Below, piece by piece: positions 1-64,000 of a stretch of DNA of 64,000 nt. The stretch is from positions 79,435 through 143,434 of the forward strand of contig JAFDGZ010000002.1 in assembly GCA_019309045.1 (NCBI GenBank). The letters are read 5' to 3'. Source of the stretch: Deltaproteobacteria bacterium (lineage in GTDB: Bacteria > Desulfobacterota > Syntrophobacteria > BM002). The notes below the pieces were generated by a model. That model saw only the letters and a list, made by a program, of their open reading frames with translations, made no database searches and had not been told where the DNA came from. Positions within the stretch are counted from its first letter, which is position 1. Each line of letters starts with the position of its first letter. A program made the translations under genes and the position numbers.

Positions 1-1075
1 CTTTAATAATTTAGTTGACAACATAACTAATTGATATTAAATTGCAATATGCCTAGAACAGCACGAATTGATGTTCCAGGGCTTCTACATCATGTAATTA
101 TTCGTGGTATAGAGCGCCGGGAAATATTCCGCAAAGACAGAGACCGGGAAGATTTTATCCAAAGGCTCGAGGTGCTCTGCCCTGAGACCAAGACGAGCTG
201 TTATGCGTGGGCTTTTCTGTCTAATCATGCCCACTTTCTTTTTCGCACTGGAACGGTTCCACTGGCCACACTCATGAGGAGGCTTCTCACTGGCTATGTG
301 ATTGGCTTTAACCGTCGTCATGGACGTCATGGCCAGTTGTTTCAGAACCGCTACAAGTCCATTGTCTGCCAGGAAGACGCTTATCTTCTCGAACTAGTAC
401 GGTATCTCCACTTGAATCCTGTTAGGGCAGGCATTGTAAAAACCCTTGATGAATTAAAAAACTACAGATATAGCGGCCATAGTTCTCTCATGGGCGAGAT
501 CGAAAGGCAGTGGCAGGACAACGATTATGTTCTCGGCTATTTTGCAAGAAAGAAGACGCAAGCAAGAATAGAATATGAATCCTACGTTGAACAAGGCTTC
601 AGACAGGGCCGCAGAAAAGAACTGACAGGTGGCGGATTGATAAGGAGTCTTGGTGGTTGGACTGAAGAGCGGAAGATGTTGAAAGATCGTGATCATGTGA
701 TGAGCGATGAGCGAATTCTGGGCGATCCGGATTTTGTCGATGCAGTTATCTCACAATCTGAAGAACAATATGAGCGGAGGTATGAACTCAGAAGGCGAGG
801 ATACGACCTGAATCGTCTTGCCGAAAGGGTTGCAGAAGTCCTGGATATGGAACCGCATGAAGTTTTTTCGAGAGGACGGCAGGTGCAAAAAGTAAAGGCA
901 AGGAGTCTGCTCTGTTTTTGGGCCGCACGAGAGCTGGGAATCTCGCATACAGAGTTGGCCAGGAAGTTGACCATGAGTCTTGCCGGTATTGGTTTTTCGG
1001 TGCAAAGGGGGGAGGCAATAGCCAGAGATGGCAACTATGAACTGCTAGATTAAGTTATTAAATTATTAAAGAGCG
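1..1075 (+). mobile_element. IS200/IS605-like insertion element (single HuH transposase ORF), possibly truncated by the window edge
   Basis: 12-bp inverted repeats CTTTAATAATTT (1-12) and AAATTATTAAAG (1060-1071) flank ORF 49..1053. Both flanks are AT-rich, unlike the surrounding GC-rich DNA. Confidence 0.4.
49..1053 (+). CDS. IS200-like Y1 (HuH) transposase with C-terminal DnaA-C-like helix-turn-helix domain
   Basis: HuH motif NHAHFLF and downstream NRYKS Tyr region. The C-terminal segment ARSLLCFWAARELGISHTELARKL resembles the DnaA domain IV HTH. ATG at 49 fits better than the upstream TTG at 31. Confidence 0.7.
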   Translation: MPRTARIDVPGLLHHVIIRGIERREIFRKDRDREDFIQRLEVLCPETKTSCYAWAFLSNHAHFLFRTGTVPLATLMRRLLTGYVIGFNRRHGRHGQLFQNRYKSIVCQEDAYLLELVRYLHLNPVRAGIVKTLDELKNYRYSGHSSLMGEIERQWQDNDYVLGYFARKKTQARIEYESYVEQGFRQGRRKELTGGGLIRSLGGWTEERKMLKDRDHVMSDERILGDPDFVDAVISQSEEQYERRYELRRRGYDLNRLAERVAEVLDMEPHEVFSRGRQVQKVKARSLLCFWAARELGISHTELARKLTMSLAGIGFSVQRGEAIARDGNYELLD

Positions 1076-1105
1076 TCCCCCTACTAGCCATTTTAGGAGG
1101 AGGGC

Positions 1106-2518
1106 ATGCGAAAAAAATCATTGATTGGCGGGATTTTCATATTGTTTGTTTTGTCCTATTCTCTTGCTGGTGTCGCCTGTGCCGCGCAATGGGCAAAGGC
1201 ATACGGTTATGGAAATTATACTGATGAGACAGCCTATTCAGTACAGCAGACCATTGATGGCGGTTTTATTGTAGCAGGGCTCAAGAAGACTTCCGGATCA
1301 AGTTCTTACCGTTACTGGATCGTAAAACTGACAGCAGAAGGCGTCATAGAGTGGGAAAAAGACTACATTAAGGGGGCCAATGTGCCTTTCAATATTGAAC
1401 TGATTGACAGAGATGGAGATGGCAAGAAGGACGACGGTTACATTTTTGCGGGAGTCTCTGATTTCTTTGGAGATTTTGGCTGGACCGACTTGTGGCTCGT
1501 CAGACTCGGCCTGACTGGGGATATAAAGTCCCAGGGCTACACTGGTGACGAGGGAGTGGACCAGGGGAGGTTCATTCAACAGACCTCTGATAGAAAATAT
1601 ATAATTGTGGGGAATACCAAGTCATTTGATGTTGACGAAATTGATATCTGGGTATACAGACTTGATCCTGACTCTGGTACCAGCTGGCAGGAAACAATTG
1701 GCGGAGCACAGGAAGATAAGGCAGTGTCGGTGAGAGAAACTTCTGACAAAGGTTATATAATTGCCGCGCAGAGCAACTCTTTTGGCTCGAGCAGCCTGGA
1801 TTGGGATTACTGGATAATAAAACTCAATCAGGACGGAAATGTGCAATGGCACAAAACTTACGGTGGCGACAAAACAGAGTATGTCAGTTCCATACAGCAG
1901 ACGGCTGATGGAGGTTACATAGTAGCGGGTTATAGTTCTTCATTTACGACCAGTTTTAATGGTTGGATCATAAAACTTGACGCCCAGGGCGCTATCCAAT
2001 GGCAGAAGGTCTATACGGGGGCGTATAGGGCCTATTCAATAGATCAGACCTCTGATGGCGGATACATCGTGGCGGGAACCTCCACTGATATGGACGCATT
2101 GATTATGAAGCTCTACTCTGATGGCACAATCGAGTGGCAGAAGACCTATGGGGGCAGCTCTCATGAAGAGGCGCATGCAATCCAGCAGACAGGTGATGGG
2201 GGTTACATAGCGGCCGGCTATACTGAGTCCTTCGGTGAGGGTGGGGGAACATCCTCTCCGAATTTCTGGGTCCTGAAGATTGACCACAATGGTGAGATTC
2301 CAGACTGTTCTGCCATGGGTACGCCCGGTGTAACCGCAAGTGATACGTCAATAACCCCTGGCACCCCGACAGAGATAAATGTACAGTCAGTGGCAACTGA
2401 GTGGCGGGATACCAGTATAACTCCGGCGGATACCGAGGTGGCAGCCAGTGAGGTCTGTTATCATAAGGGGCAAACAACGGGTTTTCTTCCAGCAGTCAAT
2501 ATGCTTCTTGCGGATTAA
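1106..2518 (+). CDS. secreted protein with 7-8 tandem ~50-aa repeats (W.KTYGG...QQT.DGGYIVAG...DYWIIKLD..G), probable beta-propeller
   Basis: N-terminal signal peptide (MRKKSLIGGIFILFVLSYSLAGVACAA). Strong RBS GGAGGAGGG 6 nt upstream. Regular repeat periodicity is visible in the translation. Confidence 0.7.
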   Translation: MRKKSLIGGIFILFVLSYSLAGVACAAQWAKAYGYGNYTDETAYSVQQTIDGGFIVAGLKKTSGSSSYRYWIVKLTAEGVIEWEKDYIKGANVPFNIELIDRDGDGKKDDGYIFAGVSDFFGDFGWTDLWLVRLGLTGDIKSQGYTGDEGVDQGRFIQQTSDRKYIIVGNTKSFDVDEIDIWVYRLDPDSGTSWQETIGGAQEDKAVSVRETSDKGYIIAAQSNSFGSSSLDWDYWIIKLNQDGNVQWHKTYGGDKTEYVSSIQQTADGGYIVAGYSSSFTTSFNGWIIKLDAQGAIQWQKVYTGAYRAYSIDQTSDGGYIVAGTSTDMDALIMKLYSDGTIEWQKTYGGSSHEEAHAIQQTGDGGYIAAGYTESFGEGGGTSSPNFWVLKIDHNGEIPDCSAMGTPGVTASDTSITPGTPTEINVQSVATEWRDTSITPADTEVAASEVCYHKGQTTGFLPAVNMLLAD

Positions 2519-2802
2519 AGTGCTGAATGACCACAGGGACGCTCTCCGATAATTTATGTACAGTTTAACTGGTTGATATTACAGAAGTAATATTCCAAGA
2601 ACGGCACGATTGCTTGCCATATTATTGAAGAGGCGTCCCTCTTTTCTCTTTCCTGAAGGCGGCTCTTTGTTCTCTTGGAGCCGTCTTTGGTTTTTCAGGT
2701 CTTCCCGGCTGAACGCTCGCCGCATAGAAGGCTTTTGCTTGAAGTTTTACCATGGTTGGGGTAGGTGAGCTAGTGCAAGATCAGGGAAGAGAGGATTCTC
2801 TA

Positions 2803-4185
2803 ATGAAGGTAGTCAAGATCGGCGGCTCGAGCCTGAAGGACAGCGGCAATATTGCCCATATCCTCGATCTCATTGGCAAGCGGGGTCGGGGCCACATTTT
2901 TGTGCTATCCGCCCTGAATGGTGTGACTGACATGCTCCTTGCCTCCATGAGCGACGCTTTGCAGAATGAAGGGAATATTCCAGGCATTCTCGGCAGACTG
3001 CAAGAAAAGCACTGGAGGTTGGCTCAACAACTGGCCCCGGGAAAGGAGAGAATAAGAAAGATCCAGCGCCTCATGAGGCCCTGCTTTGAGGAACTGGAGC
3101 GCTTCTACTACGGACTGAATTTCACCCGGGAGATTACGCCGAGACTGCGAGACGTGATCAGCAGCTATGGAGAACAACTGGCTGTGCAGCTGCTCTTCGG
3201 CCTTCTCGGCAGCAGAGGCGTGGAAGTGAGCTACCGTCTGTCGCAGCATATTGGTCTGATTACTGACGGCAAATTCGGTGATTCCACGGTGAAGCTCAAA
3301 CAGACGGCGGCAAATCTGCAGGACCATTTGCTGCCCCTGGTGGCTAAGGGAAGAATTGTCCTGCTTCCTGGATTCTACGGCATAAGTGAAGACGGTGACA
3401 TTACCACTTTTGGACGAGGTGGCAGTGATTACGCGGCGGCTGCCATCGCAGTGGCCCTGGGAGCGGACATTCTGGAGATCTGGAAAGATGTTCCAGGGTT
3501 CATGAGTTCTGATCCCAAAATTGTGCCGGAAGCGCAGCTCATTCCGGCGCTGTCCTACGAGGAAGCTGCGGAGCTGTCCTATTTCGGCGCCAGGATTCTC
3601 CATCCTCGCACTGTGGAGCCTCTGAGAAGATCTGGCCTGGAGATCGTCATCAAGAGCACCATGGACCCTGATGGCCCGGGCAGCGTCATCAAGGCGAGAA
3701 GCCCTCGCCCTAAACATGTGATCAAGAGCGTGGCCTATAATGCGCAGGTGGGTATTATCAAGGTTCACGCCTCCGGAGTGGGCGCTAGACCTGGAATCCT
3801 GGCCAGGGTTGCCGCCAGGATGACGGAGAGAGGCATCAACATCAAATCAGTGGTGACCTCCCAGACAAGCATTACCCTGCTGTTGGCGAGCGACGATCTG
3901 GAAGCTGGCTACCGCGCTTTGCAGACGCTGCGCCCCAGGCCTTATCGACGCCTGGAAAAAAACGATGATGTGGCCCTGGTGGGCATTGTGGGCGAGGGAC
4001 TGGCCAGACGCAAGGGCATTGCGGCCAGGTGCTTCGAGGCGGTGGCCAACTGTGGCGTAAATGTGGAGATGATCTCTTTTGGTCCATCAAGGGTTGCCCT
4101 CTACTTTCTGGTGCGCGCCAGGGACCTGCACAAGACAGTGGCCGCCATTCACAGCAGTTTTTTTTCAATTCCCAGATGCTTCTAA
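2803..4185 (+). CDS. aspartate kinase (monofunctional, two C-terminal ACT domains)
   Basis: Motifs KFGGSS-like MKVVKIGGSSL, GRGGSDYAAAAIAVALGADILEIWKDVPGF and YFGARILHP. ATG at 2803 has an RBS; the longer ORF from 2752 is unlikely. Confidence 0.9.
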   Translation: MKVVKIGGSSLKDSGNIAHILDLIGKRGRGHIFVLSALNGVTDMLLASMSDALQNEGNIPGILGRLQEKHWRLAQQLAPGKERIRKIQRLMRPCFEELERFYYGLNFTREITPRLRDVISSYGEQLAVQLLFGLLGSRGVEVSYRLSQHIGLITDGKFGDSTVKLKQTAANLQDHLLPLVAKGRIVLLPGFYGISEDGDITTFGRGGSDYAAAAIAVALGADILEIWKDVPGFMSSDPKIVPEAQLIPALSYEEAAELSYFGARILHPRTVEPLRRSGLEIVIKSTMDPDGPGSVIKARSPRPKHVIKSVAYNAQVGIIKVHASGVGARPGILARVAARMTERGINIKSVVTSQTSITLLLASDDLEAGYRALQTLRPRPYRRLEKNDDVALVGIVGEGLARRKGIAARCFEAVANCGVNVEMISFGPSRVALYFLVRARDLHKTVAAIHSSFFSIPRCF

Positions 4186-4387
4186 ACCACCCTTGTTCCG
4201 CCTTGTTCTACCGAGTTAGCTTTATGGGCGATGCCACCCTGTTGCGGTTGTCAGCAAGAAAAAAGGTAACATTCATCTCACCAGGGCGACTAACTGAAAA
4301 TTGGCAGATACGGCTTCCATAGAATGGCGGCCAGGAGACCCAGGCGATCTCTGCTTGCTGAAGAACCTGCCAAATGGGGAGGCTAGA

Positions 4388-5857
4388 ATGGCAAAATTCG
4401 ATTTCGATATAGGCATAATCGGCGGCGGGGCAGCTGGTCTGACTGTAACTGCTGGGGCGGCACAGCTGGGCGCCAGGACACTTCTGCTGGAGCGGGAGGA
4501 GCACCTGGGCGGCGACTGCCTGCACTATGGCTGTGTTCCAAGCAAGACCCTGATCCGGACTGCGCAAATCTATCATGCCATAAGAAGAGCCCCGGAATTT
4601 GGTTTGCCCAAGGTAGAGGTCCCTCGGGTAAACTTCAGGGATGTGGCCGCCAGAATTCAACAGGTGATTGCCGCCGTGCAGCAGCATGACTCTCGCGAGA
4701 GATTCTGCCAGCTCGGGGCAAGAGTTGAAATTGGCAGGGCCAGGTTTACTGACGAACACACCGTGCAGGTAGATGGCAAAAAGTACACGGCGAAGACCTG
4801 GGTGATTGCCACAGGTTCATCTCCAGCCAGGCCGCCAATTGATGGTCTGCAAAGCACGCCATTTATCACTAACCGAGAAATTTTCTCGCTCGAGCAACTG
4901 CCAGAGTCGCTGCTGATCGTGGGTGGCGGGCCCATTGCCATTGAGATGGCCCAGGCTTTCAGCCGTCTGGGCAGCACGGTAACGGTTGTGCAGAGAAGCG
5001 GCCAGATCCTGACCAGAGAAGACAGAGATCTGGCTGATGAGGTGATGCAGATTCTTGGCCAGGAGGGAGTGAGGTTTTATCTGGATTCCACTGTACTTGG
5101 CGTCAGAAATGCTGGCAACAGACGGCAGCTGACCATAAGAGACAATCGCAACGAGGAAGTCGAGCTCTACGGGGACACCATTCTGGTTGCCACCGGCAGG
5201 CAGGCCAATGTTGCTGGCCTAGACCTGAAGGGACTCGGCATAGAATTCACACACCAGGGGATCACGGTGGACAGGCGACTGCGCACGACGCACAAGCATA
5301 TCTATGCGGCAGGCGATGTCACAGGCCGCTACCAGTTCACCCACGCTGCCGGCTACGAGGGCGGCATAGTGGTGAGCAACGCCATTTTCAGATTGCCCCG
5401 GAAGGTAAACTATACTCTTCTTCCCTGGTGCACCTATACGGACCCAGAACTTGCCAGCATGGGTATGAATGAGAAGGCGGCTGCTGCGGCAGGGGTCAAG
5501 TACTCCCTGTGGGTGGAGGAATTCAGGAACAATGACCGCAGCCTGGCAGAGGGAGAGACCAGGGGGAAGATCAAACTCGTTCTCGACGAAAAGGAAAAGC
5601 CAATAGGGGTGCAGATCCTGGGGCCGCAGGCAGGTGAACTGCTCAGCGAGTGGGTGGCCGCTCTGCACGGCAAGGTAAAGCTTGCTACGCTCGCTGCAGC
5701 AATGCATCCGTATCCCACCCTGGCTGAGATCAACAAGAAGGTTGCGGCAGCTTTTTTCAGTACCAAGATATTCTCCGACCGGGTGAAAAAGGGTTTGCAA
5801 TTCTTTTTCAGCCTCAAGGGGAGAGCATGCGGCGACACGGTGGCTTGTGAAAAGTGA
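4388..5857 (+). CDS. class I pyridine nucleotide-disulfide oxidoreductase (mercuric reductase / dihydrolipoamide dehydrogenase-like) with C-terminal Cys-pair extension
   Basis: FAD GGGAAG fingerprint, redox-active GGDCLHYGCVPSK, a second NAD(P) Rossmann motif VGGGPIAIE and a dimerisation domain. Extra C-terminal tail ends ...RACGDTVACEK. RBS GGGGAGG before ATG 4388. Confidence 0.85.
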   Translation: MAKFDFDIGIIGGGAAGLTVTAGAAQLGARTLLLEREEHLGGDCLHYGCVPSKTLIRTAQIYHAIRRAPEFGLPKVEVPRVNFRDVAARIQQVIAAVQQHDSRERFCQLGARVEIGRARFTDEHTVQVDGKKYTAKTWVIATGSSPARPPIDGLQSTPFITNREIFSLEQLPESLLIVGGGPIAIEMAQAFSRLGSTVTVVQRSGQILTREDRDLADEVMQILGQEGVRFYLDSTVLGVRNAGNRRQLTIRDNRNEEVELYGDTILVATGRQANVAGLDLKGLGIEFTHQGITVDRRLRTTHKHIYAAGDVTGRYQFTHAAGYEGGIVVSNAIFRLPRKVNYTLLPWCTYTDPELASMGMNEKAAAAAGVKYSLWVEEFRNNDRSLAEGETRGKIKLVLDEKEKPIGVQILGPQAGELLSEWVAALHGKVKLATLAAAMHPYPTLAEINKKVAAAFFSTKIFSDRVKKGLQFFFSLKGRACGDTVACEK

Positions 5858-5889
5858 TCTGAAGACTGGCAGCAAGAGAGGTGAGAATC

Positions 5890-6222
5890 ATGCAGACTTA
5901 CTATCATCCAGGAGACCTGTCCAAGTTTGAAGAAGTTGGCGAGGAAGCGCCGGAGCTGGCAAAGAAGTTTTTTGACTACTATGCAGCGGTATTTGCTGAG
6001 GGCGAGCTCAGTGAAAGGGAGAAGGCTCTCATTGCCCTGGCGGTTGCCCACACTATTCAATGTCCATATTGTATCGACGCATACACTCAGGCCTGTCTAG
6101 AGAAGGGCTCCAATTTGAGCGAGATGACGGAAGCGGTGCACGTGGCAGTGGCGATCCGCGGTGGAGCCTCCCTGGTCCATGGGGTGCAGATGCGCAATAT
6201 CGCCGGAAAAATCACCATGTAG
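5890..6222 (+). CDS. AhpD-like / carboxymuconolactone decarboxylase family protein (radical-SAM-partnered, arsenosugar-biosynthesis-associated peroxidase-like)
   Basis: CxxC motif in HTIQCPYCIDAYT, typical of the AhpD core. Size about 110 aa, immediately upstream of the radical SAM gene. Confidence 0.8.
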   Translation: MQTYYHPGDLSKFEEVGEEAPELAKKFFDYYAAVFAEGELSEREKALIALAVAHTIQCPYCIDAYTQACLEKGSNLSEMTEAVHVAVAIRGGASLVHGVQMRNIAGKITM

Positions 6223-6244
6223 TGTGCAAGAGGGGATTGCTGTT

Positions 6245-7237
6245 ATGGCTGGCGAAGGCATGCTGCGGACAATGACCGATGTGTGGGGAAGAGGGCGATC
6301 ATACCCGGCGCCTTTCCTGCAGACTCTGGCCCGTCATGGGCTGCAACTGCTGCGGGCAGAAACGAGCATTCTGCAGGTGAATGTGGGACTGCTCTGCAAC
6401 CAGGCGTGTCGCCACTGTCATCTGGAAGCGGGACCTGATCGCACTGAGGTGATGGACCGGGCAACGGCAAACGAGATAGTGGCCTATGCCGGGCGTGCTG
6501 GATTCCGGGTCGTTGACATTACAGGAGGAGCAGTGGAGCTCAACCCGCACATAGTGCCCTTTATAGGAGAACTTGCCAGAGTCGTCCCCAGGATCATGCT
6601 GCGCTCCAATCTCACTGCACTTGCCGATGGCAGCAGAGAGCATCTCATGCAGGTTTGCCAGGAGCACCGGGTGGCGATTGTCGCCTCGTTTCCTGCAGTT
6701 CACCAGGCCCAGACAGAAGCACAACGCGGCAAAGGTGTGTTCAAGAAGTCCATCGAAGTCCTGCAAAGATTGAACGCCATGGGATACGGACAACCTGATT
6801 CAGGTCTGGAGCTCGATCTGGTCTCCAATCCGGTCGGTGCTTTTCTGCCAGGATCTCAGAAAGAAGTGGAAGCAAGGTTTCGCCAGCTCCTGGCTCGCAA
6901 ATGGGGAATCGTTTTCAACAAGCTGTTTTCCTTTGCCAATGTTCCCCTGGGACGCTACCGCCAGTGGCTTGAGCGATCCGGGAACCTGGAGAGCTATCTG
7001 GCAAAGCTGGTAAACAGCTTCAATCCTTGTGCTGTAGATGGACTGATGTGCCGGACCCTGGTCTCCGTGTCCTGGCAGGGATATCTTTACGATTGTGATT
7101 TCAATCTTGCCAGGGGTATATACCTTGGGGGCAAGAGAGTCCACGTGTCAGAGCTGCAGCAGCCACCTCCGGCTGGCAGTCCTATTGCTGTCTCTGATCA
7201 TTGCTATACCTGCACGGCTGGTTCAGGATTTACCTGA
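6245..7237 (+). CDS. arsS: radical SAM / Cys-rich domain protein, ArsS-like; possible selenoprotein with read-through to 7258
   Basis: CNQACRHC (Cx3Cx2C) radical SAM cluster motif and C-terminal Cys-rich region (CAVDGLMC, CDFN, DHCYTC). RBS AAGAGGGG 8 nt before ATG 6245. Stops at TGA 7235, followed by in-frame GGAIET and then TAG. Confidence 0.8.
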   Translation: MAGEGMLRTMTDVWGRGRSYPAPFLQTLARHGLQLLRAETSILQVNVGLLCNQACRHCHLEAGPDRTEVMDRATANEIVAYAGRAGFRVVDITGGAVELNPHIVPFIGELARVVPRIMLRSNLTALADGSREHLMQVCQEHRVAIVASFPAVHQAQTEAQRGKGVFKKSIEVLQRLNAMGYGQPDSGLELDLVSNPVGAFLPGSQKEVEARFRQLLARKWGIVFNKLFSFANVPLGRYRQWLERSGNLESYLAKLVNSFNPCAVDGLMCRTLVSVSWQGYLYDCDFNLARGIYLGGKRVHVSELQQPPPAGSPIAVSDHCYTCTAGSGFT

Positions 7238-7247
7238 GGCGGTGCCA

Positions 7248-7270
7248 TTGAAACCTAGGTGGGGTTTTCA
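7248..7270 (+). promoter_or_regulatory. candidate bacterial SECIS-like stem-loop 11 nt downstream of UGA 7235
   Basis: Stem TTGAAACC / GGTTTTCA with an apical loop TAGGTGG containing GGU. Spacing from the UGA matches bacterial SECIS geometry. Confidence 0.3.
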
Positions 7271-7999
7271 CAAGGAGCAGCTTTGATACAGGAAGCCATA
7301 GCAAAACCTCAGTCAAGCCGCAGGCGGGCAATCCTGAAGGTGTCCTTTCTGGCTCTCTTCATAGTTACTGCTCTCATTATCGTGCGGTTCACGTCCATAA
7401 GGGATTATCTCACGGCTGACTCTCTGCAGTATTTCCTTGACAGGACGGGTTTCTGGGCCCCGGTCGCCTTCATTATTGTCTATGCGGTGGGCGTCTGCCT
7501 CTTTGTTCCTGGTACAGTGCTCACTGGACTGGGAGCGGCAATTTTTGGGCCATACTGGGGCTTCCTTTATGTGTGGCTCGGTGCAATGGCCGGGGCTACA
7601 ATGGCCTTTTTCATAAGCTGGAGCCTCGGCAGGGAGTTTGCCTCTTCCCTGGCCGGCAACAGGCTGAGGAAATACGATGAGGCCATTGAACGCAACGGCT
7701 TTGCCACGGTGCTCTACCTGCGGCTGGTCTATTTCCCCTTTACCCCGATGAATTTTGGCATGGGGCTGACAAGGGTGCGATTCTGGGACTACTTCTTCGG
7801 TACTGGCCTGGGAATCGTGGTGGGCACCTTTATTTTCACCTTTTTCATTGGCAACTTGAGGGAGATCTGGGCCCGGGGTGACTGGAGCGCGCTGTTTTCG
7901 GTAAAGATCTTCTTTTCAGTGGCGCTGTTCATTTTTTCCTTTTTCATCCCAAAGATCATCAAAAGAATAAAAAAAGAAGACAAGCAGATTACCTCTTGA
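7259..7999 (+). CDS. TVP38/TMEM64 (DedA superfamily) membrane protein
   Basis: Motifs FVPGTVLTGLGAAIFGPYWGF and YLRLVYFPFTPMNFGMGLT; multiple TM helices. Non-ATG start: GTG 7259, or TTG 7281 preceded by AGGAG. Confidence 0.8.
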   Translation: MGFSQGAALIQEAIAKPQSSRRRAILKVSFLALFIVTALIIVRFTSIRDYLTADSLQYFLDRTGFWAPVAFIIVYAVGVCLFVPGTVLTGLGAAIFGPYWGFLYVWLGAMAGATMAFFISWSLGREFASSLAGNRLRKYDEAIERNGFATVLYLRLVYFPFTPMNFGMGLTRVRFWDYFFGTGLGIVVGTFIFTFFIGNLREIWARGDWSALFSVKIFFSVALFIFSFFIPKIIKRIKKEDKQITS

Positions 8000-8435
8000 G
8001 GTGGCTCTGCTCATCTGCGCCAGCCTGCAGCTGCACAGGAAGTAACCATGAATTGGCAACAGGGCAGTCAGGCCTGCTGGAGCTGCAGGTGCTCGGGGTC
8101 GACTTGCGAGTACAGTAGGCAGCAACGCTGAAGGTCATTTGCTTGCCGAGGAAGCCCTATTATTGCCGTTATGGGTCAGAACTTTCCTGAGAAAGGGCTG
8201 CCAGAGAACGGTTTCATATAACCGAAACAGCGATGGGCAGCAGCCGTCAAACTTGCACCACAGATTAAGGGGGTGCAGGAAGTGTTGCAGTCTCGTTCTC
8301 ATAGGGGATGCTCCCAGTTTTACAGAGAGCAGTGCAGGAGCAGTGCCACATTGGGTAAAATGTGCAACCATATGTGATTATTGAGTTTATTGTCATAGAA
8401 GCAACAGGAAGCTCGCTAGAGACAAGGGCAGGATT

Positions 8436-8469
8436 GGCCTTTTGACCTAATGAATTTGGCCAAAAGGTC
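8436..8469 (-). terminator. stem-loop immediately downstream of the aap operon stop (GGCCTTTTGACC ... GGCCAAAAGGTC), no clear U-tract
   Basis: An 11/12 paired imperfect inverted repeat 9 nt past the stop of the ABC ATPase gene. Confidence 0.3.
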
Positions 8470-8477
8470 AGCTGGAG

Positions 8478-9245
8478 TCAGTGCAGAATCTGGCTGAGAA
8501 AGAGCTTGGTTCTTTCATGCTGCGGGTGGTGAAAGAATTCTTCGGGAGTGTTTTCTTCCAGAATCTGGCCAAAATCCATAAACAGCACTCTGTGGGCAGC
8601 GCTCTTGGCAAAACCCATCTCGTGGGAGACCACTATCATGGTCATGCCCTCTCTGGCCAGATCGATCATTACGTCCAGGACCTCTTTTATCATTTCTGGA
8701 TCAAGGGCAGATGTGGGCTCATCAAAGAGCATGATCTTGGGTTTCATGCACAGGCTGCGAGCAATGGCCACGCGCTGCTGCTGTCCTCCGGAGAGCTGTC
8801 CGGGATATTTGTGGGCCTGGTCCGCAATGTGTACCTTTTCAAGAAAGTACATGGCTGTTTCTTCAGCCTCGGCCTTGGGCACCTTGCGCACCCATATGGG
8901 CCCGAGGGTCAGGTTCTCCAGGATGGTGAGGTGGGGAAAGAGGTTGAAATGTTGGAAGACCATGCCCACTTCTTCTCGTATCTTTTCAATATTTTTCAAA
9001 TCGTTGGTCAGTTCAGTGCCGTCGACAATGATACGGCCGCGCTGGTGTTCCTCCAGCCGGTTGATGCAGCGAATCAGGGTAGACTTGCCGGAGCCGGAAG
9101 GACCGCAAATAATTACCCGCTCACCCCTGTGCACAGTGAGATTGATGTCCTTCAGTACGTGAAAATCACCGAACCACTTGTGCATGCGAATGATCTGCAC
9201 CATTGGTACTGGAGCAGCCTGCTTTTCCTTCACCTCTTCGTTCAT
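8478..9245 (-). CDS. aapP: polar/general L-amino-acid ABC transporter ATP-binding protein
   Basis: Walker [10 protein letters not shown], signature [13 protein letters not shown], Walker [12 protein letters not shown], plus the [15 protein letters not shown] amino-acid-ABC N-terminus. Confidence 0.9.
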
Positions 9246-9324
9246 CCAAGTCTCTTTTCTTGCCTATTGGTTACTCAGAGCATGGTTCTGAGTGTACAGG
9301 AATCTCAGTGCTATTATAGCCCGA

Positions 9325-10428
9325 CTACCTCCCGGCTGAGAGCTCTCTTTCCAACTGCCTGCTGTAGTTGGACATCGAGAAGCAGCCCGCAAAGTAAATG
9401 ATGGCCACAAATATATAAGCTTCCACGCTAAAGCCCATCCAGCGAGGATCAGATAGAGTTGCCTGGGTTGTCTTGAGCAGGTCGTAGAGGGCAATAATGA
9501 CCACCAGGGAAGTGTCCTTGAAGGCAGAGATGAGGATTCCCACAGTGGGAGGGATGACGATCTTCAAAGCCTGCGGCAAGACAACCAGCCTCATTGTCTG
9601 GTAGTAATTGAGCCCAATAGATTCAGCTGCCTCGTACTGACCCCGTGGTATCGCCTGGAGCCCACCTCTGACGACCTCGGCAATATAGGCTGCGGTAAAG
9701 AGAATTATGGCAACCTGCGCCCGGAGAATCTTGTTGATGGTGATGCCCTCGGGCAGAAACAAGGGAAATATTATGGATGCCATAAAGAGGAGGCTGATGA
9801 GCGGCACACCTCGAATTGTCTCAATGTAGACAATGCAGAGACATTTGATCGCCGGCATCTTTGACTGGCGGCCAAGAGCGAGGAGCACGCCAAGTGGATA
9901 GGCCAGGGAGAGCCCAAACACCGAAAGCAGCAGGGTAAGAGGCAGGCCGCTCCATTTGGTGCTTTCGACCTTGGCGAGGCCAAAGACGCCGCCACTCATC
10001 AATACACCCATGAGGACCAGGCCAATGAGCCAGCTATAGGTCAGAGGCTTTTTCCAGTAGCGCCGGTTTCTGCTGACCACCAGGAGAAGAATCAAGATCA
10101 ACATGGCCAGCAGCGGCCGCCATTGCAAGTCGTGAGGATAGAAGCCGAAAAGAATGAACCGTATATTCTTGGTTATCACTGACCAGCAGGCGCCGCTGGC
10201 TGCATGACATTGGGCTCCAGTGGTATTCCAGCAGCTGTCGACAAAGGCCCAGCGTATGAAAGGCGGCACGATCTTCCAAAAGGAGTAGATAGTGACAATG
10301 GTGAGCAGAGAATTGAACGGCGAGCTGAAAAGATTGGCTCGCAGCCAGCCGATCACACCAATCTTGGTAACTGGTGGCTTTATGTCTTCGACAGCATGAG
10401 AAGTAGGCATGATTTTATTATCTTTCAA
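9325..10428 (-). CDS. aapM: amino-acid ABC transporter permease (AapM/BztC-like, long N-terminal extension)
   Basis: Multi-TM protein with the EAA-like motif AAESIGLNYYQTMRLVVLPQALKIVIPP. Overlaps the upstream permease by 11 nt. Confidence 0.85.
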   Translation of the reverse strand: MKDNKIMPTSHAVEDIKPPVTKIGVIGWLRANLFSSPFNSLLTIVTIYSFWKIVPPFIRWAFVDSCWNTTGAQCHAASGACWSVITKNIRFILFGFYPHDLQWRPLLAMLILILLLVVSRNRRYWKKPLTYSWLIGLVLMGVLMSGGVFGLAKVESTKWSGLPLTLLLSVFGLSLAYPLGVLLALGRQSKMPAIKCLCIVYIETIRGVPLISLLFMASIIFPLFLPEGITINKILRAQVAIILFTAAYIAEVVRGGLQAIPRGQYEAAESIGLNYYQTMRLVVLPQALKIVIPPTVGILISAFKDTSLVVIIALYDLLKTTQATLSDPRWMGFSVEAYIFVAIIYFAGCFSMSNYSRQLERELSAGR

Positions 10429-11614
10429 CTAAAGCAGCCTTCCTGTTGTACCAGTTCATGAATGCTGAGGTGGAGAGACTGAAAAAGAGATAGACGATCA
10501 TGATCAGGGCGACACCTTCAATGGCCTGCCCCGTCTGATTGATGGTGGTATTAGCCACCGAGACAAAGTCGGGAAAGCCAATAGCTACTGCAAGCGTACT
10601 GTTTTTGGTCAGATTAAGCATCTGGCTGGTAAGGGGTGGAATGATCACCCTGAGCGCCTGCGGCAAAACCACCAGCCTGAGCACCTGGGCTGGCTTCAAG
10701 CCTAGAGACATGGCAGCCTCCACCTGTCCCTTGCTTATTGCCTGAATCCCAGCGCGAACAATCTCTGCTACAAAAGCGGCAGTGTAAAGAACCAAACCCA
10801 GGAGCAGAGCAGCAAACTCGGGGCTGAGCGTTATGCCCCCCTGAAAATTGAAGCCCACCAGGGCGGGAATATCCATTTTCAGAGGAGCTCCCTGCAGCAG
10901 CCAGACTGCGAGAGGAAATAGTATTAGCATGGCAATCGACACGGTGAGGTGGGGAAACTGCTGCCCGGTTTTTTCCTGACGCTTTCTTGCCCAGCGGCGG
11001 AGCAGCCAGGCCAGGACATATGCCAGCAAAAAAGCTAGAATCATGTAACTGTATGCTGGATCTGGCTCTAGAGTTGGGAACACCAGACCGCGATTGGTGA
11101 GATACACACCTTTAAATGGGCTCAAGGCGTTGCGGGGCGAGGGAAGATTTTCGTAAAAAACAGCGTACCAGAAAAAGAGGTGGAGCAATACGGGGATGTC
11201 CTGCATGGTTTCGATGTAAACGCCTGCCAGTTTGGCAATGAGCCAGTTGCTGGAGAGGCGGGCAATACCTATGATGCTGCCAAGCAGTATTGTTAAAATG
11301 ATGCCGATGAAGGAGACCTTGACAGTATTTATCACACCTACAAGCAGAGCCCGGGCATAGGTGTCAGCTGCTGAGTAGGAAATCATGGACTCGCCGATCT
11401 CGAAGGAAGCTTGTTTCTTCAAGAAGCCAAAGCCTGTGGCAATGGCCTGTCTCTGCAGGTTGGCCACAGTATTGGAAAAGAGGTAGTAGCCCAGCAAGCC
11501 CACCATGCCCAGGACAGCACACTGATAGAGGATTGCCCGCTTGCTGGGGTCGCGCAGGAAAGGAATACGCTCTCCTGCGGCAGCTGGTGGCGAGGATGCA
11601 GTGTTTTGTGCCAT
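10418..11614 (-). CDS. aapQ: amino-acid ABC transporter permease (AapQ/BztB-like)
   Basis: Multi-TM protein with EAAMSLGLKPAQVLRLVVLPQALRVIIPPL. Confidence 0.85.
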   Translation of the reverse strand: MAQNTASSPPAAAGERIPFLRDPSKRAILYQCAVLGMVGLLGYYLFSNTVANLQRQAIATGFGFLKKQASFEIGESMISYSAADTYARALLVGVINTVKVSFIGIILTILLGSIIGIARLSSNWLIAKLAGVYIETMQDIPVLLHLFFWYAVFYENLPSPRNALSPFKGVYLTNRGLVFPTLEPDPAYSYMILAFLLAYVLAWLLRRWARKRQEKTGQQFPHLTVSIAMLILFPLAVWLLQGAPLKMDIPALVGFNFQGGITLSPEFAALLLGLVLYTAAFVAEIVRAGIQAISKGQVEAAMSLGLKPAQVLRLVVLPQALRVIIPPLTSQMLNLTKNSTLAVAIGFPDFVSVANTTINQTGQAIEGVALIMIVYLFFSLSTSAFMNWYNRKAALVER

Positions 11615-11670
11615 GCCTCTGTGCCAATAGAATAGCAGAGGTCGGCTCTCAGCTCCCCAGACCTTTCTAT

Positions 11671-11703
11671 TTCATGAATCACGCCCGGGCCGTGATTCAT
11701 GAA
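11671..11703 (-). promoter_or_regulatory. perfect 13-bp inverted repeat (TTCATGAATCACG-N7-CGTGATTCATGAA) between the binding-protein and permease genes; likely intra-operon stem-loop
   Basis: Seen directly in sequence, about 85 nt downstream of the aapJ stop. Confidence 0.45.
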
Positions 11704-11787
11704 ACACTCGGGCTACTCTCTAGGGGAGCCGATGACCGACCATCTCTTGATTCGCATGCCGAGTCCCTCGAGGACGCGGCGCAGCTA

Positions 11788-12810
11788 TTACCTGAATGGA
11801 GCGGCATACATGAGACCACCTCTGGTCCACAGGTCATTGAGGCCTCGTTTGAGGCCCAGCGGAGTGTTTACACCCACGTTGCGCTCGAAGATCTCGCCAT
11901 AATTTCCCACCTGTTTGACAATGTTATAGGCCCATTTGTCACTGAGGCCGAGATCTTTTCCCAGACCTGGAATGACACCGAGGAAACGCTGGACTTTGGG
12001 ATTCTTGCTCTTCAACATCTGGTCCACATTCTTGGAAGTGATGCCGAGCTCCTCTGCCTGAATGAGAGCCATCACAGTAAAGTTGACAATGTCGTACCAT
12101 TGATCGTCGCCGTGCCGCACCACCGGGGCCAGAGGCTCTTTGGAGATGATCTCCGGAAGCAAGACGTAATCAGCAGGGTTCGGGGCAGTGGCCCTGTGGG
12201 CAGCCAGCTGTGAAGAGTCCGAGGTCAGACAATCGCAGCGTCCAGCGAAAAAGGCCTTGGACAGCTCTGCCGTCTGTTCGATCACCACGGGCTTCCACTT
12301 CAGGCCGTTGGCCCTGAAAAAGTCTGCAGCATTGAGTTCGGTGGTGGTTCCGGGCAGGACGCATACAGTGGCGCCGCCGAGCTCTTTGGCGCTCTTCAAG
12401 CCGAGTTTCTTAGGCACCAGGAATCCCTGGCCATCGTAAAAGTTCACATGAGCGAAATTGAGGCCGTTTACTGTTTCGCGTGTCAAAGTCTGGGTGGTAT
12501 TACGGCAAAGCACATCGATTTCTTTGGATTGCAGGGCAGGCAAACGCTGCACTGCAGTCAGGGGTACGTACTTGATCTTGTTTGCATCGCCAAAAACTGC
12601 CACGGCAATCGCCCGGGCAGTATCCACGTCGAGACCTCGCCACACACCCTTCTCATCGGGCATACTGAAGCCGAATACTCCACCGTTGACCCCGGCAATG
12701 AGGTATCCTCTCGCCTTTACCGCATCCAGAGTCTCACCTGCCTGAGCCATGGTTGCAGTGAAGACAAGGGCGACAGCCACCAACAATACAGCCAATTTTG
12801 CTAGTTTCAT
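11788..12810 (-). CDS. aapJ: amino-acid ABC transporter periplasmic substrate-binding protein
   Basis: Signal peptide MKLAKLAVLLVAVALVFTATMAQA; family 3 SBP-like sequence of 340 aa; first gene of a four-gene ABC operon. Confidence 0.9.
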   Translation of the reverse strand: MKLAKLAVLLVAVALVFTATMAQAGETLDAVKARGYLIAGVNGGVFGFSMPDEKGVWRGLDVDTARAIAVAVFGDANKIKYVPLTAVQRLPALQSKEIDVLCRNTTQTLTRETVNGLNFAHVNFYDGQGFLVPKKLGLKSAKELGGATVCVLPGTTTELNAADFFRANGLKWKPVVIEQTAELSKAFFAGRCDCLTSDSSQLAAHRATAPNPADYVLLPEIISKEPLAPVVRHGDDQWYDIVNFTVMALIQAEELGITSKNVDQMLKSKNPKVQRFLGVIPGLGKDLGLSDKWAYNIVKQVGNYGEIFERNVGVNTPLGLKRGLNDLWTRGGLMYAAPFR

Positions 12811-13149
12811 AGGTTCCTCCTCTCTTCTCCAGGTTAATTGTCAGGGATTACTCGCAAGCAATCCGCCACAATGTCGAGGCAGAAAGCCTCTGGCATTAGT
12901 TGCCCTCGTAGATCCTGTCTTTTCTAAAGCAAGGCAAGGTTCCTTGGCTTTCATTGGTGCTGGCGGGTTGTCCTGATTTCTTTCCCAGTCAGATGCCTGA
13001 CATGGAAGAAGACTAACTCCGTAAAGGTGTCAACAGCTGCCTGGTGATGTTTCTCTGGTTCAGCCGCATGGTTGCCGACCAACCTGGGCAGAAATCTACT
13101 ATATTTGCCTGCCACTGTCAATGTGGGCACGGTTGCAAGGCTCGGCTCA

Positions 13150-14049
13150 CTATTCCACGATGTGGTGCGCACTGCAGGCGGTTTTCCTGTTGGTCAAAAA
13201 GAGGCCGCTGCTCACCAGCACCAGACCGAGCAGCAGAGAAAGATCGATTGTCTCTTTGAGCAGCAGCCAGGCGAGAAGAACTGCGCTTACAGGGACAATA
13301 TTTATAAAGACGGCGGCCCGCGAGGCGCCGATCATCTGAATGCCTTCATAGTACCACCAGAATCCAAGTGCTGAGCCAAAAAAGCCCAGATAGAAGATGC
13401 TCATCCAGGCCTGCAAGGAGCAGTGAGTAACAGTGTAGGAAAGGTTTTCCAACAAGGCTGGATAACTAAGGGCGACAGCGCCAATCAGACAGGAATAGGT
13501 AACAGCAATCATTGGCGCCAGGTTCTTCATAATGACCTTGCCAACAAGTGAGTATGCCGTCCAGCTGAAGACACAGCCTATGATATAGACCTCTCCCCAA
13601 CCCATAGAGCCCCTGAAGATTTCCAGCGGGTTCCCCCGAGAGATCACCACCACAGCACCCAACACACAAAAGAGGATGCCGAAGAGCGTCGACACATAGA
13701 GTTTTTCTTTGAAAAAAAATGCAGAGCAAAGAGCAATGAGTACGGGGTTGCTGGCGATTATCAGGGATGCCCTGCTGGCAGTAACAGTCTTGAGTCCAGA
13801 GAAGAACAGAGCATTGTAGCTGAAAACCCCGGTGAGGCCCAGGAGCACGGCGAGGAGCAGCTCCCTTCTTTTTAATAAGGGGAGTCTGCCTTCGTGCCTG
13901 CTTACCAGAAGGCACAGAAATATTGAGGCCAACAGGAAGCGAAGAAAGGCTGCTGAAAAGGGTCCCATTTCCTGAGCAAGCACCCTGCCGGCTACAAATG
14001 TGCCCCCCCAGAAAATAGCAGTCAGAACCAGTTTTATGTAAACGAGCAT
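13150..14049 (-). CDS. DMT superfamily (EamA-like) transporter
   Basis: 10-TM protein with two EamA repeats (LTAIFWGGTFVAGR...). ATG at 14049 chosen over the longer ORF. Confidence 0.8.
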   Translation of the reverse strand: MLVYIKLVLTAIFWGGTFVAGRVLAQEMGPFSAAFLRFLLASIFLCLLVSRHEGRLPLLKRRELLLAVLLGLTGVFSYNALFFSGLKTVTASRASLIIASNPVLIALCSAFFFKEKLYVSTLFGILFCVLGAVVVISRGNPLEIFRGSMGWGEVYIIGCVFSWTAYSLVGKVIMKNLAPMIAVTYSCLIGAVALSYPALLENLSYTVTHCSLQAWMSIFYLGFFGSALGFWWYYEGIQMIGASRAAVFINIVPVSAVLLAWLLLKETIDLSLLLGLVLVSSGLFLTNRKTACSAHHIVE

Positions 14050-14309
14050 GAAGCACTCGCTGAGGAGTGTCGGCGTATGACAGCCGCTGTGCAGATTGGC
14101 GCCAGGTACTCGACAGTCGAATTTGAGCAAGATAGATTACTGTCAGACGCCGGTCACTTCCCGAGCCAAACATGCAAGATGCAAAGACCCATTGGGGCAG
14201 CTCACTGTCATGGACGCTCTGCGTGCACGGAGACTATCTGCCGGCGCCAATCCCTCTGCAGGCAATGTAGACTATTGCAGTGCCGTCTGGTAGGCAATTG
14301 AAAATGTGC

Positions 14310-14495
14310 CTATTTTTTCGGAATACAATCCTCCCGGAAAAGGCAATTATCCTGGTCACAGAAATCAACTGCTGTGCCGAAACAGTCAAAATTTCCCTCA
14401 GCCTTTTGAATCGACTTGATCAGTTCCGCTTTGCGCAGTTTGCGGGGTTTGAGGCCAAGGCGTTGCGCCATGACACGCAGCTCTTTCACTGTCAT
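14310..14495 (-). CDS. small Rho-N (SAP-like) domain protein with C-terminal 4-Cys motif
   Basis: MTVKELRVMAQRLGLKPRKLRKAELIKSIQ matches the Rho termination factor N-terminal helical motif. C-terminus is CFGTAVDFCDQDNCLFREDC. Confidence 0.5.
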   Translation of the reverse strand: MTVKELRVMAQRLGLKPRKLRKAELIKSIQKAEGNFDCFGTAVDFCDQDNCLFREDCIPKK

Positions 14496-14670
14496 TGTTC
14501 ACTCCTTCTATATGGTGCATCTTTTTGTCAACTGTGGCTGCGACATACTACTGCTTCCCTGCAAACTGTCAAGAGATTTTCAGGAGCCTGCCCTATTTTG
14601 CTGTGCAGCAGATGGGCGAATTCTATGCAAATGACTGAGCTTGAAAAGGCCGCGCCAGGGAGGGCTGATG

Positions 14671-15312
14671 CTAGATGTAGTCGACGAGCTCTTTGCGAAC
14701 CGCATAGCGGACCAGTTCGGCGGTGTTCTTGCAGCCGAGTTTAGTGCGAATGTTAGTTCTATGAGTATCAACCGTCCTCAGACTTATGTTGAGAATTTCG
14801 CTGATTTCCTTCCTGCTCCTGCCCTCGGCGATTAATTTGAGCACTTTCTTTTCGCGTTTGGAAAGTCCTGGCAGGGATCGCCTGCGCGAATTGAGGTAGC
14901 GCCTTATCTGCTGTTCACTCAAGGTGGGGCTTATGAATTGTTCGCCCTTCTGTACTGCTTCAAGAGCAGTAAAGAGGCATTGCGCGTCTGTATCTTTTAC
15001 CAGGTAGCCTGCTCCACCGGCGGCGAAGAAATGGGCGGCAAACGCCTCCTCCTTATGCATAGTAAGGGCGATGATGCGTATGTCTTCGAATTCACTTCGA
15101 AGTCGGCGAGTGGCTTCTATGCCGTTCATATCCGGCATTGACAGGTCCAGTATTACGATGTCGGGGCAACACTCCCTGATTTGCTCGAGAGCCTCCAGGC
15201 AGCTGTCCGACCGACCCACAACCACGTATTGAGGCCGGGTTTCCAGGAGCACCTGCAGGGCCTCGGTAAAAATGCCATGGTCGTCAACGAGAAAAACAGA
15301 TGTACGGTTCAT
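14671..15312 (-). CDS. response regulator, NarL/LuxR family (REC + LuxR HTH)
   Basis: REC domain motifs VFLVDDH, DIVILDLSMPDMNG, IIALT. C-terminal LuxR HTH LSKREKKVLKLIAEGRSRKEISEILNISLRTVDTHR. Confidence 0.85.
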   Translation of the reverse strand: MNRTSVFLVDDHGIFTEALQVLLETRPQYVVVGRSDSCLEALEQIRECCPDIVILDLSMPDMNGIEATRRLRSEFEDIRIIALTMHKEEAFAAHFFAAGGAGYLVKDTDAQCLFTALEAVQKGEQFISPTLSEQQIRRYLNSRRRSLPGLSKREKKVLKLIAEGRSRKEISEILNISLRTVDTHRTNIRTKLGCKNTAELVRYAVRKELVDYI

Positions 15313-15538
15313 GCGGTGCCTGTTCTCCTCATGCGTGCCGCGATACTTTGTTGGCCTTGTGGCGTCTAACAATGGAACGGCGCTTGATGCCAAGAGCGCT
15401 GCTTGCCTCCAGACGTTGGAAGAACAATGGCTAGGGCGAGGGGCAAAACAGGAGATTTTACCCCTTGAAAATCAGTCTGGTCAGAAAGAAAGTTGCCAGC
15501 ATTGCTTACTGCCGGCCAGCTGCGAGAAAAGCACCCTG

Positions 15539-15982
15539 TCAGGCAAACTTGGCGCAGACACCCTTGCCGTAGTCTTGACAGGCACGGATGCCTTCCATGT
15601 CCTCCACAAGATGCTCCTTGAGATTGAAGGAGCCGAGACTGGACATGTTCATCTTGAAGACATATTCCATGGTGTCGAAGATGAGGCTCGGGGCGTCACC
15701 ACTATGAGTGTACGATCCGAAAGCTCCCCCCGCCTTTCCCTGTAGACCTGCTTTCTGGGCCAGGAAAAGAAAAGTTTTCATACCGTTGGTCATGTCACGG
15801 TGGTAGGTAGGACAGCCGAAGATGTAAGCGTCATAGCCTTGCAGTTCCTTGTCGCTCTTGATTTCGGATATCTTCTTGAGTTCTGCTTCATGGCCGCTCA
15901 TGCGCACGCCTTCTGCAATGTGTTCTGCCATTTTCTTTGTGTGGCCTGTTCTGCTGTCATAAGCAATTAACACCTTTTTCAT
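15539..15982 (-). CDS. flavodoxin-like fold protein (FMN-binding, NAD(P)H-dependent reductase-like)
   Basis: MKKVLIAYDSRTGHTKKMAEHIAEG resembles the flavodoxin FMN loop (S/T-x-T-G-x-T). Confidence 0.7.
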   Translation of the reverse strand: MKKVLIAYDSRTGHTKKMAEHIAEGVRMSGHEAELKKISEIKSDKELQGYDAYIFGCPTYHRDMTNGMKTFLFLAQKAGLQGKAGGAFGSYTHSGDAPSLIFDTMEYVFKMNMSSLGSFNLKEHLVEDMEGIRACQDYGKGVCAKFA

Positions 15983-16161
15983 AAAAAACCTCCTCTGCAT
16001 CAAGTTGAACTGGAATGTACGCTCGCCTCTAACATGGTCACAAAAAAATCATTTTATAAAAGTAACAGTGATTGGTGCAAATCCTCCATTTTCTAGAGAA
16101 ATGATCACCATCTTGGGAGCCACCCTCAGCAACCCTCAAACCATTCTTGCTTTCATATGTC

Positions 16162-16628
16162 TTCTCAGCCCAACAGGTTGAAAGATCTTGTCAGTAATGA
16201 CTCGACAGCCGCCTTCGCTTCGGCAACCGTCTGTACCAGAGCAATCGCACAATCTATGTTGAAGATGGCGTCTGGGATACTCGATCCGGCGGGTGCCATA
16301 GCTCCCGTCAGCATCATAGTCCCACCCACAATTCCTGGAGAGCCTTGGCGGTTTCTATTATAGTGTCTCTGCCATAAGTGACAAGGATTTTCTTCCCGGC
16401 AATCTTCTCGGCGGTATCACCAATCAGCAAAGTCAACCACAGGCTGTTATTCTGGAGAATGGCTGCCACCATGTGCTTCTGAGCGTCTGTTGTCACTTGC
16501 AGAATTCTTCCTGCCTGCGGCGCACATGCCTGATAGTCGCTGTTGACGTCCAGGCAGACTTCAGCGCTTGTACTGTACCAGGTGAAGATCCTGATTTTCT
16601 TAGAACCACTGCCTTGAAACAGCGGCGC
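16162..16628 (-). pseudogene. possible degraded or frameshifted gene downstream of the MBL hydrolase (two abutting coding-like frames)
   Basis: Frame 1 (16628-16314) reads ...KKIRIF...KKILVTYGRDTIIETAKALQELWVGL*. A second frame (16311-16162) continues MMLTGAMAPAGSSIPDAIFNIDCAIALVQTVAEAKAAVESLL. Neither has a proper ATG or RBS; the junction lies in a CCCACCC run. Confidence 0.2.
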
Positions 16629-17312
16629 TCAAAGTTCCAGAGACTCTCCAGGTTTCAGGACGGTGGTCTTTATGGAAGTCTCCTGTTCGACTCGCTCTTT
16701 CCAGGCTACGGGGTCCTGTCTGATCATTTCAAAGGTGTCGTAATGGATGGGCAGCACCTGTTTGGGCTGAATCAGCTTGACGGCACGCAGGGCGTCCTCG
16801 GGACCCATGGTAAAGTTGTCCCCAATAGGCAAGACAGCCAGGTCAATACCCTCTTCACCTATAAGTTTCATGTCGTAGAACAGACCGGTGTCACAGGCGT
16901 GATAGATTTTCTTGCCTTCCACATAAAAGAGAAAACCGCAAGGATTTCCTCCATAGGAGCCGTCTGGAAGAGCGGAGCCATGCTGAGCAATAGTCAGTTT
17001 CAGACGGCCCCATGGGTAGTCAAAAGCGCCACCAATGTGTTGCGGATGGACATTATCGACACCCTGCTTGAGCAGCCAATCGTGAATCTCGAAATTGGCA
17101 ACTACCTTGGCGCCAGTGCGCTTGGCAATTTGAATAGTGTCACCCAGATGGTCGCCGTGACCGTGGGAGACAAAGATGTAATCCGCAGGGATTTGCTCGG
17201 GATCCACAGGCGCCAGGGGATTGCCGCTGATGAAAGGGTCAACCAGGAGACTGGTACCATTGGTTTCAATCAGGAGACAGGCGTGGCTATACCAGGTAAC
17301 CTTGATGCTCAT
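16629..17312 (-). CDS. MBL-fold metallo-hydrolase
   Basis: HGHGDHLGD metal-binding motif and the WYSHACLLIE N-terminal beta strand. RBS GGAGG before ATG 17312. Confidence 0.85.
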   Translation of the reverse strand: MSIKVTWYSHACLLIETNGTSLLVDPFISGNPLAPVDPEQIPADYIFVSHGHGDHLGDTIQIAKRTGAKVVANFEIHDWLLKQGVDNVHPQHIGGAFDYPWGRLKLTIAQHGSALPDGSYGGNPCGFLFYVEGKKIYHACDTGLFYDMKLIGEEGIDLAVLPIGDNFTMGPEDALRAVKLIQPKQVLPIHYDTFEMIRQDPVAWKERVEQETSIKTTVLKPGESLEL

Positions 17313-17469
17313 AGGAACCTCCTTGTTGGATGTTGACATACCTTCTGTCAGATGAACCAAGAGAGTCTTATGCTACACACCTTAAACACTACAGGGCCAA
17401 ATGGCAACAAACTGGCGCAACCCGGCTCTGGGCTTGAGGGCTCTGCTTCCCCAGGAAATGACGCTCAGC

Positions 17470-18039
17470 CTAGAAAGTAACCTTGGGTGCCTTTGCAGCT
17501 CCGGCCTCCGCTTCGAAAAGAGGCATGCGGGAGAAGCCGAACATTGAAGCAAACAAGTTCGTGGGAAATCTCCTGATGGCTGTATTGTATTCCTGCACTG
17601 CCAGATTGTAGCGTCTGCGTTCCACACTGATTCGATTTTCGGTGCCTTCCAGTTGATCCTGCAAACGCAGGAAGTTCTGGTTAGACTTCAACTCGGGATA
17701 ACGCTCCACCACTACCATCAGGCGTGAAAGCAGTGCATCTATGCCCCGGGCTGCCTTCTGGGCCCCGGCAATGTTGCCAGTCGCTCGTGCTTCGCCCCAC
17801 TGGCTGCGAAGACGGGTAACCTCGGTGAGAACATCGCGCTCCTGTTTGGCAAATCCTTTAACCGTCTCCACCAGGTTGGGGATGAGATCGAATCTTCGCT
17901 GATACTGGTTTTCTACCTGGGACCAGGCCGTCTTGGCTGCCTCCTGCTTGGCAACGAGAGAATTGTAAGTGCCCATACCCATCAAGATGGGAATTACAAT
18001 AAGTGCTGCCAGCACGAGCAAAGGGAGCCATTTTTTCAT
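17470..18039 (-). CDS. LemA family protein
   Basis: N-terminal TM segment followed by the LemA core (NSLVAKQEAAKTAWSQVENQYQRRFDLIPNLVETVKG...). Confidence 0.9.
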   Translation of the reverse strand: MKKWLPLLVLAALIVIPILMGMGTYNSLVAKQEAAKTAWSQVENQYQRRFDLIPNLVETVKGFAKQERDVLTEVTRLRSQWGEARATGNIAGAQKAARGIDALLSRLMVVVERYPELKSNQNFLRLQDQLEGTENRISVERRRYNLAVQEYNTAIRRFPTNLFASMFGFSRMPLFEAEAGAAKAPKVTF

Positions 18040-18077
18040 CGCAGTCCTCCTGCTGTGGGTTCTGAAGGTGTGTCCGG

Positions 18078-18836
18078 CTAATTCTCCTGGGATGAAAAGT
18101 TGCGAGCGGCAAAGTCATATTCATCCATGAGCAGCGCCAGTCTACGTATCTCTTTGAGGTATTGTCTGAACAGCTCTACCACGGCTGAACCAGCCAGTTT
18201 CAGCTTCTGCTCTCTCATTTTGAGCAATGTGAGGAAAAGCTCCTCATCGAGCTGCAGTTCAGTGGCAAGCAGATGGATGGTATCTTTTTTGGTGGCTGGA
18301 ATTTCCTTGTCAAGGAGATAGAGCAGCGCTCTGAAGACAAAAAGAAAGGTGGGCAGGGATTCTACAAGCAAGGTTCGCAGGATTCGGCTCTTGCCGCCGG
18401 CCTCCACGTATCTTTGCCTGAGGAGGAGAAGCTTGCCTTTGAGTTCATGTTCGCACTGCATACGGATGTGTTCCTTGTGAAAAACAAGATCCGCCAGCAC
18501 GTCCTCGCCATTGATTACCCGGTAATTTCTCCTGATGTTGAGAAACTCTATGGGAAAGGTCTCCAGTGAAGAACTGATATAGGCCCTGGTGAGAAACAGC
18601 GGCGTGCCTACCCGCTGCTTGCGCCACCTGACCACCAGCCCATGCGCCAGGTGCAGTTCTTCTATGCCCTTTTCAGTGAGGACAATGAGAAAGTTGAGAT
18701 CTGATTTGCGCGGCAGATATTCACTGGTAAGGGCGCTGCCATAAAGGATCACGGAGATCAAATCAGGGCCAAACACCTGCTGATAATCTTCTGCCAGGCG
18801 AGTCGCTTTCTGCAACACCTCATCTTGTAATGCCAT
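18078..18836 (-). CDS. hypothetical protein with N-terminal nucleotidyltransferase-like motif
   Basis: VILYGSALTSEYLPRKSDLNFLIVL resembles the hG[GS]-x(n)-D-h-[DE] pol-beta NTase signature, though the second acidic residue is Asn. Confidence 0.5.
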   Translation of the reverse strand: MALQDEVLQKATRLAEDYQQVFGPDLISVILYGSALTSEYLPRKSDLNFLIVLTEKGIEELHLAHGLVVRWRKQRVGTPLFLTRAYISSSLETFPIEFLNIRRNYRVINGEDVLADLVFHKEHIRMQCEHELKGKLLLLRQRYVEAGGKSRILRTLLVESLPTFLFVFRALLYLLDKEIPATKKDTIHLLATELQLDEELFLTLLKMREQKLKLAGSAVVELFRQYLKEIRRLALLMDEYDFAARNFSSQEN

Positions 18837-18917
18837 GGGTTACTCTCCCGCAGTTCTCTTGCCGCTGCGCCGACTTGTTGTCAATCTCCTGTTGAGGGCA
18901 GGACCTCGTGCTCGCTG

Positions 18918-19733
18918 CTACCAGCCACCGCTTGCCCCGCCGCCGCCGAAGCCGCCACCGCCGCCGCTGAATCCACCGCCGAAGCCGCCGCCGCCAAAAC
19001 CGCCGCCGAAGCCGCCACCCCACCAGAAGGGACCGCCGAAAAAGAAGCCTCCGGTCCTGCGGCCAGAATAATAACGCCTGCGGCGAAAGCCACTGAATAT
19101 GGCAGAAATAAAGAAAAACAAGGGGAATAACAGCCAGAGAAGAGACGAGCCTCTTGCTGGTTTTCGCGAACTGCGCCCAAGTGGTTGATATTCTCCCCGG
19201 GTTGCGGCCATAATAGCGGAAATGCCATCGCGGATGCCCTCGTAATAGAGGCCTTGGCGAAAACGTGGGCCTATTACCCGTCTGATTATGTCGCCGGCCA
19301 GGCTGTCCGGAAGCACGCCTTCCAGGCCGTAACCCACTTCGATGCGGATCTTGCGATCCTTCATGACAATGAGCAGAATGACGCCATTGTCCCGCCCTTT
19401 CTGGCCGATCTTCCAGGCTTCTGCCAGGCGGATGGAAAAATCTTCCAGGCTGTCCCCTTCAAGGGTGGGGATGAGGACAACCGCGATCTGGTTTGAAGTC
19501 TGTTGCTCAAACCGGGCGAGCTGGCGCTCCAGTTCAGCTATCTGGCTGGCTGTCAGGGTGTTGGTGTAATCGGACACCCTGCCCTGTGGTCTTGGAGGTA
19601 CTGGCAATGCCCAGGCAGAACTGACAAGGGCAGCGAGCAGCAAACAAACCAGCAGTGCATGCCGTGTTTTCACTTGCGACCGATTCCCGTATAGCGCCAC
19701 AAATTTGGCAAGGTTATAAGTAGTTCCCACCAT
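18918..19733 (-). CDS. TPM-domain protein (YgcG-like) with Gly-rich C-terminal tail
   Basis: Signal/TM N-terminus, TPM domain (IAVVLIPTLEGDSLEDFSIRLAEAWKIGQKGRDNGVILLIVMKDRKIRIEVGYGLEG), and a GGFGGG low-complexity tail. Confidence 0.85.
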   Translation of the reverse strand: MVGTTYNLAKFVALYGNRSQVKTRHALLVCLLLAALVSSAWALPVPPRPQGRVSDYTNTLTASQIAELERQLARFEQQTSNQIAVVLIPTLEGDSLEDFSIRLAEAWKIGQKGRDNGVILLIVMKDRKIRIEVGYGLEGVLPDSLAGDIIRRVIGPRFRQGLYYEGIRDGISAIMAATRGEYQPLGRSSRKPARGSSLLWLLFPLFFFISAIFSGFRRRRYYSGRRTGGFFFGGPFWWGGGFGGGFGGGGFGGGFSGGGGGFGGGGASGGW

Positions 19734-20034
19734 TTACAGACTTTTACAACAGCCCCCTCGCAACATTTGCCAGGTCAATATGATTGATAGGGTCACACCA
19801 TATTCCCGAGAACACTGTATTCTTTGATGGTAAGCATAAATGGCTCCTTTGACAAGAGGCAGGCGCAGCTCAATGTTGAGCCGCGCACCATTATTTCTCG
19901 AGATCGAGCAGCCAAGAGAACAAGAAAGTAGCAGTGCGGCAGCCACTATCTTAATGTCTCAATGCCCGGAAAAGGAGGATACCTGAGGAGCTCCAGGTTT
20001 TCGTTCCTTATGGCAGAAGCGTGCGCCAGGACTC

Positions 20035-20934
20035 TCAGCCGGGCAGCAGCACCACGGCGAACTGGTTGAAGCCCAGAGAGGTTTTTCTTGCCAGCCGGTG
20101 CAGGCAACAACGGCCCGCCTGAGCTGGCTCTTCGGCATCACGCACCCGAAAGCCCACTGACTCTGCCAGCTTCTGGAAGCCTGAATAGGTGAAATAGTGC
20201 ATGTCTTCAATGGTTTGCCTGTCGCGCACCGAGCGCATTTCACGGCCTCGCCTGCTGATGTAGAGGTGCGCCAGTCTTTGAGGCAAAAAGTTGAGGCCCC
20301 ACAGCTGGTAGTGGGGATCCAGATGCGCCAGCCGATTTACCACCGTGAGTACACACCCCCCTGAAGGCTTGCAAACTCTGTGCAGTTCTTGCAGCACCTT
20401 CACAGGATTGTCGACATGCTCCAGCACTCCAAAAAGAGATATGACATCGAAACTGTGAGTTTTGAAAGGCAGTGTTTCTGCAGCGGCAACAGTCAATGGT
20501 ACTGAGAGGTTGTACCTCTGGCCGCGAACCTGGGCGATCCGGCAGTTTCTGTAGCGGAGATCAAGGCCCACAGCCTTGAAGCCATTTGCCAGGAAAGCTA
20601 CTGGCAGGCCGCCTCGGCCGCAGCCAATATCAAGAAAGTGCAGGTCGCGAGGCAGGCAGCAGCCGGCCCTGGCAAGCCAGTTGAGCATTTTCCTCATGGT
20701 AACAACCTTGTAGACTTCGTCCCAGAGCCTCTTCTTCATAGAACGGCAGAGCTGAACATGCCAGGGACTGGCCTGCAGGCCAGGCAGTATCAGCCGCAAG
20801 ATGACTTGCTCATCCTCGGCGCGAAACACGGGAGAACGGCCGAGGCGCCGGGCTGCCACCTCACTCAGCCCAGCTGGACGCCAGGCAGAGGCGGCGATCT
20901 CTTCTAGCATTTTCTCGAGGTCTTGAGCGGGCAT
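20035..20934 (-). CDS. class I SAM-dependent methyltransferase
   Basis: Motif I LDIGCGRGG and the type-11 methyltransferase post-I region. Start is uncertain: 20934 or the upstream 21006. Confidence 0.7.
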   Translation of the reverse strand: MPAQDLEKMLEEIAASAWRPAGLSEVAARRLGRSPVFRAEDEQVILRLILPGLQASPWHVQLCRSMKKRLWDEVYKVVTMRKMLNWLARAGCCLPRDLHFLDIGCGRGGLPVAFLANGFKAVGLDLRYRNCRIAQVRGQRYNLSVPLTVAAAETLPFKTHSFDVISLFGVLEHVDNPVKVLQELHRVCKPSGGCVLTVVNRLAHLDPHYQLWGLNFLPQRLAHLYISRRGREMRSVRDRQTIEDMHYFTYSGFQKLAESVGFRVRDAEEPAQAGRCCLHRLARKTSLGFNQFAVVLLPG

Positions 20935-21002
20935 GGCAATGTGCCTGTAATTCACAGGAAGACGCTGCCAATTGCGGCGTCGGCAGAAGATGGCGCAGTC
21001 AA

Positions 21003-21440
21003 TCAAATGTGACGGTCTTTGTCAATGAATGGGTGCGGCTCTGCTTTTCTGTAGGCCAGGGCCTGGCAGCTCGCCACCAGCCGTTGCTGATGGTCAAGGA
21101 CTGTGATGTGGTAGCTGGCTGTCCTGCGCGTCCGGTGAACCTCGCGCGCTTCTGCCAGCAAGGTGCAGCCCTGTACAGCAGCCCGATGATAGGTGACATT
21201 GATGTTCAGGGCTACGGCAACGGTTCCGTGAGAGTTGCACGCCGCCTGGAATGCCTCGTCTATCAAGCTGAAGATGGCTCCGCCGTGTGTCATCTGGAAG
21301 ATATTTTCCATGGCAGCAGTGCAGGTCATTTCAACCACGGCGCGGCCTTGTTCCAGCTGGCGCAGCTTGATGCCGAGGCTTGCCGCGTAGGGTTCCTGTT
21401 GAATGTGGCGGCGCAAGCGGGAGAGAGCCGTCTGTTCCAT
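21003..21440 (-). CDS. PaaI-family hotdog-fold thioesterase
   Basis: HGGAIFSLIDEAF and GTVAVALNINVTYHRAA are characteristic. RBS AAGGAG present. Confidence 0.8.
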   Translation of the reverse strand: MEQTALSRLRRHIQQEPYAASLGIKLRQLEQGRAVVEMTCTAAMENIFQMTHGGAIFSLIDEAFQAACNSHGTVAVALNINVTYHRAAVQGCTLLAEAREVHRTRRTASYHITVLDHQQRLVASCQALAYRKAEPHPFIDKDRHI

Positions 21441-21596
21441 GGGTCACTCCTTTTCTCCTGGGCAATAATAGATCTTGTGGCAGCCTGGATAGATGTTTTT
21501 TTATTTGACGACGGGCCATAGTGTAGCATAACTATGGACAAAGAGGATTTACTCGCAGGGCATCTGGGACAATTTTCTCTGGATGGAGGTGAAATA

Positions 21597-21977
21597 GTGG
21601 AAAAGGAAGTGATAAAGACTGGAGGGGCGCCGGCAGCCATTGGCCCCTATTCGCAGGGGATACGTGCAGGCGGCATGGTTTTCGTGGCGGGACAGATTCC
21701 TCTGGATCCTTCCACAGGAGAATTGATCGAGGGTGACATTCAGCAGCAGACCAGGAGGGTTTTGCGCAACCTGGAAGCGGTGCTGGTTGCCGCGGGCAGT
21801 TCCCTGGAAAAGGTGGTGAAGACCACGGTGTTTCTTGGCGATATGAAAGATTTCCCTCTGATGAACAGGACATACGAGGAATTTTTTCCACAACAACCGC
21901 CAGCGCGGGCGTGTGTAGAAGTGTCTCGGCTTCCCAGGGATGCGGCTGTGGAGATCGAGGCTGTAGCCGTGGCCTAG
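21597..21977 (+). CDS. ridA: RidA family enamine/imine deaminase (YjgF/TdcF)
   Basis: Motifs [25 protein letters not shown] and [13 protein letters not shown]...[11 protein letters not shown] at 21597 with a GGAGG RBS, giving 126 aa. Confidence 0.85.
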
Positions 21978-22185
21978 CCGTGGCGGCTGATGAGAGGGTA
22001 AAGAATTTCATCTTGTCAACAGCAGCTGATTTTTTAGCTGTGGCTGGGGCAATACAATTGACAGCGATGGAGCTTTTGTTTAGAATGACTTGCAGTGAAA
22101 TCTGACACTTCAAGTGTTGAAAATCCTGTGAGATTGCAAAAGGATGACAGAGCCCCGCGATGTTGAATTCCAAAGTGTGCCAGAG

Positions 22186-22216
22186 ACCTTCCCATATTCG
22201 GGAAGGTTTTTTTTTG
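22186..22216 (+). terminator. intrinsic terminator or attenuator hairpin in the pyrB leader (ACCTTCCC-ATATTC-GGGAAGGT plus T9)
   Basis: Perfect 8-bp GC-rich stem followed by nine T's, about 130 nt upstream of pyrB and about 210 nt downstream of ridA. Confidence 0.55.
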
Positions 22217-22346
22217 GCCTGCTCATGAGAGGGATTCAGCTGGTCCTTTGCAGAGTTTTTCTATGAAGCATGCTCTCATAGAGAGGCCAGGTGAAAGGCG
22301 GCAGACCACTGAGCCCGGTGATCCACCCGGAGATGCGAGGTAGACT

Positions 22347-23300
22347 ATGGGGTTAGCGACTAAAGACCTTCTGGGCATAGAGCAGCTCAGCGTGGAAGAA
22401 ATCGAGCTAATTCTGGACACAGCCGAGGCCTTCAAGGAACTGTCAACCAGGGAGATCAAGAAGGCCCCCACACTGCGAGGCAAAACTATTATCACTCTTT
22501 TTTACGAGCCGAGTACCCGAACGAGAGCCTCTTTTGAAATTGCTGCCAAGAGGCTCAGTGCGGACTCTCTCAATATATCAGCCTCAACGAGCAGCGTGGT
22601 GAAGGGGGAGACCCTGATAGATACGGCCAGGAATCTGGAGGCAATGAATCCTGACATCGTGATCATCAGGCACAGTGCTGCCGGGGCCCCCCATATGCTG
22701 GCGAAGCTGCTGAGACCTTCCATAATCAATGCAGGCGATGGCGCCCATGAGCATCCCACCCAGGCCTTGCTGGATATGATGACCATAAGGGAGAAAAAGG
22801 GCAGAATTGCCGACCTCGAGGTTGCCATAGTTGGTGACATTGCTCACAGCAGGGTTGCTCGTTCCAATATCTACGGCCTGACCAAAATGGGGGCCCGGGT
22901 AGCAGTGGCAGGTCCGGCAATGATGCTGCCGCGTGACATCCACAGACTGGGTGTGCAGGTGTATTCCACCATTGAAGAGGCGATCAGCGGCGCCGATATC
23001 ATCATGATGCTGCGAGTGCAGTTCGAGAGAGAAAAGGAGCAGATATTTCCGTCCATAAGGGAATACGCCAGCTACTTCAGTCTGAACAGAGACAATATTG
23101 GCCTGGCCAAGGATGATGTGCTGGTGATGCACCCCGGGCCAATGAACAGAGGCGTAGAAATCGCCAGTGATATTGCTGATGGACCGTGGTCGATAATTCT
23201 TGATCAGGTCACCAATGGGGTGGCGGTGAGAATGGCTCTTCTTTACCTGCTTGCAGGAGGTAAGCATGAAACTCCTTCTGAAGAACGGCACCATCATTGA
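22347..23300 (+). CDS. pyrB: aspartate carbamoyltransferase catalytic subunit
   Basis: STRTR carbamoyl-phosphate motif ([11 protein letters not shown]), HPTQ and HPGP motifs. Overlaps pyrC by 35 nt. Confidence 0.9.
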
Positions 23301-24561
23301 TCCCTCTCAGAACATGCACCAGCAGGGAGATCTGCTGCTGCTGGACGGCAAGATAGCTGCGCTGGGAGCTGCGGCAGCAAGAGCAGCGGAGGGTGTTGCT
23401 GATCTGCAGACAATAGAGGTCACGGGCAAAGCAGTGGTGCCTGGACTGATTGATATGCACACTCACCTGCGCGAGCCCGGATTCGAGTACAAGGAAACAA
23501 TCCGCACTGGCAGTGAAGCAGCTGTAGCAGGGGGATTCACCTCCGTCGCCTGTATGCCGAATACGGATCCTGTAAATGACAATCGTTCGGTGACGGAGTT
23601 TATTCTGCAGCAGGCCAGGCAATGCGGTCTGGCTAATGTCTATCCTGTAGCTGCTCTCAGCAAAGCATCTGAAGGGCGCACCCTTACGGAATTCGCGGAT
23701 TTGCGGGACGCTGGGGCGGTGGCCTTTTCTGATGATGGCAATCCGGTTATACGGTCGGCAGTGATGAGAAGGGCCCTGGAATATGCCTATTCACTGGGTA
23801 TGCCTGTAATCTCCCACTGTGAAGACAGAGGCCTGGCAGCAGATGGCGTCATGCACGAGGGACTGGTGGCCACCAGGCTGGGTTTGCGGGGCATGCCGAG
23901 CATTGCCGAAGACGTCATGGTGGCCAGGGATATTGCCATCGCGGAGTATACCAACACTGCAGTACACATAGCCCACGTCAGCACTAGAGGTGCGGTGCAG
24001 TTGATCAGAGATGCAAAGGACAGAGGCGTTCAGGTAACGGCCGAAGCCACCCCGCACCACTTCACCCTTACTGACGAGGCCCTGGCCGAGTTCGACACCA
24101 ATGCCAAGGTGAATCCTCCTCTGCGTGCCATGGAGGACGTGGAGGCGATCCAGCAGGGGCTCAAAGACGGCACAATCGAGGTCATTGCCAGCGACCATGC
24201 ACCTCATTCACCACTGGAAAAGGAGGTGGAGTTTGACTATGCTGCCTTTGGCATGGTGGGGCTGGAAACCGCCTTCTCCCTGAGCCTCAGACTGGTGCTG
24301 GACAAAGTGTTGACTCTCGACCAGCTGGTGCAGAAGATGAGCTGCAATCCTGCCCGCATCCTGAATCTTGCCAAGGGTACGCTGGCAGTGGGCTCAGATG
24401 CAGACGTCACCGTCTTTGACCTCGAGAGTGAATGGACGGTAACAGCCAGCCGTCTGCGCTCGAAGAGCAAGAATACTCCCTTTGACGGCTGGACCATTCC
24501 CGGCAGGGTGCTCTATACCATTGTGGGAGGCGAGATCAAGTACCAGGCCTCTGAGAGCTGA
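23266..24561 (+). CDS. pyrC: dihydroorotase (multifunctional-complex type, ~430 aa)
   Basis: [10 protein letters not shown] metal-binding motif and the amidohydrolase fold. RBS GGAGG before ATG 23266. Confidence 0.9.
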
Positions 24562-24578
24562 AGTGACAAAGAGCGGCC

Positions 24579-25253
24579 ATGTCAATAGATGAACTGCAGG
24601 AAACGCTTGCCAGACTTGTAGGTGCGCCAGTCCAGATAACAGTGACGGACAACAGGCACTCTATGGTGTCGATACGCAAGGGCGCCTCTGGCTACCGGGT
24701 GAGAGTGCACCACATGTTTGTGGCGGCGGAGAGAAGGATTTGGCAGGCGCTGGCAGAATTTATCAAGAGCTCCACCAGGAAGGCGCCGGACATTCTTGCA
24801 GAATTTGTAGAAGCCAATTCAGACAAGATCAGGCGCCAGCCGCCTAGGCGGCATCGTGTCCACCTGCGGCCGACTGGGCAATATTTTGACCTGCAGGAGA
24901 TTTTCAACAGGCTCAACCAAGATTACTTTCAGGGCAAGCTTTGCTGTAGAATCACCTGGGGGGCGCGCCGCCGTTTGAAGCAAAAAAAGACCATTCGCCT
25001 TGGAAGTTATTCGGAGAAAACAGGGATCATCCGCGTCAATGCGGCTCTCGACAGGAGTTTTGTACCTGCCTACGTGATCGAAGGCGTGGTCTACCACGAG
25101 ATGCTGCATCACCATCTGGGCGTCGAGGTAAAGAATGGCCGGCGCTACAGCCACTCCAGGTTGTTCAGACAACTGGAAGCCCGTTATCCACACCACCAGA
25201 AGGTTACGGCCTGGATCAACAAAAGGGCAGCGCTGTTGAGCGGGGAACGCTAA
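24579..25253 (+). CDS. M48-family / DUF45 (YgjP-like) zinc metallo-hydrolase
   Basis: HEMLHH (HExxH) followed by HSRLF, matching the YgjP signature HELxHLxxxxHSxxF. Confidence 0.7.
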   Translation: MSIDELQETLARLVGAPVQITVTDNRHSMVSIRKGASGYRVRVHHMFVAAERRIWQALAEFIKSSTRKAPDILAEFVEANSDKIRRQPPRRHRVHLRPTGQYFDLQEIFNRLNQDYFQGKLCCRITWGARRRLKQKKTIRLGSYSEKTGIIRVNAALDRSFVPAYVIEGVVYHEMLHHHLGVEVKNGRRYSHSRLFRQLEARYPHHQKVTAWINKRAALLSGER

Positions 25254-25370
25254 CTAGTGAGCCTGTTTGGCTCCGGAGGAATGGCGCTGCCAGGGTAAGC
25301 GGCTCATAGTGTGAGCAGATTGAAGTGTTAGAATTTTGTCAGCTACCTCCTCCCAGAAAGGAGAGAAGCC

Positions 25371-26621
25371 ATGAGTGGTCAGCAAAACCCGCGAGAGATT
25401 GCTCTCAGTCAGCTTGATCTGGTAGCAAGGCACGTGAATCTGGACTCCGCCATTCACAAGCGCTTCCGCAAACCAGTGAGGTGTTTCATCGTCTCCATAC
25501 CCATCAGATTGGATGATGGCTCGGTGGAAGTGTTTACCGGCTACAGGGTGCACCACAACACCTCCAGGGGTCCTGCCAAGGGAGGCATCCGCTACCATCC
25601 GGATGTCAACCTGGATGAGGTTATTGCCCTGGCGATGTGGATGACCTGGAAATGCGCCGTGGTTGACATTCCGTTCGGCGGCGGCAAAGGCGGGGTTGTT
25701 TGCAATCCCAAAGAGATGTCTCGGGGTGAACTGCAGCGGTTGACCAGAAGATACACCTCCGAGTTGATCAATGTCTTCGGTCCGCAAACAGACATCCCGG
25801 CGCCTGATGTTTACACCAATCCCCAGATCATGTCCTGGATCATGGACACCTACAGTGTCTCTGTGGGCTACGCCGAACCTGGTGTAGTGACAGGCAAGCC
25901 CCTGGCCGTGGGAGGGTCGCTGGGGAGAAACGAGGCCACCAGTCGTGGCTGCGTGTACACCATCCATTCCCTGCTCAAGAAGCTGAGTCGGAACATTGAA
26001 GAAGAGACGGTGGCAGTGCAGGGATATGGCAACGTGGGCTACAATGCCGCCGACATCATCCACGATGATGGCGCGAAAATTGTGGCGGCCAGCGACAGCA
26101 AAGGAGGCGTCTACAACCCCAGAGGTCTCGATCCCAAGGCGCTGTGGGAGTTCAAACGGCAGAGCGGCTCGGTGCATGGCTACCCGGACGGAGATGCCAT
26201 AACCAATGAAGAGCTACTCGAACTGGACTGCTCGATTCTCATACCCGCGGCAATGGAAAATCAGATTACCGAAGAGAATGCAGACCGCATCAAAGCCGAG
26301 ATCATCGCTGAAGGCGCGAATGGGCCGACTACGCCAGCCGCAGATCAGATTCTTCATGAGCGGGGCAAGTATCACCTGCCCGACATTCTTGCCAATGCCG
26401 GTGGGGTGACCGTGTCCTATTTCGAGTGGGTGCAGGGGCTGGAACGCTATTTCTGGAGCGAAGAAGAAGTGAACTCCAAGCTGAAGCGCATTATGAACCT
26501 GGCCTTCGACAATGTCTGGGATATTGCTCAACAGGAAAAGGTGACTATGAGGATGGCCGCATACATCCTGGCTGTGAAGCGGGTCAGCGAGGCCATGTTG
26601 CTGCGTGGTCTCTATCCATAG
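25371..26621 (+). CDS. gdhA: NAD(P)-specific glutamate dehydrogenase
   Basis: Catalytic region GGIRYHPDVNLDEV..., DIPFGGGKGG, and a C-terminal Rossmann GYGNVG. Confidence 0.9.
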   Translation: MSGQQNPREIALSQLDLVARHVNLDSAIHKRFRKPVRCFIVSIPIRLDDGSVEVFTGYRVHHNTSRGPAKGGIRYHPDVNLDEVIALAMWMTWKCAVVDIPFGGGKGGVVCNPKEMSRGELQRLTRRYTSELINVFGPQTDIPAPDVYTNPQIMSWIMDTYSVSVGYAEPGVVTGKPLAVGGSLGRNEATSRGCVYTIHSLLKKLSRNIEEETVAVQGYGNVGYNAADIIHDDGAKIVAASDSKGGVYNPRGLDPKALWEFKRQSGSVHGYPDGDAITNEELLELDCSILIPAAMENQITEENADRIKAEIIAEGANGPTTPAADQILHERGKYHLPDILANAGGVTVSYFEWVQGLERYFWSEEEVNSKLKRIMNLAFDNVWDIAQQEKVTMRMAAYILAVKRVSEAMLLRGLYP

Positions 26622-26878
26622 GAGAACACTTTGTATGGGGCAAGGGGGTGAGACCTGGTGCGAGAAAAAATTCGACCTGTAGATTGCCCACCTTGCCGAT
26701 CAGCTCCAGGCCGCAAGGCAGTTCAGCCTAACAAGAACAAGAGGTTGTTTCTGCCGATAATTGCCGTTGGCAATCATATTGACAGCAGCATTGAGGTTGT
26801 GTTAGAGCATCAGGCGCCGGTGGCGATACCATCTCGTTGACCCTCCCTCAGACCAACTTCAAGACAATCGGTTCAAAG

Positions 26879-29800
26879 ATGAAAACCACTGAGTTCAATC
26901 ATCTGCACGTGCACAGCGAGTATAGCCTCCTGGACGGGGCTATCCGCATCAAGGATATGATGAAGGCCGCCCGCCAATTCGGCATGACTGCGGTGGCCCT
27001 CACAGACCACGGCAACATGTACGGCGCCCTGGAGTTTTACGAGGAGGCCAACAAGCAGGGAGTGAAGCCAATTCTCGGCTGCGAGGTGTATGTGGCTCCC
27101 AAGAGCAGGTTGGACCGGGGCAGCGGCAATGCCAAGGAACGGAACTTTCATCTCATTCTGCTGGCGGAAAACAACACTGGCTATGGCAATCTCATGCAGC
27201 TGGTCACCAAGGCGAACTTCGAGGGGTTTTACTACAAGCCGCGGGTCGACAAGGAGCTGCTTGCCAGGCATCACGAGGGCCTCATTGCCTTTTCCGCCTG
27301 TCTGCACGGGGAGATAGCCTCTCACCTGCTGGCTGGGAGTTACAGCCGGGCAGAAAATGCTGCCGCAGAGTACCGCGATATTTTCGGTCGGGACAACTTC
27401 TATCTGGAACTGCAGGCAAACGGCATTCGCGAGCAGGAGCTGGTAAACCGCGACTTGCAACACTTGCACAAAAGAACAGGCATTCCACTGGTGGCCTCCA
27501 ATGATTGCCACTATCTCAAGCCGGAGGATGCCAGGGCGCATGACGTGCTTCTCTGCATTCAGACAGGAAAGACAGTCTCGGATGAGAAAAGGATGCGCTT
27601 TTCCACCAATGAGCTGTTTTTCAAGTCCCCTGCAGAAATGGCGGCCTATTTTGTTGAGGTGCCCGAGGCCCTGGCCAACACCGTGGCCATTGCCGAGCGG
27701 TGCACAGTGGAACTGGAACTGGGGCGCTATCACTTTCCTCACTTTCCCCTGGCAGAGGAAGAGTCTCCAGAGTCCTGTTTTGAACAGGCAGTGTATGAAG
27801 GTTTTGCCAGGCGGCTCGAGAAGCTCAGGCGCGGCAAGGAGAGTTTCACCGGAGAAAAGGAGGAGGAGTATCGCCAGCGGCTTGCCCATGAAATCGCTGT
27901 GATCAAGAAAATGGGTTTTTCCACCTATTTCCTCATTGTTGCCGATTTTGTCAATTTTGCCAAAAAGAACCGCATACCCGTGGGTCCAGGCCGAGGGTCC
28001 GCTGCCGGCAGTCTGGTGGCCTACTGCCTGGGCATTACCGATCTGGATCCCATTGCCCACGGCCTCATTTTCGAACGTTTTCTCAACGAAGAACGTCTGA
28101 GCCTGCCTGATATAGACGTTGATTTTTGTATCAAAGGCAGAGATCGGGTGCTGCAGTATGTTTCGGAGAGATACGGCAAGGAGCGGGTTGCCCAGATCAT
28201 TACCTTCGGCACCATGCAGGCGAGGGCGGTCATTCGCGACGTGGGTCGTGCTCTGGGCATGTCCTACGGCGAAGTGGACAGGATAGCAAAGCTCATTCCA
28301 GCAAGTATGCACATGACGCTGGAGAGGGCGTTCAAAGAGGAGCCCCGCTTGCAAGAGTTAGCCAGGGAAGCTGGCCTGCAGGAACTTTTCGCTGCTGCTC
28401 GTTCCCTGGAGGGCCTGACCAGACACGCATCTACGCATGCCGCTGGTGTGGTCATATCAGACAAGCCAATAGTGGAGTACATGCCCCTCTACAAAGGGAC
28501 CAAGGGTGAGGTGGTGACGCAATATTCCATGAAATACGTGGAAAAGGCTGGTCTGATAAAGTTCGATTTTCTCGGTCTGCGAAATCTCACGGTCATTGAT
28601 AATGCCATCCAGCTCATCGAAAAGAATCATGGCATCTCTGTCGACATCCTCAACATCCCGATGGACGACAGGCTCACCTATGAGCTTCTCTGCCGGGGCG
28701 ATACAACCGGGGTATTTCAATTGGAAAGCTCTGGTATGCGGGACCTGGCAGCGCGTCTGCGGCCAGAAAATTTTAATGACATTATAGCCCTGATTGCTCT
28801 CTATCGGCCGGGACCGCTTGAGAGCGGCATGGTGAATGATTTTATCAGGGCAAAGCACGGCGAGATGGAGGTGAGCTACGAAATTGAAGCCCTGCGCGAC
28901 ATTCTGCAGGACACCTACGGCGTGATTCTCTACCAGGAACAGGTCATGAAGATAGCCAGTGTGCTCGCCAACTACACCCTGGGCGAAGCTGACATTCTCA
29001 GGAGGGCCATGGGCAAAAAGATTCCCGAGGTGATGGCAGCACAGAGGGATCGTTTTCTCTCCGGGGCCAGGGAAAACGGTATTGATCTGGACAAGGCAGC
29101 TCACATCTTCGACCTCATGGAAAAATTCGCCGGCTACGGCTTCAACAAATCTCACAGTGCAGCCTACGCACTCATCGCCTACCAGACTGCTTATCTTAAA
29201 GCTCACTACCCACTGGAGTTTATGGCAGCCCTGTTGAACAGCTTCCTCGGCAATTCGGACAACCTGGTAAAACTGCTCAACGAATGCCGGGACAAAGGGT
29301 TGCAGGTTTTGCCCCCGGATGTAAATCTGAGTGAGTGGGAATTTACGGTGGTTGGCGACTCGATTCGCTTCGGGCTGGGCGCCGTCAAGAATGTAGGTGC
29401 TGGGGCGGTAGACAGCATAGTGGAGGCTCGGCAGGAAGGCCCTTTTCTCTCCCTTTATGATTTCTGCGAAAGAGTCGATCTGCAAAAGGTAAACCGACGT
29501 GTGCTCGAGAGCCTCATCAAGTGCGGCAGTTTCGATTCCCTGCATCCCAGGAGAAGCCAGGTTTTTGCCGCCCTGGACGAGGCCATGGACATGGCCCAGG
29601 CAATTCAGAAAGATCGGCTCAGTGGACAGATGAGCATGTTTGGCACCTTTGCCAGGCAGTCGCCTGAACGCACGCCTCCTCTCCCCGAGGTGCCGGCCTG
29701 GACAAGCAGGGAAAAGCTTGCCATGGAGAAGGAGGCTCTAGGCTTCTATGTCAGCGGCCATCCGCTGAACGACTACCAGAAGGAGCTGGCGGCTTTCGAT

Positions 29801-30421
29801 GTGGCGGACACCAGTATCCTTGCAGAGAAAAAGGATGGCTCACAGGTAACCCTCTGCGGCATCAAAGGGGTCCTCAAGGAGATCACCACCAAAAGAGGAG
29901 ACCGCATGGCCTTTCTCACCCTGGAAGATCGTCAGGGAAGTGTGGAGGTAGTGCTGTTTTCAGACGTCTATCGGCAAAACCGGGAATGTCTCGAACGAGA
30001 TGAGCCCCTGCTCATCATGGGCACAGTGCAACAAGAAGAAAAGGGAACAAAGGTGATCGGCCAGCGTCTCTTTTGCCTGTCTGAGGCGAGAGAGAAGCTG
30101 ATAAGGGCGATTCGTCTCAGATTGAATGCCGAGGCTCTGGATAAAGCGAATCTGCAGGACCTCAAAGCCATCCTCGAGCGGCACCGCGGCGACTGCGTCA
30201 CCTACCTGCACATGAGCACCGGCCCTCAATGCGAAGCTGTCATTCGCCTTGCCGACAACCTGAGAGTGAAGCCGGATCAGAGCTTTGTGGCCGAGGTGAA
30301 CCAGTACTTCGGTGAAAAAGTGGTGTCCACAGTGCTGATAAACGGCAATGATCATCCCAGGAATTTCCCTCCTAGAAAAAAAGCCCGCCGCAACGGCAAT
30401 TACCGCAGGCATGTGCGGTAA
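26879..30421 (+). CDS. dnaE: DNA polymerase III alpha subunit
   Basis: PHP domain (FNHLHVHSEYSLLDGA), polymerase core (GPGRGSAAGSLVAYCLGITDLDP), OB fold. 1180 aa from ATG 26879. Confidence 0.95.
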   Translation: MKTTEFNHLHVHSEYSLLDGAIRIKDMMKAARQFGMTAVALTDHGNMYGALEFYEEANKQGVKPILGCEVYVAPKSRLDRGSGNAKERNFHLILLAENNTGYGNLMQLVTKANFEGFYYKPRVDKELLARHHEGLIAFSACLHGEIASHLLAGSYSRAENAAAEYRDIFGRDNFYLELQANGIREQELVNRDLQHLHKRTGIPLVASNDCHYLKPEDARAHDVLLCIQTGKTVSDEKRMRFSTNELFFKSPAEMAAYFVEVPEALANTVAIAERCTVELELGRYHFPHFPLAEEESPESCFEQAVYEGFARRLEKLRRGKESFTGEKEEEYRQRLAHEIAVIKKMGFSTYFLIVADFVNFAKKNRIPVGPGRGSAAGSLVAYCLGITDLDPIAHGLIFERFLNEERLSLPDIDVDFCIKGRDRVLQYVSERYGKERVAQIITFGTMQARAVIRDVGRALGMSYGEVDRIAKLIPASMHMTLERAFKEEPRLQELAREAGLQELFAAARSLEGLTRHASTHAAGVVISDKPIVEYMPLYKGTKGEVVTQYSMKYVEKAGLIKFDFLGLRNLTVIDNAIQLIEKNHGISVDILNIPMDDRLTYELLCRGDTTGVFQLESSGMRDLAARLRPENFNDIIALIALYRPGPLESGMVNDFIRAKHGEMEVSYEIEALRDILQDTYGVILYQEQVMKIASVLANYTLGEADILRRAMGKKIPEVMAAQRDRFLSGARENGIDLDKAAHIFDLMEKFAGYGFNKSHSAAYALIAYQTAYLKAHYPLEFMAALLNSFLGNSDNLVKLLNECRDKGLQVLPPDVNLSEWEFTVVGDSIRFGLGAVKNVGAGAVDSIVEARQEGPFLSLYDFCERVDLQKVNRRVLESLIKCGSFDSLHPRRSQVFAALDEAMDMAQAIQKDRLSGQMSMFGTFARQSPERTPPLPEVPAWTSREKLAMEKEALGFYVSGHPLNDYQKELAAFDVADTSILAEKKDGSQVTLCGIKGVLKEITTKRGDRMAFLTLEDRQGSVEVVLFSDVYRQNRECLERDEPLLIMGTVQQEEKGTKVIGQRLFCLSEAREKLIRAIRLRLNAEALDKANLQDLKAILERHRGDCVTYLHMSTGPQCEAVIRLADNLRVKPDQSFVAEVNQYFGEKVVSTVLINGNDHPRNFPPRKKARRNGNYRRHVR

Positions 30422-31006
30422 TGTTGCTGCAGCAGACTGAGCTCGTCGCAGGCCGTACCCGCCAACGGCGGCAGCGTTATTTTGCTGCCAGCCAATCTGT
30501 TTCGCTCACCGGTGCGAATCCTGTAGGAGCGGCATCCTGCCGCGACACCGCAACTTTCATTTTGTCGTTAATCCATATTCCCCACAGTTCTCAGCCAGGT
30601 ACTCACCACGCCGAGCACGGTTCATCACATTGTGCCAACCACCTCGATATTCGATCCTTGACGCTCTGACCAGCTGCCATTATTGGGTTGAAAGAGGAAG
30701 AAACGTCAAACGCAGACTTGACCCCTTTGGTGGTGGGAGAAAAGAAAAAAAGGGGAATCTTTCGCAGATTAGTAGAAGTAGAATTTCGCAGCAGATGATG
30801 AGACGCAGTTCAGCAGGGCAGCACGTGGACGAATAGCAGCAATGTCAGCCAGTCGTATGTATATGAGCAGCAAGACGGTTTCAGCTTTGAGAATTCAGCA
30901 ACAAGCGCAGCAAAAATCTGTCTTGGAAAGATCCCCTTTTTGTTTGGCGATCAACTTATGGTAAAATTTTCACATTGTCAAGAAAAAATCCCCCCAGGTG
31001 GAAAAA

Positions 31007-31750
31007 TTATCGGTCTGTATCAGCGGTGCCGAAAATCATGGTGCGCAGGGTGCGGGCATTTTCCACTGCATAGGCGTTGAAATCATTGTTAAAAAAAGCA
31101 TAGACATCTCGCCCTGCTGCGGCCAGCTCCTCGATGATTCTTGCCCAGGCAGAAAGCTCCTGGTCAGGGTAGTTTGATGCATAAAGCCGTCCCGGGCCGT
31201 GGAAGCGAATGTAAGCAAAGTTGGCGGTTTGCGTCTGCTGAGCAGGGAATCTGCTCGAATGACCCAGGCAGAGGGCGCAGTTGCTACGGCTGAGCAGGGT
31301 GAGGGCTTCCTGACAGTACCAGGAGTCGTGCCGGAATTCAAAGGCAAAACGAGGTGATTCTGGCAGCTGCTCGAGAAAGCTCGAGAGCAGTTCCACGTCG
31401 CAATGAAAAGAAGGGGGAAGTTGCACCAGGACAACTGCCAGTTTGTCAGCAAGGCCAGCTGTTCTTTGCAGAAAGGTGGCGCAGGGCTCGGCAACGTCAC
31501 GCAGCTTGCGCACGTGGCTTACGAATCTGGACATCTTGACTGCATAGCGGAATGTGGCGGGCACCTTCCGGTACCAGCCGGCCACAGTACTCTCTTTGGG
31601 GAGATGATAGAAAGAACTGTTGTTTTCAACCACATCAAATTGGCTGGCATAGTATGACAGCCAGGCCGACGGTTTGAGGTCTGGGGGATAGAAGCGGCCT
31701 GTCCAGTGGCGGTAAAACCAGCCAGAGGTGCCGATGCGAATCTCGGCCAT
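31007..31750 (-). CDS. DUF72 (YecE-like) family protein
   Basis: IRIGTSGWFYRHW is the typical DUF72 N-terminus. Confidence 0.8.
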   Translation of the reverse strand: MAEIRIGTSGWFYRHWTGRFYPPDLKPSAWLSYYASQFDVVENNSSFYHLPKESTVAGWYRKVPATFRYAVKMSRFVSHVRKLRDVAEPCATFLQRTAGLADKLAVVLVQLPPSFHCDVELLSSFLEQLPESPRFAFEFRHDSWYCQEALTLLSRSNCALCLGHSSRFPAQQTQTANFAYIRFHGPGRLYASNYPDQELSAWARIIEELAAAGRDVYAFFNNDFNAYAVENARTLRTMIFGTADTDR

Positions 31751-31911
31751 GGAGCGCACCCGTTCAGAAAATGTCCAAGCTGTTACTCGCGGAGCTTGCG
31801 TACTCCCAGCGGCTCGTAATCAATAGTCTTGGTGAGGAGTTCTTTGAAGATCATGTTCTTTTGCCGTTGATTAGTCATCCCTTGAGTACGGCTTTCCTAC
31901 TCGCGGGCGAG

Positions 31912-32115
31912 TCAGTGCCAGATTTTTAGTTCTCGCGCTGGCTCCGGTGCATAACAAAAGCGTTCCAACAGGTATTCAAGACCCCGCTTGCGGATGAACG
32001 GCACTTGTTCGAGTTTCTCGTACAACGAGGCCACCTGATCCTCGAGATCTAGCGGCAGCATCTGGTGGTAGCGAGGACGTTTTGGCATCAGGTCTTTCAG
32101 ACGATCAGCACGCAT
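31912..32115 (-). CDS. small hypothetical protein (67 aa), translationally coupled to upstream methyltransferase
   Basis: ATG 32115 lies 1 nt after the methyltransferase stop. A strong AAGGAG RBS sits 8 nt upstream, inside the end of the methyltransferase gene. No recognisable domain. Confidence 0.4.
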   Translation of the reverse strand: MRADRLKDLMPKRPRYHQMLPLDLEDQVASLYEKLEQVPFIRKRGLEYLLERFCYAPEPARELKIWH

Positions 32116-32116
32116 A

Positions 32117-32713
32117 TCAGCTCTCCTTCTGGGCAATGCCCAGGATTCCAAAACGGCTCTCCCGGTATCCTGGCAGCAAGTTGAGGCCGCAGTGGGCTAG
32201 GGCGGCCCGGTACTGTGGGCCGTGGAAGCGATTCTCCGTGGGATGCTCCAGGAGATGACGCAGCACCAGGTTGGCGTAGAGAGCAGGGTAGATTTCTTCG
32301 AAATAAAAAGCCCCTCCTGGCTTGAGGACCCTGGAAATCTCCCTTATGCCCTGCTGCCAGTCTTCCAGGTGATGGATGATGCCGAAATTGAAGACCGCAT
32401 CCAGAGAGCCAGAAGCGTAGGGCAGGTGCTGGGCGTCCGCCACAAAGAAAAAAACCGCCGCACTCCGTCCATCTCCGCAGGTGCGCCTGGCAAGACTGAT
32501 CATGGCGGGGTCCAGGTCGAGGGCGTCCAGTCGACGCGGCTGGAAGGCGGCAAGAATCAATCTGGCGCCAGCACCGCGGCCGCAGCCGATCTCCAACACC
32601 GCCGCCCCTGCAGGGAGACCCCTCTGCCTTTTGAAGAAACGAATCTCCCGCATCTGAACTAGCAGACGCACGGGACTGTTGACCCAGAGCCTCTCAGGCC
32701 AGTTTACTTTCAT
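32117..32713 (-). CDS. class I SAM-dependent methyltransferase (Methyltransf_11-like)
   Basis: Motif I VLEIGCGRGAGA; post-I and motif II/III (LDAVFNFGIIHH, LKPGGAFYFEE). Confidence 0.8.
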   Translation of the reverse strand: MKVNWPERLWVNSPVRLLVQMREIRFFKRQRGLPAGAAVLEIGCGRGAGARLILAAFQPRRLDALDLDPAMISLARRTCGDGRSAAVFFFVADAQHLPYASGSLDAVFNFGIIHHLEDWQQGIREISRVLKPGGAFYFEEIYPALYANLVLRHLLEHPTENRFHGPQYRAALAHCGLNLLPGYRESRFGILGIAQKES

Positions 32714-32995
32714 CAGCGTCTCGCAAGGTATTATTGTCTAGTCAGTTGCTGCGATGTCACGCCCACGGAATCGCACTTCCCCTGAAGCAGCACGTCATGC
32801 TGCAATCGTGGAGACAACCATGTTGTTTGCTCTGCTCGTCTAGATTTCCTCAGTTCCAATTGTATGATACCTTGTCTTAGCCCTGTTGGGCAACTGAGGC
32901 AGCAAAAGAGGAGTAAGGTTAGATATTGCTTTACTTTTCACACCTCTAAGCCAATTTCCGGCCACTGCTCAAGGGATAGTATCTGAAAGTGCCTG

Positions 32996-33697
32996 CTATG
33001 ATGCTTTTTTGTTTGCCATGAAAATCTTGGCAATGCCATAAGTGAGTTTCCGTACACCCGAAGGAGTGAAACCTGCCTCAGCTATATTTTTCATAAACTG
33101 CTCTTCTGTGGGAAAGTTGTGCACAGAGTCGGCCAGGTAGCTGTAGGCATAATTGGTCCGAGACAGCCAGTTGCCCACAACAGGCATGAGATAGTCGAAG
33201 TAGAAGCGATAGATACCTCCCAGGAACGGATCGTCAGGGAGATCGAACTCCATGATCAACAGTTGGCCGCCCTGCCGCAGCACCCGCCAGAATTCCTGGA
33301 GCACCAGCCCTTTTTCCTGGATGTTGCGAATGCCGAAGGCAATGGTAACTGCATCGACGCTGCCGCTTTTCAGCGGCAGACAGCGGGCATCTGCCAGGCT
33401 GAGATGAATGCGGGCAGCCATGCCGCGCGCTTGGACTTTTTTTCTGCCGATGGCCAGCATGCGCGGCGAAAAATCGACACCAATGACCCGAATATTCTTG
33501 TGGCGTTTGCAAACCTCGATGGCAACTTCTGCGGTGCCAGTGGCCACATCAAGAATGAGACCACTGTCAACTACTCGCAAGCACTCTGCCAGGACGCGCC
33601 GCCAGTAGATGTCGCGCCGCAGCGAGAGGAAACTGTTCTGGAAGTCATAGGAGAAGGCTATCGTCTCGAACATTCTTTTCACTTGGGAGTCTTTCAT
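32996..33697 (-). CDS. ubiE: demethylmenaquinone / ubiquinone biosynthesis C-methyltransferase UbiE/MenG
   Basis: N-terminus VKRMFETIAFSYDFQNSFLSL matches the UbiE V..MFD.IA..YD..N signature. Motif I LDVATGTA. Confidence 0.85.
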   Translation of the reverse strand: MKDSQVKRMFETIAFSYDFQNSFLSLRRDIYWRRVLAECLRVVDSGLILDVATGTAEVAIEVCKRHKNIRVIGVDFSPRMLAIGRKKVQARGMAARIHLSLADARCLPLKSGSVDAVTIAFGIRNIQEKGLVLQEFWRVLRQGGQLLIMEFDLPDDPFLGGIYRFYFDYLMPVVGNWLSRTNYAYSYLADSVHNFPTEEQFMKNIAEAGFTPSGVRKLTYGIAKIFMANKKAS

Positions 33698-33773
33698 AGT
33701 AGCTGAACCGTCGTTGTTCAACAGTCTTGTTCCGAAGCGCACTACAGGAAGATCGCCTCGTGTGCACAGGGAT

Positions 33774-35939
33774 CTAGTGCAGACCAAAAAGCCGCCCTCC
33801 CTGGTAGATGGCCAAGGCCACCAGCCAGGCGAGCAGTACAGAATAGCCTATGCTGAAAGCGGTCCATTTCCAGGAATTGGTTTCTCTGCGTATTACTGCT
33901 ACGGTTGCCAGACATGGCACGTAAATGAGCACAAATGCCATAAGGGCATACGCCTTTAAAGGAGTCATGCCAGATGCACGCAGAGAACGCTGCAGGGCTT
34001 CACTTTTCTGGTCGGCGTCAGCTCCTACTGCATAGAGCACTCCCAGGGTGCTGACAACTATTTCTTTGGCCACAAAGCCGGTAAGAACTGCCACGCTCGT
34101 GCGCCAGTCGAAGCCGAGAGGAGCGAATATCGGCTCCACAGCATGCCCCAGTCTGCCAAGGTAGCTATTTGCCAACCTGGCTCTCTCACGCTCCACTTCT
34201 GAGAGGACTTGCGGGGCACTGTCCATGCCACCAGGAAGCTGCTGGGTGACTGCCGCTGCTGAGGATTTTCTGGCTGCAAAGTCGTGGGAAGCTGCGTTAG
34301 AGGTGGCCTCGCCTCTCGGGAAAGCAGCAAGGAACCAGATGAGTACGGAGCCAACCAGTATTACCCCACCCATCTTGCGCAGAAAGATGACGCCTCGGTC
34401 CCACATGTGAATGAGCAGGCTTTTCAAGGTGGGCACCCGGTAGGGTGGCAGCTCCATGACAAAAGGAGCCACCTCTCCGCGAAAGAGAGTTACCCTGAAC
34501 AGTTTGCCCATTATAATTGCCAGCACGATGCCAAGTAGATAGATGCTGAAGATGACATTGCCTGCATGCAGGCCAAAGAAGGTTCCTGCGAGCAGGACAT
34601 AAACCGGCAGGCGGGCAGAACAGCTCATAAGGGGGTTGATAAGGATCGTCAGGATTCGATCTCTCTCACTTTCCAGGGTTCTGGTGGCCATGATTGCCGG
34701 AGCATTGCAGCCGAAGCCCATGAGCAGCGGGATGAAAGACTTGCCGTGGAGCCCTATGAGATGCATTACTCTGTCCATGATAAAGGCGGCTCTGGCCAGG
34801 TAGCCGGTGTCTTCGAAAAGGGCGATGCAGAAAAAGAGCAGCAGGATGTTGGGCAAAAAGATAATTACACTTCCCACACCAGCAAGGGCTCCATTTACCA
34901 GCAGATCACGAAGCAGGCCGGCTGGCAGCTGGGCGGCAAGAAAGTCGCCGAGCCAACCGATGGCCGCCTCAATCCACTCCATAGGATAGCTGCCCAGAGT
35001 AAAGGTCAACTGGAACATGGCCCAGATGAGAAGGATAAATATGGGGAAGCCAAGGACTCTATTGGTGAGCAAGAGATCCACCTGCCTGGAGAGATCGAAC
35101 CTGCTAACGGCCGAGACCTTCAGGACCTCCTTGAGGGCACCGCCTATGAAGCCGTAGCGCTGGTCGGTCAGCACCATTTCCGGGTCGTCATGGTAGAAAT
35201 CCAGCAACCTCTTGCGGCTTGCTTCAGCCTGGGCGAGAATCTGACTGCCTATGCCTCCAAGAGTTTTTATCTCCTCCCGGACGGCGCTGTCGTTTTCCAG
35301 CAGCTTCACCGCCAACCAACGAGTAGAGAAGCGTGATCCTATGGAAGGATCCTGCCAGATTACATCCTGGATGTTCTTTATTTCTTTTTCCAGTTCCTGA
35401 CCATAAGAGATGTGAATGTGGCGGCTTACAGTGTCCAGATCTTCGGCCACCTCCACCATCTTGTCGAGAAGCTCTGTTGTGCCCTGGTTTCTTTTGCCCA
35501 CGGTGAAGACAACAGGCACACCGAGCAGGGTGCCCAGTCTGTCAGAGTCGATGTGAAAGCCGCGGGCCTTGGCCACGTCGGCCATATTAAGAACCAGTAT
35601 CAGTTTTACGCCGAGCTCGATCAGTTGAGTGGCGAGATAGAGATTGCGCTCTAGATTGGAGGCATCCACCACATCAACTACCACATCAGGCTTGGCATCT
35701 ATCAGGTAATTGCGGGCGACAATTTCCTCCACCGAGTAGGCAGTGAGGCTGTAGGTACCTGGCAGGTCCACAATGCGCAGCTGTCTGCCTTTATGGCGTA
35801 TGGTGCCTTCCTTTTTTTCAACCGTCACCCCGGGCCAGTTGCCCACGTGCTGGCGAGTGCCAGTCAGATTGTTGAAGATGGTAGTCTTGCCCGAGTTTGG
35901 ATTTCCAGTAAGGGCAACGGTAATAAGACGATGTTTCAC
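33774..35939 (-). CDS. feoB: ferrous iron transporter FeoB (G-domain + membrane domain)
   Basis: GNPNSGKTT G1 motif, DLPGTYSL G3 motif, and a polytopic C-terminal region. Confidence 0.9.
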   Translation of the reverse strand: MKHRLITVALTGNPNSGKTTIFNNLTGTRQHVGNWPGVTVEKKEGTIRHKGRQLRIVDLPGTYSLTAYSVEEIVARNYLIDAKPDVVVDVVDASNLERNLYLATQLIELGVKLILVLNMADVAKARGFHIDSDRLGTLLGVPVVFTVGKRNQGTTELLDKMVEVAEDLDTVSRHIHISYGQELEKEIKNIQDVIWQDPSIGSRFSTRWLAVKLLENDSAVREEIKTLGGIGSQILAQAEASRKRLLDFYHDDPEMVLTDQRYGFIGGALKEVLKVSAVSRFDLSRQVDLLLTNRVLGFPIFILLIWAMFQLTFTLGSYPMEWIEAAIGWLGDFLAAQLPAGLLRDLLVNGALAGVGSVIIFLPNILLLFFCIALFEDTGYLARAAFIMDRVMHLIGLHGKSFIPLLMGFGCNAPAIMATRTLESERDRILTILINPLMSCSARLPVYVLLAGTFFGLHAGNVIFSIYLLGIVLAIIMGKLFRVTLFRGEVAPFVMELPPYRVPTLKSLLIHMWDRGVIFLRKMGGVILVGSVLIWFLAAFPRGEATSNAASHDFAARKSSAAAVTQQLPGGMDSAPQVLSEVERERARLANSYLGRLGHAVEPIFAPLGFDWRTSVAVLTGFVAKEIVVSTLGVLYAVGADADQKSEALQRSLRASGMTPLKAYALMAFVLIYVPCLATVAVIRRETNSWKWTAFSIGYSVLLAWLVALAIYQGGRLFGLH

Positions 35940-36178
35940 TCGGACTCCCCAGAGTGTTTTTCCATGAGTACGTGTTCAGCCTCATCAACTCGCAGAGACA
36001 CATGATATCCTTTGACAATGAGTTCGATGGGATCCCTGAGCGGGGCATATTTTTCAACCAGCACCTCTGTGCCGCGAATAAACCCCATTTCCTGCAAACG
36101 TTTCCTGAAAGGACCACTGCCATTCAGTCTGACGATTACCCCACGTTCACCTTCTTTGAAGCGGCTCAATGGTAACAT
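35936..36178 (-). CDS. feoA: FeoA (SH3-like) protein
   Basis: 80-aa FeoA domain (GERGVIVRLNGSGPFRKRLQEMGFIRGTEVLV). RBS AGGAAA before ATG 36178. Overlaps the feoB start by 4 nt. Confidence 0.8.
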   Translation of the reverse strand: MLPLSRFKEGERGVIVRLNGSGPFRKRLQEMGFIRGTEVLVEKYAPLRDPIELIVKGYHVSLRVDEAEHVLMEKHSGESE

Positions 36179-36276
36179 GTCAATTTCCTGTGTCTTTGCT
36201 CTGCTGATCATTGTGTTGACATCCGTCACCTCCGCCACAATCTCCTGTGCTGGCGAGCTGGCGTCAGGTAAATGGT

Positions 36277-36984
36277 TCAAGTCTCCAGTTTGTCTTGCGG
36301 CAAATTGTTGCGGGGAGAGACGAGAATCTTGTGGCCCAGGCCGTGTCCCAAGGCCAGGCGACTGCCTCGGAAGGCAAGAATAATGGGTCCGGGAGCACTC
36401 GATTTGATGACTTCCACTATAGTTCCGGGTGTAAGCCCCATTTCTGCCAACCGCTGTTGCACCTGACGGCCGCCAGCCAGGCGCTCGATGTATACCTTTT
36501 CGCCGGGCAGCACAAAAGACAGAGGCACCACAGGTTGTCTCTGTTTGCGGCATCTGGCGCAAATCCCGTAGAGTTCCATCTTATGGTGCAGCAAGGAAAA
36601 GTTGTATTGAAGGGCAATTTGCCTTTGCAGTGCTTCCATTTCAGGGTTGTGAAATTCAAGTATTCTACCGCACTTGGCGCAGATCAGGTGATCGTGGTGC
36701 CATCCTATATGGCGATGCTCATATTGGAGCTGCTGTCCTTCGAAATGCTTCTTGAAGGCATAGCCGTAGCGACAGAGCAGATCAAGCGTTTCAGTGATGA
36801 ACTGCTCATCGAAATTCTCACCCCTTTGCCGCAATTGTTCTCGCAGGTCACTGGCGGTCACATGGTCAGGAGCACGCAGGAATGCTTCGAGAACCTTCAA
36901 ACGTTTGTCGCTCTCATTGAGGCCGTGCTCCAGGCAGATTGCCGTAAATTCCTCTTTTTCCCGCTGATGAAGCTTCTCAATCAT
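36277..36984 (-). CDS. Fur-family transcriptional regulator fused to a C-terminal FeoA/SH3-like domain
   Basis: N-terminal Fur domain (winged helix; HHDHLICAKCGRILEF and C..C metal site). Residues from about 155 onward form a FeoA-like domain (GEKVYIERLAGGRQVQQRLAEMGLTPGTIVEVI). One continuous frame with no stop. Confidence 0.75.
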   Translation of the reverse strand: MIEKLHQREKEEFTAICLEHGLNESDKRLKVLEAFLRAPDHVTASDLREQLRQRGENFDEQFITETLDLLCRYGYAFKKHFEGQQLQYEHRHIGWHHDHLICAKCGRILEFHNPEMEALQRQIALQYNFSLLHHKMELYGICARCRKQRQPVVPLSFVLPGEKVYIERLAGGRQVQQRLAEMGLTPGTIVEVIKSSAPGPIILAFRGSRLALGHGLGHKILVSPRNNLPQDKLET

Positions 36985-36985
36985 A

Positions 36986-37510
36986 CTACCTCGTAACTCC
37001 TTGCTGATCCCTGGCAGATGTTTCCTTTTCCGCAGGATTGTATGTCTGGCCCCGCCTGGAAACCAGGTTGAGGGAAGAGTGATGCGCTCTGCACTTGGCG
37101 CAGTAGCCATATACTTCGAGTTTGTGAGCGGTTACCAAAAAATTATACTGCCTTCCCAGCTTTTCTTCCAAAACAGCCATTGAGTTGTCAATGAACTCGA
37201 CAATTTTGTCGCATCCCAAACAGCGCAAGTGACAGTGGTGATCGTGTCCATAGATGTGTTCGTAGTGCATGTGACCGTCCTGGAAAAAAGCCTCCTGGAT
37301 GAGGCCGCACTCGAGAAGCAGAGGGATAGTGCGATAAATGGTAGCTTTAGAGATTTTCTCATTTCGGCGTTGCAGCTCATGATAGAGTTCGTCCACGTCG
37401 AAATGGTCATGGGTGGCAAAGATGGTCCTTATGACCTGTTCACGTTCAGGGGTATTCCGAAGTTTCTTCTGTCTGATGAATTCACGGAAGATTTCAATTT
37501 CGTTTTTCAT
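36986..37510 (-). CDS. fur: Fur-family transcriptional regulator
   Basis: Fur DNA-binding helix (TPEREQVIRTIFATHDHFDVDELY) and metal sites HHCHLRCLGC...CAKC. ATG 37510 with a GAGG RBS. Confidence 0.8.
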   Translation of the reverse strand: MKNEIEIFREFIRQKKLRNTPEREQVIRTIFATHDHFDVDELYHELQRRNEKISKATIYRTIPLLLECGLIQEAFFQDGHMHYEHIYGHDHHCHLRCLGCDKIVEFIDNSMAVLEEKLGRQYNFLVTAHKLEVYGYCAKCRAHHSSLNLVSRRGQTYNPAEKETSARDQQGVTR

Positions 37511-38192
37511 TGGAACCTCACAACAAAAAATGCGCCCTTTGGCAAACAAACCTCGTGGCTGCCTTGGTGCAATCTTAGGCAACCACCGCGAGCTACTGTT
37601 ATCAGAACCACGGAGGCAAGCAGTGGGCTTGACAGCCTCCTGGGATCAACTTCGAAAAATTATTGCAAGCATTTCTCATTAACCGAAAGGCCATGCTGTT
37701 GTCAAGGAAAAACTGAAATTTACCGATACTCCTACTTTTAGAAAATTTGCCAGAAAGTTCCCCTGAATAGTATGAACAACTTGTTGTAGCCAAGTGTGGA
37801 TCTTAGTTTAACATATTCTCAATAAAAGGAAATCCTATCTCCAGTCTGTTGCTGTGCAGGGGGTCCATTATGGCGATGTCCTCTCTTGCAGAAGGTTCAG
37901 GTAATTGTCTCGGGTATTGATGCCCTGCACAGAGGTACCTCAGGATGGTGCCGCGGTCAGCTCTGCCCAGGAAGGGCATCAGGGACACTTAAACTAAAGG
38001 GCTCTGAAGGCCATTATGACAACAGCATGGTCTGCAGTATTGTGAGCGATGGCAAGTTGTTTGGCCTGGGTGAAGAAGTACCCAGAGTTATCTGGATTTT
38101 CTCAGCGCTGAGTAGCGCGGCGGCCCGAGGTGTTGATGGCTCGAGCGAACTCCTCATGGATTGACGGGCGAAAATAGTGTATTTGTGAAGTT

Positions 38193-40484
38193 ATGAAGGC
38201 AGCAACAGTTGGCAGCATTGCTCTGATCGGCCTGGCGGCAACCGTAGGGCAAATCATTGTCTTGCGAGAGCTGCTCACAGTCTTCTCGGGCAGTGAGTTG
38301 TCCCTGGCGCTGGTTCTGGGTTCCTGGTTGTTGTGGACCGCCCTGGGCAGTAGTGCAGCGGCCAGGGTGATTCATCGACTGCGGCGGCAGCAACGGTTTT
38401 TCGGCTGGCTGCAGTTGAGTTGTGGTGTGGTGCTCGTGGGCACTGTGTTGGTAATTCGGGCGCTGCGGCCGCTTCTGCACATTGGTCCCGGGGAGCTGGT
38501 CACACTCGGCCAGATGCTCTTTATAGCTTTTTCCTGCCTGGCTCCCTTTTGTCTGCTTGCAGGTTTTCTTTTCACCCTTGCCTGCCAGTTGCTGTCGATT
38601 CGCCTGCCGCAGTGGTCGCGCTCCCCAGGGTTGGTCTACTTTCTGGAGGGGTTGGGCGCCGGCATCGGCGGCCTCGTCTTCAGTGTGGTACTGGTTCACA
38701 GGTTCAACGTGATCTCAATCGTTGCGGGCGTGGCCATCTGTCTCTGCCTCGGCGGCTATGCTGTGGCACGATCCGAAGACGGGAAAGGGAGGAGCAGTCC
38801 TCTCCTTTTTGTGTTGGTGGCTGGCATGCTGCTGGCTGTACAGTTGTGGGGACGGCAAGTGGATTTGTTGAGCCGGAGCTGGCAGTGGCATGGATTCGAA
38901 TTGTTGGACTCTGAGGACACTGTCTATGGACAAATTTCAGTGGTTTCCTCTGGAGGGCAGATCTCCTTTTTTGAAAATGGCCTGTGGAACTTTACAGTGC
39001 CAGATCTGCTTACTGCCGAGCAGGCGGTGCACTTTGCTCTGCTGGAACATCCAGCGCCAAGAACAGTCCTGCTTCTGGGGGGTGGAATTTCCGGCACCTT
39101 GCGGGAAGTACTCAGGCAGAAATCAGTGGAGCGGCTCTACTATGTGGAGCTGGACCCGCGCCTGGTTGCCCTGGGCAAGCGTTATCTGGACCATGAGGTG
39201 GTTGCCGCCCTGGATGATCCCCGGGTTGAGGTGCATAATGTGGACGCTCGTTCTTTTCTTGCCAATACGCCAGATTCCTATGATGTTATTATGGTGAATC
39301 TTCCAGAACCATTCACTGCCCAGCTCAACCGCTTCTACACAGTGGAATTCTTTAGGCTGGCAGCGAGCAGACTCGCAGATGCTGGAGTGCTGGCTTTCAG
39401 GGTGAGCGCAGCCGAAAATACCCTGGGACCTTTGCAGGCGGCTTACGTGAAACTGCTCTTCAACACAGCCGAAAAGGTATTTCCTGCGGTTGTTCTCTTC
39501 CCAGGCCAGACCGCCCGGTTTTTTTGTGCCAAGATGGGCAAATTTTTGACAAGAGATCCTGAGGTGCTGGTGCAGAGAATCCGCCAGCGACACCTGCAGC
39601 TCAAATATGTGCAGGATTATTACCTCTTGTGGGATCTTTCGCTGGAGCGGCAGGCAAATTTCTTGGAGATGATCGAAGATACGGGTTACTCACGGGTGAA
39701 CACGGATTTGCAACCAAGGGGATACTTCGCAAACTTGCTGATCTGGGGCAGTCAGTTTTCCGAGGCCATTCCCAGAATATACAGGGCGCTGAGTGCAAAG
39801 CGCCTCTGGTTCGTGGCGGTGGGCGGTGCTGTTGCTGTCGTTTGCCTAGGTCTCATTCGCAGGCGCAAGAAGGGGATGCCCTCAGCGCCCAGGACCACAA
39901 TTCTTTTGGGAGTGGCTGTGTTTGGCTATACGGAAATGAGCCTGGAATTTATCATAGTGTTGAGTTATCAGATTTTTTTCGGTTCTCTGTATCAGCAGAT
40001 CGGTTTGCTGGTCACCCTGTACATGATAGGCCTGGCTGCAGGAAGTGCCCTGTTGAGCCACTATCCCACAAGGCCAAGGAGATTGTTTCCTGTGCTCATC
40101 TGCTGCCAGGCAATGCTGGCTCTTCTGTGTCTGGCCCTGGCTGCCGTATTCTATCTGTTTGAGGCTCACTCTACAGCGGTGACGGTTTCGGCGATGGCCA
40201 GACTGGCCTTTTATGTGATGAGTCTGACGGCTGGCATGCTTGGAGGAACCCATTTTCCCTTGGCCAACAGGCTTCTGGCCGCGCAGCGCCCAGGAATGGC
40301 AAAAGTAGCTGGCATGGTATATGGTGTCGATCTCGTCGGCTCATTTGTGGGCTCTCTGCTGATCGCCCTGGTGTTCATCGTGGCCCTGGGAGTTCTGCAG
40401 AGCCTCCTGATGTTGGCCCTGGTAAATGTGGCAGCAGTGATGCTGCTGAGCATGAGGAGAGAGTGGCTGCCAGAGGGACCATAA
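38193..40484 (+). CDS. polytopic membrane protein with central spermidine synthase-like (aminopropyltransferase) domain, 'fused MFS/spermidine synthase' type
   Basis: About 7 TM helices N-terminal, then a PABS-like domain (LLLGGGISGTLREV...YYVELDP...YDVIMVNLPEP), then a further ~6 TM helices C-terminal. Confidence 0.8.
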   Translation: MKAATVGSIALIGLAATVGQIIVLRELLTVFSGSELSLALVLGSWLLWTALGSSAAARVIHRLRRQQRFFGWLQLSCGVVLVGTVLVIRALRPLLHIGPGELVTLGQMLFIAFSCLAPFCLLAGFLFTLACQLLSIRLPQWSRSPGLVYFLEGLGAGIGGLVFSVVLVHRFNVISIVAGVAICLCLGGYAVARSEDGKGRSSPLLFVLVAGMLLAVQLWGRQVDLLSRSWQWHGFELLDSEDTVYGQISVVSSGGQISFFENGLWNFTVPDLLTAEQAVHFALLEHPAPRTVLLLGGGISGTLREVLRQKSVERLYYVELDPRLVALGKRYLDHEVVAALDDPRVEVHNVDARSFLANTPDSYDVIMVNLPEPFTAQLNRFYTVEFFRLAASRLADAGVLAFRVSAAENTLGPLQAAYVKLLFNTAEKVFPAVVLFPGQTARFFCAKMGKFLTRDPEVLVQRIRQRHLQLKYVQDYYLLWDLSLERQANFLEMIEDTGYSRVNTDLQPRGYFANLLIWGSQFSEAIPRIYRALSAKRLWFVAVGGAVAVVCLGLIRRRKKGMPSAPRTTILLGVAVFGYTEMSLEFIIVLSYQIFFGSLYQQIGLLVTLYMIGLAAGSALLSHYPTRPRRLFPVLICCQAMLALLCLALAAVFYLFEAHSTAVTVSAMARLAFYVMSLTAGMLGGTHFPLANRLLAAQRPGMAKVAGMVYGVDLVGSFVGSLLIALVFIVALGVLQSLLMLALVNVAAVMLLSMRREWLPEGP

Positions 40485-40667
40485 GCAAATTGTCGGCAGG
40501 AGTATGTTGTTAAAAGAGAGTTCCAGGCGTCTCAAGATCTGGACGAGGGCCGATGGTGAGAGTTGTTTTGTAAACTCTTGTCATGATGACGGCGAGTTGC
40601 GGTCCAAATCCCTTTTCGCTATAGTGTTCAGTAAATCTTTTGCAATATTTTAAAAAACGGGTTTTTT

Positions 40668-42263
40668 ATGACAGACAAAGATGGCAGCAAAAAATCGCAG
40701 CAAGAAGTTTCCGCAGAAGACCAGAGCAATTCGACAGCCACTTATGCCTTGCAGTCCAAGAGAAACTCAGGCATCAACATTGCCATCATTGGCGGTGGCA
40801 CTCGTTGCAGATCGCTGCTGGAAATGTTCGCTGCCGATCGTTTCAAGCATCTAAAGGCGCAAGTCGTGGCCGTGGCTGACATCAATCCCGATGCACCTGG
40901 ATTGCTTCTTGCGCAGCAAAGAGGCATTTTCACCACCACGGATTACCACGATTTTTTCTCTCTCGACGATCTGGACCTGGTCATAGAACTCACAGGCAAC
41001 GAGGCCTTGTTGGAAGACGTTCTCAAGCAGAAGCCGCCGCAAGTGCGAGTGCTTGATTACGCCATTTCCAGGCTCCTGAGCGATATAGTAACTTTCGCTG
41101 CGGAGTGCCAGGAGCAGAAACGAGATCTGCACTATTACCAGAGCATGGTGCAGACCATGTTCGTTGGCATCAAGGAGCCAATGCTGTGGTTGAAGCCCAA
41201 CTATGAGATTGCCGATGCCAATGAGCCCATGCTGGCCATGGTGGGGATGCCCAGGGAGGAGGTGATCGGCAAGACCTGCCACGAGGTGATACACCACTCC
41301 CTGGAACCATGTCACCAGAGGAACCGTTCCTGCCCCATGTTGGAGACGCTGCAGACTGGACTTTCGGCACATGCTATACACGAGCACATGGATCGAGAAC
41401 ACAATCCACGTCTGATGGAAACCTCCGCCTATCCTCTCAGGAATCATCTGGGCGAGGTGACCATGGTAGTGGAATTTTTTCGAGACATCACCTCAGATTT
41501 TCAGAAGCGCCTGGAGATAAAAGCCGAGCAAATCAAAAAGGACATTGCACGCCTGGTTCACGAAGACAAAATGATCGCCCTGGGAAAATTGGTGGCGAGC
41601 AGTGTGCACGAGATCAACAATCCGATCTCCGGCATCCACACCCTGGCCCGTTTAATGCTGCGAACACTGGAAGAGGGGCCACCGCAGGGGGAGACCCTGG
41701 TGGAAATGCAGCGGTATCTCGAACTGATAGCCAATGAGTCAGACCGCTGCGGCCAGATTGTCTCCAACCTGCTGTCCTTTTCACGCCTCAAGAAAATGGA
41801 ACGGTGTCGGGTCAATATCAACGAGATCATCCGCTCCGTCATCCTTCTCAGCCGGCATCGTATGGAGTTGCAGAATATTGTCATCGAAGAGAAGCTGGCT
41901 GACGGCCTGCCGGATATTCTGGGTGATCAGAACCAGATACAGCAGTGCCTCATGAACCTGGTGTTCAATGGCATGGAGGCAATGCCTGAAGGCGGCAAGC
42001 TGACAATTACTACCTCCTACGACAAAAAAACTGGCAGGGTGCGAATAGCAGTAAGTGATACTGGCTGCGGCATTCCTCAAGAAAATATCTCGGCGATTTT
42101 CGAGCCGTTCTATTCTACCAAGAGTGAAGACAAGGGCGTTGGCCTGGGCCTGTCGGTAGTTTATGGTATTGTCCGTGAGCATAAAGGTAGCGTCTACGTG
42201 GACAGCACTGTTGGAAAAGGCTCTACCTTCATCCTCAGGTTTCCGGCAGCTGCTGCCGGCTGA
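40668..42263 (+). CDS. cytoplasmic sensor histidine kinase (N-terminal Rossmann-like domain + PAS + HisKA + HATPase)
   Basis: IAIIGGGTRCRSLLE Rossmann-like start; PAS-like MVGMPREEVIGKTCHEV; H-box SSVHEINNPIS; N/G boxes NLVFNGMEA...DTGCGIP...GVGLGLS. Confidence 0.85.
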   Translation: MTDKDGSKKSQQEVSAEDQSNSTATYALQSKRNSGINIAIIGGGTRCRSLLEMFAADRFKHLKAQVVAVADINPDAPGLLLAQQRGIFTTTDYHDFFSLDDLDLVIELTGNEALLEDVLKQKPPQVRVLDYAISRLLSDIVTFAAECQEQKRDLHYYQSMVQTMFVGIKEPMLWLKPNYEIADANEPMLAMVGMPREEVIGKTCHEVIHHSLEPCHQRNRSCPMLETLQTGLSAHAIHEHMDREHNPRLMETSAYPLRNHLGEVTMVVEFFRDITSDFQKRLEIKAEQIKKDIARLVHEDKMIALGKLVASSVHEINNPISGIHTLARLMLRTLEEGPPQGETLVEMQRYLELIANESDRCGQIVSNLLSFSRLKKMERCRVNINEIIRSVILLSRHRMELQNIVIEEKLADGLPDILGDQNQIQQCLMNLVFNGMEAMPEGGKLTITTSYDKKTGRVRIAVSDTGCGIPQENISAIFEPFYSTKSEDKGVGLGLSVVYGIVREHKGSVYVDSTVGKGSTFILRFPAAAAG

Positions 42264-42427
42264 GATGTGCTCGAGTGAACGGCTGTCTCGAGCCAGGATG
42301 CGGCGGCCTGCAGCTGTGCCTTTGCTGGTGAATTCTCTTTGTGCGACCATAGAAGAATGGCGCTCAGGAATGCTTACGGCCCTTACAGTCCAACCCTTTT
42401 TTGCGGCAAACTGGAGTAGGAGATCCA

Positions 42428-43780
42428 ATGCCTGAAAAAATTCATATTCTGGTCGTAGACGACGAACTCGTAATCAGGGAATCTCTCAAGGGTTGGTTGC
42501 AGAAGAGCGGCTACCGGGTGGACACTGCAGAAAGTGGCAGCGTGGCGTTCAAAATGCTCGAAGAGAGAGTCTACGATTTGCTCTTTCTCGACATCATGAT
42601 GCCGACCATAAGCGGCCTGGAAGTCCTGGAAGTAGTCAAGGAGAGGTATCCGGACACCATGGTGGTGATGATCACTGCCTATGGTTCCGTGGACACAGCC
42701 GTGCAGGCCATGAAAACAGGGGCCAGCGACTACCTGATGAAGCCTTTCAATCCCGACCAGCTCACCCTGTTGACAGAGAAGCTCATGCAGCAAAGAAAGA
42801 TTATTGAAGAGAATCGTTTTCTCCGCGAACAGATGGCGGAGACTGTTCGCTTCGAGAACCTGGTGGGATGCTCCAAAGCCATGCAGAATCTCTTCGAAAC
42901 TATTCGGGATGTGGCTGGCAGCGAGGCCGCGGTCCTTATTACCGGTGAGACTGGCACCGGCAAAGAAGTAGTAGCCAAGGCCATCCACGCCAAGAGTCAG
43001 AGATGCCATGCTCCATTTATAGCCCTGAATTGTGGAGGCTTTCCAGAACACCTGCTGGAGAGTGAGCTCTTTGGCTATGAACGCGGAGCCTTTACAGGTG
43101 CTGTCAAGGCCAAGAAAGGGCGATTGGAACTGGCCAACGGGGGCACTCTCTTTCTGGACGAAGTGGGCACAGTTCCTCTGAAGATGCAGGTGGATCTACT
43201 GCGAGTTCTGGAAGACAAGACATTTCATCGGCTCGGGGGCACTGAAGAAATCACTGTGGATTTCCGCGTGATTGCAGCCACCAACAGAAACCTGCAGGAA
43301 GCTATAGCCAAAGGAGACTTCCGCCAGGATTTTTTCTATCGTCTCAATGTAATTTCCATTCATATTCCGCCTCTGCGAGAACGCCGCGACGACATTCCTC
43401 TTCTGGCCCATCATTTTCTTGAACGCTACAGTCATGAGACCAACAAGCACATCGACACCATAAGCAGGGAAGCCATGGCCATCCTCAAACGTTATGACTG
43501 GCCTGGCAATGTGAGAGAACTGGAGAATGCCATAGAACGGGCGGTGGTTATCTGCAAGAAAAGAGTACTGGGAGCGGAAGAATTCTCTTTTCTGATTCCT
43601 GCCAAGCCCACGACAGAACGAACCTATTCGCTCAAGGAGTCAGAAATTGCTCACCTGCGCTCCGTGCTGGAGGATTTCGGCTGGAACATCACCAGGGCAG
43701 CAGAAGCGCTGCAGATTAACAGAGTCACCTTGCACAAGAAGATCAAGAGGTACGGCCTTCGGCAGGAGCGCCAAGGTTGA
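42428..43780 (+). CDS. sigma54-dependent response regulator (NtrC family: REC + AAA+ + Fis HTH)
   Basis: REC domain (ILVVDDE...LFLDIMMP), Walker A GETGTGKE, GAFTGA sigma54-contact motif, C-terminal HTH. Confidence 0.9.
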   Translation: MPEKIHILVVDDELVIRESLKGWLQKSGYRVDTAESGSVAFKMLEERVYDLLFLDIMMPTISGLEVLEVVKERYPDTMVVMITAYGSVDTAVQAMKTGASDYLMKPFNPDQLTLLTEKLMQQRKIIEENRFLREQMAETVRFENLVGCSKAMQNLFETIRDVAGSEAAVLITGETGTGKEVVAKAIHAKSQRCHAPFIALNCGGFPEHLLESELFGYERGAFTGAVKAKKGRLELANGGTLFLDEVGTVPLKMQVDLLRVLEDKTFHRLGGTEEITVDFRVIAATNRNLQEAIAKGDFRQDFFYRLNVISIHIPPLRERRDDIPLLAHHFLERYSHETNKHIDTISREAMAILKRYDWPGNVRELENAIERAVVICKKRVLGAEEFSFLIPAKPTTERTYSLKESEIAHLRSVLEDFGWNITRAAEALQINRVTLHKKIKRYGLRQERQG

Positions 43781-43835
43781 GGCAGTGGCTCGGAACTCAT
43801 GGACTACAGTTGGACTCTAGGGTTGATTGCGCATA

Positions 43836-44408
43836 ATGGCTGGCAAGGGTGGGGTGATCGGTGTTGTGCCCATGGGGGCTGTGGGGGATGCGGTATTGCG
43901 GATCATTGCTGCCAACCTGCAAGCGATTTTCCACCTGGCCGTAGACTTGCTGCCGGCAAGAGCAACTCCTGAATTTGCCTTCAGTGAACTTCGCAGACAG
44001 TACCATGCCGCCCTCATTCTGAACAGGCTCGGCAGCAGCCGACGCAAACAACAGAGATTACTGGCAGTGGTGAACGTGGATCTATTTATTCCGATCCTGA
44101 CGCACGTGCTCGGAGAAGCTCAGATGGGGGGCAGGGCAGCAGTGGTTTCGCTGCACCGCCTCAGAGAGCGCCGGGATGGCGGGCGGGTACCACTGGAGAC
44201 ATTCTATGATAGGGCAATCAAGGTGGCGGTTCACGAAGTGGCCCACACTTTTGACCTGGTTCACTGTAAAGATCGTGACTGCGTCATGATGCTTTCCACA
44301 ACTCCTCCAGACCTGGACGAGCTGCCCATGTTTTTCTGTAGATACTGCAAAGCCTTTCTGGCCGAGTCATACCGCAGATACGGTGTATGGACTGTGGAAA
44401 AACCCTAG
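43836..44408 (+). CDS. archaemetzincin-like zinc metalloprotease (peptidase M54)
   Basis: HEVAHTFDLVHC (HExxHxxGxxH-like) and a downstream CRYC second-zinc Cys pair. Confidence 0.7.
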   Translation: MAGKGGVIGVVPMGAVGDAVLRIIAANLQAIFHLAVDLLPARATPEFAFSELRRQYHAALILNRLGSSRRKQQRLLAVVNVDLFIPILTHVLGEAQMGGRAAVVSLHRLRERRDGGRVPLETFYDRAIKVAVHEVAHTFDLVHCKDRDCVMMLSTTPPDLDELPMFFCRYCKAFLAESYRRYGVWTVEKP

Positions 44409-44520
44409 AGACTACTTCAGGCACCAGGTGGAAGCAGGAGTGGCGGCTTGACCCAGCGGTACCGGGAAGCCACCGCAATGCTGCCTTGACTTGCTGCTGT
44501 CGGCAAGATCTTATTTGAGC

Positions 44521-45441
44521 TCAGGTGAGCAGGAATTCACTGACCAATTTTTTCCAGCCGATTTCCGGGGCATTGCCGAAGACATCGTCGATGGGCTCAC
44601 CACCGGTGGCGGCGATGGGACCATGCTCAGCCATGACAATGTCGTGTAAGCGGCTCACATCGCTTTCCAACCAGTTGTCTGTTTCTTCACCGAAAAAGAG
44701 ATTCTTCAGGTTTCCTTTGAGCCTTTCCGGTTCTATTACCATGAGCCAGCCATCGCTGTAAGGCCGTGTGTTGGTAAGTGTGGGACGGCGGAGAACCTCG
44801 TGATTAACGGCCACAACCGTGCCGCTGACCGGTGATAGCACTTCAGCCTCATTGCTTTCCCTGGCAAGACTCAGACAACTGTCGGTTTGAAAGACCTTTT
44901 GACCTAAGCTGGGCAGGCGGTATTCATCTACTGGCCCCAGCAAGCGCAGAGCAAAGTCATCGAGTCCCAACCGTACCCTGCCGGCGTATTCGACTCTGGC
45001 CCAGGCATGACCCCGGTGGTAGTAATAGTTGTCCGCCACCTTGTAGCCGAGAACCCGGTGCATGGCAGGTTCTGCCAGATGGCTGCTGAGCTCCACTTCA
45101 TCCAGGCTCTGATCGAATTCGCAGGTGTCGCAGCGAAAGTCATGGGAACAGATCTTGTAGGCAACGCGACCAGAGAGCATGTGGCGGCACTCTCGTTGAT
45201 CTGCATGGCGGCGGCGCATTCTATCTCTCCAGCTTTGCTGCTCTTTCTTTACCGCCAATCCTTTGCCTTTGCCGAGCGCCTGAGTCATGGCCTTGTCAAA
45301 GGGACAATGTATACAGTCATAGGCCTGGTCGCAAATCTTGAAATTGATTACTCCAGACTTCATCCAGATGCACTCATTTTCAAGAATATTGAACCCCTGA
45401 ACCTTTTTGGTCCTGGGTTGCTTTTTCTTCTTCACCGTCAT
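44521..45441 (-). CDS. Cys-rich protein with C-terminal glycine-cleavage H-protein-like (lipoyl-domain fold) lacking the lipoyl lysine
   Basis: N-terminus has two copies of KICxxxxDCxxCxFDQ. C-terminal region aligns with GcvH (HRGHAWARVE...GLDDFA...LSPVSG...PYSDGWLMVIEP), but the lipoyl-Lys position is Ser/Asn. Confidence 0.6.
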   Translation of the reverse strand: MTVKKKKQPRTKKVQGFNILENECIWMKSGVINFKICDQAYDCIHCPFDKAMTQALGKGKGLAVKKEQQSWRDRMRRRHADQRECRHMLSGRVAYKICSHDFRCDTCEFDQSLDEVELSSHLAEPAMHRVLGYKVADNYYYHRGHAWARVEYAGRVRLGLDDFALRLLGPVDEYRLPSLGQKVFQTDSCLSLARESNEAEVLSPVSGTVVAVNHEVLRRPTLTNTRPYSDGWLMVIEPERLKGNLKNLFFGEETDNWLESDVSRLHDIVMAEHGPIAATGGEPIDDVFGNAPEIGWKKLVSEFLLT

Positions 45442-45488
45442 GCTACACCTCCTAGACCATTAGCACTGAACTTGCCATATATCATTGT

Positions 45489-45734
45489 TCAGCCTAGATT
45501 GGGGTTCGGTGGCCGTGGGAAAATCTTCGAGCTTGCCACATAGAAATCGACCATGTCCTGATCAAACTGGCAGGAGCTGCAATGCAAACCTCTTATACAG
45601 AGGCGGCAGCTGACGACCCCTGCCTCTGCCCAAATGCATTGAGGAACGGCAATGGTGGTTGCCGATAGGCCCTGCTGTTTCTTTTGACACTTCATTTGAC
45701 ACTCCTGTATGCAAGGCGTGTTGTATTTGCTCAA
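45489..45734 (-). CDS. small Cys-rich protein sharing the CxxC...CxxCxFDQ motif with the adjacent GcvH-like protein
   Basis: CRLCIRGLHCSSCQFDQ parallels the upstream gene's ICSHDFRCDTCEFDQ. 81 aa; weak start evidence. Confidence 0.4.
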   Translation of the reverse strand: MSKYNTPCIQECQMKCQKKQQGLSATTIAVPQCIWAEAGVVSCRLCIRGLHCSSCQFDQDMVDFYVASSKIFPRPPNPNLG

Positions 45735-46215
45735 CTATGGAGCAACAAGAGTGCCATGTCATAAATATACTGTAATTATAGATGGTTATTGCAATTCTCT
45801 TGGAGAAAGTTGATCCGGGATTGATTAAAAAAGCTACACTACGGTGACATCCAGGCGTGTATTATCGGAATTATAATGTAACATTAATGAATTACGAGGT
45901 GATTACCATGGCTACACTGGGTGTAGCCAAGTGGTGAGCGTTCAGCAATAATTGGCGCTATTGTGTCTGCAGCCAGACATACGGTGCCATAAAAACGTGT
46001 TCTTCTAAGAGCGCTTCTCCAAGCGTGATCTGATGACATAGGCCAATTTCAGATGATTGTTATAGATGGCTGGTTTTCAACCGTGGTGGAGAGCGGTAAG
46101 GTTTCAGTTAATTGGGTCGTGACTAGAGAGCCTCTCCTACGGGAGAATCGCTTCATGAATACCGGTCTGGGTAGGAGCGCTTTCCAAGTGCGACCAAATA
46201 AAATCAGATACGTAA

Positions 46216-46737
46216 CTAATGTTGCCCGCTGGGGGGAAACCTTTTGGCCATAATCCTTTTCTTAACACCCTTCACCTTCAGACTGCAAACTTCATGGTAG
46301 CCGAAATGACGTCGGTACCAATCGGCCTTGCGGTGAGTGAGAAGCCAATAGCCAGCCCGCCCCTTTTCCCTGGCCCACTGTTCACCACGACGATGGAGAG
46401 TGCTGCCAATGCCCTGCCTGCGGAATTCAGGGTGCACCAGTAAGCCGGTGCAGCAGGCATAGTCCTGCATCCACTGTGGAGGTGGAGCAAACATAGGATC
46501 TTCAATATGCCCACGGGCAATGACCGTGAGAAAACCAAGGATTCTATAACCGCTAACCGCGAGAAATAGATCCCGATCAGATTTGCGCACATAGCGCTGT
46601 AGTTTGTCGCGGAAGGCGCTTCGCTGTTGCTCATTCATGTGACCGCTCAACTGTTCTACGGCAGGTTCTACATCTTTTTCGATTGCCACTTTGAGTTGAA
46701 CCCTGGACACTGCTCCGGCAATATTGTCTTCAACCAT
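46216..46737 (-). CDS. GNAT family N-acetyltransferase
   Basis: Acetyl-CoA binding motif HPEFRRQGIGSTLHRRGEQWARE (Q/RxxGxG/A). Start uncertain: 46737 or 46809. Confidence 0.7.
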   Translation of the reverse strand: MVEDNIAGAVSRVQLKVAIEKDVEPAVEQLSGHMNEQQRSAFRDKLQRYVRKSDRDLFLAVSGYRILGFLTVIARGHIEDPMFAPPPQWMQDYACCTGLLVHPEFRRQGIGSTLHRRGEQWAREKGRAGYWLLTHRKADWYRRHFGYHEVCSLKVKGVKKRIMAKRFPPSGQH

Positions 46738-47029
46738 AATTCTTGAATTCTCCTTGTTACAATCTGCTTCCCCGGTCAATTCTAGGTTGGCATCGAATCC
46801 ATACAACAAAGGCCCTGCGACATCAAGGGGCGCACTGAAATCGTTTACTAAAACTGGGAAATATCCTATTTTTCAAAGGCTGGCTCTGCTTCTTTCCCTT
46901 TCTACGGCCAACTATTTACTGCCTGCTGGAAAAAAAACATAAGAGGTTGGACATTTTTTTCTTGATTTTCTGTGATAGTAAGATGATATTATTTAGATAT
47001 GCCAGTCTCCACTGAGGGAGGTGACTGCC

Positions 47030-47305
47030 ATGAATTTACCGGCTGTTGACATTTTACAAAGTGCCATGGACCAGCCGAAAAATCTTTTCGGGCAGCACCT
47101 TCATGCAAAAAAACTTCCTTCCTTTCTGCCCCGCGAGCTCGAATTTCAGTCTATGAAACTGCCGAGCTCCGCACTGCACCTGATGGACAGAAAGGACCAG
47201 TCTCTCCTTCAACCTATGGCAATTGCCGCACTGGACCATTATTTTTGCAGATTTGTTACCGAATCGCTTGGAGAAAGTAGAGAGGTCCAGGCAAGAGCAC
47301 CGTAG
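47030..47305 (+). CDS. hypothetical small protein (91 aa)
   Basis: Strong RBS GGGAGGTG 9 nt before ATG 47030. Upstream has a -35/-10-like TTGATT...TAAGAT. No recognisable domain. Confidence 0.35.
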   Translation: MNLPAVDILQSAMDQPKNLFGQHLHAKKLPSFLPRELEFQSMKLPSSALHLMDRKDQSLLQPMAIAALDHYFCRFVTESLGESREVQARAP

Positions 47306-47536
47306 GCTGCCCCATGAAGACGCATCATTGCAGGCTGCAAAATTTGTGGGCCCAAAAGGCGGCTCAGACTTCTGGTTGTGTTTCCACAGATGTGAATAAC
47401 ATACGTGCTAAGATTTGCTGTTCGAGTCCAGCTTATGAGACAGAGTGGAATAGACATCATTACAGCAGGACCACTGGCAACTTAGGGAAGCAAGCCGTTT
47501 CTGCTTATCTGTTTTTTGATCATGCTTTGACCGTGG

Positions 47537-47563
47537 CCTGAATAGCTAATCGAGATATTCAGG
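47537..47563 (+). promoter_or_regulatory. 8-bp perfect inverted repeat CCTGAATA-N11-TATTCAGG upstream of outer-membrane protein gene; candidate operator
   Basis: Seen in sequence, about 190 nt upstream of ATG 47749. Confidence 0.3.
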
Positions 47564-47748
47564 GGACAACTGTGCTTCATGGGTGTTAACGAGAAATTGT
47601 CAGTCGTCAAAATGACTGCCAACGCAGGGTGCCGCCGCTGGGGCCAGAGGCGCTGTGCAGAGAGAAGGGAGGTGAGACAGCCTTTTGCTCAGAGGTTTAT
47701 TTGAACTAATTCATGAAGAACCACAGTAAATGGAGAGAGGAGGAAGGC

Positions 47749-48924
47749 ATGCGAGTATGGGTCATTAGGTTATTGGCAGTGGCGCTCTGTCTCTGCTTGG
47801 CGGTGCCGGTTCTGGCAGCCGATCAGGGCGAGAGCGTCTGGGCGAAGTACAACATGAAGATCTGGGGCCGGGTGAAATTTGATGCCCAATACGACACTTC
47901 CCAATTTGTCAAGTACAATGATTTCCTTGGTGTTCCAGCAGACAGCAAGAAAACCTCCGACTTTGACAACGACTCCGCCAACTTCAACCCCAGGGACACC
48001 CGCCTTGGCTTTGCAGCCATGCACGCTGTGGGAGATTGGGCCGGCAAGGGCGTGGTTGAAATTGATTTTTACGGCACCAATGCCGGTGACAACCTCATTC
48101 CGCGGATGCGCCTCGGGTATGCGGACCTGGCCAACAAGGCGTCGGGCACCAGCGTCAGGGTGGGTCAGGACTGGACTCCGGTACAGTCATTGAACCCCTC
48201 AACCATTGACTTCGGCATCCTGTCAGCATCGGGGAATTTATGGTGGCGGCGGCCGCAGGTGACGGTGCGCCAGAATGTCGACATAGGAGATGCTGGCGGT
48301 CTGCAGCTTCTCGCAAGCGCCATGCTGGCCCGGCGGCAAAGTACATCGAGCAAAACCAGGATGCCCTGGGCCCTGGGTCGGGCGGCCTACAGCTTCGACC
48401 TCTGGGGCGGCAAACACATGCTGGCCCTTGATGGCGGCTATCAGCACGACAAGGACAGCAATACTCACAACACCATCAATCGCTGGCTGGTGGGCGGCGA
48501 GTTCAAATTCAATTTCAGCCCGCTGCTGGTCAAGGGTGAGGTCTGGACCGGCAAGGGCATTGGCGGCGATTTCCTCCGCTATGACCTCGACAAGTACGAG
48601 GACAAGGCTGACAGCAGGAACGTCTGGGAAGCCTGGGGCGGCTGGATTGACGCCACTTACAAGCTGCTGCCCCAGTGGAGCATCACCGCCGGTGTGGGCA
48701 TAGATGATCCTGACGACAGCCAGTATGAAAGGGATACGGGCAATCTCGACCGCAAATTTACCCGCAACATAACATTTTATACCAATACCTGGTGGAGCCT
48801 GGCAAAAGACGTAAAGGTGGGTTTCGAGTGGCTGAACCTGACCGCCACCCGGAAAAAGGTGAATCGCCACCATTATGACGACATGGGTAATCGCTTCACC
48901 CTATCGCTTTATTATGGCTTCTAA
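47749..48924 (+). CDS. outer-membrane beta-barrel protein (porin-like), C-terminal aromatic residue
   Basis: Signal peptide MRVWVIRLLAVALCLCLAVPVLAA. Alternating amphipathic beta strands; ends ...LSLYYGF. Confidence 0.7.
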   Translation: MRVWVIRLLAVALCLCLAVPVLAADQGESVWAKYNMKIWGRVKFDAQYDTSQFVKYNDFLGVPADSKKTSDFDNDSANFNPRDTRLGFAAMHAVGDWAGKGVVEIDFYGTNAGDNLIPRMRLGYADLANKASGTSVRVGQDWTPVQSLNPSTIDFGILSASGNLWWRRPQVTVRQNVDIGDAGGLQLLASAMLARRQSTSSKTRMPWALGRAAYSFDLWGGKHMLALDGGYQHDKDSNTHNTINRWLVGGEFKFNFSPLLVKGEVWTGKGIGGDFLRYDLDKYEDKADSRNVWEAWGGWIDATYKLLPQWSITAGVGIDDPDDSQYERDTGNLDRKFTRNITFYTNTWWSLAKDVKVGFEWLNLTATRKKVNRHHYDDMGNRFTLSLYYGF

Positions 48925-48956
48925 AAGGTTTGATTGAATCTTTACTCGGTGATATC

Positions 48957-48989
48957 GGGGCGGTTTTCCAGCCGCCCCGGTCTTTTTTC
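48957..48989 (+). terminator. Rho-independent terminator (GGGGCGG-TTTTCCA-GCCGCCCC followed by T-run)
   Basis: 7-bp perfect GC stem followed by TCTTTTTT, 33 nt after the porin stop. Confidence 0.6.
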
Positions 48990-49106
48990 AGCAGCTGCAC
49001 CATGGCACATTTTCCTGAACCATCTATTGCATAAACTCGTGGACAGCTCAAAACTGCAGCAAGCAAGCCGCTGCCCCGGCCCCGGCTCATGATTGGCAGT
49101 CTGTTC

Positions 49107-51008
49107 TCAGCGTGCTGTGAGGTTGTAGCAGAGAATAATGCTCTTTTCTTCGCCCAGGATGCTCTTGATGCCTGCTGACTGCTTGGCGCAGAGGATCAAC
49201 TCCTGTATGCCGTCGCCATTTAGATCGCCGACCTGGAAGCTGCTTATATCTCCCTCGATATCGCCGGTTTTCCAGTTTTCCAGCATGCCGCTGCCGCTCC
49301 ACGTCAGAGAGAGAATTTCACTCTTGCGGTACTGGCGGCTGCCGGTGAGCTGGGCAAAGCCCGGTATGTTGTGAACAACGATCACCTCGAGTCGGCCGTC
49401 GCCGTCCAGGTCAGTGAGGAGAGCTGAGGATGTAAGGTATATGAAGTGGTAGCCTTCTTCTTCAACTGTGAATTGAGCGAAACGGCCGGATTCACCTGCT
49501 ATATCGTCACTTGGCTGCGGCACTTCCCTTGCGGGTATTTCCACTTCCAGGTAATTTTCAGTGGTGGCGTAGGATTCTGTGCTGCGCCAGATGAGTTGGC
49601 GGTAGGCATCGTAGAGCAGCAAGTACCTCTTGGAGTTGATCACAAGGGTTTCTATGGACTGCTGACCGGTGATGCCTCCCCTGATGCTGTTGAAGATATT
49701 GGCGCCTTCTGGGAATGACAGCTCGCCAACTGCCTGGAGGCTGCCCTTCTGCCAGGCCAGGCTATAGATTTCCGGCAAGAGGGCGCCGCGGTCGCTGCTC
49801 TTCTGACCCCAGAGCTCTGTGGCCTCACCGGCAATACGAACTGCCCGAAGGTAATAATTCACCTCGTCTACAATAGTCGCAAATTTTTCACCATCCCACT
49901 CGAGGACATAGGATGAAGCTATCATTTTAATGCTGCTCAGCTTCTTTTGGCCGGTGAGGTAGATCTCTTCCCGACCATTGTGATTCAGATCTGCCACAGA
50001 CACCCAGACAAGCCGCCTGAACTTGGCCACAGGTAGTTCAGCCATTGGCACGAGCCTTCCCTGTGAATAGGCATAGATATAAACAGCATGCCGGCTAATG
50101 GCTGCCAGCTTATAAGAGCCGTCGCCAAGCAAGTCGCCGCCGGCCATACTTACTGGGGCATAGCCCAGCACTTGACTCTGCCATGGAGTTGCCTGGGGTG
50201 CCAGTGGAGCTATTGCTGATGCCTGGGGACTAATTTTGCTGCTTACCGGTTTTTCCTGGATCAGCTGCTGCTTGATAGAGGCCAGTTTCTCAGCCGGAGC
50301 CATATGCTGCGGCTGCGGTGGGGCTTGAAGCTGGCCAGGTTCGGCCTTTGCTCTTTGCTGTTGAGCTTGTGCTGGCGGAGACGCTGGTGAAGAAGCTATG
50401 GCTGGAGGTGGCGGCGGTGCCGGAGTCAAAACTTTCGGGCTAACTGCGGCCTGAGATGAAATAGCGGCGAAACCCTTGGCGCTAATATTATCAGCCACCT
50501 GACTGAACCTGGAAAGAAGACTGTCCCTGTCTTCAACGATGGCAGAGAGAGTATAAGGTGGTGTACCCGGATCTCTGCCATAGACCTTAAAGTCAATGCT
50601 GCCGCCCTGGCCAAAGAAGGTGAGGCTGCCAGAGACGAGGTAAGCCGCATCCACCTTGGCCAGCAGCTCCCTAGCTGTTGTTTCGTTCAGATTTTTTCTG
50701 AAGCGTTTAAAGGCCTTCAGCAGTGTATTGGCATCCACGATCTCCACATTGCGGTTGGCCGCAATGCGAGAGGTGAGCATATCCATGAGGCCGGCTTGCA
50801 GGTAGCTCATATCTTCTGGCGCATGAATTTGCACCGGAAGAATAGCGACTCGAAGCCGTTCAGCTGCCCCAGATGGCGCCTGCGGACCGAAGAGCAGGAG
50901 CAAGAGGGCAGCAGAGAGGAGGATGGTCAACTTGTGGTGAAGCTTCGGACTGCCTGGGAGTCGCTGGAACACAGAGACGAGCTTGCTGCTAGAGAGTCTG
51001 TTGCGCAT
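49107..51008 (-). CDS. secreted FG-GAP/VCBS-like repeat protein with N-terminal LpoB/TolB-N-like domain and Pro/Gln-rich linker
   Basis: Signal peptide; N-terminal domain RVAILPVQIHAPEDMSYLQAGLMDMLTSRI; linker PPPPPAIASSPASPP...PPQPQ; repeated DLNGDG / DLDGDG Ca-binding-like FG-GAP motifs. Confidence 0.65.
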   Translation of the reverse strand: MRNRLSSSKLVSVFQRLPGSPKLHHKLTILLSAALLLLLFGPQAPSGAAERLRVAILPVQIHAPEDMSYLQAGLMDMLTSRIAANRNVEIVDANTLLKAFKRFRKNLNETTARELLAKVDAAYLVSGSLTFFGQGGSIDFKVYGRDPGTPPYTLSAIVEDRDSLLSRFSQVADNISAKGFAAISSQAAVSPKVLTPAPPPPPAIASSPASPPAQAQQQRAKAEPGQLQAPPQPQHMAPAEKLASIKQQLIQEKPVSSKISPQASAIAPLAPQATPWQSQVLGYAPVSMAGGDLLGDGSYKLAAISRHAVYIYAYSQGRLVPMAELPVAKFRRLVWVSVADLNHNGREEIYLTGQKKLSSIKMIASSYVLEWDGEKFATIVDEVNYYLRAVRIAGEATELWGQKSSDRGALLPEIYSLAWQKGSLQAVGELSFPEGANIFNSIRGGITGQQSIETLVINSKRYLLLYDAYRQLIWRSTESYATTENYLEVEIPAREVPQPSDDIAGESGRFAQFTVEEEGYHFIYLTSSALLTDLDGDGRLEVIVVHNIPGFAQLTGSRQYRKSEILSLTWSGSGMLENWKTGDIEGDISSFQVGDLNGDGIQELILCAKQSAGIKSILGEEKSIILCYNLTAR

Positions 51009-51208
51009 GGTCTTCCTTCTTTCTCAGGTATGACAGTGTCAATGATGCTACTTGTGGCTCGGCGAAGAGTTTTCACTGGCCATATATACAACATTAGCAA
51101 ACGGCTATTTTGCTCGTCAAGCGCTGCGCTGCTGTGAGGAACTCCCGAACATCTACCAGCATGGCGCCTGTAGTGGTGCGCCTTTGCCCATGTGCACCGC
51201 AGTGAATA

Positions 51209-52621
51209 TCAGTTCGTCTCGACATCTTCGTGCTGGTGCCGGGCGCACACAGGGGGCTGTGGCCCAGTCGCTGCTGCAACCGCTGACCCCATGGGGTCAT
51301 TGGCAAAGAGTAGTTTTTTGATGCTGTAATCTTTGAGAGCCTCCTCAACGGCACGATCTATGCGGTCGACAATGCGCTCAACGGCCTCTTCAGCAACCAG
51401 AGTTTGCAAGTGAGAGTATGAGTTCTCTCCTCCTGCAGCAGCAGCGTCGAGCACATCTTTGAGCCCCACGGTCTCCAGAGGCTGGGCAGGGAGGTAACAG
51501 CAGGGTTCGCTCCCCGTCTGAGTCAAGAGGCCGTGTTCTTGCAGGGATTCGAGGATAGATTCCACGGCTGCAGTTGTCAAAGAGAGGTGGCTGGCGAGTT
51601 GGTCAGCGGTCCATGGAGACTTGCGCTCATAGTAGTTTCGGGCAATCAACAGCATTATCAATAAAGAGAGCTTCTGTTGCAAACGAGGACTCAGTTTGAT
51701 CTCCCCATGGTAGGGTGACAAGGACTCCGGGTGCTGGTGATAGAAGGCAACCGCTGCACCTACCAGAAGGATCAGCCAGCTCAAATAGAGCCAGATCATA
51801 AACATAATGAGAATGGCGAAGCCCGAGTAGATTGCAGTGTATTTTGTAGACTTGACAACAAACGAAGCAAACAACCAGCCTGTACCCTGCCACAACACGC
51901 CAGCTGTTACAGCGCCGACAATGGCAGAGCGCAAACGCACTTTGGTGTTCGGTACAAATAAATAGACGAAGGTAAAGGCAGCAATGATAAATAAATAAGG
52001 AAGCAGTTCAGTCGAGGTGACCAGCAAAGTACCCAGAGGTTCAATGGTCATCAGTTTGCGAACAATGGTTGTAGACATGAAAGAAGCGGTGAGGCCAATG
52101 GCGGCGAACACCAGCAGAGGGCCAATGGCAATAACACTCAAATAGTCGCTGAAGCGTTGCAGCATTGAGCGCGTCTTTTTTACCCGCCAGGTGTGGTTGA
52201 AAGCGCGTTCAATTTTCTGAATCAGAGAAATAACGGTGTAAATAAGCAGTGCCAGCCCAAGAGAGCCGAGCACACCAGCCTTGATATTGTCCACGAAGCC
52301 GATTATCCGGTTGCTGATCTCGACGCCTTTTTCTCCCAGTGGCTTCAGAAAGTTGAGGAGCAGAGGTTCGATCTGGTTGTGCACGCCAAAGCCTTTCAGG
52401 ATGGCAAAGCTTACAGCTAGCAGGGGCACCAGGGCCAGCAGCGTGGTGTACACCAGACTCATGGCTCTCAGGGTAATCTGGCCTTCGAGGATATCCCGGG
52501 CCACCACGTAGCCCAGGCGGCATATCTTGAGCAGCCTTGAGTGCCACCAGGGAAGAGTGTCCAGGTCTGCGCTCCAGAGGAGCCGCTGAGCTCTTTTTGA
52601 CAACTGCTCGGCAAGCACCAT
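51209..52621 (-). CDS. YihY/BrkB family inner-membrane protein with ~150-aa C-terminal cytoplasmic extension
   Basis: YihY core (LRAMSLVYTTLLALVPLLAVSFAIL...FNHTWRVKK) with 6 TM helices. Confidence 0.85.
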   Translation of the reverse strand: MVLAEQLSKRAQRLLWSADLDTLPWWHSRLLKICRLGYVVARDILEGQITLRAMSLVYTTLLALVPLLAVSFAILKGFGVHNQIEPLLLNFLKPLGEKGVEISNRIIGFVDNIKAGVLGSLGLALLIYTVISLIQKIERAFNHTWRVKKTRSMLQRFSDYLSVIAIGPLLVFAAIGLTASFMSTTIVRKLMTIEPLGTLLVTSTELLPYLFIIAAFTFVYLFVPNTKVRLRSAIVGAVTAGVLWQGTGWLFASFVVKSTKYTAIYSGFAILIMFMIWLYLSWLILLVGAAVAFYHQHPESLSPYHGEIKLSPRLQQKLSLLIMLLIARNYYERKSPWTADQLASHLSLTTAAVESILESLQEHGLLTQTGSEPCCYLPAQPLETVGLKDVLDAAAAGGENSYSHLQTLVAEEAVERIVDRIDRAVEEALKDYSIKKLLFANDPMGSAVAAATGPQPPVCARHQHEDVETN

Positions 52622-52911
52622 TCATTCTCGAAGAGTGTGGTTTAGAAAATTTAATCTTTTCAATAAGTGCTTTGTAATCCATTGCCAAAGCCCTTTCAAG
52701 CCTTTTCTCTTCACAGAGGCTGCTTGAGTAACGTCTGAGGTTTCCAGCAATTTTTTCCTGTACCCCCGGCGCCTCTCTGCTGGCTGTGGAAAATACCTTG
52801 CTGCTACTATGACTTGTCTTTCAGATTCAATTAACATCTGAGATGTGCTAGAGAGTAAATTGCCCCAAGATTCAGCAAAATCTATCCGCATAGAAAATCT
52901 GGGAGTACAGC

Positions 52912-55479
52912 ATGATGATAACCGAGAGACCCCTCTTTTCCTGGGCGCTGAAATATAATCGTGGGCTTCAGGGGCTACTTGTCTTGCTTATTGTGGTGGC
53001 GGTGTTCTTACGTGTCTTGCCCCTGGAAATGCAGAAGCGCATAGTCAACACTGCCATTGGCCTGGAGGATCTTCACGCCCTTTTCATATACTGCGGCTTT
53101 TACCTGGCGGCAGTGGTACTGGCAGGATTGCTGAAATATGTAATCAATGTACTGCAAGGCTATATTGGTCAAAAAGTGCTTTTCGAAATGCGCACCCAAC
53201 TATACGATCACATTCTCCAGCTGCCACTTCCCTTTTTTCGCAAAACACCGGCTGGCATGGTGATCAGTTCGCTAACTTCAGAGCTTGCCTCGGTGGGTGT
53301 CTTTCTGGGAAGTGCCCTGGCCGTGCCAATAATCAATGGGCTTACCCTTCTTGCCTTTGCCGGCTATATGCTGCACCTCAATCCTCTGCTGGCAGTGGTG
53401 AGCCTGTCAATCTATCCGCTGGAGATTCTAGTGATCCCAGTGCTGCAGAAACGTTTCAATGAACTAAATCGCGACCGCGTGGATACAACCAGACTATTCA
53501 GCAATGTGATCGGTGAAGCTGTCTCCGGCATCCACGAGGTTCACGGCAATGGCAGTTACCCGATTGAGAACGAGAAATTTGGCCGCCAGGCAGCCAGACT
53601 CTTCAATCTACGGCACCGGATGAACATCTACAAGTTTGGCATCAAGTTCACCAACAACTTTTTCCAGAATATGGGCCCTTTCATTCTTTTCCTGCTCGGT
53701 GGTTACCTCGCCATCGAAGGACGCTTTGACCTTGGCGCCCTGGTGGCGTTTCTCTCTGCCTATGAAAAGCTCTATGATCCATGGAAGGAGCTCATGGATT
53801 ACTATCAGGCCTTTCAGGACAGCCGGGTGCGATATCGCCGTGTTATGGAGTACTTCGAGGGACGACCCGAATTTGTTCTGAAGCCGACAGGCCGCAAGCC
53901 CTATGAACTCCAGGGCGCCATAGAGGTGCAAGATCTCAGTTACCTGGTAGACGAAAACACCACACTGCTGGAAGGAGTTTCCCTGTCCGTGCAGCCGGGA
54001 GAACAGCTGGCAGTAGTGGGATTTTCTGGCAGCGGCAAGAGCACCCTGGCCATGATCCTTGGGCAACTCTATTCGTACCATCGCGGGCACGTGCTCATTG
54101 ACGGCACAGAACTGAAGGGGCTGAGCAAACTGGATGTGAATGAGAACGTGGGCTACATCAGCCAGTTTCCCTTTATTTTCGAAGGCACCATCCGCGAGAA
54201 TCTTCTTTATGGCTGCCAGGCACTCGTGCTGGCAGAAGCGGGGAGCGCCAGGGCACTGCCTGATTATAATAGGGTGCTGGAACTCGTCCATCAGGTGGGC
54301 CTTGCTGATGATGTGCTGCGCTTTGGGCTCAACACCGTATTGTCCCATGAGTATGATCGGGACCTGGTGAGCCGTCTCATCAAAGTACGGCTCCTGTTTC
54401 ACCAGCGCTGGGCTGAGGCGCTGGCCCAGCAGGTGGAATTTTTTGATCTGCACCAGTATATGCGGGAGTGCAGCGTCCGCCGCAACATTCTTTTTGGAGA
54501 GCCCTTGCGAGAAGATTTTGAATTCGAGCGATTACCTACCAATCAGGTTTTTCGGAATTTTCTCTCGGAAGTGGAGCTCATTGAGCCACTGCTAAGCCTC
54601 GGTATAAATCTGGCCAAGCAGACAGTGTTACTGCTGCGAGACCTGGGCGATGACGCCTTCTTTTTTGAGGCAAGCCCCATACCCCGAGAACAGCTTCCCA
54701 GGTACAGTCAGCTGGTGGATCGGTTGACGCGTGAAGGAAAACAACCGCTCTCATCAGAAGATGAAAGGCTGCTGCTCTTGCTGGCTCTCCATTTTACCCC
54801 TGCACGCCATAAAATGGTGGCCCTGTCCGAAGAACTGGAGAAGCGCATTCTGGCAGCGCGCCTGCAGTTTATCGCCAACATTGGCAAGCAGGATCTGAGT
54901 AGATGCTACCTGGGCATAGACGGCATGAGCCATCCGGAACTGATGGACCCGGAGAAAAGACAAGCTTCCCCTGATTTTATGTTCTACTGTCCGTTCGAGT
55001 TCCTTTATGGGCAGAGTATTCTGAACAATGTACTCTTCGGTCGGGTAAAGCGTGATCAACCGGATGCCCTAGAAGAGGTGCAGCGGCTGGTTGTGCAACT
55101 GCTGGAAGAGGAGAACCTTCTGGAGAAGATTCTAGATCTCGGCCTCGACTTCCAGGTGGGCAGCAAGGGAGATCGTCTTTCCGGGGGGCAGAAGCAGAAG
55201 ATTGCCCTGGCGCGTGGCCTTTTGAAGGACCCCCACATTCTCATACTCGATGAGGCCACAGCGAGCCTGGACAACACTTCGCAGGCGAGAGTCCAGGAAT
55301 TGCTGAAGACACAACTGCGAGGGAAGACTACGGTGGTTGCTGTGGTCCATCGTCTGGACATGGTGCAAGATTACGACCAGATTGTCCTGTTGAAAACAGG
55401 CAAAATAGCAGAAATAGGCACATATAAGGATCTGATGGCCCGCAAAGGAGCATTTTATGAACTCGTTCAAGGAAACTGA
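52912..55479 (+). CDS. ABC exporter (TMD-NBD fusion) with ~330-aa insertion and repeated Q-loop-like motifs inside the NBD
   Basis: 6-TM ABC_membrane domain; Walker A GFSGSGKST; Q-loop region TIRENLLYG, then SVRRNILFG and SILNNVLFG repeats; signature LSGGQKQKIALARGLL; Walker B ILILDEATASLD; H-loop VVAVVHRL. Confidence 0.85.
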   Translation: MMITERPLFSWALKYNRGLQGLLVLLIVVAVFLRVLPLEMQKRIVNTAIGLEDLHALFIYCGFYLAAVVLAGLLKYVINVLQGYIGQKVLFEMRTQLYDHILQLPLPFFRKTPAGMVISSLTSELASVGVFLGSALAVPIINGLTLLAFAGYMLHLNPLLAVVSLSIYPLEILVIPVLQKRFNELNRDRVDTTRLFSNVIGEAVSGIHEVHGNGSYPIENEKFGRQAARLFNLRHRMNIYKFGIKFTNNFFQNMGPFILFLLGGYLAIEGRFDLGALVAFLSAYEKLYDPWKELMDYYQAFQDSRVRYRRVMEYFEGRPEFVLKPTGRKPYELQGAIEVQDLSYLVDENTTLLEGVSLSVQPGEQLAVVGFSGSGKSTLAMILGQLYSYHRGHVLIDGTELKGLSKLDVNENVGYISQFPFIFEGTIRENLLYGCQALVLAEAGSARALPDYNRVLELVHQVGLADDVLRFGLNTVLSHEYDRDLVSRLIKVRLLFHQRWAEALAQQVEFFDLHQYMRECSVRRNILFGEPLREDFEFERLPTNQVFRNFLSEVELIEPLLSLGINLAKQTVLLLRDLGDDAFFFEASPIPREQLPRYSQLVDRLTREGKQPLSSEDERLLLLLALHFTPARHKMVALSEELEKRILAARLQFIANIGKQDLSRCYLGIDGMSHPELMDPEKRQASPDFMFYCPFEFLYGQSILNNVLFGRVKRDQPDALEEVQRLVVQLLEEENLLEKILDLGLDFQVGSKGDRLSGGQKQKIALARGLLKDPHILILDEATASLDNTSQARVQELLKTQLRGKTTVVAVVHRLDMVQDYDQIVLLKTGKIAEIGTYKDLMARKGAFYELVQGN

Positions 55480-55990
55480 GAGTCAAACAAGAGCAGCAGC
55501 GGACGGCGAAAAAAGCGAGCTCGAGAAAGACCTGCAGGTGCTGCGCAATGTCCCTGCCTTTTCAGTGGTTCCTCTTGAAACCCTCAGACTCTATGCCTAC
55601 CTGAGCAGGCGGCTCTGCTATCGCCAGGGAACTTTCTTGTTTCGCCAGGATGAACCTGACTCCAGGGGTTATATTCTGGTTTCTGGCACTGCTCAATTAC
55701 TCAGAGAATACCCTGATCGCACGGTTGAACTGCAGGTGCTGAAAGAGGGAGATTTCTTTGGAGGTCTGGCTTTGCTGGCGGACATCAGGAGACTGTTTTC
55801 AGCCAGGGCTCTTACTACTGTGGAGTGTCTGACCCTGGACCGAGAGAGTTTTCGCAGACTGCTCAAGCAATTTCCGGAGGTGGGGATCAAGGTATTGGAG
55901 GTAATGGTCAACCGCGTGGTAAAGATGCAGGCGAGAGTATTGGAGGAATGCAGCAAGTATTCTGAGTACGGCAACATGAGCGTTGATTAA
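55457..55990 (+). CDS. stand-alone cyclic-nucleotide-binding (cNMP/CAP effector) domain protein, no HTH
   Basis: cNMP beta-barrel motifs FRQDEPDSRGYILVSGTAQL and GDFFGGLALL, with no DNA-binding domain. Overlaps the ABC gene by 23 nt. Confidence 0.8.
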   Translation: MNSFKETESQTRAAADGEKSELEKDLQVLRNVPAFSVVPLETLRLYAYLSRRLCYRQGTFLFRQDEPDSRGYILVSGTAQLLREYPDRTVELQVLKEGDFFGGLALLADIRRLFSARALTTVECLTLDRESFRRLLKQFPEVGIKVLEVMVNRVVKMQARVLEECSKYSEYGNMSVD

Positions 55991-56232
55991 CAATAACATT
56001 GAATTTCTGGTTGCGCGGGCTGAGCAGTCCAGTGGGTAAAGCTGGGTTGCAAACAAGTTTCTTCCCAGCGGTCACATGAAAAAGGTTAGCTTTATCAGAG
56101 GGAATCACTAGGCCACCAGTGATGTGGAAGAGAGGAAACAGGTGGCGCCTTGAAATGTCAGGGTGAGACGCTTTGTAAGACAGTTTCATTTTTTGAAACA
56201 ACGTAGTGGGAATTTTTGTCGGTAAACTGCGC

Positions 56233-56267
56233 TTTACTACCCATAACATACTGTATTTCGTAGTAAA
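56233..56267 (+). promoter_or_regulatory. 8-bp inverted repeat TTTACTAC-N19-GTAGTAAA upstream of rhodanese/TauE operon; candidate operator
   Basis: Seen in sequence, about 150 nt upstream of ATG 56412; overlaps a GTAAACT direct repeat. Confidence 0.3.
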
Positions 56268-56411
56268 CTAAATATAGTTCTTGCAGCCCCCTCAGGTGGT
56301 ATGACTATTGCCCCAGGACAAAGGATCGCGCAAATGAGAGGAGATGTGCATTTTCGTGAAGAGAGACAGGAAGACGACATATAACCAAATACTTTGTGAA
56401 GGAGGAGGAAA

Positions 56412-56810
56412 ATGGATGAAGTGTTGAAAAACATGACTCTGGAGTTCTTTGGCACTGGCAGCCATAAAATCTCTGCCGATAAAATGCTGGAAAAAGAAAA
56501 TGCGGTGTTTCTAGACTTGCGCTCCAGAGAAGAAGCAGAAACGATCTCCATAAGCTTGAAACACCATGCCGGTATTATTGCCAAACACATTCCTATCAAT
56601 GAACTGAGCCACAGATTGGCAGAGCTGCCCAGGGACAAATTCATTGGTGTGTTTTGTCCGGCAAACGTCCGCTCAACCATGGCATATGTCTATCTTCTCA
56701 GCAAGGGGTTCACTCAGGTGCGAATAGTCGAAGGGGGCTATGCAGGACTCACCGAGGCCATACTGCCTGGAAAGGTGTGGACACAGGTGCAGTCGAAAAA
56801 AATTGGCTAG
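56412..56810 (+). CDS. rhodanese-like sulfurtransferase domain protein
   Basis: Active-site Cys loop VFCPANVRS. Single rhodanese domain of about 130 aa. Confidence 0.8.
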   Translation: MDEVLKNMTLEFFGTGSHKISADKMLEKENAVFLDLRSREEAETISISLKHHAGIIAKHIPINELSHRLAELPRDKFIGVFCPANVRSTMAYVYLLSKGFTQVRIVEGGYAGLTEAILPGKVWTQVQSKKIG

Positions 56811-56842
56811 TATGTTTGGTCTGCTGCGAGGGAGAACTACAC

Positions 56843-57643
56843 ATGTTAAAGCTCATTATAGTTGCAGGAATCATCTTTGTTCTGGCAATAGTCATGACCA
56901 TGGCAGGCAGAGGCGGCGGCAATTTTTATGTGCTGACATTGGTCCTTGCCGGTGTTCCCATGCATCAGGCTGCCACCACCGGACAGTTCATTCTTTTCAT
57001 GACTGCCTTTGCAGCCCTTATCATCTTTCAAAAACATAAGGTCGTTTCCTGGCCTCTCGCTCTGTTTATCGGCCCGCTAACGGCCCTGGCTGCTCTGGGC
57101 GGCGGTTATCTTTCGCACTGGTTCACTGGCTTTACCTTGAAGCTGATATTTTCTGCAATGCTGGCGCTTGCCGGCATGCTGATGCTCTTTCCAGTGCGGG
57201 AGAGGACCGACCAACCAGCGGTGAAGACAAGCCTTGGCCACTGGCGCCTCAAGTCGGCGGGTGAGACCTATCTGGTCAATCTATGGGTGGCGGTGCCCAT
57301 TATAGTGCTGTCCGGTTTTGGCTCAGGTATGGTTGGGGTCTCAGGGGGATCTTTTCTGGTGCCATTAATGGTACTGGCCTGCCAGGTGCCCATGCGTACT
57401 GCTGTTGGTACGGCCTCTTCTTTGATCGGAGCCACAGCCCTGATGGGCTTTCTCGGCCACGCGGCTCAGGGCGACTTTAATCCTAAATGGGCCATACCTT
57501 TAGCTGCGGTGACCATAATTGGCGGCATTCTAGGTGGAAAATTCGCCCTCAAGACGAAGCCAAAGAGCCTTAAGATGCTCTTTGCTTATACGACGCTATT
57601 GGCCGCTCTTTTTATGTTGGTCAATGCGTTCTATAATAGATAA
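56843..57643 (+). CDS. TauE/SafE family sulfite/anion exporter
   Basis: Two 4-TM repeats with G-rich motifs (MAGRGGGNFYV ... GMVGVSGGSFLVPL). RBS GAGGGAG before ATG 56843. Confidence 0.85.
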   Translation: MLKLIIVAGIIFVLAIVMTMAGRGGGNFYVLTLVLAGVPMHQAATTGQFILFMTAFAALIIFQKHKVVSWPLALFIGPLTALAALGGGYLSHWFTGFTLKLIFSAMLALAGMLMLFPVRERTDQPAVKTSLGHWRLKSAGETYLVNLWVAVPIIVLSGFGSGMVGVSGGSFLVPLMVLACQVPMRTAVGTASSLIGATALMGFLGHAAQGDFNPKWAIPLAAVTIIGGILGGKFALKTKPKSLKMLFAYTTLLAALFMLVNAFYNR

Positions 57644-57770
57644 AAGAAGGCTTGGTTTTTTAGGCTGCAATATATACGGGAAAGGGGTGATTGAGGAAAA
57701 CAGTGGAATGAATGCAGCTTGTGTGTGGTTGACAGAAAAATCCGTCTCAAACTGAGAGAGGAGGTTTTCC

Positions 57771-59195
57771 ATGTGGCGCCGGGGTTTGATACTCATTGTG
57801 ACAGCTATGGCAGTTTTGGGTCTGTGCTGCTCAATTGCAGTGGCACAGGAGAAAAGCGTGGTTGAGGAAATCCTGGATGTTCTTCGAAGTCAGGGCCAGA
57901 TCAGTGAAGAACAATACCATGAACTCCTGCAAAAGGCACAAGCGGAGGAGGCAAAAAGGGGAGAAACTAGGCAAGGGAAAGAGATTGGCAAACAAGAGCC
58001 TCATGCGACAAAAGGAGAAGAGACAGCTGCGGCAAAAAAAACAAAGGTAGCGATACCTATGTATGGTTACTGGAAAAATGGCTTGGCTTTCGAGAGTGCC
58101 GACCGGAAGTTTACCGCCAAAATCGGTGGCAGAATTAATGTTGACGCAGGTGAGGTTGATACAGATCATGATGTAAAGAAATTTTTTGACAACCAGTTCG
58201 GCAGCGGTGTCAATTTCCGCCGAGCACGGCTGTCTTTCGAGGCTACAATCTACCATGACATTATGCTCAAGTCAGAATATGATTTCACTTCCGGGGAGAC
58301 GAAATTCAAAGACGTTTATGTGGGCATGCGTGGACTTCCCTATGTGGGCACCTTGCGGATCGGCCATCAAAAGGAACCGTTTTCTTTAGAGGAAATAATT
58401 AGCGGCAACTACGTGACTTTTATGGAAAGGGCCTTGCCGAACGGTTTTGTTCCTGACCGCAACACGGGCCTGGGTTTGAACAACACAGTGCTTGACCGAC
58501 GCATGACCTGGGCAGTAGGCGGCTTCAGGGAAACTGATAATCAGGGCAGCGGTCTGGGGAATCCTGAGAACTATAATGTAACTGCCCGGGTAACAGGTTT
58601 GCCATGGTACCGAGATAAAGGGTCTAGGCTTTTGCATCTGGGACTTTCATACAGTCACAAGTTCGTGGACAAAGGTGGCACCGTGAGATTCCGTTCGCGT
58701 CCTGAAACTCAGCTTACTAGCGAGCGCTTTGTGGACACCGGCAGCATTCTAGCGGACGATGTCGATTTACTGGCGCCTGCAGCAGCAGTGGTTTTTGGTC
58801 CACTGTCTTTTCAGGGTGAATACATCTACAGCCATGTGGATCCCAAACAAGGGAGTAGCCTTGATTTCGACGGCTACTACATTTATGGCAGCTATTTTCT
58901 TACGGGTGAACATCGTTCTTACAGCACCTCGCATGGAGCCTTCTCGCGAATAAGACCGAAGAAGAATTTTCAGCTCCACGGCGGCGGTTGGGGCGCCTGG
59001 GAAGTGGCCTTGCGGTACTCGCACATGGACTTGGATGACGAGGATGTGGAAGGCGGCAAACTGTCAGACATCACAGCCGGGCTCAACTGGTATCTCAACC
59101 CGAGTGTTCGGATCATGTTCAACTACATCCACGCCGACCTCGATCATGTGGGCGATACCAACATATATCAGTCAAGATTCCAAATTAATCTTTAG
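57771..59195 (+). CDS. OprO/OprP-like phosphate/anion-selective outer-membrane porin
   Basis: Signal peptide; Porin_O_P-like features (FRRARLSFEATIYHD..., KFKDVYVGMRGLPYVGTLRIGHQKEPFSLEE). Confidence 0.8.
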   Translation: MWRRGLILIVTAMAVLGLCCSIAVAQEKSVVEEILDVLRSQGQISEEQYHELLQKAQAEEAKRGETRQGKEIGKQEPHATKGEETAAAKKTKVAIPMYGYWKNGLAFESADRKFTAKIGGRINVDAGEVDTDHDVKKFFDNQFGSGVNFRRARLSFEATIYHDIMLKSEYDFTSGETKFKDVYVGMRGLPYVGTLRIGHQKEPFSLEEIISGNYVTFMERALPNGFVPDRNTGLGLNNTVLDRRMTWAVGGFRETDNQGSGLGNPENYNVTARVTGLPWYRDKGSRLLHLGLSYSHKFVDKGGTVRFRSRPETQLTSERFVDTGSILADDVDLLAPAAAVVFGPLSFQGEYIYSHVDPKQGSSLDFDGYYIYGSYFLTGEHRSYSTSHGAFSRIRPKKNFQLHGGGWGAWEVALRYSHMDLDDEDVEGGKLSDITAGLNWYLNPSVRIMFNYIHADLDHVGDTNIYQSRFQINL

Positions 59196-59247
59196 TCTTG
59201 ACAAGGACTATATGCCATTCTAGCTTTATTCAATAAAGAAGCTATTT

Positions 59248-59715
59248 GTGGCCGGGGATGAAGGCGTGAGTGAATCGACTTACAGAGTTCGACGAATACT
59301 GCTGCCATTGAAATTTTCCCACGTAACCGACAATGCCTTTGCCACGGCATTGCGGCTGGCGAAATGCTGTCAGGCGCGCCTGCATATCCTCCATGTGCTG
59401 GATCACCGTTTGCGGCAGCCGGAGATAACAGAGGATGAAATTGCCGAGATAACTAAAGCGGCCGAAAAGGAGTTCCAGGAAAGATACCTGCCGCGTCTCG
59501 AAGGTTTCAAGGATTACGCCTTCAACTGCTGGGAGGGTGATCCGGCCATGGAAACAGCCAAGCTGGCCGACAGCATCGGGGCGGATTTTATTGTTGTGGG
59601 CTGCCACACCAGGCGCGACAGGCCGTCGCCAACCAGGCTGGGCGAGGTTGCCCTCGCCCTGCTGCAATGGGCCCCCTGCCCGGTCACTGTGGTACCGTGC
59701 GAAATTCATCGGTAG
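59248..59715 (+). CDS. universal stress protein (UspA family)
   Basis: ILLPLKFSH...ADFIVVGCHTRR...VALALLQWAPCPVTVVP matches the Usp ATP-binding fold. GTG start inferred. Confidence 0.75.
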   Translation: MAGDEGVSESTYRVRRILLPLKFSHVTDNAFATALRLAKCCQARLHILHVLDHRLRQPEITEDEIAEITKAAEKEFQERYLPRLEGFKDYAFNCWEGDPAMETAKLADSIGADFIVVGCHTRRDRPSPTRLGEVALALLQWAPCPVTVVPCEIHR

Positions 59716-60135
59716 GGTGCATTTCCCTCTTCGTTGTGCATATTCAATTTTGTTCTCTAAAGTACTTCTTCTGCCTTGCCAACCAGCCTGAGAGGCCAAT
59801 TGCCATTCCATACTGCTTCTTCGTGTAAAGTCCATCGTGAACAGATGTTAATTAACACCCATTTACTCCAGTTTTATATAATCCTTTAAAAATCACACAG
59901 TTAACTTCCTCTAACAGATCGCATCTGTTCAGGCATATATATTGCTGTTTCTTGGCCAGACAAAATTTCCGAGGCAAGGCACTGCCGTCCAGGCGTGTAT
60001 CGAACCTACAGAGCAGGAACTCTAAAAAAATGGTGAGGTGATGATTTGTTGGACGAACAAAGTGGAGGAGTTTGCTCGCGAGACTGTCCAAGGGTGGGTA
60101 CTGGTGCCAAATAGAAGATAAGGAGGAGGGTTCTG

Positions 60136-61089
60136 GTGAATATTGGCAGGAGGAGTTTTTTCAAGATCATCGGAGCTGCGGCCGGCGTCAAGGCCCTCAA
60201 TACCCCGGGCGGCGCTCTGGCAGCTGTGCCTCCGAAGCAATCAGCCGAGACCCTGGCATGTCTGGTTGATACCACTGTGTGTGTGGGCTGCCGCAAGTGT
60301 GAGGAGGCATGCAATGCAAGGAACAAGCTTGCCAAGCCTGCTGAGTCTTTTGAAGAGATGACCGTGCTCGAGAGTCCCCGCCGTCCAAATGAGAACTCTT
60401 ACACCGTGGTAAACAAGTACTACCCTCAACACATTGGCTCTCTCACCTGGCGCAAACGGCCTGTCTACGTGAAATTTCAGTGTATGCACTGCAATGATCC
60501 ATCCTGTGCGTCGGCCTGCATTGTGGGAGCATTGCACAAGGTGCCGCAGGGCCCCGTAGTCTATGACGTGAGCAAGTGCATAGGGTGTCGCTACTGCATG
60601 GTCGCCTGTCCATTTCAAATACCAGCATATGAATATCACAATCCCCTTACTCCTGAAGTGAGGAAATGCACTTTCTGCTTTGCACAGGTCAAAGATGGTG
60701 GTCTGCCGGCATGCGCCCAGGTGTGTCCCATGGAGGCTATCACCTTTGGCAGGAGATCTGAGCTCTTGCAGCTAGCGCGCTGGAAGATGAAGGAAAATCC
60801 TGGCAAGTATGTGGATCACATATATGGAGAGCAGGAGGTGGGCGGAACCTCGTGGCTCTACTTGGCGTCTGAACCCTTTGAAACCATTGGCTTTCCCAGG
60901 CTTGGAACCAAGCCGCCGCCGCGTTTGACTGAAACGATCCAGCATGGACTGTTCCGTTATTTTGCAGCGCCCGTAGGGCTGTATGTCTTGCTCGGCGGCA
61001 TAATGTGGGCCACGGGATTTTATGGCAAGTACAAGGATGAAACCAAAAAGAGCAGTAATTCCTCGGAGCAGCAAGGAGGCGCTTCATGA
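60136..61089 (+). CDS. Tat-exported 4Fe-4S ferredoxin-type subunit of a membrane-bound oxidoreductase (HybA/PsrB/NrfC-like) with C-terminal TM anchor
   Basis: Twin-arginine motif RRSFFK; four CxxCxxCxxxCP-type clusters; C-terminal hydrophobic helix. GTG 60136 after AGGAGGAGGG. Confidence 0.85.
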   Translation: MNIGRRSFFKIIGAAAGVKALNTPGGALAAVPPKQSAETLACLVDTTVCVGCRKCEEACNARNKLAKPAESFEEMTVLESPRRPNENSYTVVNKYYPQHIGSLTWRKRPVYVKFQCMHCNDPSCASACIVGALHKVPQGPVVYDVSKCIGCRYCMVACPFQIPAYEYHNPLTPEVRKCTFCFAQVKDGGLPACAQVCPMEAITFGRRSELLQLARWKMKENPGKYVDHIYGEQEVGGTSWLYLASEPFETIGFPRLGTKPPPRLTETIQHGLFRYFAAPVGLYVLLGGIMWATGFYGKYKDETKKSSNSSEQQGGAS

Positions 61090-62275
61090 ACTCACATGAA
61101 AGGGCCGCGCCAGTGCAAGAGAAGTTCCTCACACCAGGTGTCATGGTAATGCTTGCCTTCATGGCTATGGGATTCGCCTTTGCTATTGCTCGCTTCCTGT
61201 ACGGTATCGGTGCGGTTTCTAATTTGAACAACCAGTTCCCTTGGGGTATCTGGATCGCAGTGGATGTGGCGTCAGGGGTGGCCCTGGCCGCTGGAGGTTT
61301 CACCACAGGCGCCATCGCTTATGTCTTCAACCGGCGTGAGTTTCATGCAGTAATTCGTCCGGCCCTGCTCACTGCCATGTTGGGTTATACATTTGTGGTG
61401 CTGGCGCTTTTGGTGGACATTGGGCGCTACTGGAACATTACCAGTCCAATTTTTAACCACAACGGCAATTCGGTCCTCTTCGAAGTGGCTGTTTGCGTGA
61501 TGATATATTCAAACGTTCTATATATTGAATTTCTTCCTATAGTGGTGGAGCGCTTCAAAGGAAAGGTGAATTTGCCGGGGCCCCTGGCCCGGTTCAACCA
61601 GGCGGTGGAAGCGCTCCTGGCTTTTGCGGACAGGACCCTCGGCAAGGTCATGTTCCTCTTTATCATTGCCGGCATCGTACTTTCCTGCATGCATCAATCT
61701 GGGCTCGGCTCTCTCATGCTGATTGCTCCCTACAAGGTTCACCCCCTGTGGTATACGCCTATCCTGCCGTTGCTGTTTCTTTTGTCAGCCCTGGCTGCAG
61801 GCTATCCCATGGTAATCTTCGAGTCCATTATCGTGTCCAAGTCATTTGATCGCCAACCAGAAATGCAGGTGCTCACACCCTTAGCCAGGTATATGCCTGT
61901 GCTCATAGGAATTTATCTGGCCGTGAAGATCGGTGATATGTTGGTGCGCGGCACCTACGTCTATCTCTTTGACGGCAGCGTGCAGAGCAATGCCTTCCTT
62001 GTAGAGCTGTGGCCCTGCCCTTTGTGCTTCTTCTGTTCAAGAAGATCCGTCATTCGCCTGGCTGGCTCTTTTTTGCTTCCACCATCTATGTTCTAGGAGT
62101 GGTGTTGAATCGGATAAATGTCTTTGTGGTGAGCTATACACCACCTTATGTGATCAAATCTTACTTCCCCTCCGTGGGCGAGGTGGCCATAAGCGTTGGT
62201 TTTGTTGCCGCCCTGATGTTTCTTTATCGGGTTTTCGTATTCGTCTTTCCTGTGTTGGGCGAACGACCCAGAAAG
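61086..62275 (+). pseudogene. NrfD/PsrC-like polytopic quinone-interacting membrane subunit; reading frame interrupted (apparent -1 frameshift near 62007-62012)
   Basis: NrfD-family helices continue in a different frame from about 62009 (ALPFVLLLFKKIR...). The original frame ends in nonsense (WPCPLCFFCSRRSVIRLAGSFLLPPSMF*) at 62096. Confidence 0.7.
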
Positions 62276-64000
62276 ATGTCCACGGCGGTGCTCTTGCTGC
62301 TGGGAATCTCAGCACTGCTTTGGGGCCGCACTCAAGCGCTAGCCAGCGAAAATTCCTCCATACCCAAAAGCATCATGTCAGTCACCAGGCAGGAGTTTCC
62401 CTCAATTGCTGAGGCCCCTAAAGTCTGGGTTCTGAACAATCAGATAATCAACAGCTATTCTGATCTTTATGAATCAGTGCGTTTCATGCACAGCAAGCAT
62501 GCCAATGTCCTGAAAGATTGCACCATATGTCATCATCGGCTGCCAAAGAATGACAGTGACAAAATTGGTGAGCCGGTTTCACTGGAAAAGCTCAAAGAAA
62601 TGAAAAAAATGCCTGTTGGTTGCAGTGGCTGCCATAATCGACCCTTCAACAGGGAGCATCCGGAAATACCCGGCCTGAAAGGGGCATACCATCGGCTCTG
62701 CATCGAGTGTCACAGAGAGGCCGAACAGGTGCCACACGTCCGCGGCCCTGTGGTTTACAGTGCCATGGTAAGAGGCCCCATCGCCCGGACCCTGGACACC
62801 CGGGCCCCCACTGATTGTCTCTCCTGTCATGCCAAAAAGGTGCCTGATCATAGCAAACTGGTGCAGTTGCAAGGCACCACGGTTGATGCGGTCACTGTTA
62901 CCAAGACCTGTCTTTCCTGCCACGAGACGGAAGGAAAAGCCATTCTCAAGACCTCTCACTGGAAGTGGCAGGGACCCTCACCGTATACGGTTGGCTACGA
63001 GAAGCATATTGATCTGGGCAAGAGCAGCAAAACAATAAATAATTTCTGCATCAATCTCAATGGCAACTGGCCCAGATGCACCAGTTGCCATATCGGCTAT
63101 GGTTGGAAAGAGAAGCATTTCGACTTCAGCGATATGAGCAAGATCGATTGCCTGGTCTGCCATGACACCACTGGCACATACAAGAAGGCGCCACCTGGGG
63201 CGGGTTTCCCCAAGAAAGACGTGGACCTGGTACAGGCCCAGTCGGGCTACCTGCGGCAACAACTGTCACTTCAGGGGTGGGGGCGGTGACGCAGTAAAGC
63301 ACGGTGATATGAACTCTATTCTCACCAAGCCTTCCGGCAACTGCGACGTTCACATGGGGGTGGACGGCAAGGGAATGAATTTCCGCTGCCAGGATTGCCA
63401 CAAAACTCGCAACCACATGATTTCTGGCCGCAGCATCTCGGTGCCAGTAGCAGAGGGGGACCTTTCCTGTGAATACTGCCACACAGACAGACCCCATTTA
63501 GCAGACAGCCTCAAGGCCTATCACCTGAACAGGCACAGCAAGCATGTGGCCTGTCAGACGTGCCACATCCCGGTCTACTCCAAGTGCAAGCCCACGAAAG
63601 TCTATTGGGATTGGTCAACTGCAGGCAAAGATTTGCCGCATCATAAAGACAAATATGGCATGCCCACCTTCAAAAAGAAAAAGGGCAGTTTCAAGTGGCA
63701 GGAGGCAGCAAAGCCATCCTACTTCTGGTACAATGGCACGGTAAAGCGCTATATTCTGGGAGATAGGATCAACGCAAATGGTGTGACTCAGCTGACAAAG
63801 CCGGTGGGGGATATCAGTGATCCTGCCTCGAGAATATATCCCTTCAAGATCCATCGGGGCAGACAGATAAGCGATGCTGTGAACAAGTACCTGATTGCGC
63901 CGCAACTCTGGAAGGGCTTCTGGAAGCACTGGGATTGGGACAGGGCTGCCAGAAACGGTATGCGCTATGCTGGCCTGGACTACAGCGGCAAGTATGAGTT
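62276..64000 (+). pseudogene. periplasmic multiheme c-type cytochrome (at least 10 CxxCH motifs; octaheme-like), partial at window edge; apparent +1 frameshift near 63240-63250
   Basis: Signal-peptide-like MSTAVLLLLGISALLWGRTQALA. Motifs CTICHH, CSGCHN, CIECHR, CLSCHA, CLSCHE, CTSCHI, CLVCHD; after a frame switch CQDCHK, CEYCHT, CQTCHI. No stop separates it from the NrfD-like frame. Confidence 0.7.

Follow-up and report, generated by a model that had tools for sequence, protein, structure and literature searches.

Organization of the ArsS locus

The window, by which we mean the whole 64-kb stretch of DNA analyzed here, contains an ArsS-family radical SAM gene set among plus-strand genes for an AhpD-like CxxC protein, a disulfide oxidoreductase and a DedA-type membrane protein. 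The features of this locus are listed below.

4301..5857, plus strand: FAD-dependent pyridine-nucleotide disulfide oxidoreductase (MerA/Lpd-like); best NCBIfam match NF004991, 466 bits against a cutoff of 620
5881..6222, plus strand: AhpD-like CxxC protein, TIGR04169 'perox_w_seleSAM', 190.6 bits against a cutoff of 120
6245..7258, plus strand: ArsS-family radical SAM gene in its full reading (codons 1-330 at 6245..7234)
7235..7237, plus strand: in-frame UGA, very probably read as Sec (residue U331, motif G-F-T-U), from orthologue comparison
7238..7258, plus strand: predicted C-terminal extension GGAIET and putative true stop TAG (7256-7258), from coding constraint and the DUF3641 profile
7235..7275, plus strand: full match to covariance model R1, 29.7 bits, E = 8.9e-07; no other match at E <= 1 across the 64 kb
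7250..7268, plus strand: SECIS-type hairpin (5' arm GAAACCU 7250-7256, loop AGGUG 7257-7261, 3' arm GGGUUUU 7262-7268), from folding and orthologue register
7283..7999, plus strand: DedA/VTT-domain membrane protein, PF09335, 80.6 bits

The ArsS gene probably starts at ATG 6245, with a ribosome-binding site (GAGGGG) at 6230-6235. Gene callers dispute this start (JGI, ATG 6245, 330 aa; NCBI, ATG 6272, 321 aa), and the GAGGGG motif favours 6245 over 6272; the N-terminus varies among homologues and is not conserved. Both calls end at TGA 7235-7237, and the GenBank entries MBW1979651.1 and MBW2069816.1 (321 aa) are truncated at this codon. The plus-strand open reading frame ends ...DHCYTCTAGSGFT at the TGA, a stretch also read as ...SDHCYTCTAGSGFT. 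The original prediction had described an in-frame continuation past the TGA, and both the sequence and the list of open reading frames confirm it: the frame reads GGC GGT GCC ATT GAA ACC (GGAIET) and then TAG 7256-7258. A recoded product would have 337 residues and the C-terminus ...CYTCTAGSGFT-U-GGAIET.

When U is read as C, the 337-residue protein scores 382.3 bits (cutoff 300) against TIGR04167 ('arsenosugar biosynthesis radical SAM (seleno)protein ArsS', rSAM_SeCys); residues 36-335 cover the profile from position 3 through 303, its last. Pfam PF04055 (radical SAM) and PF12345 (DUF3641, the Cys-rich C-terminal domain) both match as well, and the alignment shows no variation at the three cysteines of the CxxxCxxC radical SAM motif (C51, C55, C58); the ArsS-like assignment first made from the letters holds. 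SPASM/twitch-type and MoaA-type radical SAM enzymes (SkfB, SuiB, anSME, BlsE, MoaA) share only 13-19% identity with ArsS, and DUF3641 is a Pfam family separate from them. A PDB sequence search returned generic radical SAM core matches only.

Selenoprotein members of this radical SAM family had been noted in the original prediction, and their existence is borne out by the NCBIfam names (TIGR04167, '(seleno)protein'; its upstream partner TIGR04169, 'perox_w_seleSAM') and by published catalogues, in which 'Radical SAM domain protein' (TIGR04167, motif GxxU, example AAR34688.1) is a selenoprotein family (PMC13188914, PMC9312934). The window protein resembles the family in its CxxxCxxC motif and DUF3641 domain and in the placement of the candidate Sec in G-F-T-U, seven residues from the C-terminus, where non-Sec members have Cys; G-F-T-U is an exact fit to GxxU. 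Nothing sets it apart at the family level; this one GenBank entry is cut at the UGA. With respect to gene context, no arsM adjoins it (none was seen beside ArsS in the window), and its constant companion is the AhpD-like TIGR04169 protein.

To compare gene order and the codon itself, we used an orthologue set of 80 loci (L001-L080), obtained at the DNA level by scanning one genome per species. These loci come mostly from Thermodesulfobacteriota/Desulfobacterota MAGs, and also from Nitrospinaceae, Gemmatimonadota, Deferrisomatales and Deferrimicrobium; the nearest relatives are Syntrophobacterales-type Desulfobacterota. In 72 of the 80 loci the AhpD-like gene immediately precedes ArsS, and its product (69-86% identity) is more conserved than ArsS itself (about 54-66%), making it the only near-universal neighbour. 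The MerA/Lpd-like oxidoreductase is found near ArsS in 31/80 loci and DedA in 24/80. The oxidoreductase of the window carries a CxxxxC site (GGDCLHYGCVPSK) and a C-terminal CGDTVAC pair, and reaches the cutoff of no NCBIfam model.

The start of DedA bears on the space available downstream of ArsS. Alignments with its homologues begin only at residue 9-10 of the longest open reading frame (GTG 7259), and we therefore place the start at TTG 7283, preceded by a ribosome-binding site (AAGGAG, 7272-7277) that begins 3 nt after the hairpin. The ArsS stop codon thus does not abut the DedA start at 7259, as had been proposed, and a SECIS at 7250-7268 would fill nearly the whole intergenic gap.

Further domain arrangements were noted elsewhere in the window. 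An 855-aa ABC exporter (52912-55479), followed by a small cNMP-binding-domain protein (55457-55990), matches an MsbA-type profile over residues 10-439 and again over residues 698-853; this split points to an insert of about 260 residues between its membrane and ATPase domains. On the minus strand, a single open reading frame (36277-37110) fuses a Fur-family regulator domain to one FeoA domain and lies upstream of feoB (33774-35939, minus strand), and a 306-aa protein (44521-45441, minus strand) has a glycine-cleavage H (lipoyl-carrier) domain at residues 140-258 only, with flanks of about 140 and about 50 residues. In addition, a 763-aa protein with a spermidine-synthase-like domain (38193-40484) matches the fused MFS/spermidine synthase model NF037959, and a 340-aa open reading frame (31-1053) matches a REP-associated tyrosine transposase model over its first ~140 residues only (58 bits against a cutoff of 80).

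The UGA codon and the frame beyond it

Because protein ends alone cannot separate a family that ends at this position from truncation by gene callers, the orthologous loci were fetched as DNA. The 120 closest database proteins all terminate at ...GF[TS]. With a further protein search that started from the Cys-type protein of L077, the homologues came to 219. In 194 of these the called protein stops at GF[TS]; the remaining 25 run on, and all of them read C-G-G-[A/T/V]-[I/L]-x-x.

At the DNA level, GF[TS] is followed by TGA not only in the window but also in 76 of the 79 evaluable loci, the contig of the eightieth ending before this codon. A Cys codon (TGT/TGC) stands there in the other three (L025, L035 and L077), and TAA or TAG in none. 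As a control, the AhpD-like gene next to ArsS ends in a mixture of stops across these loci (TAA 30, TGA 22, TAG 19). Within the window, 45 genes end in TGA (18), TAG (15) or TAA (12), which indicates that the genetic code is standard and that TGA is not otherwise favoured. UGA and Cys at one and the same column are, as far as sequence comparison can tell, a Sec/Cys homologue pair, the standard criterion for selenoprotein genes.

The frame past the TGA stays open in the orthologous loci for 6 codons, occasionally for 7-21, and its consensus over 73 loci is G(67/73)-G(73/73)-[A/S]-I(70/73)-x-x. All four GGN codons are used at positions +1 (31/19/9/8) and +2 (29/19/14/11), position +3 is xCN, and the isoleucine codons at +4 (ATH) are ATC, ATT and ATA in 33, 31 and 6 loci. 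Free third positions in GGN-GGN-xCN-ATH, with their 3-nt periodicity, argue that the tail is translated. The tail also contributes to the domain match: DUF3641 scores 165.1 bits over positions 1-134 of 134 when it is included and 154.6 bits over 1-129 of 134 when it is not, so that the tail adds 10.5 bits and fills the profile to its end.

The Cys/Sec position that had been suspected at AGSGFT-U-GG is where homologues have either UGA or Cys, with the GGAI tail kept in both types; the C-terminal alignment places Cys/Sec opposite the UGA next to a conserved tail. The opposing picture, in which homologues would stop at this point and show no conservation past it, does not hold for the DNA.

The hairpin downstream of the UGA

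The original prediction had placed a stem-loop with bacterial SECIS geometry after the UGA. Its location was right in that a stem-loop starts at the 11th nucleotide after the codon; its pairing was not, as the 8-bp stem TTGAAACC/GGTTTTCA with the loop TAGGTGG contains a U-C mismatch and reaches only -1.8 to -3.6 kcal/mol. The register GAAACCU/AGGUG/GGGUUUU is better in energy and matches the orthologues. It gives a 7-bp stem and a 5-nt loop with G at its second position, 19 nt from UGA to loop, and the putative true stop UAG (7256-7258) spans the junction of stem and loop.

The geometry proposed for this hairpin agrees with the bSECIS model, which comprises a loop of 3-9 nt, an upper stem of 4-16 bp, a G in the first two loop positions and 16-37 nt from UGA to loop (PMC13188914). 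The likeness extends to a stem-loop just 3' of the UGA and a small apical loop with G followed by G/U, at a spacing within 16-37 nt (PMC13188914). Unlike bSECIS elements in general, only 6 codons follow the UGA here, so that the hairpin is mostly untranslated and the true stop would lie inside it; in addition, the 5' arm lacks a bulged U and the core CCUG-AGUU-CAGG is specific to the family. The SECIS of E. coli fdhF has G23-U24, which is close to the G25-U26 of the family consensus, both counted from the U of the UGA.

The stability of the window hairpin is unremarkable. It is weak and AU/GU-rich; against a bSECIS energy limit of <= -7.5 kcal/mol (PMC13188914), the value varies with the segment folded, from -5.6 kcal/mol for the hairpin alone to -8.4 for 41 nt from the UGA and -13.9 for 51 nt. 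Folding of 7225-7295 (71 nt) gives z = -0.17 relative to shuffled sequences, that is, no more stability than chance, and energy alone can therefore not support the hairpin; only the comparison across loci lends it significance. Rfam returned no match either over the whole window at the gathering threshold or over 7150-7350 at E <= 10, a result with no bearing on bacterial SECIS elements.

A hairpin with the consensus nnnnCCUG-AGUU-CAGGnnnn occurs at the same place in the orthologues. For 54 of the 73 loci, a crude finder places the loop start 19-21 nt downstream of the UGA, and in several others a canonical hairpin can be recognized by eye; with this fixed spacing it is found in nearly all UGA-type loci. 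The three Cys-type loci have no comparable hairpin.

Covariation was assessed on two alignments. A MAFFT alignment of 73 regions was ungapped and misaligned the 3' arms where loops were longer, and was replaced by a subset of 31 sequences and by an alignment based on a covariance model. In the ungapped 31-locus alignment, whose hairpins are equal in loop length and position, standard pairs make up 81% of cells against 73% in 500 shuffles, and 29 cells are changed on both sides against 14.2. The covariation score is 0.278 against 0.153 for the shuffles, none of the 500 reaching it, and pairing falls to 44% or less when the 3' partner is slid by 1 to 3 columns either way. Double-sided changes occur in 4 of the 8 pairs, and the four outer pairs alternate among A-U, G-C, C-G and U-A from locus to locus.

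The covariance model (R1) was built from this 31-locus alignment of orthologous UGA and hairpin regions. It matches every UGA-type locus but does not match any of the three Cys-type loci, and the 29.7 bits of the window lie in the lower third of its matches. In the 80-row alignment made with the model, double-sided changes affect 7 of the 8 pairs, a result equalled by 0 of 500 shuffles; this alignment is fitted to the model and so biased towards structure, a bias from which the ungapped alignment is free.

The stop codon that would end ArsS lies within the hairpin. In 62 of the 77 UGA-type loci, the terminator inside the hairpin is a second UGA, 7 codons after the first and within the conserved CCUGA, so that two UGAs stand 21 nt apart and would be read differently; the window has UAG instead. 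An intrinsic (Rho-independent) terminator, for which a GC-rich hairpin with a U-tract behind it is expected, was considered for the same hairpin and rejected: no terminator-like site was called at 7250-7275, and the orthologous hairpins lack U-tracts.

Decoding of the UGA and the role of the residue

We are confident, from the comparative sequence evidence, that UGA 7235-7237 is a selenocysteine codon and that the annotation leaves off the last 7 residues of the protein; the truncation proposed in the original prediction is supported by the UGA/Cys alternation, the conserved tail and the comparison of hairpins. As the ribosome nears the UGA, the hairpin at 7250-7268 would act as a bacterial SECIS and recruit SelB-GTP-Sec-tRNA(Sec). 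SelB carrying Sec-tRNA(Sec) would presumably bind the apical loop AGGUG, 19 nt after the UGA, and selenium would enter the protein as Sec at residue 331. The ribosome would then melt the hairpin, add GGAIET and end at UAG 7256-7258 within it.

Such decoding calls for machinery encoded elsewhere. No selA, selB, selD or tRNA-Sec gene was found in the 64-kb window, nor a tRNA of any kind, and regular expressions for SelD and SelB motifs returned nothing over the window; a screen of the window for other open reading frames with a single TGA interruption was crude and too noisy to indicate further selenoproteins. We infer that selABCD is present in the source genome. The gene might instead be of the Sec type by descent only, in an organism that has lost or lacks the machinery, with the UGA terminating a truncated and possibly inactive protein. 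The empty window and a hairpin weaker than that of most orthologues would fit such a history, which we nevertheless consider very improbable: the UGA, the intact GGAIET frame and a correct-register hairpin with the loop AGGUG have all been kept, which argues for ongoing selection, and the nearest relatives are Syntrophobacterales/Desulfobacterota, an unusually large selenoproteome being reported for a symbiotic deltaproteobacterium (PMC1976440).

There is even less to recommend the UGA as a genuine stop, with a protein that ends ...GFT and a hairpin that serves as a transcription terminator, an mRNA-stability element or an element of translational coupling to DedA. It is true that gene callers and GenBank end the protein at the UGA, that the hairpin is intergenic and just upstream of the DedA ribosome-binding site, and that its fold energy in the window does not stand out. 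An ordinary stop, however, would vary among TAA, TAG and TGA as that of the neighbouring gene does, whereas TGA is present in 77 of 77 non-Cys cases; the four codons past it vary synonymously and align with the C-G-G-A-I tail of the Cys homologues; and the hairpin is nearly universal while DedA is downstream in a minority of loci.

Equally remote is a decoding of the UGA by other means, be it a reassigned code (UGA as Trp or Gly), near-cognate read-through as Cys or Trp, or an assembly error from TGC/TGT, for although Cys codons are one base from TGA and three loci do carry Cys, TGA stops 18 of 45 well-supported window genes, as in a standard code, the same TGA recurs in 76 independent assemblies with a covarying hairpin downstream, and neither simple read-through nor assembly error would select a hairpin, which disfavours both.

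With the UGA read as Sec, the tail that contains it can be considered in structural terms. An AlphaFold model of a Cys-type homologue is of good overall confidence, with a pLDDT of 81 and a pTM of 0.84, but its CxxxCxxC loop and last 11 residues, including the Cys/Sec position, have pLDDT < 50. Low values in these segments are expected in a model for parts that depend on a cofactor or are flexible. The flexible U-G-G tail probably folds back to the active site or to an auxiliary Fe-S site, where the selenolate would take the place of the Cys thiolate that non-Sec homologues conserve.

ArsS activity has been described as 5'-deoxyadenosyl transfer to DMAs(III), an arsenosugar function (PMC13598754). 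For the anaerobic-type Desulfobacterota members, the 'arsenosugar' label derives solely from the naming of the family. A more speculative proposal, which we regard as doubtful, is that the Desulfobacterota-type Sec ArsS is not an arsenosugar enzyme and might belong, with the AhpD-like, MerA-like and DedA proteins, to a distinct module for organo-metalloids (As or Se); the flexible U-G-G tail could then act as a swinging selenolate, either as carrier of the metalloid substrate or as ligand of an auxiliary cluster, with the CxxC protein and the reductase recycling it.

Recoding in the ArsS family is already known, and the window gene adds nothing new to it at the family level. A smaller, descriptive novelty is the family-specific SECIS CCUG-AGUU-CAGG, inside which the real terminator lies, in most cases another UGA, at a distance of only 7 codons from the Sec codon. 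The comparative data make it very likely that the source organism uses selenocysteine. The result is a correction of annotation and leaves the understanding of Sec recoding and of the ArsS family unchanged. The deposited protein and 194 of the 219 sampled homologues are cut at the Sec codon and have thereby lost a residue that is probably important for catalysis; the family SECIS consensus, together with the covariance model, could correct such truncations automatically.

Follow-up and report, generated by a model that had tools for sequence, protein, structure and literature searches.

An uncultured relative of sulfate reducers carries, in the 64-kb stretch of DNA analysed here (the window), a feo operon with two Fur paralogs, one of which is fused in frame to a FeoA domain. 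We consider it the best explanation, with a probability of roughly 40%, that regulation is split between them: the canonical paralog, Fur1, represses the operon, and the fused protein (Fur*-FeoA) senses Fe2+ and acts via protein contacts of its FeoA domain. The Fur-FeoA fusion family is large and conserved, and no description of it was found in the literature that could be searched.

The feo operon and its fusion protein

The four genes of the operon all lie on the minus strand and follow each other in the order given by an earlier sequence-only reading of this DNA: fur1 (36986..37510, 174 aa; Pfam FUR, 1.7e-27), the fur*::feoA fusion (36277..36984, 235 aa; Fur-type metal-sensing module plus FeoA domain), a stand-alone feoA encoding FeoA2 (35936..36178, alternative start at 36211; Pfam FeoA, 1.1e-18) and feoB for the ferrous iron transporter (33774..35939; Pfam FeoB_N, 7e-67, FeoB_Cyto, two Gate domains and FeoB_C). 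A single nucleotide separates the fur1 stop codon TAG from the ATG of the fusion, and the GTG start of feoB is overlapped by the feoA stop codon. Fur1 has two CxxC pairs and a C-terminal tail of 30 aa peculiar to the window, its orthologs stopping about 30 aa sooner. In the fusion, one open frame without a stop holds both Pfam FUR (5.9e-23, residues 20-139) and Pfam FeoA (5.7e-18, residues 153-224), which bears out the proposed FUR plus FeoA architecture and the assignment of its C-terminal region to FeoA.

A sequencing or assembly error that erased a stop codon separating fur from feoA would explain such a gene trivially, and the related locus L081 (protein P0051), where a frameshift yields a 188-aa Fur and a 52-aa FeoA fragment, is the one case of a split. 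In the other 100 of 101 related loci, which come from independent samples, the frame is open; two contigs are recorded as encoding the identical protein (MBW1979678.1 and MBW2069843.1), the linker is conserved among orthologs, and their FeoA domain, with a mean pairwise identity of 83%, is under selection. Conservation across genomes refutes a missed stop, and we regard an artefact as wholly implausible.

Fusion relatives form 259 50%-identity clusters at E ≤ 1e-30 and are encoded on at least 590 metagenomic stretches. Both Pfam domains occur in 112 of the 120 best 90%-identity clusters, with identities down to 37%, and both are spanned by 97 of the 150 best 50%-identity representatives. Directly downstream of the fusion, feoA or feoB is found in 76 of 95 decidable loci; at L076-L078 a gene for an SH3-domain protein takes the place of the feo gene, and in 15 of the 95 neither is present. 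Ten of these 15 also have no recognised upstream partner, and the two lone loci looked at (L130 and L153) are in housekeeping contexts, as would be expected of a stand-alone regulator. A canonical Fur gene lies immediately upstream in 44 loci. In about half of the family, neither a Fur1 nor a DtxR partner is encoded close by.

A metal-sensing module with altered DNA-reading residues

The Fur* module (residues 1-148; 36541..36984, minus strand) comprises a winged helix and a dimerisation and metal-binding domain. In the AlphaFold model of the fusion (pLDDT 88.8), the N-terminal 150 residues match Fur structures, winged helix included. Alignment to E. coli Fur (8j6w, 1.9e-19) places 15 ligand positions, all intact (H41, E89, H90, H92, H96, H97, D98, H99, C102, C105, E110, E117, H134, C142 and C145), and all 15 columns are 100% conserved among 100 family sequences. 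The helix corresponding to the recognition helix (residues 60-72, EQFITETLDLLCR; 36769..36807, minus strand) is non-canonical. A gapless alignment to Fur1 and a HMMER alignment to E. coli Fur put Asn23, Thr64 and Glu65 at the positions of the canonical Lys15, Tyr56 and Arg57. Of the complete DNA-binding and metal-binding core that the sequence-only reading had assigned to this paralog, the metal-binding part therefore stands and the DNA-binding part does not. The Tyr-Arg pair is missing from the Tyr56/Arg57 positions in each of the 100 family members, and no Lys or Arg stands in for Lys15 in any of them. Across 13 orthologs, whose operators are nearly identical, Glu65 and Asp68 are invariantly acidic and position 64 is T, A, D, E or G. 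The Fur1 recognition helix, SKAT[IV]YRTIPLLLE, is invariant in the 13 orthologs except for the one I/V position, and Fur1 keeps its DNA-reading residues Arg18 (at the Lys15 position), Tyr59 and Arg60. In MgFur, the R57A exchange abolishes DNA binding and Y56A leaves very weak binding (PMC4506495).

These data suggest a division of labour in which Fur1 reads DNA and the fusion senses or couples. A split by metal or between iron and peroxide, as had been considered earlier, finds no backing: both paralogs fall below every NCBIfam cut-off for Fur, PerR, Zur and Irr, and the ..EF motif, read from the sequence, has Glu in both rather than the PerR-type Asp.

The loss of these residues also bears on the possibility, which we consider rather unlikely, that Fur*-FeoA is itself a DtxR-like repressor on a Fur scaffold, binding DNA Fe2+-dependently via its non-canonical helix. 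Like that of DtxR and MtsR, its FeoA domain would then act within the regulator, by allostery or by joining dimers into oligomers on the operator, and Fur1 would be a second regulator that responds to a different input or controls different targets. Non-canonical DNA binding is possible because the winged-helix domain is under purifying selection (mean pairwise identity of 78% among orthologs) and 97 of 100 members keep Arg28, the equivalent of Arg20, which contacts the DNA backbone; the modelled full Fur fold, the public annotation of the protein as a transcriptional repressor and the regulator-like contexts of the lone family members would agree with it. Some subfamilies, with no adjoining Fur1, carry basic or polar residues (Lys-Lys, Arg-Gln) at the Tyr56/Arg57 positions. 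However, all 100 members have lost Lys15, Tyr56 and Arg57 alike, the subfamily of the window has an invariant Glu in place of the very arginine whose exchange abolishes binding in canonical Fur, and 44 loci have a canonical Fur gene directly upstream.

The FeoA domain and its further fusions

The FeoA domain of the fusion, FeoA1 (SH3-like, residues 153-224; 36313..36528, minus strand; Pfam FeoA, 65.2 bits), shares the RLxEMGLxxG motif with stand-alone FeoA and is 38% identical to FeoA2 of the same operon. It matches the FeoA structure 3e19 in sequence (1.3e-13) and in fold (TM 0.88, rmsd 1.0 Å, 44% identity), with no match to solved DtxR-family SH3 domains, and the fusion protein of the window has no Pfam match to Fe_dep_repress or Fe_dep_repr_C. 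The likeness to DtxR/IdeR is accordingly one of domain logic without homology, as the sequence-only reading had supposed. In the DtxR family, the FeoA domain works inside the regulator and not on FeoB, and in MtsR it mediates oligomerisation on DNA (PMC6698748), a precedent for a repressor of the DtxR type. FeoA is described as binding NFeoB, depending on the nucleotide, and as slowing GTP hydrolysis (PMC8980893).

The module recurs in larger proteins. In-frame Fur*-FeoA1-FeoA2 fusions are encoded at seven related loci and by P0055, P0058, P0121 and P0133, and P0213 combines a FeoB_associated membrane peptide, Fur* and FeoA. DtxR::Fur*::FeoA proteins, found in Phycisphaerae and other bacteria, begin with a complete DNA-binding and dimerisation unit of DtxR, which would make another DNA-binding domain superfluous, a further point against Fur* as a repressor. 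At L084, such a protein heads the feo operon, the position held here by fur1 plus fur*::feoA.

That feoA was joined passively to the preceding fur, the halves working independently and without new coupling, Fur as repressor and FeoA as helper of FeoB, seems highly improbable. Two feoA genes are often present in one operon, a feoA-feoA-feoB operon being listed in PMC545781 and multiple FeoAs being noted in PMC8749426, and FeoA1 looks like a normal FeoA. Against this, the fusion is ancient, persisting in relatives of as little as 34-37% identity and also in loci without feo genes; its Fur half is not an ordinary one, the DNA-reading residues being gone; and the module is reused in the further fusions.

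The covalent joining of the module to a DtxR unit, in the operon position seen at L084, gives, by Rosetta-stone logic, some weight to a different, unlikely arrangement in which Fur*-FeoA and Fur1 form hetero-oligomers, whether DNA-bound or free, and Fur*-FeoA serves as co-repressor or anti-repressor, adding a second iron-sensing tier or cooperativity, with the FeoA domain as dimer-dimer contact. The tight adjacency of the two genes would fit such a pairing, as would the co-occurrence of Glu65 with Fur1: of the loci with Glu65, 41 of 47 have Fur1 upstream or DtxR fused to Fur*, and where another residue takes its place 3 of 39 do (Fisher p=2e-14; p=3e-8 after 90% de-replication), an association confounded by phylogeny. 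Precedents are a Fur paralog lacking the DNA-binding domain, for which action via heterodimers was proposed (PMC545781), the YlaN-Fur complex model in the PDB (9a4a) and the FeoA-mediated oligomerisation of MtsR. The absence of a nearby Fur1 or DtxR from about half of the family argues against it, however, and the extra partners to which the module is fused, FeoA2 and the FeoB-associated peptide, suggest a link with the transporter and not with Fur1.

Predicted operators and promoter

The AT-rich stretch that had been put forward as a Fur-box candidate does hold a predicted operator, O1 (37660..37682; TTAATGAGAAATGCTTGCAATAA on the minus strand), with one mismatch to TTATTG-N11-CAATAA. O1 was the best of 127,950 positions in the 64-kb window with an earlier one-strand PWM derived from orthologs; with a symmetrised PWM trained on other loci only, without the window, its score of 19.2 is the second-best in the window, compared with a shuffle maximum of 15.2. 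A putative -35 hexamer, TTGACA (37700..37705, minus strand), lies 17 nt upstream, and O1 starts where the -10 box would be. The sequence cCTTGACAA is present in all orthologous promoters, 17 nt from a -10 box or operator; a generic promoter scan did not call the TTGACA promoter, the -10 being weak. A second candidate, O2 (37803..37825; TTATTGAGAATATGTTAAACTAA on the minus strand), with a perfect left and a degenerate right arm, is located 143 nt upstream of O1, toward the divergent gene, and its PWM score of 10.8 ranks third in the window. The layout of O1 is repeated in L092, L095, L096 and L099, all of which also keep an upstream site corresponding to O2 (e.g. TTATTGAGAAACATTCTCAAACA in L099).

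Forty-three distinct sites yield a 23-bp palindromic consensus, TTATTGnnA-N5-TnnCAATAA, in which G6 and C18 are complementary in 43/43 and are spaced like the guanines of the 7-1-7 Fur box, the bases contacted by Arg57 (PMC4506495). O1 resembles the published dFUR box WTGAAAATNATTTTCAW, and the delta-proteobacterial FUR box occurs upstream of feoAB and fur genes (PMC545781). By sequence comparison, the predicted operator is a variant of this box that overlaps the operon promoter. In the Zn_ribbon_8 class, the same operator directly precedes fur* with no fur1 upstream, which would speak for DNA binding by the fusion. In contrast, the operator, with the G/C pair read by Arg57, stays constant between classes while the Fur* helix shifts from x-Glu to Lys-Lys, which again argues against Fur* as its reader.

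Proposed mechanism of split regulation

Based on these comparisons, we propose the following hypothetical scheme in which (i) Fe2+-loaded Fur1 would bind the predicted O1 and probably O2, as comparative genomics suggests, and since O1 overlaps the -10/+1 region (TTGACA-N17-O1), binding would shut off fur1, fur*::feoA, feoA and feoB; (ii) the fusion would act as a Fur-derived Fe2+ sensor that has kept the fold, the dimerisation domain and all metal ligands, and that, having lost the DNA-reading residues, most likely signals by protein contacts and is not another repressor in its own right; (iii) FeoA1, being of the normal transporter type, may dock on FeoA2 and on the N-terminal G-domain of FeoB; (iv) metal-driven movement of the Fur module may make FeoA1 available or unavailable, in a direction that we can only infer. 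The outcome would be a fast feedback of cytosolic Fe2+ on transport, above the slower transcriptional control. In favour of split regulation we count the invariant metal ligands, the missing DNA-reading residues, the downstream feoA/feoB genes, the proteins that add FeoA2 or the FeoB-associated peptide to the module, the likeness of FeoA1 to stand-alone FeoA, the binding of FeoA to NFeoB, DtxR::Fur*::FeoA, the association of Glu65 with a Fur1 or DtxR partner and the canonical-Fur-like operator; we count against it the conserved winged helix, Arg28, the Lys-Lys and Arg-Gln subfamilies, the feo-less loci, the fur1-less operators, the phylogenetic confounding of the Glu65 association and the role of the FeoA domain inside DtxR-family regulators. 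According to this scenario, the Feo transporter may be tied directly to iron sensing through the fused protein.

Organisation of the feo operon

The gene order fur1, fur*::feoA, feoA and feoB, which the sequence-only reading had described as one co-directional series, was recovered on the minus strand. The canonical Fur paralog Fur1 (174 aa; Pfam FUR, 1.7e-27) is encoded at 37510..36986 and is followed by the 235-aa fusion at 36984..36277, in which a Fur-type half, Fur*, with a FUR domain at residues 20-139 (5.9e-23) precedes a FeoA domain, FeoA1, at residues 153-224 (5.7e-18). The stand-alone FeoA, FeoA2, is encoded at 36178 or 36211..35936 (FeoA, 1.1e-18), and FeoB, with the domains FeoB_N, FeoB_Cyto, Gate and FeoB_C, at 35939..33774. 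A Shine-Dalgarno-like GAGG or AGGA precedes each of the four start codons, and the GTG start of feoB is overlapped by the feoA stop. Elsewhere in the 64-kb window, no further Fur, DtxR, FeoA or FeoB genes were found; the neighbours encode a divergent membrane protein with a spermidine-synthase domain, a PAS histidine kinase and two methyltransferases.

Fur1 carries a C-terminal tail of 30 aa (AHHSSLNLVSRRGQTYNPAEKETSARDQQGVTR; window 36986-37078) that is absent from its 13 orthologs, which stop at ..KCKVHQ. It results from reading through the fur1-fur* spacer (25-90 nt), which now puts the fur1 stop 1 nt before the ATG of the fusion gene, and a single further mutation would yield a Fur-Fur-FeoA protein. 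The relatives L003-L013 and L086-L097 share the element GGAGTTCCACTCA-N5-GGTTCCC-N-GTTACAAT within ~40 nt of the fur*::feoA stop, where a 103-nt spacer before feoA begins. An internal promoter (TTCCAC-N17-TACAAT) and an RNA hairpin are both conceivable, and the window counterpart at 36179-36276 lacks the element.

The fusion is a genuine and widespread protein

The in-frame FUR-FeoA architecture was borne out by Pfam, which places both domains in one open reading frame here and in 112 of the 120 best 90%-identity clusters, the lowest identity being 37%. Database entries from two contigs give the identical protein, annotated as 'transcriptional repressor [Deltaproteobacteria bacterium]'. When 1.84 billion 50%-identity representatives were searched with a profile, 259 clusters were matched at E<=1e-30, with one stretch running across both domains in 97 of the best 150 representatives, and a metagenome scan yielded at least 590 stretches encoding Fur-FeoA relatives. 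The frame is open in 100 of 101 annotated loci, the exception (L081) being a frameshifted copy. A missed stop codon or a frameshift between separate fur and feoA genes is thus ruled out by conservation across genomes, the only split copy being itself frameshifted, and the chance that the fusion is an artefact is negligible. Carriers belong mostly to the Desulfobacterota (Syntrophobacteria, Desulfarculaceae, Ca. Adiutrix), with a variant in Phycisphaerae. One MAG chromosome (CP070689.1) holds two fur1-fur*::feoA copies with identical upstream regions (L013 and L014), the latter having neither feoA nor feoB after it and matching only up to residue 216.

Against PF01475 (curated cut-off 23.1 bits), the fusion scores 81.7 and Fur1 96.4 bits. 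The AlphaFold model of the fusion (pLDDT 88.8, pTM 0.57) shows the winged helix and alpha/beta dimerisation domain of the Fur fold, and its first ~150 residues were matched by Foldseek to HpFur (2xig; TM-score relative to the target, TMt, 0.68) and EcFur (8j6w; TMt 0.72, rmsd 3.6 A). The last domain forms an SH3-like beta-barrel that superimposes on FeoA 3e19 with a TMt of 0.88, an rmsd of 1.0 A and 44% identity. In profile searches, residues 153-224 match FeoA at 65.2 bits (cut-off 23), as the sequence-only reading had anticipated, and both sequence and fold matches place this domain closest to stand-alone, transporter-type FeoA. It is encoded together with feoB and is a bona fide FeoA. None of the solved chains matched spans both the Fur and the FeoA parts. 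Residues 148-154 of the fusion (QRQPVVP; window 36523-36543) belong to a proline pattern, R-x-P-x-x-P-L, found in about half of the family. It lies immediately before the FeoA domain and runs into it, recalling the proline-rich linker bound by the SH3 domain of DtxR, and is too near the FeoA domain to bind within the same chain.

Metal ligands are retained and DNA-reading residues are lost

All 15 ligand positions, comprising the Cys4 zinc site and two regulatory sites, are invariant in 100 of 100 family members. In the window fusion they are C102, C105, C142 and C145 for zinc, and H41, E89, H90, H92, H96, H97, D98, H99, E110, E117 and H134 for the regulatory sites. Fur1 differs in having HHCH instead of HHDH and Ala at the Glu107/108 position. 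Lys15, Tyr56 and Arg57 (numbering of Fur from Magnetospirillum gryphiswaldense, MgFur), through which canonical Fur reads DNA, are highly conserved across Fur proteins, and in MgFur DNA binding is abolished by R57A and very weak in Y56A (PMC4506495). A gapless alignment to Fur1 and a HMMER alignment to E. coli Fur put Asn23, Thr64 and Glu65 of the window fusion at these positions. Consequently, the sequence-only reading's 'complete Fur DNA-binding core' did not hold, although the metal ligands are intact. Fur1 retains the corresponding residues (R18, Y59, R60), whereas a Tyr-Arg pair at the Tyr56/Arg57 positions occurs in 0 of 100 members of the fusion family. Among 13 orthologs, the Fur1 helix SKAT[IV]YRTIPLLLE is invariant; in the fusion helix, position 64 varies between T, A, D, E and G, with Glu65 and Asp68 fixed.

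Purifying selection still acts on the winged-helix domain of Fur* (mean pairwise identity 78%), and Arg28 is kept in 97 of 100 members; the domain must therefore retain some role. A passive joining of Fur and FeoA appears very improbable. A further argument, based on the net charge of the DNA-binding domain, was dropped after inspection by eye because this domain is also net negative in E. coli Fur.

A division of labour between the two paralogs by metal or peroxide, as had been suggested, found no backing. In each of them the ..EF motif has Glu, as is typical of Fur, and for both the best scores against the NCBIfam Fur/PerR/Zur/Irr equivalogs (72.9 to 87 bits) fall short of the cut-offs (146 to 220); assignment of either as a peroxide, zinc or haem paralog was rejected on these grounds. 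By profile, fold and ligands, the fusion is a member of the Fur family whose sequence indicates a complete sensor and not a canonical DNA reader.

A conserved palindromic operator precedes the operon

In 12 orthologous loci whose surrounding upstream DNA cannot be aligned, a block of the form TTGACA-N17-TAyTAT-CGCAA..TTCTCAATAAGGAT..ATG is shared. A matrix built from it has its best match among 127,950 window positions at 37659-37684, inside the AT-rich stretch singled out earlier as a candidate Fur box, which is thereby strengthened. The seemingly 'wrong' orientation of this first match was resolved, as the element is a palindrome, TTATTGnnA-N5-TnnCAATAA, represented by 43 distinct sites in four locus classes and with G6 and C18 complementary in 43 of 43. 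With up to two mismatches, the consensus matches 86 times in 695 kb against 23 expected from shuffles, on-target matches having 0-1 mismatches. A symmetrised matrix trained without the window scores two candidate operators upstream of fur1, O1 (37660-37682) at 19.2 and O2 (37803-37825) at 10.8, with a shuffle maximum of 15.2. The window and its four closest promoter relatives share the layout cCTTGACAA-N14-cg-O1, which implies that O1 begins at the expected -10 box, and each has an O2-like site ~140-155 nt upstream. A generic scan for sigma-70 promoters and terminators gave counts equal to shuffle expectation, the conserved promoter being missed because its -10 overlaps the operator.

The operator core, TGAnAAT-n-ATTnTCA, is a 7-1-7 Fur-type box one base per half-site from the delta-proteobacterial FUR box (dFUR box) WTGAAAATNATTTTCAW, which has been found upstream of feoAB and fur genes (PMC545781). 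The canonical E. coli-type Fur box was discarded as a model, since only an ATTATC-like hexamer is shared and the delta-proteobacterial box fits instead. By sequence, the conserved dFUR-like operator at the promoter is a candidate Fur box. Its invariant G/C pair sits at the guanine position contacted by Arg57 in canonical complexes (PMC4506495), and the guanine-contacting arginine is present in Fur1, not in the fusion. The operator stays constant while the fusion helix changes, so a canonical Fur fits as its reader better than the fusion does. It precedes fur1 in loci of the fur1 class and fur* in those of the Zn_ribbon_8 class (see below); it was not found in the fur*::feoA-feoA spacer, upstream of the lone family members, or upstream of L079, L076 and L077.

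Between O1 and the fur1 start, the window has a ~150-nt leader (37511-37659) with the GC-rich hairpins GGAGGC...GCCTCC and GTGGTTGCC...GGCAGCCAC, whereas in the relatives L002-L013 the operator lies directly against the ribosome-binding site. Neither the leader nor any other part of the window gave an Rfam match at the gathering score. The divergent gene for the 763-aa membrane protein with the spermidine-synthase domain (38193-40484, plus strand) faces away from fur1 in nearly all loci of the fur1 class; O2 lies between the two genes and is kept in the closest relatives, so this gene may share the regulon of fur1. Two further palindromes resemble the operator. ATATTGCAATTTAATATCAATTA (window 28-50) scores 20.7 with the operator matrix, above the fur1 site and every shuffle, has a TTGACA at 15-20, and overlaps the -10 region and start codon of an open reading frame at 49-1053 (plus strand; 334 aa, IS200/Y1_Tnp-like, Pfam 3.8e-8). 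It could place this transposase-like gene under Fur-box control, or have arisen by chance in AT-rich DNA. The other, at 8359-8381 of locus L155, lies upstream of three tandem FeoA-like matches (9708-10412) downstream of feoB.

Locus classes and further natural fusions

Directly downstream of fur*::feoA, 76 of 95 decidable loci have feoA/feoB, 4 an SH3-domain gene and 15 neither, the two examined among the last (L130, L153) lying in housekeeping contexts. Where the immediate upstream side could be decided, it holds a canonical fur1 (44 loci), a small FmdB-like Zn_ribbon_8 gene (21) or nothing recognised (21). In the Zn_ribbon_8 class, promoter and operator lie between that gene and fur*. Another recurrent neighbour is a secreted SH3_3/SH3_4 protein encoded downstream of fur* or of feoB. 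The loci listed for such recurrent neighbours are L121-L124 and L134-L161 (the Zn_ribbon_8 class), L076-L078, and L118, L120, L125 and L165. The residues at the Tyr56/Arg57 positions follow the context: lone genes have Arg-Gln, those next to Zn_ribbon_8 have Lys-Lys, and those next to fur1 have x-Glu. An upstream Fur1 or a fused DtxR accompanies Glu65 in 41 of 47 loci, as against 3 of 39 with other residues (p=2e-14; p=3e-8 after de-replication), an association that is not independent of phylogeny because the context classes are also clades.

Some relatives, among them the six proteins P0180, P0183, P0189, P0200, P0206 and P0230, combine Fe_dep_repress, Fe_dep_repr_C, FUR and FeoA, so that the Fur*-FeoA module comes after an entire DtxR unit for DNA binding and dimerisation; one such gene heads an oprB-feoA-feoB operon (L084). 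Four proteins (P0055, P0058, P0121, P0133) have the order FUR, FeoA, FeoA, which also occurs as a single open reading frame in 7 loci, the second FeoA being the homolog of the stand-alone FeoA of the window, and in P0213 a FeoB_associated membrane peptide precedes FUR and FeoA. We read these fusions as Rosetta stones that link the module to a separate DNA-binding metalloregulator on the one hand, and to the second FeoA and the membrane Feo machinery on the other. For the triple fusion and P0213, contigs were too short to be informative in 2 of 4 contexts, and DtxR-type boxes upstream of triple fusions amount to weak TTAGG-like matches from two usable loci only. The six triple fusions and P0194 also share a conserved basic C-terminal motif, ~R-R-x-R-H-R-H-x-x-D-R, that is absent from the window protein.

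Discussion

Anaerobic bacteria import ferrous iron mainly through Feo. The role of FeoA, and how FeoB is switched off at sufficient iron, are still debated (PMC8980893; PMC8749426). Here, a complete Fur-type iron-sensing module is covalently joined to FeoA in an arrangement that is stable across hundreds of lineages. Each of the parts is well known. The literature searched does not describe how they are combined here, that the DNA-reading residues have been lost, that the fusion is paired with a canonical Fur, or that DtxR-Fur-FeoA relatives exist. In the full texts searched, matches to 'Fur-feoA' referred to a Fur-feoAB1 operator complex and no Fur-FeoA fused protein was described; in databases, 'transcriptional repressor' and 'Fur family' are the only labels these proteins bear. 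Of two surveys of Feo, one goes no further than noting for certain cases that 'FeoA has an additional domain' (PMC8749426), and the other excluded fusions of FeoA to regulators or to further proteins outside the Feo system (PMC8980893).

With canonical Fur proteins (E. coli, M. gryphiswaldense, H. pylori) and the dFUR regulon, the fusion shares Pfam FUR, the Fur fold (TM 0.68-0.72 relative to target), the complete set of metal ligands, both structural and regulatory, the location in a feo operon and an operator resembling WTGAAAATNATTTTCAW. It differs in Fur*, which has lost Lys15, Tyr56 and Arg57, and in its extra FeoA domain. Fur1, in contrast, fits the canonical family fully at sequence level. 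FeoC, a small winged-helix accessory protein of gamma-proteobacterial feo operons, acts on FeoB and not, or not only, on DNA. It likewise is a winged-helix protein encoded in a feo operon, a likeness of function only, as Fur* comprises an entire Fur module and its three metal sites, and the fusion gave no FeoC Pfam match at E<=0.01, so that no sequence relationship was detected. Another form of tethering is seen in FeoA-FeoB fusions such as Bacteroides fragilis FeoAB, where FeoA is also covalently bound to a functional partner; there the partner is the transporter and not, as in the window, a metal sensor. Such fusions were used to show nucleotide-dependent contact of FeoA with NFeoB, the N-terminal domain of FeoB (PMC8980893).

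The DtxR/IdeR/MntR family (DtxR, IdeR, MtsR, PgMntR) is the closest architectural parallel, with a dimeric metal-sensing winged-helix module followed by a C-terminal FeoA/SH3-like domain, and its members often control metal uptake genes. The domain order is the same, as the sequence-only reading had noted, but the sensing domains are non-homologous. Neither Fe_dep_repress nor Fe_dep_repr_C is matched by the window protein, these domains appearing only in its triple-fusion relatives; its scaffold is Fur, with a Cys4 zinc site and Fur-type His/Glu sites, and its FeoA is closest to stand-alone transporter FeoA. At sequence level, the likeness is thus one of architecture and not of family membership. 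FeoA domains are regulatory in this family, binding a proline-rich linker in DtxR and mediating dimer-dimer oligomerisation on DNA in MtsR (PMC6698748). By analogy with MtsR, the fusion could be a DNA-binding repressor with non-canonical recognition that oligomerises through FeoA1, a possibility that we regard as real yet doubtful, given a scaffold without the DNA-reading residues. Alternatively, the fusion might modulate Fur1. An earlier proposal has FUR2 of Desulfovibrio desulfuricans, a Fur paralog with no DNA-binding domain, acting indirectly through heterodimers and not by reading DNA (PMC545781). FUR2, however, lacks the whole N-terminal domain as well as FeoA, whereas Fur* keeps a conserved winged helix. 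We consider a role of the fusion as modulator of Fur1 unlikely.

For the proteins of the window we infer metal binding, DNA binding and every interaction, and propose the following scheme as the one best supported: (i) Fe2+-loaded Fur1 probably represses the operon at O1 and O2; (ii) the fusion would be an Fe2+ sensor derived from Fur whose signal passes through protein contacts, exerting iron feedback on the transporter itself. We give the second step a probability of roughly 40%. It is favoured because FeoA1 is closest to the transporter type and FeoA is known to act on NFeoB, which it binds nucleotide-dependently, slowing GTP hydrolysis (PMC8980893). A more elaborate version, to which we assign a low probability, would make Fur*-FeoA the hub of a transporter-coupled signalling chain, held by FeoA1 to FeoB and FeoA2 at the membrane and contacting a DNA-binding repressor through its dimerisation surface. 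The module would then sense just-entered Fe2+ or take it over directly, and its Fur-type dimerisation surface would engage Fur1 in the window and the fused DtxR module elsewhere. If so, uptake flux, and not only the bulk iron pool, would set transporter activity and feo transcription. The system would be an iron counterpart of transporter-tethered regulators such as Mlc-PtsG or MalT-MalK, and the DtxR-Fur*-FeoA1, Fur*-FeoA1-FeoA2 and FeoB-associated peptide-Fur*-FeoA1 proteins would be its footprint.

In summary, 'transcriptional repressor' may be a wrong annotation where, as in this subfamily, the DNA-reading residues of Fur have disappeared. Since the fusion is small and soluble, with a defined operator and partner set (Fur1, FeoA2, NFeoB), it allows a direct test of whether FeoA passes iron status on to FeoB. 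DtxR and Fur, two unrelated iron-sensor scaffolds, have each acquired FeoA, and some proteins carry both, which speaks for FeoA/SH3 domains as output or coupling devices of iron sensors in general, beyond their role as transporter accessories.

Follow-up and report, generated by a model that had tools for sequence, protein, structure and literature searches.

Two overlapping genes in the window (the whole 64,000-nucleotide stretch of DNA that was analysed) appear to form a conserved module: a type IV (MsbA-like) exporter that is catalytically competent and presumably works as a homodimer, and a small partner with the cyclic-nucleotide-binding (CNB) fold, with an accessory domain in the exporter's NBD as the hub. 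We put the probability of this reading at about 0.55. Few protein modules are as conserved or as well studied as the NBDs of ABC proteins, whose helical subdomain contacts the membrane domain. A large, ancient NBD insertion made of extra helical-subdomain copies seems to have gone undescribed so far. An earlier sequence-only reading of this DNA likewise knew of no description of the architecture, and in the searchable literature we found no paper on an ABC protein with a triplicated helical subdomain and a CNB domain, HetC being the only related case (PMC10986499).

The exporter and its enlarged NBD

The ABC half-transporter gene (52912..55479, on the forward strand, as are all features below) is one uninterrupted ORF of 855 aa, a TMD followed by an enlarged NBD, with GGGAG 7 nt upstream of its ATG and an identical protein in NCBI. 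The TMD (aa 1-314, 52912..53853) has the type IV exporter fold. PF00664 matches with E=2.7e-32 (113 bits against a cut-off of 28), the AF2 model has six long helices within H17-314, and Foldseek matches the transporter to PCAT1, TmrAB, TM287/288 and MsbA, with E~1e-21 to PCAT1, TmrAB and MsbA. The protein is an MsbA-like half-transporter with the six-helix TMD of type IV exporters. It scored below the cut-offs of both MsbA equivalogs (TIGR02203 and NF008381, 316.6 bits against 602 and 223.7 against 867) and of the HepA, HlyB, bacteriocin, CydDC and glucan exporter models of NCBIfam. Neither the peptidase nor the N-terminal CNB domain of PCAT, HetC-like and NHLM exporters was found in it, and its scores were below cut-off for TIGR03796 (256 against 853), TIGR03797 (234 against 709) and TIGR03896 (12.8 against 161, E=0.057). 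PADLOC gave generic ABC-ATPase and weak matches only, and membership of a defence system was rejected. A promoter and terminator scan gave counts at shuffle level.

The canonical ATPase set is complete. The N-terminal part of the NBD (aa 335-417, 53914..54162) carries Walker A, GFSGSGKST from aa 370 (nt 54019-54045), and the strand that precedes Q418, with K376, S377 and Q418 invariant in 79 loci. The C-terminal catalytic part (aa 750-855, 55159..55476), whose motif residues are also invariant in the 79 loci, holds the X-loop GSKGDR, the signature LSGGQKQK from aa 756 (LSGGQ at nt 55177-55191), Walker B ILILDE at aa 776 with its Asp-Glu (nt 55237-55254), the D-loop SLD and the H-loop His, H813. 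Across these 79 related loci the ATPase motifs are 100% conserved.

What sets the protein apart from the compact, single-helical-subdomain NBD of type IV exporters is the distance between these two parts: Walker A and LSGGQ lie 386 residues apart, against ~100-110 in a normal NBD. The sequence-only reading had recognised this enlargement and put the distance at roughly 400 residues; its motif positions (nt ~53975 for Walker A and ~55190 for the signature) shift to nt 54019 and 55177, while its figure of ~60 residues for normal NBDs was too low by the NCBIfam mapping. It had also put the insertion at ~1 kb. We delimited it with NCBIfam exporter models, positions 7-435 of which map to aa 10-439 and positions ~420-568 to aa 698-853, leaving an insertion of ~260-280 aa (aa 440-698; ~0.8 kb, nt ~54229-55005) between the Q-loop region and the X-loop and signature. 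Positions 1-96 of Pfam ABC_tran map to aa 353-466, and a sub-threshold SMC_N match spans aa 650-827.

Three recurring motifs had been noticed in this stretch and are there as described: TIRENLLYG (aa 426), SVRRNILFG (aa 521) and SILNNVLFG (aa 702). The pattern [ST][IV][RL]xN[ILV]L[FY]G had no match in 20,000 shuffles of the ABC protein, and its core N[ILV]L[FY]G, which occurs three times in the protein, had a shuffle mean of 0.011. Each motif sits in a homologous unit of ~60 aa. When family sub-alignments were compared with hhalign, copy B matched copy C with E=7e-8 to 1.3e-7 (probability 94%), copy A matched copy C with E=3.5e-7 to 3.7e-6, and A matched B with E=3.5e-4; control segments gave E>=0.014. 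These alignments support an origin of the Walker A-to-signature stretch by internal duplication of the helical-subdomain region, as had been proposed.

The copies differ in what surrounds them. Copy A (aa 418-477, 54163..54342) contains the genuine Q-loop Gln, TIRENLLYG and a pair of helices that ends in GLNTVL, with no signature motif after it; at the signature-helix position there is instead a long helix without LSGGQ (aa 478-505, 54343..54426; H483-500 in the AF2 model) that holds R493. Copy B (aa 506-568, 54427..54615) consists of VEFFD, SVRRNILFG with the invariant N525, and two helices, and has neither the Gln nor a signature. It is followed by a helical module of ~120 aa, which we call M (aa 569-686, 54616..54969), with conserved FFFExSPI and LALRFxPAxHKM, H633 and the invariant R650, and with a variable, low-confidence loop at its end (aa ~660-686). 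Copy C (aa 687-749, 54970..55158) comprises FMFYC, SILNNVLFG with the invariant N706, and two helices ending in GLDFQV, and continues straight into the X-loop and signature.

We considered whether the repeat might be larger, the entire C-terminal NBD having been copied and then degenerated into B plus M, so that FFFExSPI would be a pseudo-Walker B and H633 a pseudo-H-loop. This was rejected: hhalign aligned M with the NBD tail over 11 columns at E=0.035, and the alignment of B plus M with the stretch from C to the end stops after ~61 columns. Judged by these profiles, the repeated unit is the ~60-aa unit only. Module M showed no homology to other parts of the NBD by hhalign and had no detectable relative, including by sequence in the PDB. 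A Foldseek search with a model of the whole insertion found nothing, and no solved structure in the PDB or Foldseek searches covers the region.

The AF2 model of the full-length protein (pLDDT 85.4) is confident throughout the insertion, with most blocks at ~85-95 and falls to ~60-80 near aa 441-450, 571-600 and the 661-690 loop. When the insertion was modelled alone, copy B plus M kept values above 90 while the part from copy A collapsed, which suggests that B plus M is an autonomous domain.

More than 120 homologues, with 51-63% identity at 100% coverage, keep the insertion, and it was present in 85 of 85 related loci that were examined. Used alone as a query it retrieved 477 clusters at 50% identity. 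A locus search seeded on the family-specific TM6 region gave 264 relatives among GTDB species genomes, and every one of them has the insertion, isolate genomes included. The same site carries it in hundreds of MAGs and in the isolates Desulfonema ishimotonii, Desulfococcus, Desulfosoma caldarium, Maridesulfovibrio sp. FT414 and Solidesulfovibrio aerotolerans. Members of the family are common among sulfate reducers. R493 is kept in 231 of 232 sequences, and across the same set there is little or no variation at N525, R650 and N706. A chimeric duplication or pseudogene, produced by assembly or annotation, would have to account for these residues and this distribution as well as for an open frame and even base composition; we regard such an artefact, which the sequence-only reading had named as a possible undoing of its claim, as refuted for practical purposes.

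The CNB protein and its link to the exporter

The next gene (55457..55990) encodes a stand-alone CNB-fold protein of 177 aa. PF00027 matches aa 55-138 with 69.4 bits (gathering cut-off 27.5), and the best PDB matches are the CNB domains of PKG, PKA and SthK (E=1e-16 to 1e-11). It is the only domain: neither a DNA-binding domain nor an HTH_Crp_2 match, as would mark a CRP/FNR transcription factor, was found, and 45 of 45 CNB homologues are single-domain proteins of 141-187 aa. The databases label the two proteins 'ABC transporter ATP-binding protein/permease' and 'Crp/Fnr family transcriptional regulator', and the second label is wrong.

The two genes overlap by 23 nt, which, like the lack of a DNA-binding domain, the sequence-only reading had correctly reported. 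A Shine-Dalgarno sequence for the CNB gene, AAAGGAG (55444..55450), lies within the last ABC codons (Lys845-Gly846), 7 nt upstream of the CNB ATG. The close packing of the genes and this internal site are consistent with translational coupling. That reading had also proposed a check of the co-occurrence of the two genes, and here the association held: the CNB gene lies directly 3' of the ABC gene in 79 of 82 evaluable loci, usually overlapping it, and the adjacency extends to very distant members. Two reverse look-ups that started from CNB orthologues likewise ended next to an insertion-bearing ABC gene. Clustering of all ORFs within ±5 kb at 83 loci gave no other conserved neighbour that might hint at the substrate; the remaining large clusters consisted of antisense shadow ORFs or of genes confined to particular lineages. 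That the exported substrate is an amphipathic or lipid-linked molecule is a low-confidence guess.

Three loci have no CNB gene. In the one sublineage that lacks CNB, three insertion positions that are otherwise at least 90% conserved, F550, L575 and F585, are changed, and G846 and E850 of the ABC protein are altered only in the CNB-less subgroup. The three loci are what might be expected if the genes were mere operon neighbours, with the CNB protein acting independently of the transporter and the insertion serving a structural or other role such as oligomerisation or localisation. We consider this very unlikely, given an adjacency that persists across orders although the remaining neighbourhood changes, the gene overlap, the internal Shine-Dalgarno sequence and independent fusions in Proteobacteria. 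The adjacency in 79 of 82 loci, together with the C-terminal fusion in proteobacterial relatives, supports the CNB protein as a genuine, dedicated partner of the transporter.

The phosphate-binding cassette of the CNB protein, GDFFGGLALLADIRRLFSARA (CNB aa 98-118, 55748..55810), is degenerate when aligned with PKG and with 77 orthologues. Receptors of cAMP and cGMP (CRP, PKA-R, PKG, CNG/HCN/SthK) have Gly-Glu ... Arg-Ser/Thr; the window protein has Gly for the ribose-binding Glu and Leu for the phosphate-binding Ser/Thr, and keeps the Arg (G-G ... R-L). The alignment with PKG agrees on this loss. The equivalent of CRP Glu72 is Glu in 0 of the 77 orthologues (Gly, Ala, Tyr, Ser, Val or Thr instead) and that of Ser83 is Ser or Thr in 0 of 77, being mostly hydrophobic (Leu, Pro, Ile, Val, Phe, Ala), while the Arg82 equivalent is Arg in 57 of 77, as it is in the window protein.

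The sequence-only reading had called the small protein a plausible cNMP-dependent regulatory subunit. The part of that claim concerning a partner stands, by the adjacency and the fusions. The part concerning cNMP fares less well: control of the exporter by cNMP is doubtful, because in this lineage the Glu and Ser/Thr with which a cassette grips cAMP and cGMP are gone. The strong PF00027 match, the kinship with PKG, PKA and SthK, the retained Arg and the fully canonical FGE...PR[TS]A cassette of relatives in other phyla would all suit a protein that binds cAMP or cGMP and so makes the exporter dependent on cyclic nucleotides. With both of these contacts absent from every one of the 77 orthologues, however, we think this improbable. 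CNB folds altered in this way commonly bind other ligands, 2-oxoglutarate in NtcA and ppGpp in HetC (PMC10986499).

Fused relatives and the proposed mechanism

Proteobacterial relatives (Xanthomonadales/Lysobacterales and Rhodospirillaceae MAGs) encode TMD-NBD(insertion)-CNB fusions, some with an added GGDEF domain. They share with the window the triplicated unit, module M, invariant R493, N525, R650 and N706, and the association with CNB, but their CNB domain is fused at the C-terminus and has a canonical cNMP cassette (Glu in 129/131, Arg in 130/131, Ser/Thr in 122/131). They also have an extra segment of ~45 aa after copy A. In these fusions it is the ATPase that has decayed: Arg mostly takes the place of the Walker A Lys, 25/111 keep the Q-loop Gln and 18/111 the H-loop His, the signature reads L[ST]xxQ, and the Walker B Asp has become Asn or Ser. 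Two separate-gene relatives with a canonical cassette have degenerate ATPase motifs as well. Across the superfamily, ATPase motifs and cNMP-binding residues are thus degenerate in opposite branches. The four residues of the insertion are kept even where the ATPase motifs have decayed, and insertion residues are more conserved across the superfamily than catalytic ones.

We propose that the NBD grew as a ~60-residue unit, made of the Q-loop strand, helix 1 (xNxLFG) and helices 2-3, was duplicated internally in two rounds. Copy B and the ~120 residues of M would fold into a further domain attached to the helical subdomain. This domain, with R493, N525, H633 and R650, may be both an allosteric hub and a docking platform for the CNB subunit, which is probably a dimer through its C-terminal helix and would modulate NBD closure, and with it ATPase activity and transport. 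In the Desulfobacterota lineage the signal is probably not canonical cAMP or cGMP; the CNB protein may bind another small ligand or none, and with no ligand it would be a constitutive subunit.

The flow of information could also run the other way, in a module that is mainly a signalling device or 'transceptor': the ABC scaffold would sense its own transport cycle or a cue from the membrane or periplasm, and pass the signal through the insertion to the CNB protein and on to other targets. Relatives with a GGDEF domain and dead ATPase motifs have the architecture of a protein with an output domain, the greater conservation of the insertion than of the catalytic residues fits, and partner-switching genes (STAS, SpoIIE, HATPase_c_2) lie near some loci. 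Against it, no catalytic residue varies in the window's own lineage, which speaks for a protein that really turns over ATP and transports. The CNB protein, at 177 aa, lacks an output domain, and the nearby signalling genes are lineage-restricted. We regard a mainly signalling role as unlikely, and prefer an exporter modulated by its CNB partner.

A broader reading, which we hold to be speculative and on the unlikely side, is that the triplicated helical subdomain and CNB define a new class of ABC-fold allosteric machines in which the most constrained part is the accessory domain and not the ATP site. The Desulfobacterota branch would run on ATP, its CNB no longer reading cyclic nucleotides, and the proteobacterial branch would be driven by cNMP without ATP hydrolysis. 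If so, the proteobacterial branch would use the scaffold of an exporter as a cNMP-gated conduit or as a membrane receptor, some forms of it wired directly to c-di-GMP synthesis via GGDEF.

The opposite decay of ATPase and cNMP residues is a natural experiment in which the insertion stays nearly invariant throughout, and it offers a route to study how an ABC scaffold might switch from being ATP-driven to ligand-driven. Maridesulfovibrio, Solidesulfovibrio and Desulfococcus are tractable hosts in which to study control of export by a second-messenger-type domain in sulfate reducers.

Comparison with known systems

MsbA-type exporters are the best family and fold matches of the window transporter. 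MsbA, Sav1866, TM287/288, TmrAB and the PCAT1 core share with it a six-helix TMD followed by an NBD, canonical motifs and the exporter X-loop. Unlike them, the window protein has ~260 extra residues in its NBD, the two additional subdomain copies and M, and a near-obligate CNB partner.

Large insertions between the Q-loop and signature are found in Rad50/SMC and UvrA, soluble DNA-repair ATPases, as coiled coils or as DNA- or UvrB-binding domains. The site is topologically equivalent, but in the window it holds duplicated helical subdomains in a membrane exporter. The C-terminal domains of MalK, MetN and ModC, and the regulatory insertion and R region of CFTR, control NBD dimerisation. The logic we propose resembles theirs, with an accessory domain or subunit on the NBD controlling dimerisation, although their regulators are C-terminal appendages or disordered segments and not duplicated helical subdomains. 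To our knowledge none of the four uses a CNB-fold partner.

In HetC of Nostoc PCC 7120, an ABC exporter, a CNB-fold domain binds ppGpp in vitro and is needed for function (PMC10986499). HetC and related cyanobacterial exporters resemble the window module in tying an ABC exporter to a CNB-fold domain. The CNB domain of HetC, however, is fused at the N-terminus of a protein with a C39 peptidase and an ordinary NBD, whereas in the window it is a separate downstream protein and the exporter has a remodelled NBD and lacks a peptidase. HetC is a precedent for an ABC exporter under the control of a CNB domain with a non-cNMP ligand.

An exporter with a divided nucleotide-binding domain

The ABC gene (52912-55479, + strand) is one uninterrupted frame encoding 855 aa, with uniform GC content along its length and a GGGAG 7 nt 5' of its ATG. 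Pfam ABC_membrane matches aa 31-283, and the ABC_tran match is broken into two stretches, the first of which (aa 353-466) covers only HMM positions 1-96 of 137. The NCBIfam exporter models are broken likewise, with positions 7-435 of the MsbA model aligning to aa 10-439 and positions ~420-568 of other exporter models to aa 698-853. No exporter model approached its curated NCBIfam cut-off (MsbA scored 317 bits against 602).

The motifs themselves read as those of a type IV exporter with an intact catalytic set: Walker A (GFSGSGKST) at aa 370 (nt 54019), the Q-loop Gln at aa 418, LSGGQ at aa 756 (nt 55177), Walker B (ILILDE) at aa 776 and the H-loop His at aa 813, all on the + strand. This sets Walker A 386 residues from the signature. 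The sequence-only reading took about 60 residues as the normal spacing, which is too short, as the mapping of the exporter models implies about 100-110. The insertion amounts to ~260-280 aa (nt ~54229-55005).

A chimeric assembly had been raised as an alternative. This can be excluded, as the insertion is retained throughout the family, isolate genomes included (Desulfonema ishimotonii, Desulfococcus and Desulfosoma caldarium). NCBI holds an identical protein, encoded on a 144-kb contig of a 'Deltaproteobacteria' MAG, whose sole annotation is 'ABC transporter ATP-binding protein/permease'. The best 120 homologues show 51-63% identity across 100% of the length and nearly all have 829-874 aa, apart from a few partial sequences of ~810 aa, so the insertion has been kept. 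Scanning one genome per GTDB species with the family-specific TM6 region identified 264 relatives. By the taxon names in the record titles, the best 80 of these are Desulfobacterota (Syntrophobacteria, Desulfovibrionia and Desulfobacteria) bar three loci labelled 'Proteobacteria bacterium' and one Acidobacteriota-labelled MAG, and all ABC ORFs of the best relatives' loci carry the insertion. The insertion alone (aa 440-698) used as query found 477 clusters at 50% identity with E<=1e-3, 254 of them with E<=1e-10. The insertion defines a protein family and is not an artefact.

The three repeated motifs of the sequence-only reading were found at aa 426, 521 and 702. Shuffling the protein 20,000 times never produced their full pattern, and the core N[ILV]L[FY]G, present three times, averaged 0.011 occurrences in the shuffled sequences. 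A BLASTP self-comparison detected no internal repeat. Profile-profile comparison of sub-alignments drawn from 120 family members matched copy B (aa ~506-568) to copy C (aa ~687-749) with E = 7e-8 to 1.3e-7 (probability 92-94%), copy A (aa ~418-477) to copy C with E = 3.5e-7 to 3.7e-6, and copy A to copy B with E = 3.5e-4; the controls, module M and the N-terminal part of the NBD, gave E >=0.014 against the copies. Judged on these profiles, the internal repeat is real and ancient.

The homologous unit of ~60 residues comprises the strand and loop of the Q-loop Gln, a short helix (xNxL(F/Y)G) and a further pair of helices that finish in a Gly-Leu turn, and is thus the helical subdomain as far as the X-loop and signature, those two excluded. 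Only copy A has the Q-loop Gln, and only copy C runs on into the X-loop (GSKGDR) and LSGGQ. Between copies B and C lies module M (aa 569-686, ~120 aa), which is helical, with conserved FFFExSPI and LALRFxPAxHKM. Its profile matched no PDB sequence, and profile-profile comparison detected no relationship to the remaining NBD. The helical-subdomain region has thus been both triplicated and lengthened by a helical module.

AlphaFold2 gave a confident model of the full protein (pLDDT 85.4, pTM 0.80). Block means across the insertion are mostly ~85-95, dipping to ~60-80 near aa 441-450, aa 571-600 and a variable loop at aa ~661-690. When the insertion was modelled alone, copy B and M stayed above 90 while the copy A part fell to 42-67, which suggests that B and M form an autonomous domain and that copy A depends on the RecA core. 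A Foldseek search with the full model found only ordinary exporters of ~570 aa (PCAT1, TmrAB, TM287/288 and MsbA), matched along their entire length with the insertion left unaligned, and Foldseek of the insertion model matched no structure in the PDB.

The CNB partner and its neighbourhood

The CNB gene (55457-55990, + strand; 177 aa, PF00027 at 69.4 bits) overlaps the ABC gene by 23 nt, and its Shine-Dalgarno sequence, AAAGGAG 7 nt 5' of the ATG, lies within ABC codons Lys845-Gly846. In gene calls from six distinct genomes a cNMP_binding gene is immediately 3' of the ABC gene, usually overlapping by 26 nt. The proposed linkage held widely: a CNB gene lies directly downstream in 79 of the 82 loci with enough downstream sequence, the homologous region starting -7 to +59 nt from the ABC stop codon. 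Reverse look-ups from two CNB orthologues (Thermodesulforhabdus norvegica and a 44%-identical metagenomic protein) led back to adjoining split-NBD ABC genes of ~830 aa, and a cNMP_binding gene is likewise immediately 3' of two insertion-bearing ABC genes that are very distant (927 and 862 aa, 25-35% insertion identity). The CNB domain is fused to the C-terminus in members of ~1010-1075 aa (Xanthomonadales/Lysobacterales and Rhodospirillaceae MAGs), and in members of ~1175-1204 aa GGDEF follows it. Clustering all ORFs within ±5 kb revealed no other conserved neighbour. The partner is thus near-obligate, and the tight overlapping packing is consistent with translational coupling. The conserved overlapping adjacency and independent gene fusions are strong genomic evidence that the two proteins form a physical and functional complex.

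In several genomes the pair is present twice, as paralogues at separate loci: OY762941.1 (loci L049, L088), CAXXDT01 (L072, L077), JAAYVE01 (L040, L083), CAVUGX01 (L079, L085) and JABUEY01 (L030, L032).

The three loci without an adjoining CNB gene (L009, L010 and L013) belong to one Syntrophobacteria sublineage. At positions that are at least 90% conserved in CNB-associated members, the sublineage's only differences are F550L, L575S and F585M, which all fall in copy B or M, A767V, and changes at G846 and E850, whose codons serve at the same time as the CNB gene's Shine-Dalgarno and overlap region. The first three changes are a weak hint of a candidate CNB docking site, and a hint rather than a test because they reflect a single evolutionary event. 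In L009 a convergent 481-aa ORF (7822-9267, -) abuts the ABC stop codon; its diadenylate-cyclase-like (CdaA) and YbbR-like regions were assigned by eye from the translation, not by family search.

The neighbourhoods of the pair otherwise differ between genomes, with oxidative-stress genes among those seen outside the window. In the window, rhodanese, TauE/SafE and Porin_O_P genes lie 3' (56412-59195, +); the listed TauE/SafE ORF overlaps the rhodanese ORF, and its true start is probably later. Desulfosoma caldarium also has a rhodanese gene 3' of the pair (L002 11046-11897). On the other side of the window's pair are a YihY/BrkB-family membrane protein (51209-52621, -; PF03631 at aa 47-296), an unusual fusion with a winged-helix-like C-terminal tail (aa 318-438, weak Rrf2, IclR, TrmB and HTH_Crp_2 matches), and a 633-aa predicted lipoprotein (49107-51008, -) with FG-GAP repeats and a Pro/Ala/Gln-rich linker, which appears unrelated to the ABC-CNB finding. 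Fur, rubrerythrin and flavodiiron protein (ODP + flavodoxin) genes are divergent and immediately upstream in a Syntrophobacter MAG and Thermodesulforhabdus norvegica (L006 2978-5321, -; L092 1-2399, -). Partner-switching genes (SpoIIE phosphatase, STAS, HATPase_c_2) occur nearby in L004 (13424-15565) and L093 (837-2297, 5540-6312); STAS ORFs are present in 29 of 83 loci, and these genes are lineage-restricted, mainly to Maridesulfovibrio-type loci.

In three unrelated loci a PqqD-domain gene and two unannotated ORFs (~210-350 aa) adjoin the pair (L004/L005 11321-13410; L007 3821-5840, -; L093 6335-8595, -). PqqD typically belongs to RiPP clusters, and its presence could point to a peptide as substrate for certain lineages. 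In one Desulfobacterota-type locus and one very distant 927-aa member (L008 3525-5971, 9137-10300; L089 108-4911), the pair is flanked by glycosyltransferase clusters (Glyco_tran_28_C, GT1/GT4), which may hint at glycolipid or polysaccharide export there.

Opposite fates of the cNMP pocket and the ATP site

The sequence-only reading proposed a cNMP-dependent subunit, which is doubtful in the window's lineage. When 77 CNB orthologues were aligned to E. coli CRP, none had Glu at the ribose-binding Glu72 (Gly 53, Ala 14, Tyr 4, Ser 3, Val 1, Thr 1) and none had Ser or Thr at the phosphate-binding Ser83 (Leu 61, Pro 6, Ile 5, Val 2, Phe 2, Ala 1); the phosphate-binding Arg82 is Arg in 57, including the window's protein. 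Alignment to PKG gave identical substitutions. The pocket is degenerate in this lineage, and, judged by sequence, the window's protein is unlikely to be a receptor for cAMP or cGMP. Pfam found no HTH domain in it, so despite its CNB fold it is not a CRP/FNR transcription factor. Single-domain homologues of 165-187 aa (protein P0408 and others) are named 'Crp/Fnr family transcriptional regulator' or 'cyclic AMP receptor protein' in databases, names that are misleading given the missing DNA-binding domain and degenerate pocket.

The fused proteobacterial CNB domains have a fully canonical cassette, FGEMALL..PRTTT.RA (Glu 129/131, Arg 130/131, Ser/Thr 122/131), as do the separate CNB proteins at the two distant loci. 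The ATP site shows the reverse. K376, S377, Q418, LSGGQ, D780, E781, D787 and H813 are all invariant in 79 Desulfobacterota loci, whereas the motifs are degenerate in 111 fused relatives: Arg mostly takes the place of the Walker A Lys and is followed by Glu/Asp-Glu; the Q-loop Gln is kept in 25, with Pro, Ser or Ala in most of the others; the signature reads L[ST]xxQ; Asn or Ser replaces the Walker B Asp; and the H-loop His is kept in 18. Across three groups, N525, R650 and N706 in the insertion-bearing region are invariant in 232/232 sequences, R493 in 231/232, and H633 nearly so. Because the ATPase motifs decayed while R493, N525, R650 and N706 were kept, constraint on the insertion is stronger across the superfamily than constraint on the ATP site, and ATPase and cNMP competence, as read from residues, are kept in opposite branches.

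The relatives with GGDEF (P0323, P0328, P0332-P0338, P0347 and others; locus L091 6001-9549) combine degenerate ATPase motifs with a canonical cassette. They look like membrane receptors coupling cNMP to c-di-GMP on an ABC exporter scaffold.

A working model and comparison with known systems

We suggest that the exporter is a homodimer and that the B and M domain may act as an allosteric docking platform for the CNB subunit. The CNB protein would probably dock as a dimer, formed through its C-terminal helix as CRP-type proteins do. Through its contact with B and M it could tune NBD closure and ATP turnover. In the window's lineage the signal may be a non-cNMP ligand, or there may be none; the N-terminal CNB domain of HetC, which binds ppGpp, is a precedent for the former (PMC10986499).

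The window's ABC protein shares its fold and motifs with type IV ABC exporters, but lacks their compact NBD and scores under the cut-off of every curated exporter subfamily. The soluble ABC ATPases Rad50/SMC and UvrA also have large insertions at this topological point. In the open-access full-text literature we found no report of such an insertion in a transporter, of one built from duplicated helical subdomains, or of this ABC(insertion)-CNB architecture. Both the anatomy and its family-wide pattern should surprise ABC specialists, and they are directly testable.

Follow-up and report, generated by a model that had tools for sequence, protein, structure and literature searches.

Two genes were found in the last part of the window (the whole 64,000-nt stretch of DNA that was analysed): one for a HybA/HmcB-like iron-sulfur (FeS) subunit, and one in which an NrfD-like membrane domain continues into a multiheme cytochrome (Table 1). 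A sequence-only reading of the same DNA had proposed a three-gene, quinone-linked periplasmic oxidoreductase module. The module held up, with Tat-targeted FeS subunit, NrfD-like subunit and a large multiheme cytochrome of the Otr kind, and its gene count was reduced to two. The FeS gene starts with GTG behind the ribosome-binding site AAGGAGGAGG, and its stop codon overlaps the ATG of the NrfD-cytochrome gene (ATGA). Its product carries a Tat signal (RRSFFK) at residues 5-10, four ferredoxin-type groups that together hold 16 Cys, and a C-terminal hydrophobic anchor; it matched Fer4_11 (67 bits) and related Pfam entries. Scores of 347.6 bits against the NCBIfam profile HmcB (cutoff 420) and 244.6 bits against HybA (cutoff 263) were both below the cutoff, so the protein resembles both and is the equivalog of neither. 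It is predicted to be a Tat-exported 4x[4Fe-4S] electron-transfer subunit of the HybA/NrfC/PsrB kind, as had been noticed before. At 148 loci, the gene upstream of the fusion encodes a protein 70-75% identical to that of the window.

The NrfD-like subunit had been recognised correctly. Its gene begins at 61086, and the first fragment alone matched PF03916 with 69 bits (gathering score 25.8). The HybB profile (NF008133) was matched end to end by the window protein, with profile coordinates that run on across a first break in the frame (2-292, then 293-375, of 377). The scores of the window protein (368.9 bits) and of its homologue P0001 (372.8 bits) were below the HybB equivalog cutoff of 450, and the HmcC profile gave 280 bits against a cutoff of 550. 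The displaced part of the domain closes with the conserved motif FPVLG-x-x-P-[KR]-K.

The cytochrome part consists of a tetraheme domain, with the heme motifs CTICH (from 62519), CSGCH (62621), CIECH (62699) and CLSCH (62816), and an Otr-type octaheme domain. The motifs CLSCH (from 62909), CTSCH (63077) and CLVCH (63149) lie in the first part of the latter, and CGNNCH (63252-63269), CQDCH, CEYCH and CQTCH in the second. CGNNCH had been regarded as unusual; it proved to be a CX3CH motif conserved throughout the family. Eleven heme motifs, seven of them in the octaheme domain, precede the window end, and the cytochrome continues past it, as previously stated, by about 115 codons and two more heme motifs as judged by homology. 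Full-length homologues have 13 heme motifs in 117 of 119 cases, the additional two being the eighth of the octaheme domain and one extra. Against the Otr family profile (TIGR04315, cutoff 375), the reconstructed window protein scored 446.1 bits and P0001 519.9 bits; in the window the profile positions skip from 124 to 142, and the missing stretch surrounds a second break in the frame. The HmcA profile gave 53-61 bits against a cutoff of 400, which does not identify a 16-heme HmcA. P0001 aligned with PDB 1SP3 over ~405 residues (E = 1.8e-137), and through it the window sequence LGKSSKTINNFC aligned with RGKKNSINNFC of 1SP3, its Lys matching Lys56. Lys56 of 1SP3 (Shewanella oneidensis Otr) is the lysine ligand of the active-site heme.

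Table 1. Features of the FeS and NrfD-cytochrome genes and of the region upstream, in window coordinates.
Feature	Position	Strand	Basis or remark
Candidate sigma-54 -24/-12 promoter element AGGCATATATATTGCT	59931..59946	+	2 mismatches; weak evidence
HybA/HmcB-like Tat-exported 4x[4Fe-4S] subunit gene	60136..61089	+	intact, 317 aa; sequence, Pfam, NCBIfam
NrfD-like (HybB/HmcC-type) domain, N-terminal part, TM1 to start of TM8	61086..62008	+	PF03916; HybB profile; homologue alignment
10-nt deletion site	62008..62009	+	protein alignment; DNA alignment, 9 loci
NrfD-like domain remainder (rest of TM8, TM9, TM10), displaced frame	62009..62275	+	HybB profile 293-375 of 377; alignment
Out-of-frame tail after first deletion	62010..62096	+	ORF reading from 61086
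Junction segment MSTAVLLLLGISALLWGRTQALA	62276..62344	+	conserved in homologue set
Linker and tetraheme cytochrome c3/c7-like domain	62345..62845	+	Pfam Cytochrome_C7, Cytochrom_CIII; TmcA, HmcA partial
Otr-type octaheme domain, first part	62846..63232	+	TIGR04315 positions 2-124
20-nt deletion site	63231..63232	+	protein alignment; DNA alignment, 11 loci
Otr-type octaheme domain, second part	63234..64000	+	Cytochrome_cB 153.9 bits; TIGR04315 142-400

The NrfD-like frame enters the cytochrome ORF without a stop, as had been seen, and two readings of this junction had been offered: a fusion, or internal initiation at ATG 62276. Besides a conserved Met, the junction segment has an AxA-type site resembling that of signal peptidase and a hydrophobic helix, which is predicted to be an eleventh transmembrane segment or an internal signal-anchor. 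Among the best 120 protein clusters, 119 were 1,060-1,115 aa long (~1,085 aa) with 67-76% identity, and the matches spanned 98-100% of the reconstructed fusion. One continuous intact ORF was present in 89 of 91 full-length loci. Some relatives have the gene in tandem, for example L010 and L014 on one contig. A single intact ORF in at least 119 clusters and in these loci thus strongly supports the view that the in-frame junction represents a conserved fusion; judged from sequence, this fusion is intact in more than 100 relatives among sediment sulfate reducers. Intact separate genes in orthologues had been named as a finding that would overturn the earlier reading; the orthologues checked were intact but fused. 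The junction codon was ATG in 85 of 93 loci and ATT, CTT, CTC or TTG in the other 8, and it was preceded by a Shine-Dalgarno-like motif in 7 of 93 loci, versus 105 of 106 for the gene's own start. Owing to this scarcity, internal initiation was rejected at the family level, and of the two readings only the fusion was retained.

According to the AlphaFold2 model of P0001, a helix (residues 398-419) directly follows TM10. The model is of low confidence (mean pLDDT 60), and this helix is all that was used of it; the topology therefore leans on hydropathy and on homology to HybB-type NrfD subunits, which have 10 TM helices (PMC8076601). In a literature search no published description of an NrfD-Otr fusion was found, and the words fused, fusion, octaheme and Otr are absent from the 2021 catalogue of NrfD-like subunits (PMC8076601). 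Shorter relatives were encountered in other Thermodesulfobacteriota MAGs (loci L060, L063 and L064), which share with the window the FPVLG junction, the eleventh hydrophobic helix and an NrfD subunit fused to a tetraheme c3-like domain; in contrast, these proteins are ~620 aa long with 4 hemes, have no junction Met and end after the tetraheme domain, without an Otr domain.

The fusion was compared with several known systems. The S. oneidensis Otr (PDB 1SP3; TIGR04315) is a clear homologue of the C-terminal catalytic domain; both the GK lysine that aligns with the heme-ligating Lys56 and the motif GGGGDAVKHGD are conserved. However, this Otr is soluble and periplasmic, stands alone as a protein of ~440 aa and has a signal peptide of its own, whereas the Otr domain of the family is the tail of a ~1,085-aa membrane protein, with a tetraheme domain before it and an extra heme after it; heme 4 is bound by CX3CH in the fusion family and by CXXCH (CGSCH) in 1SP3, and the Otr domain of the window is broken. 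The Escherichia coli hydrogenase-2 HybA/HybB and Desulfovibrio HmcB/HmcC modules have in common with the family a 4x[4Fe-4S] protein that is exported by Tat and anchored at its C-terminus, and a 10-helix NrfD-type subunit without heme b. They differ in that the NrfD subunit of the family is covalently fused to its cytochrome partner, and all four profile scores (rounded: HybB 369 vs 450, HmcC 280 vs 550, HybA 245 vs 263, HmcB 348 vs 420) lie below the equivalog cutoffs. The NrfABCD nitrite reductase and MccACD sulfite reductase systems are organised along the same lines: a periplasmic multiheme reductase is fed by an FeS plus membrane quinol module of the NrfC/NrfD type, and the Nrf system also has an intermediate electron-transfer cytochrome (NrfB). 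Here, unlike in the Nrf and Mcc systems, the catalytic cytochrome is of the Otr family rather than NrfA or MccA, the NrfD subunit is of the class with 10 helices instead of 8, and all cytochrome parts reside with the membrane subunit on one polypeptide.

Upstream of the FeS gene, the window encodes a rhodanese, a TauE/SafE-family protein, an anion porin and Usp, which is not the setting of a hydrogenase-adjacent HybB; neither [NiFe] hydrogenase subunits nor HmcA were among the conserved neighbours at 20 loci. Conserved downstream genes at the homologous loci encode a Mo-oxidoreductase, a PsrB-like FeS protein, rhodaneses and a small cytochrome c; for the copy analysed here, that region lies past the window end. 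Upstream and downstream neighbours together suggest a setting of sulfur metabolism. The homologous loci also carry a divergent sigma-54 activator, and the 420-nt stretch that precedes the FeS gene in the window contains the candidate sigma-54 element. The pattern GGCA[CT]-N5-6-TGC[AT] was present in the 350 nt preceding the FeS gene at 16 of 75 loci, versus 2.2% of random 350-nt windows; over the whole window the sigma-54 pattern showed no enrichment, and a sigma-70 promoter and terminator scan gave nothing beyond chance.

The coding frame of the fusion gene is broken twice, changing from 0 to 2 near 62009 and from 2 to 0 near 63232. Both breaks had been recognised in the sequence-only reading and ascribed to single-nucleotide indels at homopolymers. 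Codon-level DNA alignment of the window with 9-11 orthologous loci revealed instead deletions of 10 nt and 20 nt, the second about 10 nt upstream of where the break had been placed. The first deletion, whose placement is ambiguous by 1-2 nt, falls within TM8: the family has EVLFGVILPF, and in the window EL is followed directly by VALPF. Hydropathy assigned residues 303-321 to a TM helix around it. Without ribosomal shifting, translation from 61086 meets TAG 62094-62096 29 codons past this deletion, and the product is cut short at 336 aa. At the second site, the family has DVDLVKVAQNVGRPSR, and in the window DVDLV is joined to RPSR; the deletion between 63231 and 63232 removes KVAQNVG, and with it the conserved VAQNVG motif, and interrupts the frame of the Otr domain. 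The displaced frame after it ends at TGA 63287-63289. Beyond the frame shifts, 3 conserved residues are gone at the first site and 7 at the second. Both sites lie where the family does not vary in length, and the gaps measure exactly 10 and 20 nt against each of the orthologues aligned. Since the deletions add up to 30 nt, the last cytochrome segment is back in the starting frame of the gene.

Two frameshifting deletions, set against 89 of 91 intact full-length orthologous loci, are the pattern of a pseudogene, and the locus is probably a respiratory operon of two genes, the second being a copy of the conserved fusion gene and only recently inactivated. At 247 family-invariant columns the window copy showed 0 deviations, so the inactivation would be recent. 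According to a rough rate argument, two deletions without other damage are compatible with a brief period of neutral decay. Two independent deletions in an otherwise undamaged gene are, as such, somewhat unexpected.

The 247 perfect positions, together with the round-number lengths of the gaps, could be taken to mean that the gene is intact in the organism and that the gaps are artefacts of assembly or consensus polishing, for example through low local coverage or strain heterogeneity. This was judged a rather unlikely explanation, yet the most probable of those set beside pseudogenisation. Frame-aware codon segmentation of the full 64 kb showed same-strand frame switches with no gene boundary between them in the fusion gene only, and the other 60 kb had no further clear frameshift. 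Consensus errors seldom take the form of multi-nucleotide deletions at non-repetitive sites. Frameshifts caused by sequencing errors are usually 1-nt indels without loss of residues. The noisy long-read locus L065 is of that kind, with four shifts and all residues retained, a pattern unlike that of the window. The deletions are thus probably biological rather than assembly errors. In genome and metagenome collections, no same-species allele (>80% amino acid identity) was found, the best matches being 75-80% identical, and exact-sequence look-ups of the FeS protein (with either start codon) and of the porin gave no record. Two further places in the window were considered as damaged genes and discarded: an asparaginase-like frameshift at ~16.2-16.6 kb on the minus strand, neither piece of which had a Pfam match, and a messy coding signal at 35.9-37.6 kb, which corresponds to small Fur and FeoA genes.

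The deletions also bear on two readings in which the gene is still expressed. In one, gene fission is underway, with the truncated NrfD (336 aa) and a cytochrome initiated at ATG 62276 both functional and the former helix 11 serving as the ordinary Sec signal peptide of the cytochrome. The segment MSTAVLLLLGISALLWGRTQALA followed by SE does look like an entire signal peptide, AxA site included, and NrfD and cytochrome are encoded separately in Ignavibacteria, Melioribacter and Zixibacteria relatives. Nevertheless, fission is very improbable: a clear GGAGG-type ribosome-binding motif is absent before 62276, and Shine-Dalgarno-like motifs are rare at the junction across the family; the truncated NrfD is without most of TM8 and all of TM9-10; and the second deletion truncates the Otr domain past its third heme, with the conserved motif and everything downstream lost. 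Least credible, and hardly to be entertained, is programmed ribosomal frameshifting that decodes both changes into a full-length protein. A slippery heptamer is present at neither site, the sites coincide with the loss of 3 and 7 residues from family length-invariant regions, 89 of 91 orthologous loci need no such shift, and a stop follows 29 codons past the first site; only the sum of 30 nt, by which the last segment regains the original frame, would fit it.

Based on the intact relatives, a mode of action can be proposed for the fusion module. The HybA/HmcB-like protein, with four [4Fe-4S] clusters, would be exported by the Tat pathway and lie against the periplasmic side of the NrfD-like domain; the latter would exchange electrons with the menaquinone pool. 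The C-terminal end of the NrfD domain after the tenth helix would be cytoplasmic, and the short basic loop (P-K-K) and the eleventh hydrophobic helix would return the chain across the membrane, so that the rest of the polypeptide would be matured in the periplasm. Within this part, a c3-like tetraheme domain would serve as a wire. It would be followed by the octaheme catalytic domain of Otr type, whose hemes would include a Lys-ligated one at the active site and one bound by CX3CH, and by a thirteenth heme at the C-terminal end. Signal peptidase may release the cytochrome at the AxA-like site that is conserved after helix 11. The electrons of menaquinol would pass to the NrfD/FeS pair, then to the c3 hemes and finally to the active site of the Otr domain, where a periplasmic sulfur or nitrogen oxyanion may be the substrate. 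The in-vitro substrates of S. oneidensis Otr are tetrathionate, nitrite and hydroxylamine. In the window copy, each deletion shifts the frame, and presumably no functional membrane subunit or cytochrome is made.

With somewhat less than even confidence, the intact family may be regarded as an undescribed respiratory complex in which NrfD and a 13-heme partner form one polypeptide through an internal signal-anchor, possibly cleaved at AxA. The adjacent Mo-oxidoreductase, rhodaneses and small cytochrome c would belong with it to a respiratory island for sulfur intermediates (tetrathionate/thiosulfate-type) that would be widespread in marine Desulfobacterales and Desulfarculales, the window representing a lineage that is losing it. 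Many anaerobic respiratory complexes have at their core an NrfD-type subunit, which couples to quinone and possibly translocates ions. If the HybB-like module is covalently fused to its reductase throughout the family, the question of which reductase it serves would be settled, and Otr would have a quinol-linked partner of its own in sulfate reducers that are abundant in sediments. The fusion also poses a question of biogenesis, that of a membrane protein in which 13 hemes come after an internal export signal. The window copy itself adds less: either it illustrates a recent loss, or it points to an assembly error, which annotation would otherwise list as three or four fragments.

The FeS gene, an intact open reading frame (ORF) of 317 aa, encodes a HybA/HmcB-like product (Pfam and NCBIfam) whose translation showed the twin-arginine signal RRSFFK, four ferredoxin-type groups that together hold 16 cysteines, and a C-terminus of hydrophobic residues. 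Its stop codon overlaps (ATGA) the start of the NrfD-family ORF. Three-frame translation revealed a middle frame that continues past the point where the NrfD homology ends and into the cytochrome without any stop, a further frame change near 63232, and a last frame open to the window end. The membrane part was HybB/HmcC-like; the first break divides its match to the NCBIfam HybB profile into positions 2-292 (upstream) and 293-375 (downstream). A tetraheme c3/c7-like domain (Pfam and NCBIfam) comes next and an Otr-family octaheme domain last, whose match to TIGR04315 is divided by the second break into positions 2-124 (upstream) and 142-400 (downstream); 11 heme motifs lie within the window. 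The FeS/NrfD-like/multiheme cytochrome module and its frame breaks, first noted in the sequence-only reading, are thus real.

Features of the module, its neighbourhood and other parts of the window
Feature	Position	Strand	Remark
FeS gene, intact, 317 aa	60136-61089	+	ORF listing, three-frame translation
NrfD-family ORF	start ATG 61086, frame change near 62009	+	ORF listing, Pfam/NCBIfam
Rhodanese	56412-56810	+	upstream of operon
TauE/SafE sulfite-exporter-family protein	within 56654-57643	+	upstream of operon
Phosphate-selective-type porin O/P	57771-59195	+	upstream of operon
Universal stress protein (Usp)	59248-59715	+	directly upstream of operon
Sigma-54-like -24/-12 element	59931-59946	+	upstream of FeS gene
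ABC exporter, 855 aa	52912-55479	+	
Cyclic-nucleotide-binding protein, 177 aa	55457-55990	+	overlaps and follows ABC exporter gene
Iron-uptake cluster	33774-37582	-	
721-aa ORF	33774-35939	-	iron-uptake cluster
Fur + FeoA ORF	36277-37110	-	both domains on one protein
Frame-changing coding-like signal	16040-16628	-	
Metallo-beta-lactamase-fold gene	16629-17360		

To examine the junction, a 971-aa reconstruction joining the three frame segments was searched against the protein collection. The best 120 protein clusters covered 98-100% of it at 67-76% identity, and 119 of them were 1,060-1,115 aa long; they came from JGI, ENA, NCBI and Logan assemblies, the taxa represented being Desulfobacterales, Desulfosarcinaceae, Desulfococcaceae, Desulfarculaceae and the Olavius Delta-1 symbiont. 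In the fetched DNA, 89 of the 91 loci spanning the whole query had one continuous frame. The junction motif FPVLG-x-x-P-K-K-M-S was conserved across homologues and was followed by about 18-20 hydrophobic residues and a small-x-small site. The junction codon was ATG in 85 of 93 distinct loci (ATT, CTT, CTC or TTG in the other 8), and a Shine-Dalgarno-like motif preceded it in 7/93 loci, compared with 105/106 at the fusion gene's own start. Internal initiation at ATG 62276, one of two readings offered for the junction, is unsupported by these data; the conserved single frame, with Shine-Dalgarno-like motifs rare at the junction, bears out the other, an NrfD-cytochrome fusion, and makes this a two-gene unit (FeS gene and fusion gene) instead of the three genes proposed.

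The membrane domain covered the whole HybB profile, but its scores for HybB and HmcC fell short of the equivalog cutoffs. In NrfD subunits of the HybB type the number of helices is ten (PMC8076601). By equivalence to ActC, both ends of a ten-helix NrfD model would be cytoplasmic, so that the basic P-K-K loop and an eleventh helix would bring the cytochrome part to the periplasm. AlphaFold2 predicted this helix, with low confidence, at 398-419 of a homologous protein (P0001). Conservation of the AxA-like site suggests that signal-peptidase cleavage may be possible.

The Otr domain scored above the curated TIGR04315 cutoff and, in homologue P0001, matched Shewanella oneidensis Otr (1SP3) with E = 1.8e-137, and the lysine aligned with heme-ligating Lys56 was present in the window (LGKSSKTINNFC). 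CGNNCH, taken at first for an unusual motif, belongs to the conserved CX3CH of the family (CGMNCH and variants in most of the 120 homologues), whereas S. oneidensis Otr has CGSCH there. Full-length homologues carry 13 heme motifs (4 + 8 + 1). All components of the fusion are of known kinds, and databases annotate it only as "Ni/Fe-hydrogenase cytochrome b subunit" or "tetrathionate reductase family octaheme cytochrome"; no description of the covalent NrfD-c3-Otr architecture was found in the literature searched, including the NrfD review (PMC8076601). Relatives show steps towards this fusion, in a graded series spanning loci L060, L063, L064, L066-L077 and L150-L155. NrfD was fused to the tetraheme domain alone (~620 aa), with a junction lacking Met, in some Thermodesulfobacteriota MAGs (L060, L063, L064), and a stop followed NrfD, with the cytochrome as a separate gene, in Ignavibacteria, Melioribacter/Melioribacteraceae, Zixibacteria and Nitrospiraceae relatives.

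The window copy is a disrupted member of this family. Its breaks had been attributed to single-nucleotide changes at homopolymers; instead, DNA alignments revealed a single gap of exactly 10 nt at 62008/62009 (9 orthologous loci) and one of exactly 20 nt at 63231/63232 (11 orthologous loci), in regions of identical length in all aligned relatives. In the protein alignment, 3 residues were missing at the first site (family EVLFGVILPF, window EL/VALPF) and 7 at the second (family DVDLVKVAQNVGRPSR, window DVDLV/RPSR). The 10-nt gap falls within transmembrane helix 8, and the 20-nt gap removes the conserved VAQNVG motif immediately before the CX3CH heme. Because the gaps sum to 30 nt, the last segment is again in the first frame; this does not rescue translation, which from 61086 reaches TAG 62094-62096, while the middle frame closes at TGA 63287-63289. 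Breaks in two orthologues looked different: L065, in a long-read MAG (CAVRQG010000038.1, 10001-12935), has four frameshifts with contiguous query coordinates and hence no lost residues, as expected of long-read consensus errors, and L138 has one frameshift in the fusion gene. Ranked by best segment (77%), L065 also comes closest among the genome loci.

When the whole 64 kb was segmented by a codon-usage Viterbi method, a same-strand frame switch without a gene boundary was found in this fusion gene only, other candidates being ordinary gene boundaries or lacking family support. Indels are therefore not a general problem of this assembly, which speaks against an assembly artefact as the source of both gaps. 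The broken copy agreed with the family at 247/247 invariant columns, so the lesions are either very recent or, as an artefact would have it, not real. By a rough rate argument, the short time of neutrality that zero hits at ~550 constrained sites would permit leaves room for a second indel; the argument fits brief neutral decay and does not decide between pseudogene and artefact. No second assembly of the same species was found in any collection searched. On balance, a genuine recent pseudogene is the somewhat favored reading, and an artefact appears rather unlikely. Either outcome would be ordinary, and the fusion family that this copy exposed is the more useful lead.

Twenty long homologous loci (among them L002 and L004) have in common the FeS gene, the fusion and a divergently oriented sigma-54 PAS activator. 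Downstream, between +3.3 and +8 kb relative to where the fusion starts, they also encode a monoheme cytochrome c of 109 aa, a Mo-oxidoreductase of the Tat type (~748 aa), an FeS protein resembling PsrB and two proteins with rhodanese domains. L004 has a second regulator/cytochrome c/Mo-oxidoreductase set ~8 kb further on, and L010 and L014 are two fusion copies on one contig. The window's upstream neighbourhood (56412-59715), which is sulfur-oxyanion-flavoured, was absent from homologous loci, and the window and these loci do not have the regulator position in common either. Elements resembling the sigma-54-like one of the window occurred ≤350 nt upstream in 16/75 homologous loci, compared with 2.2% of random windows; such loci (e.g., L062, L063, L085, L088, L118 and L124) also have the divergent activator. 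This genomic setting suggests sulfur chemistry. The most economical model of the intact system, by analogy with the logic of NrfABCD and MccACD, would be a periplasmic reductase that is linked to menaquinol and acts on a sulfur (or nitrogen) oxyanion.

Elsewhere in the window, the iron-uptake cluster has atypical codon usage that misled the frame segmentation; upstream of its 721-aa ORF lie small FeoA-domain ORFs and two Fur-domain ORFs. Downstream of the metallo-beta-lactamase-fold gene, a coding-like signal changes frame, and neither piece had a Pfam match, leaving small genes or a decayed gene. In the ABC exporter, an unmatched insertion (~180-260 residues) interrupts the nucleotide-binding domain: the match to ABC_tran covers 353-466 and picks up again at ~650-700, and the one to the MsbA profile runs over 7-435 and then over 420-568.
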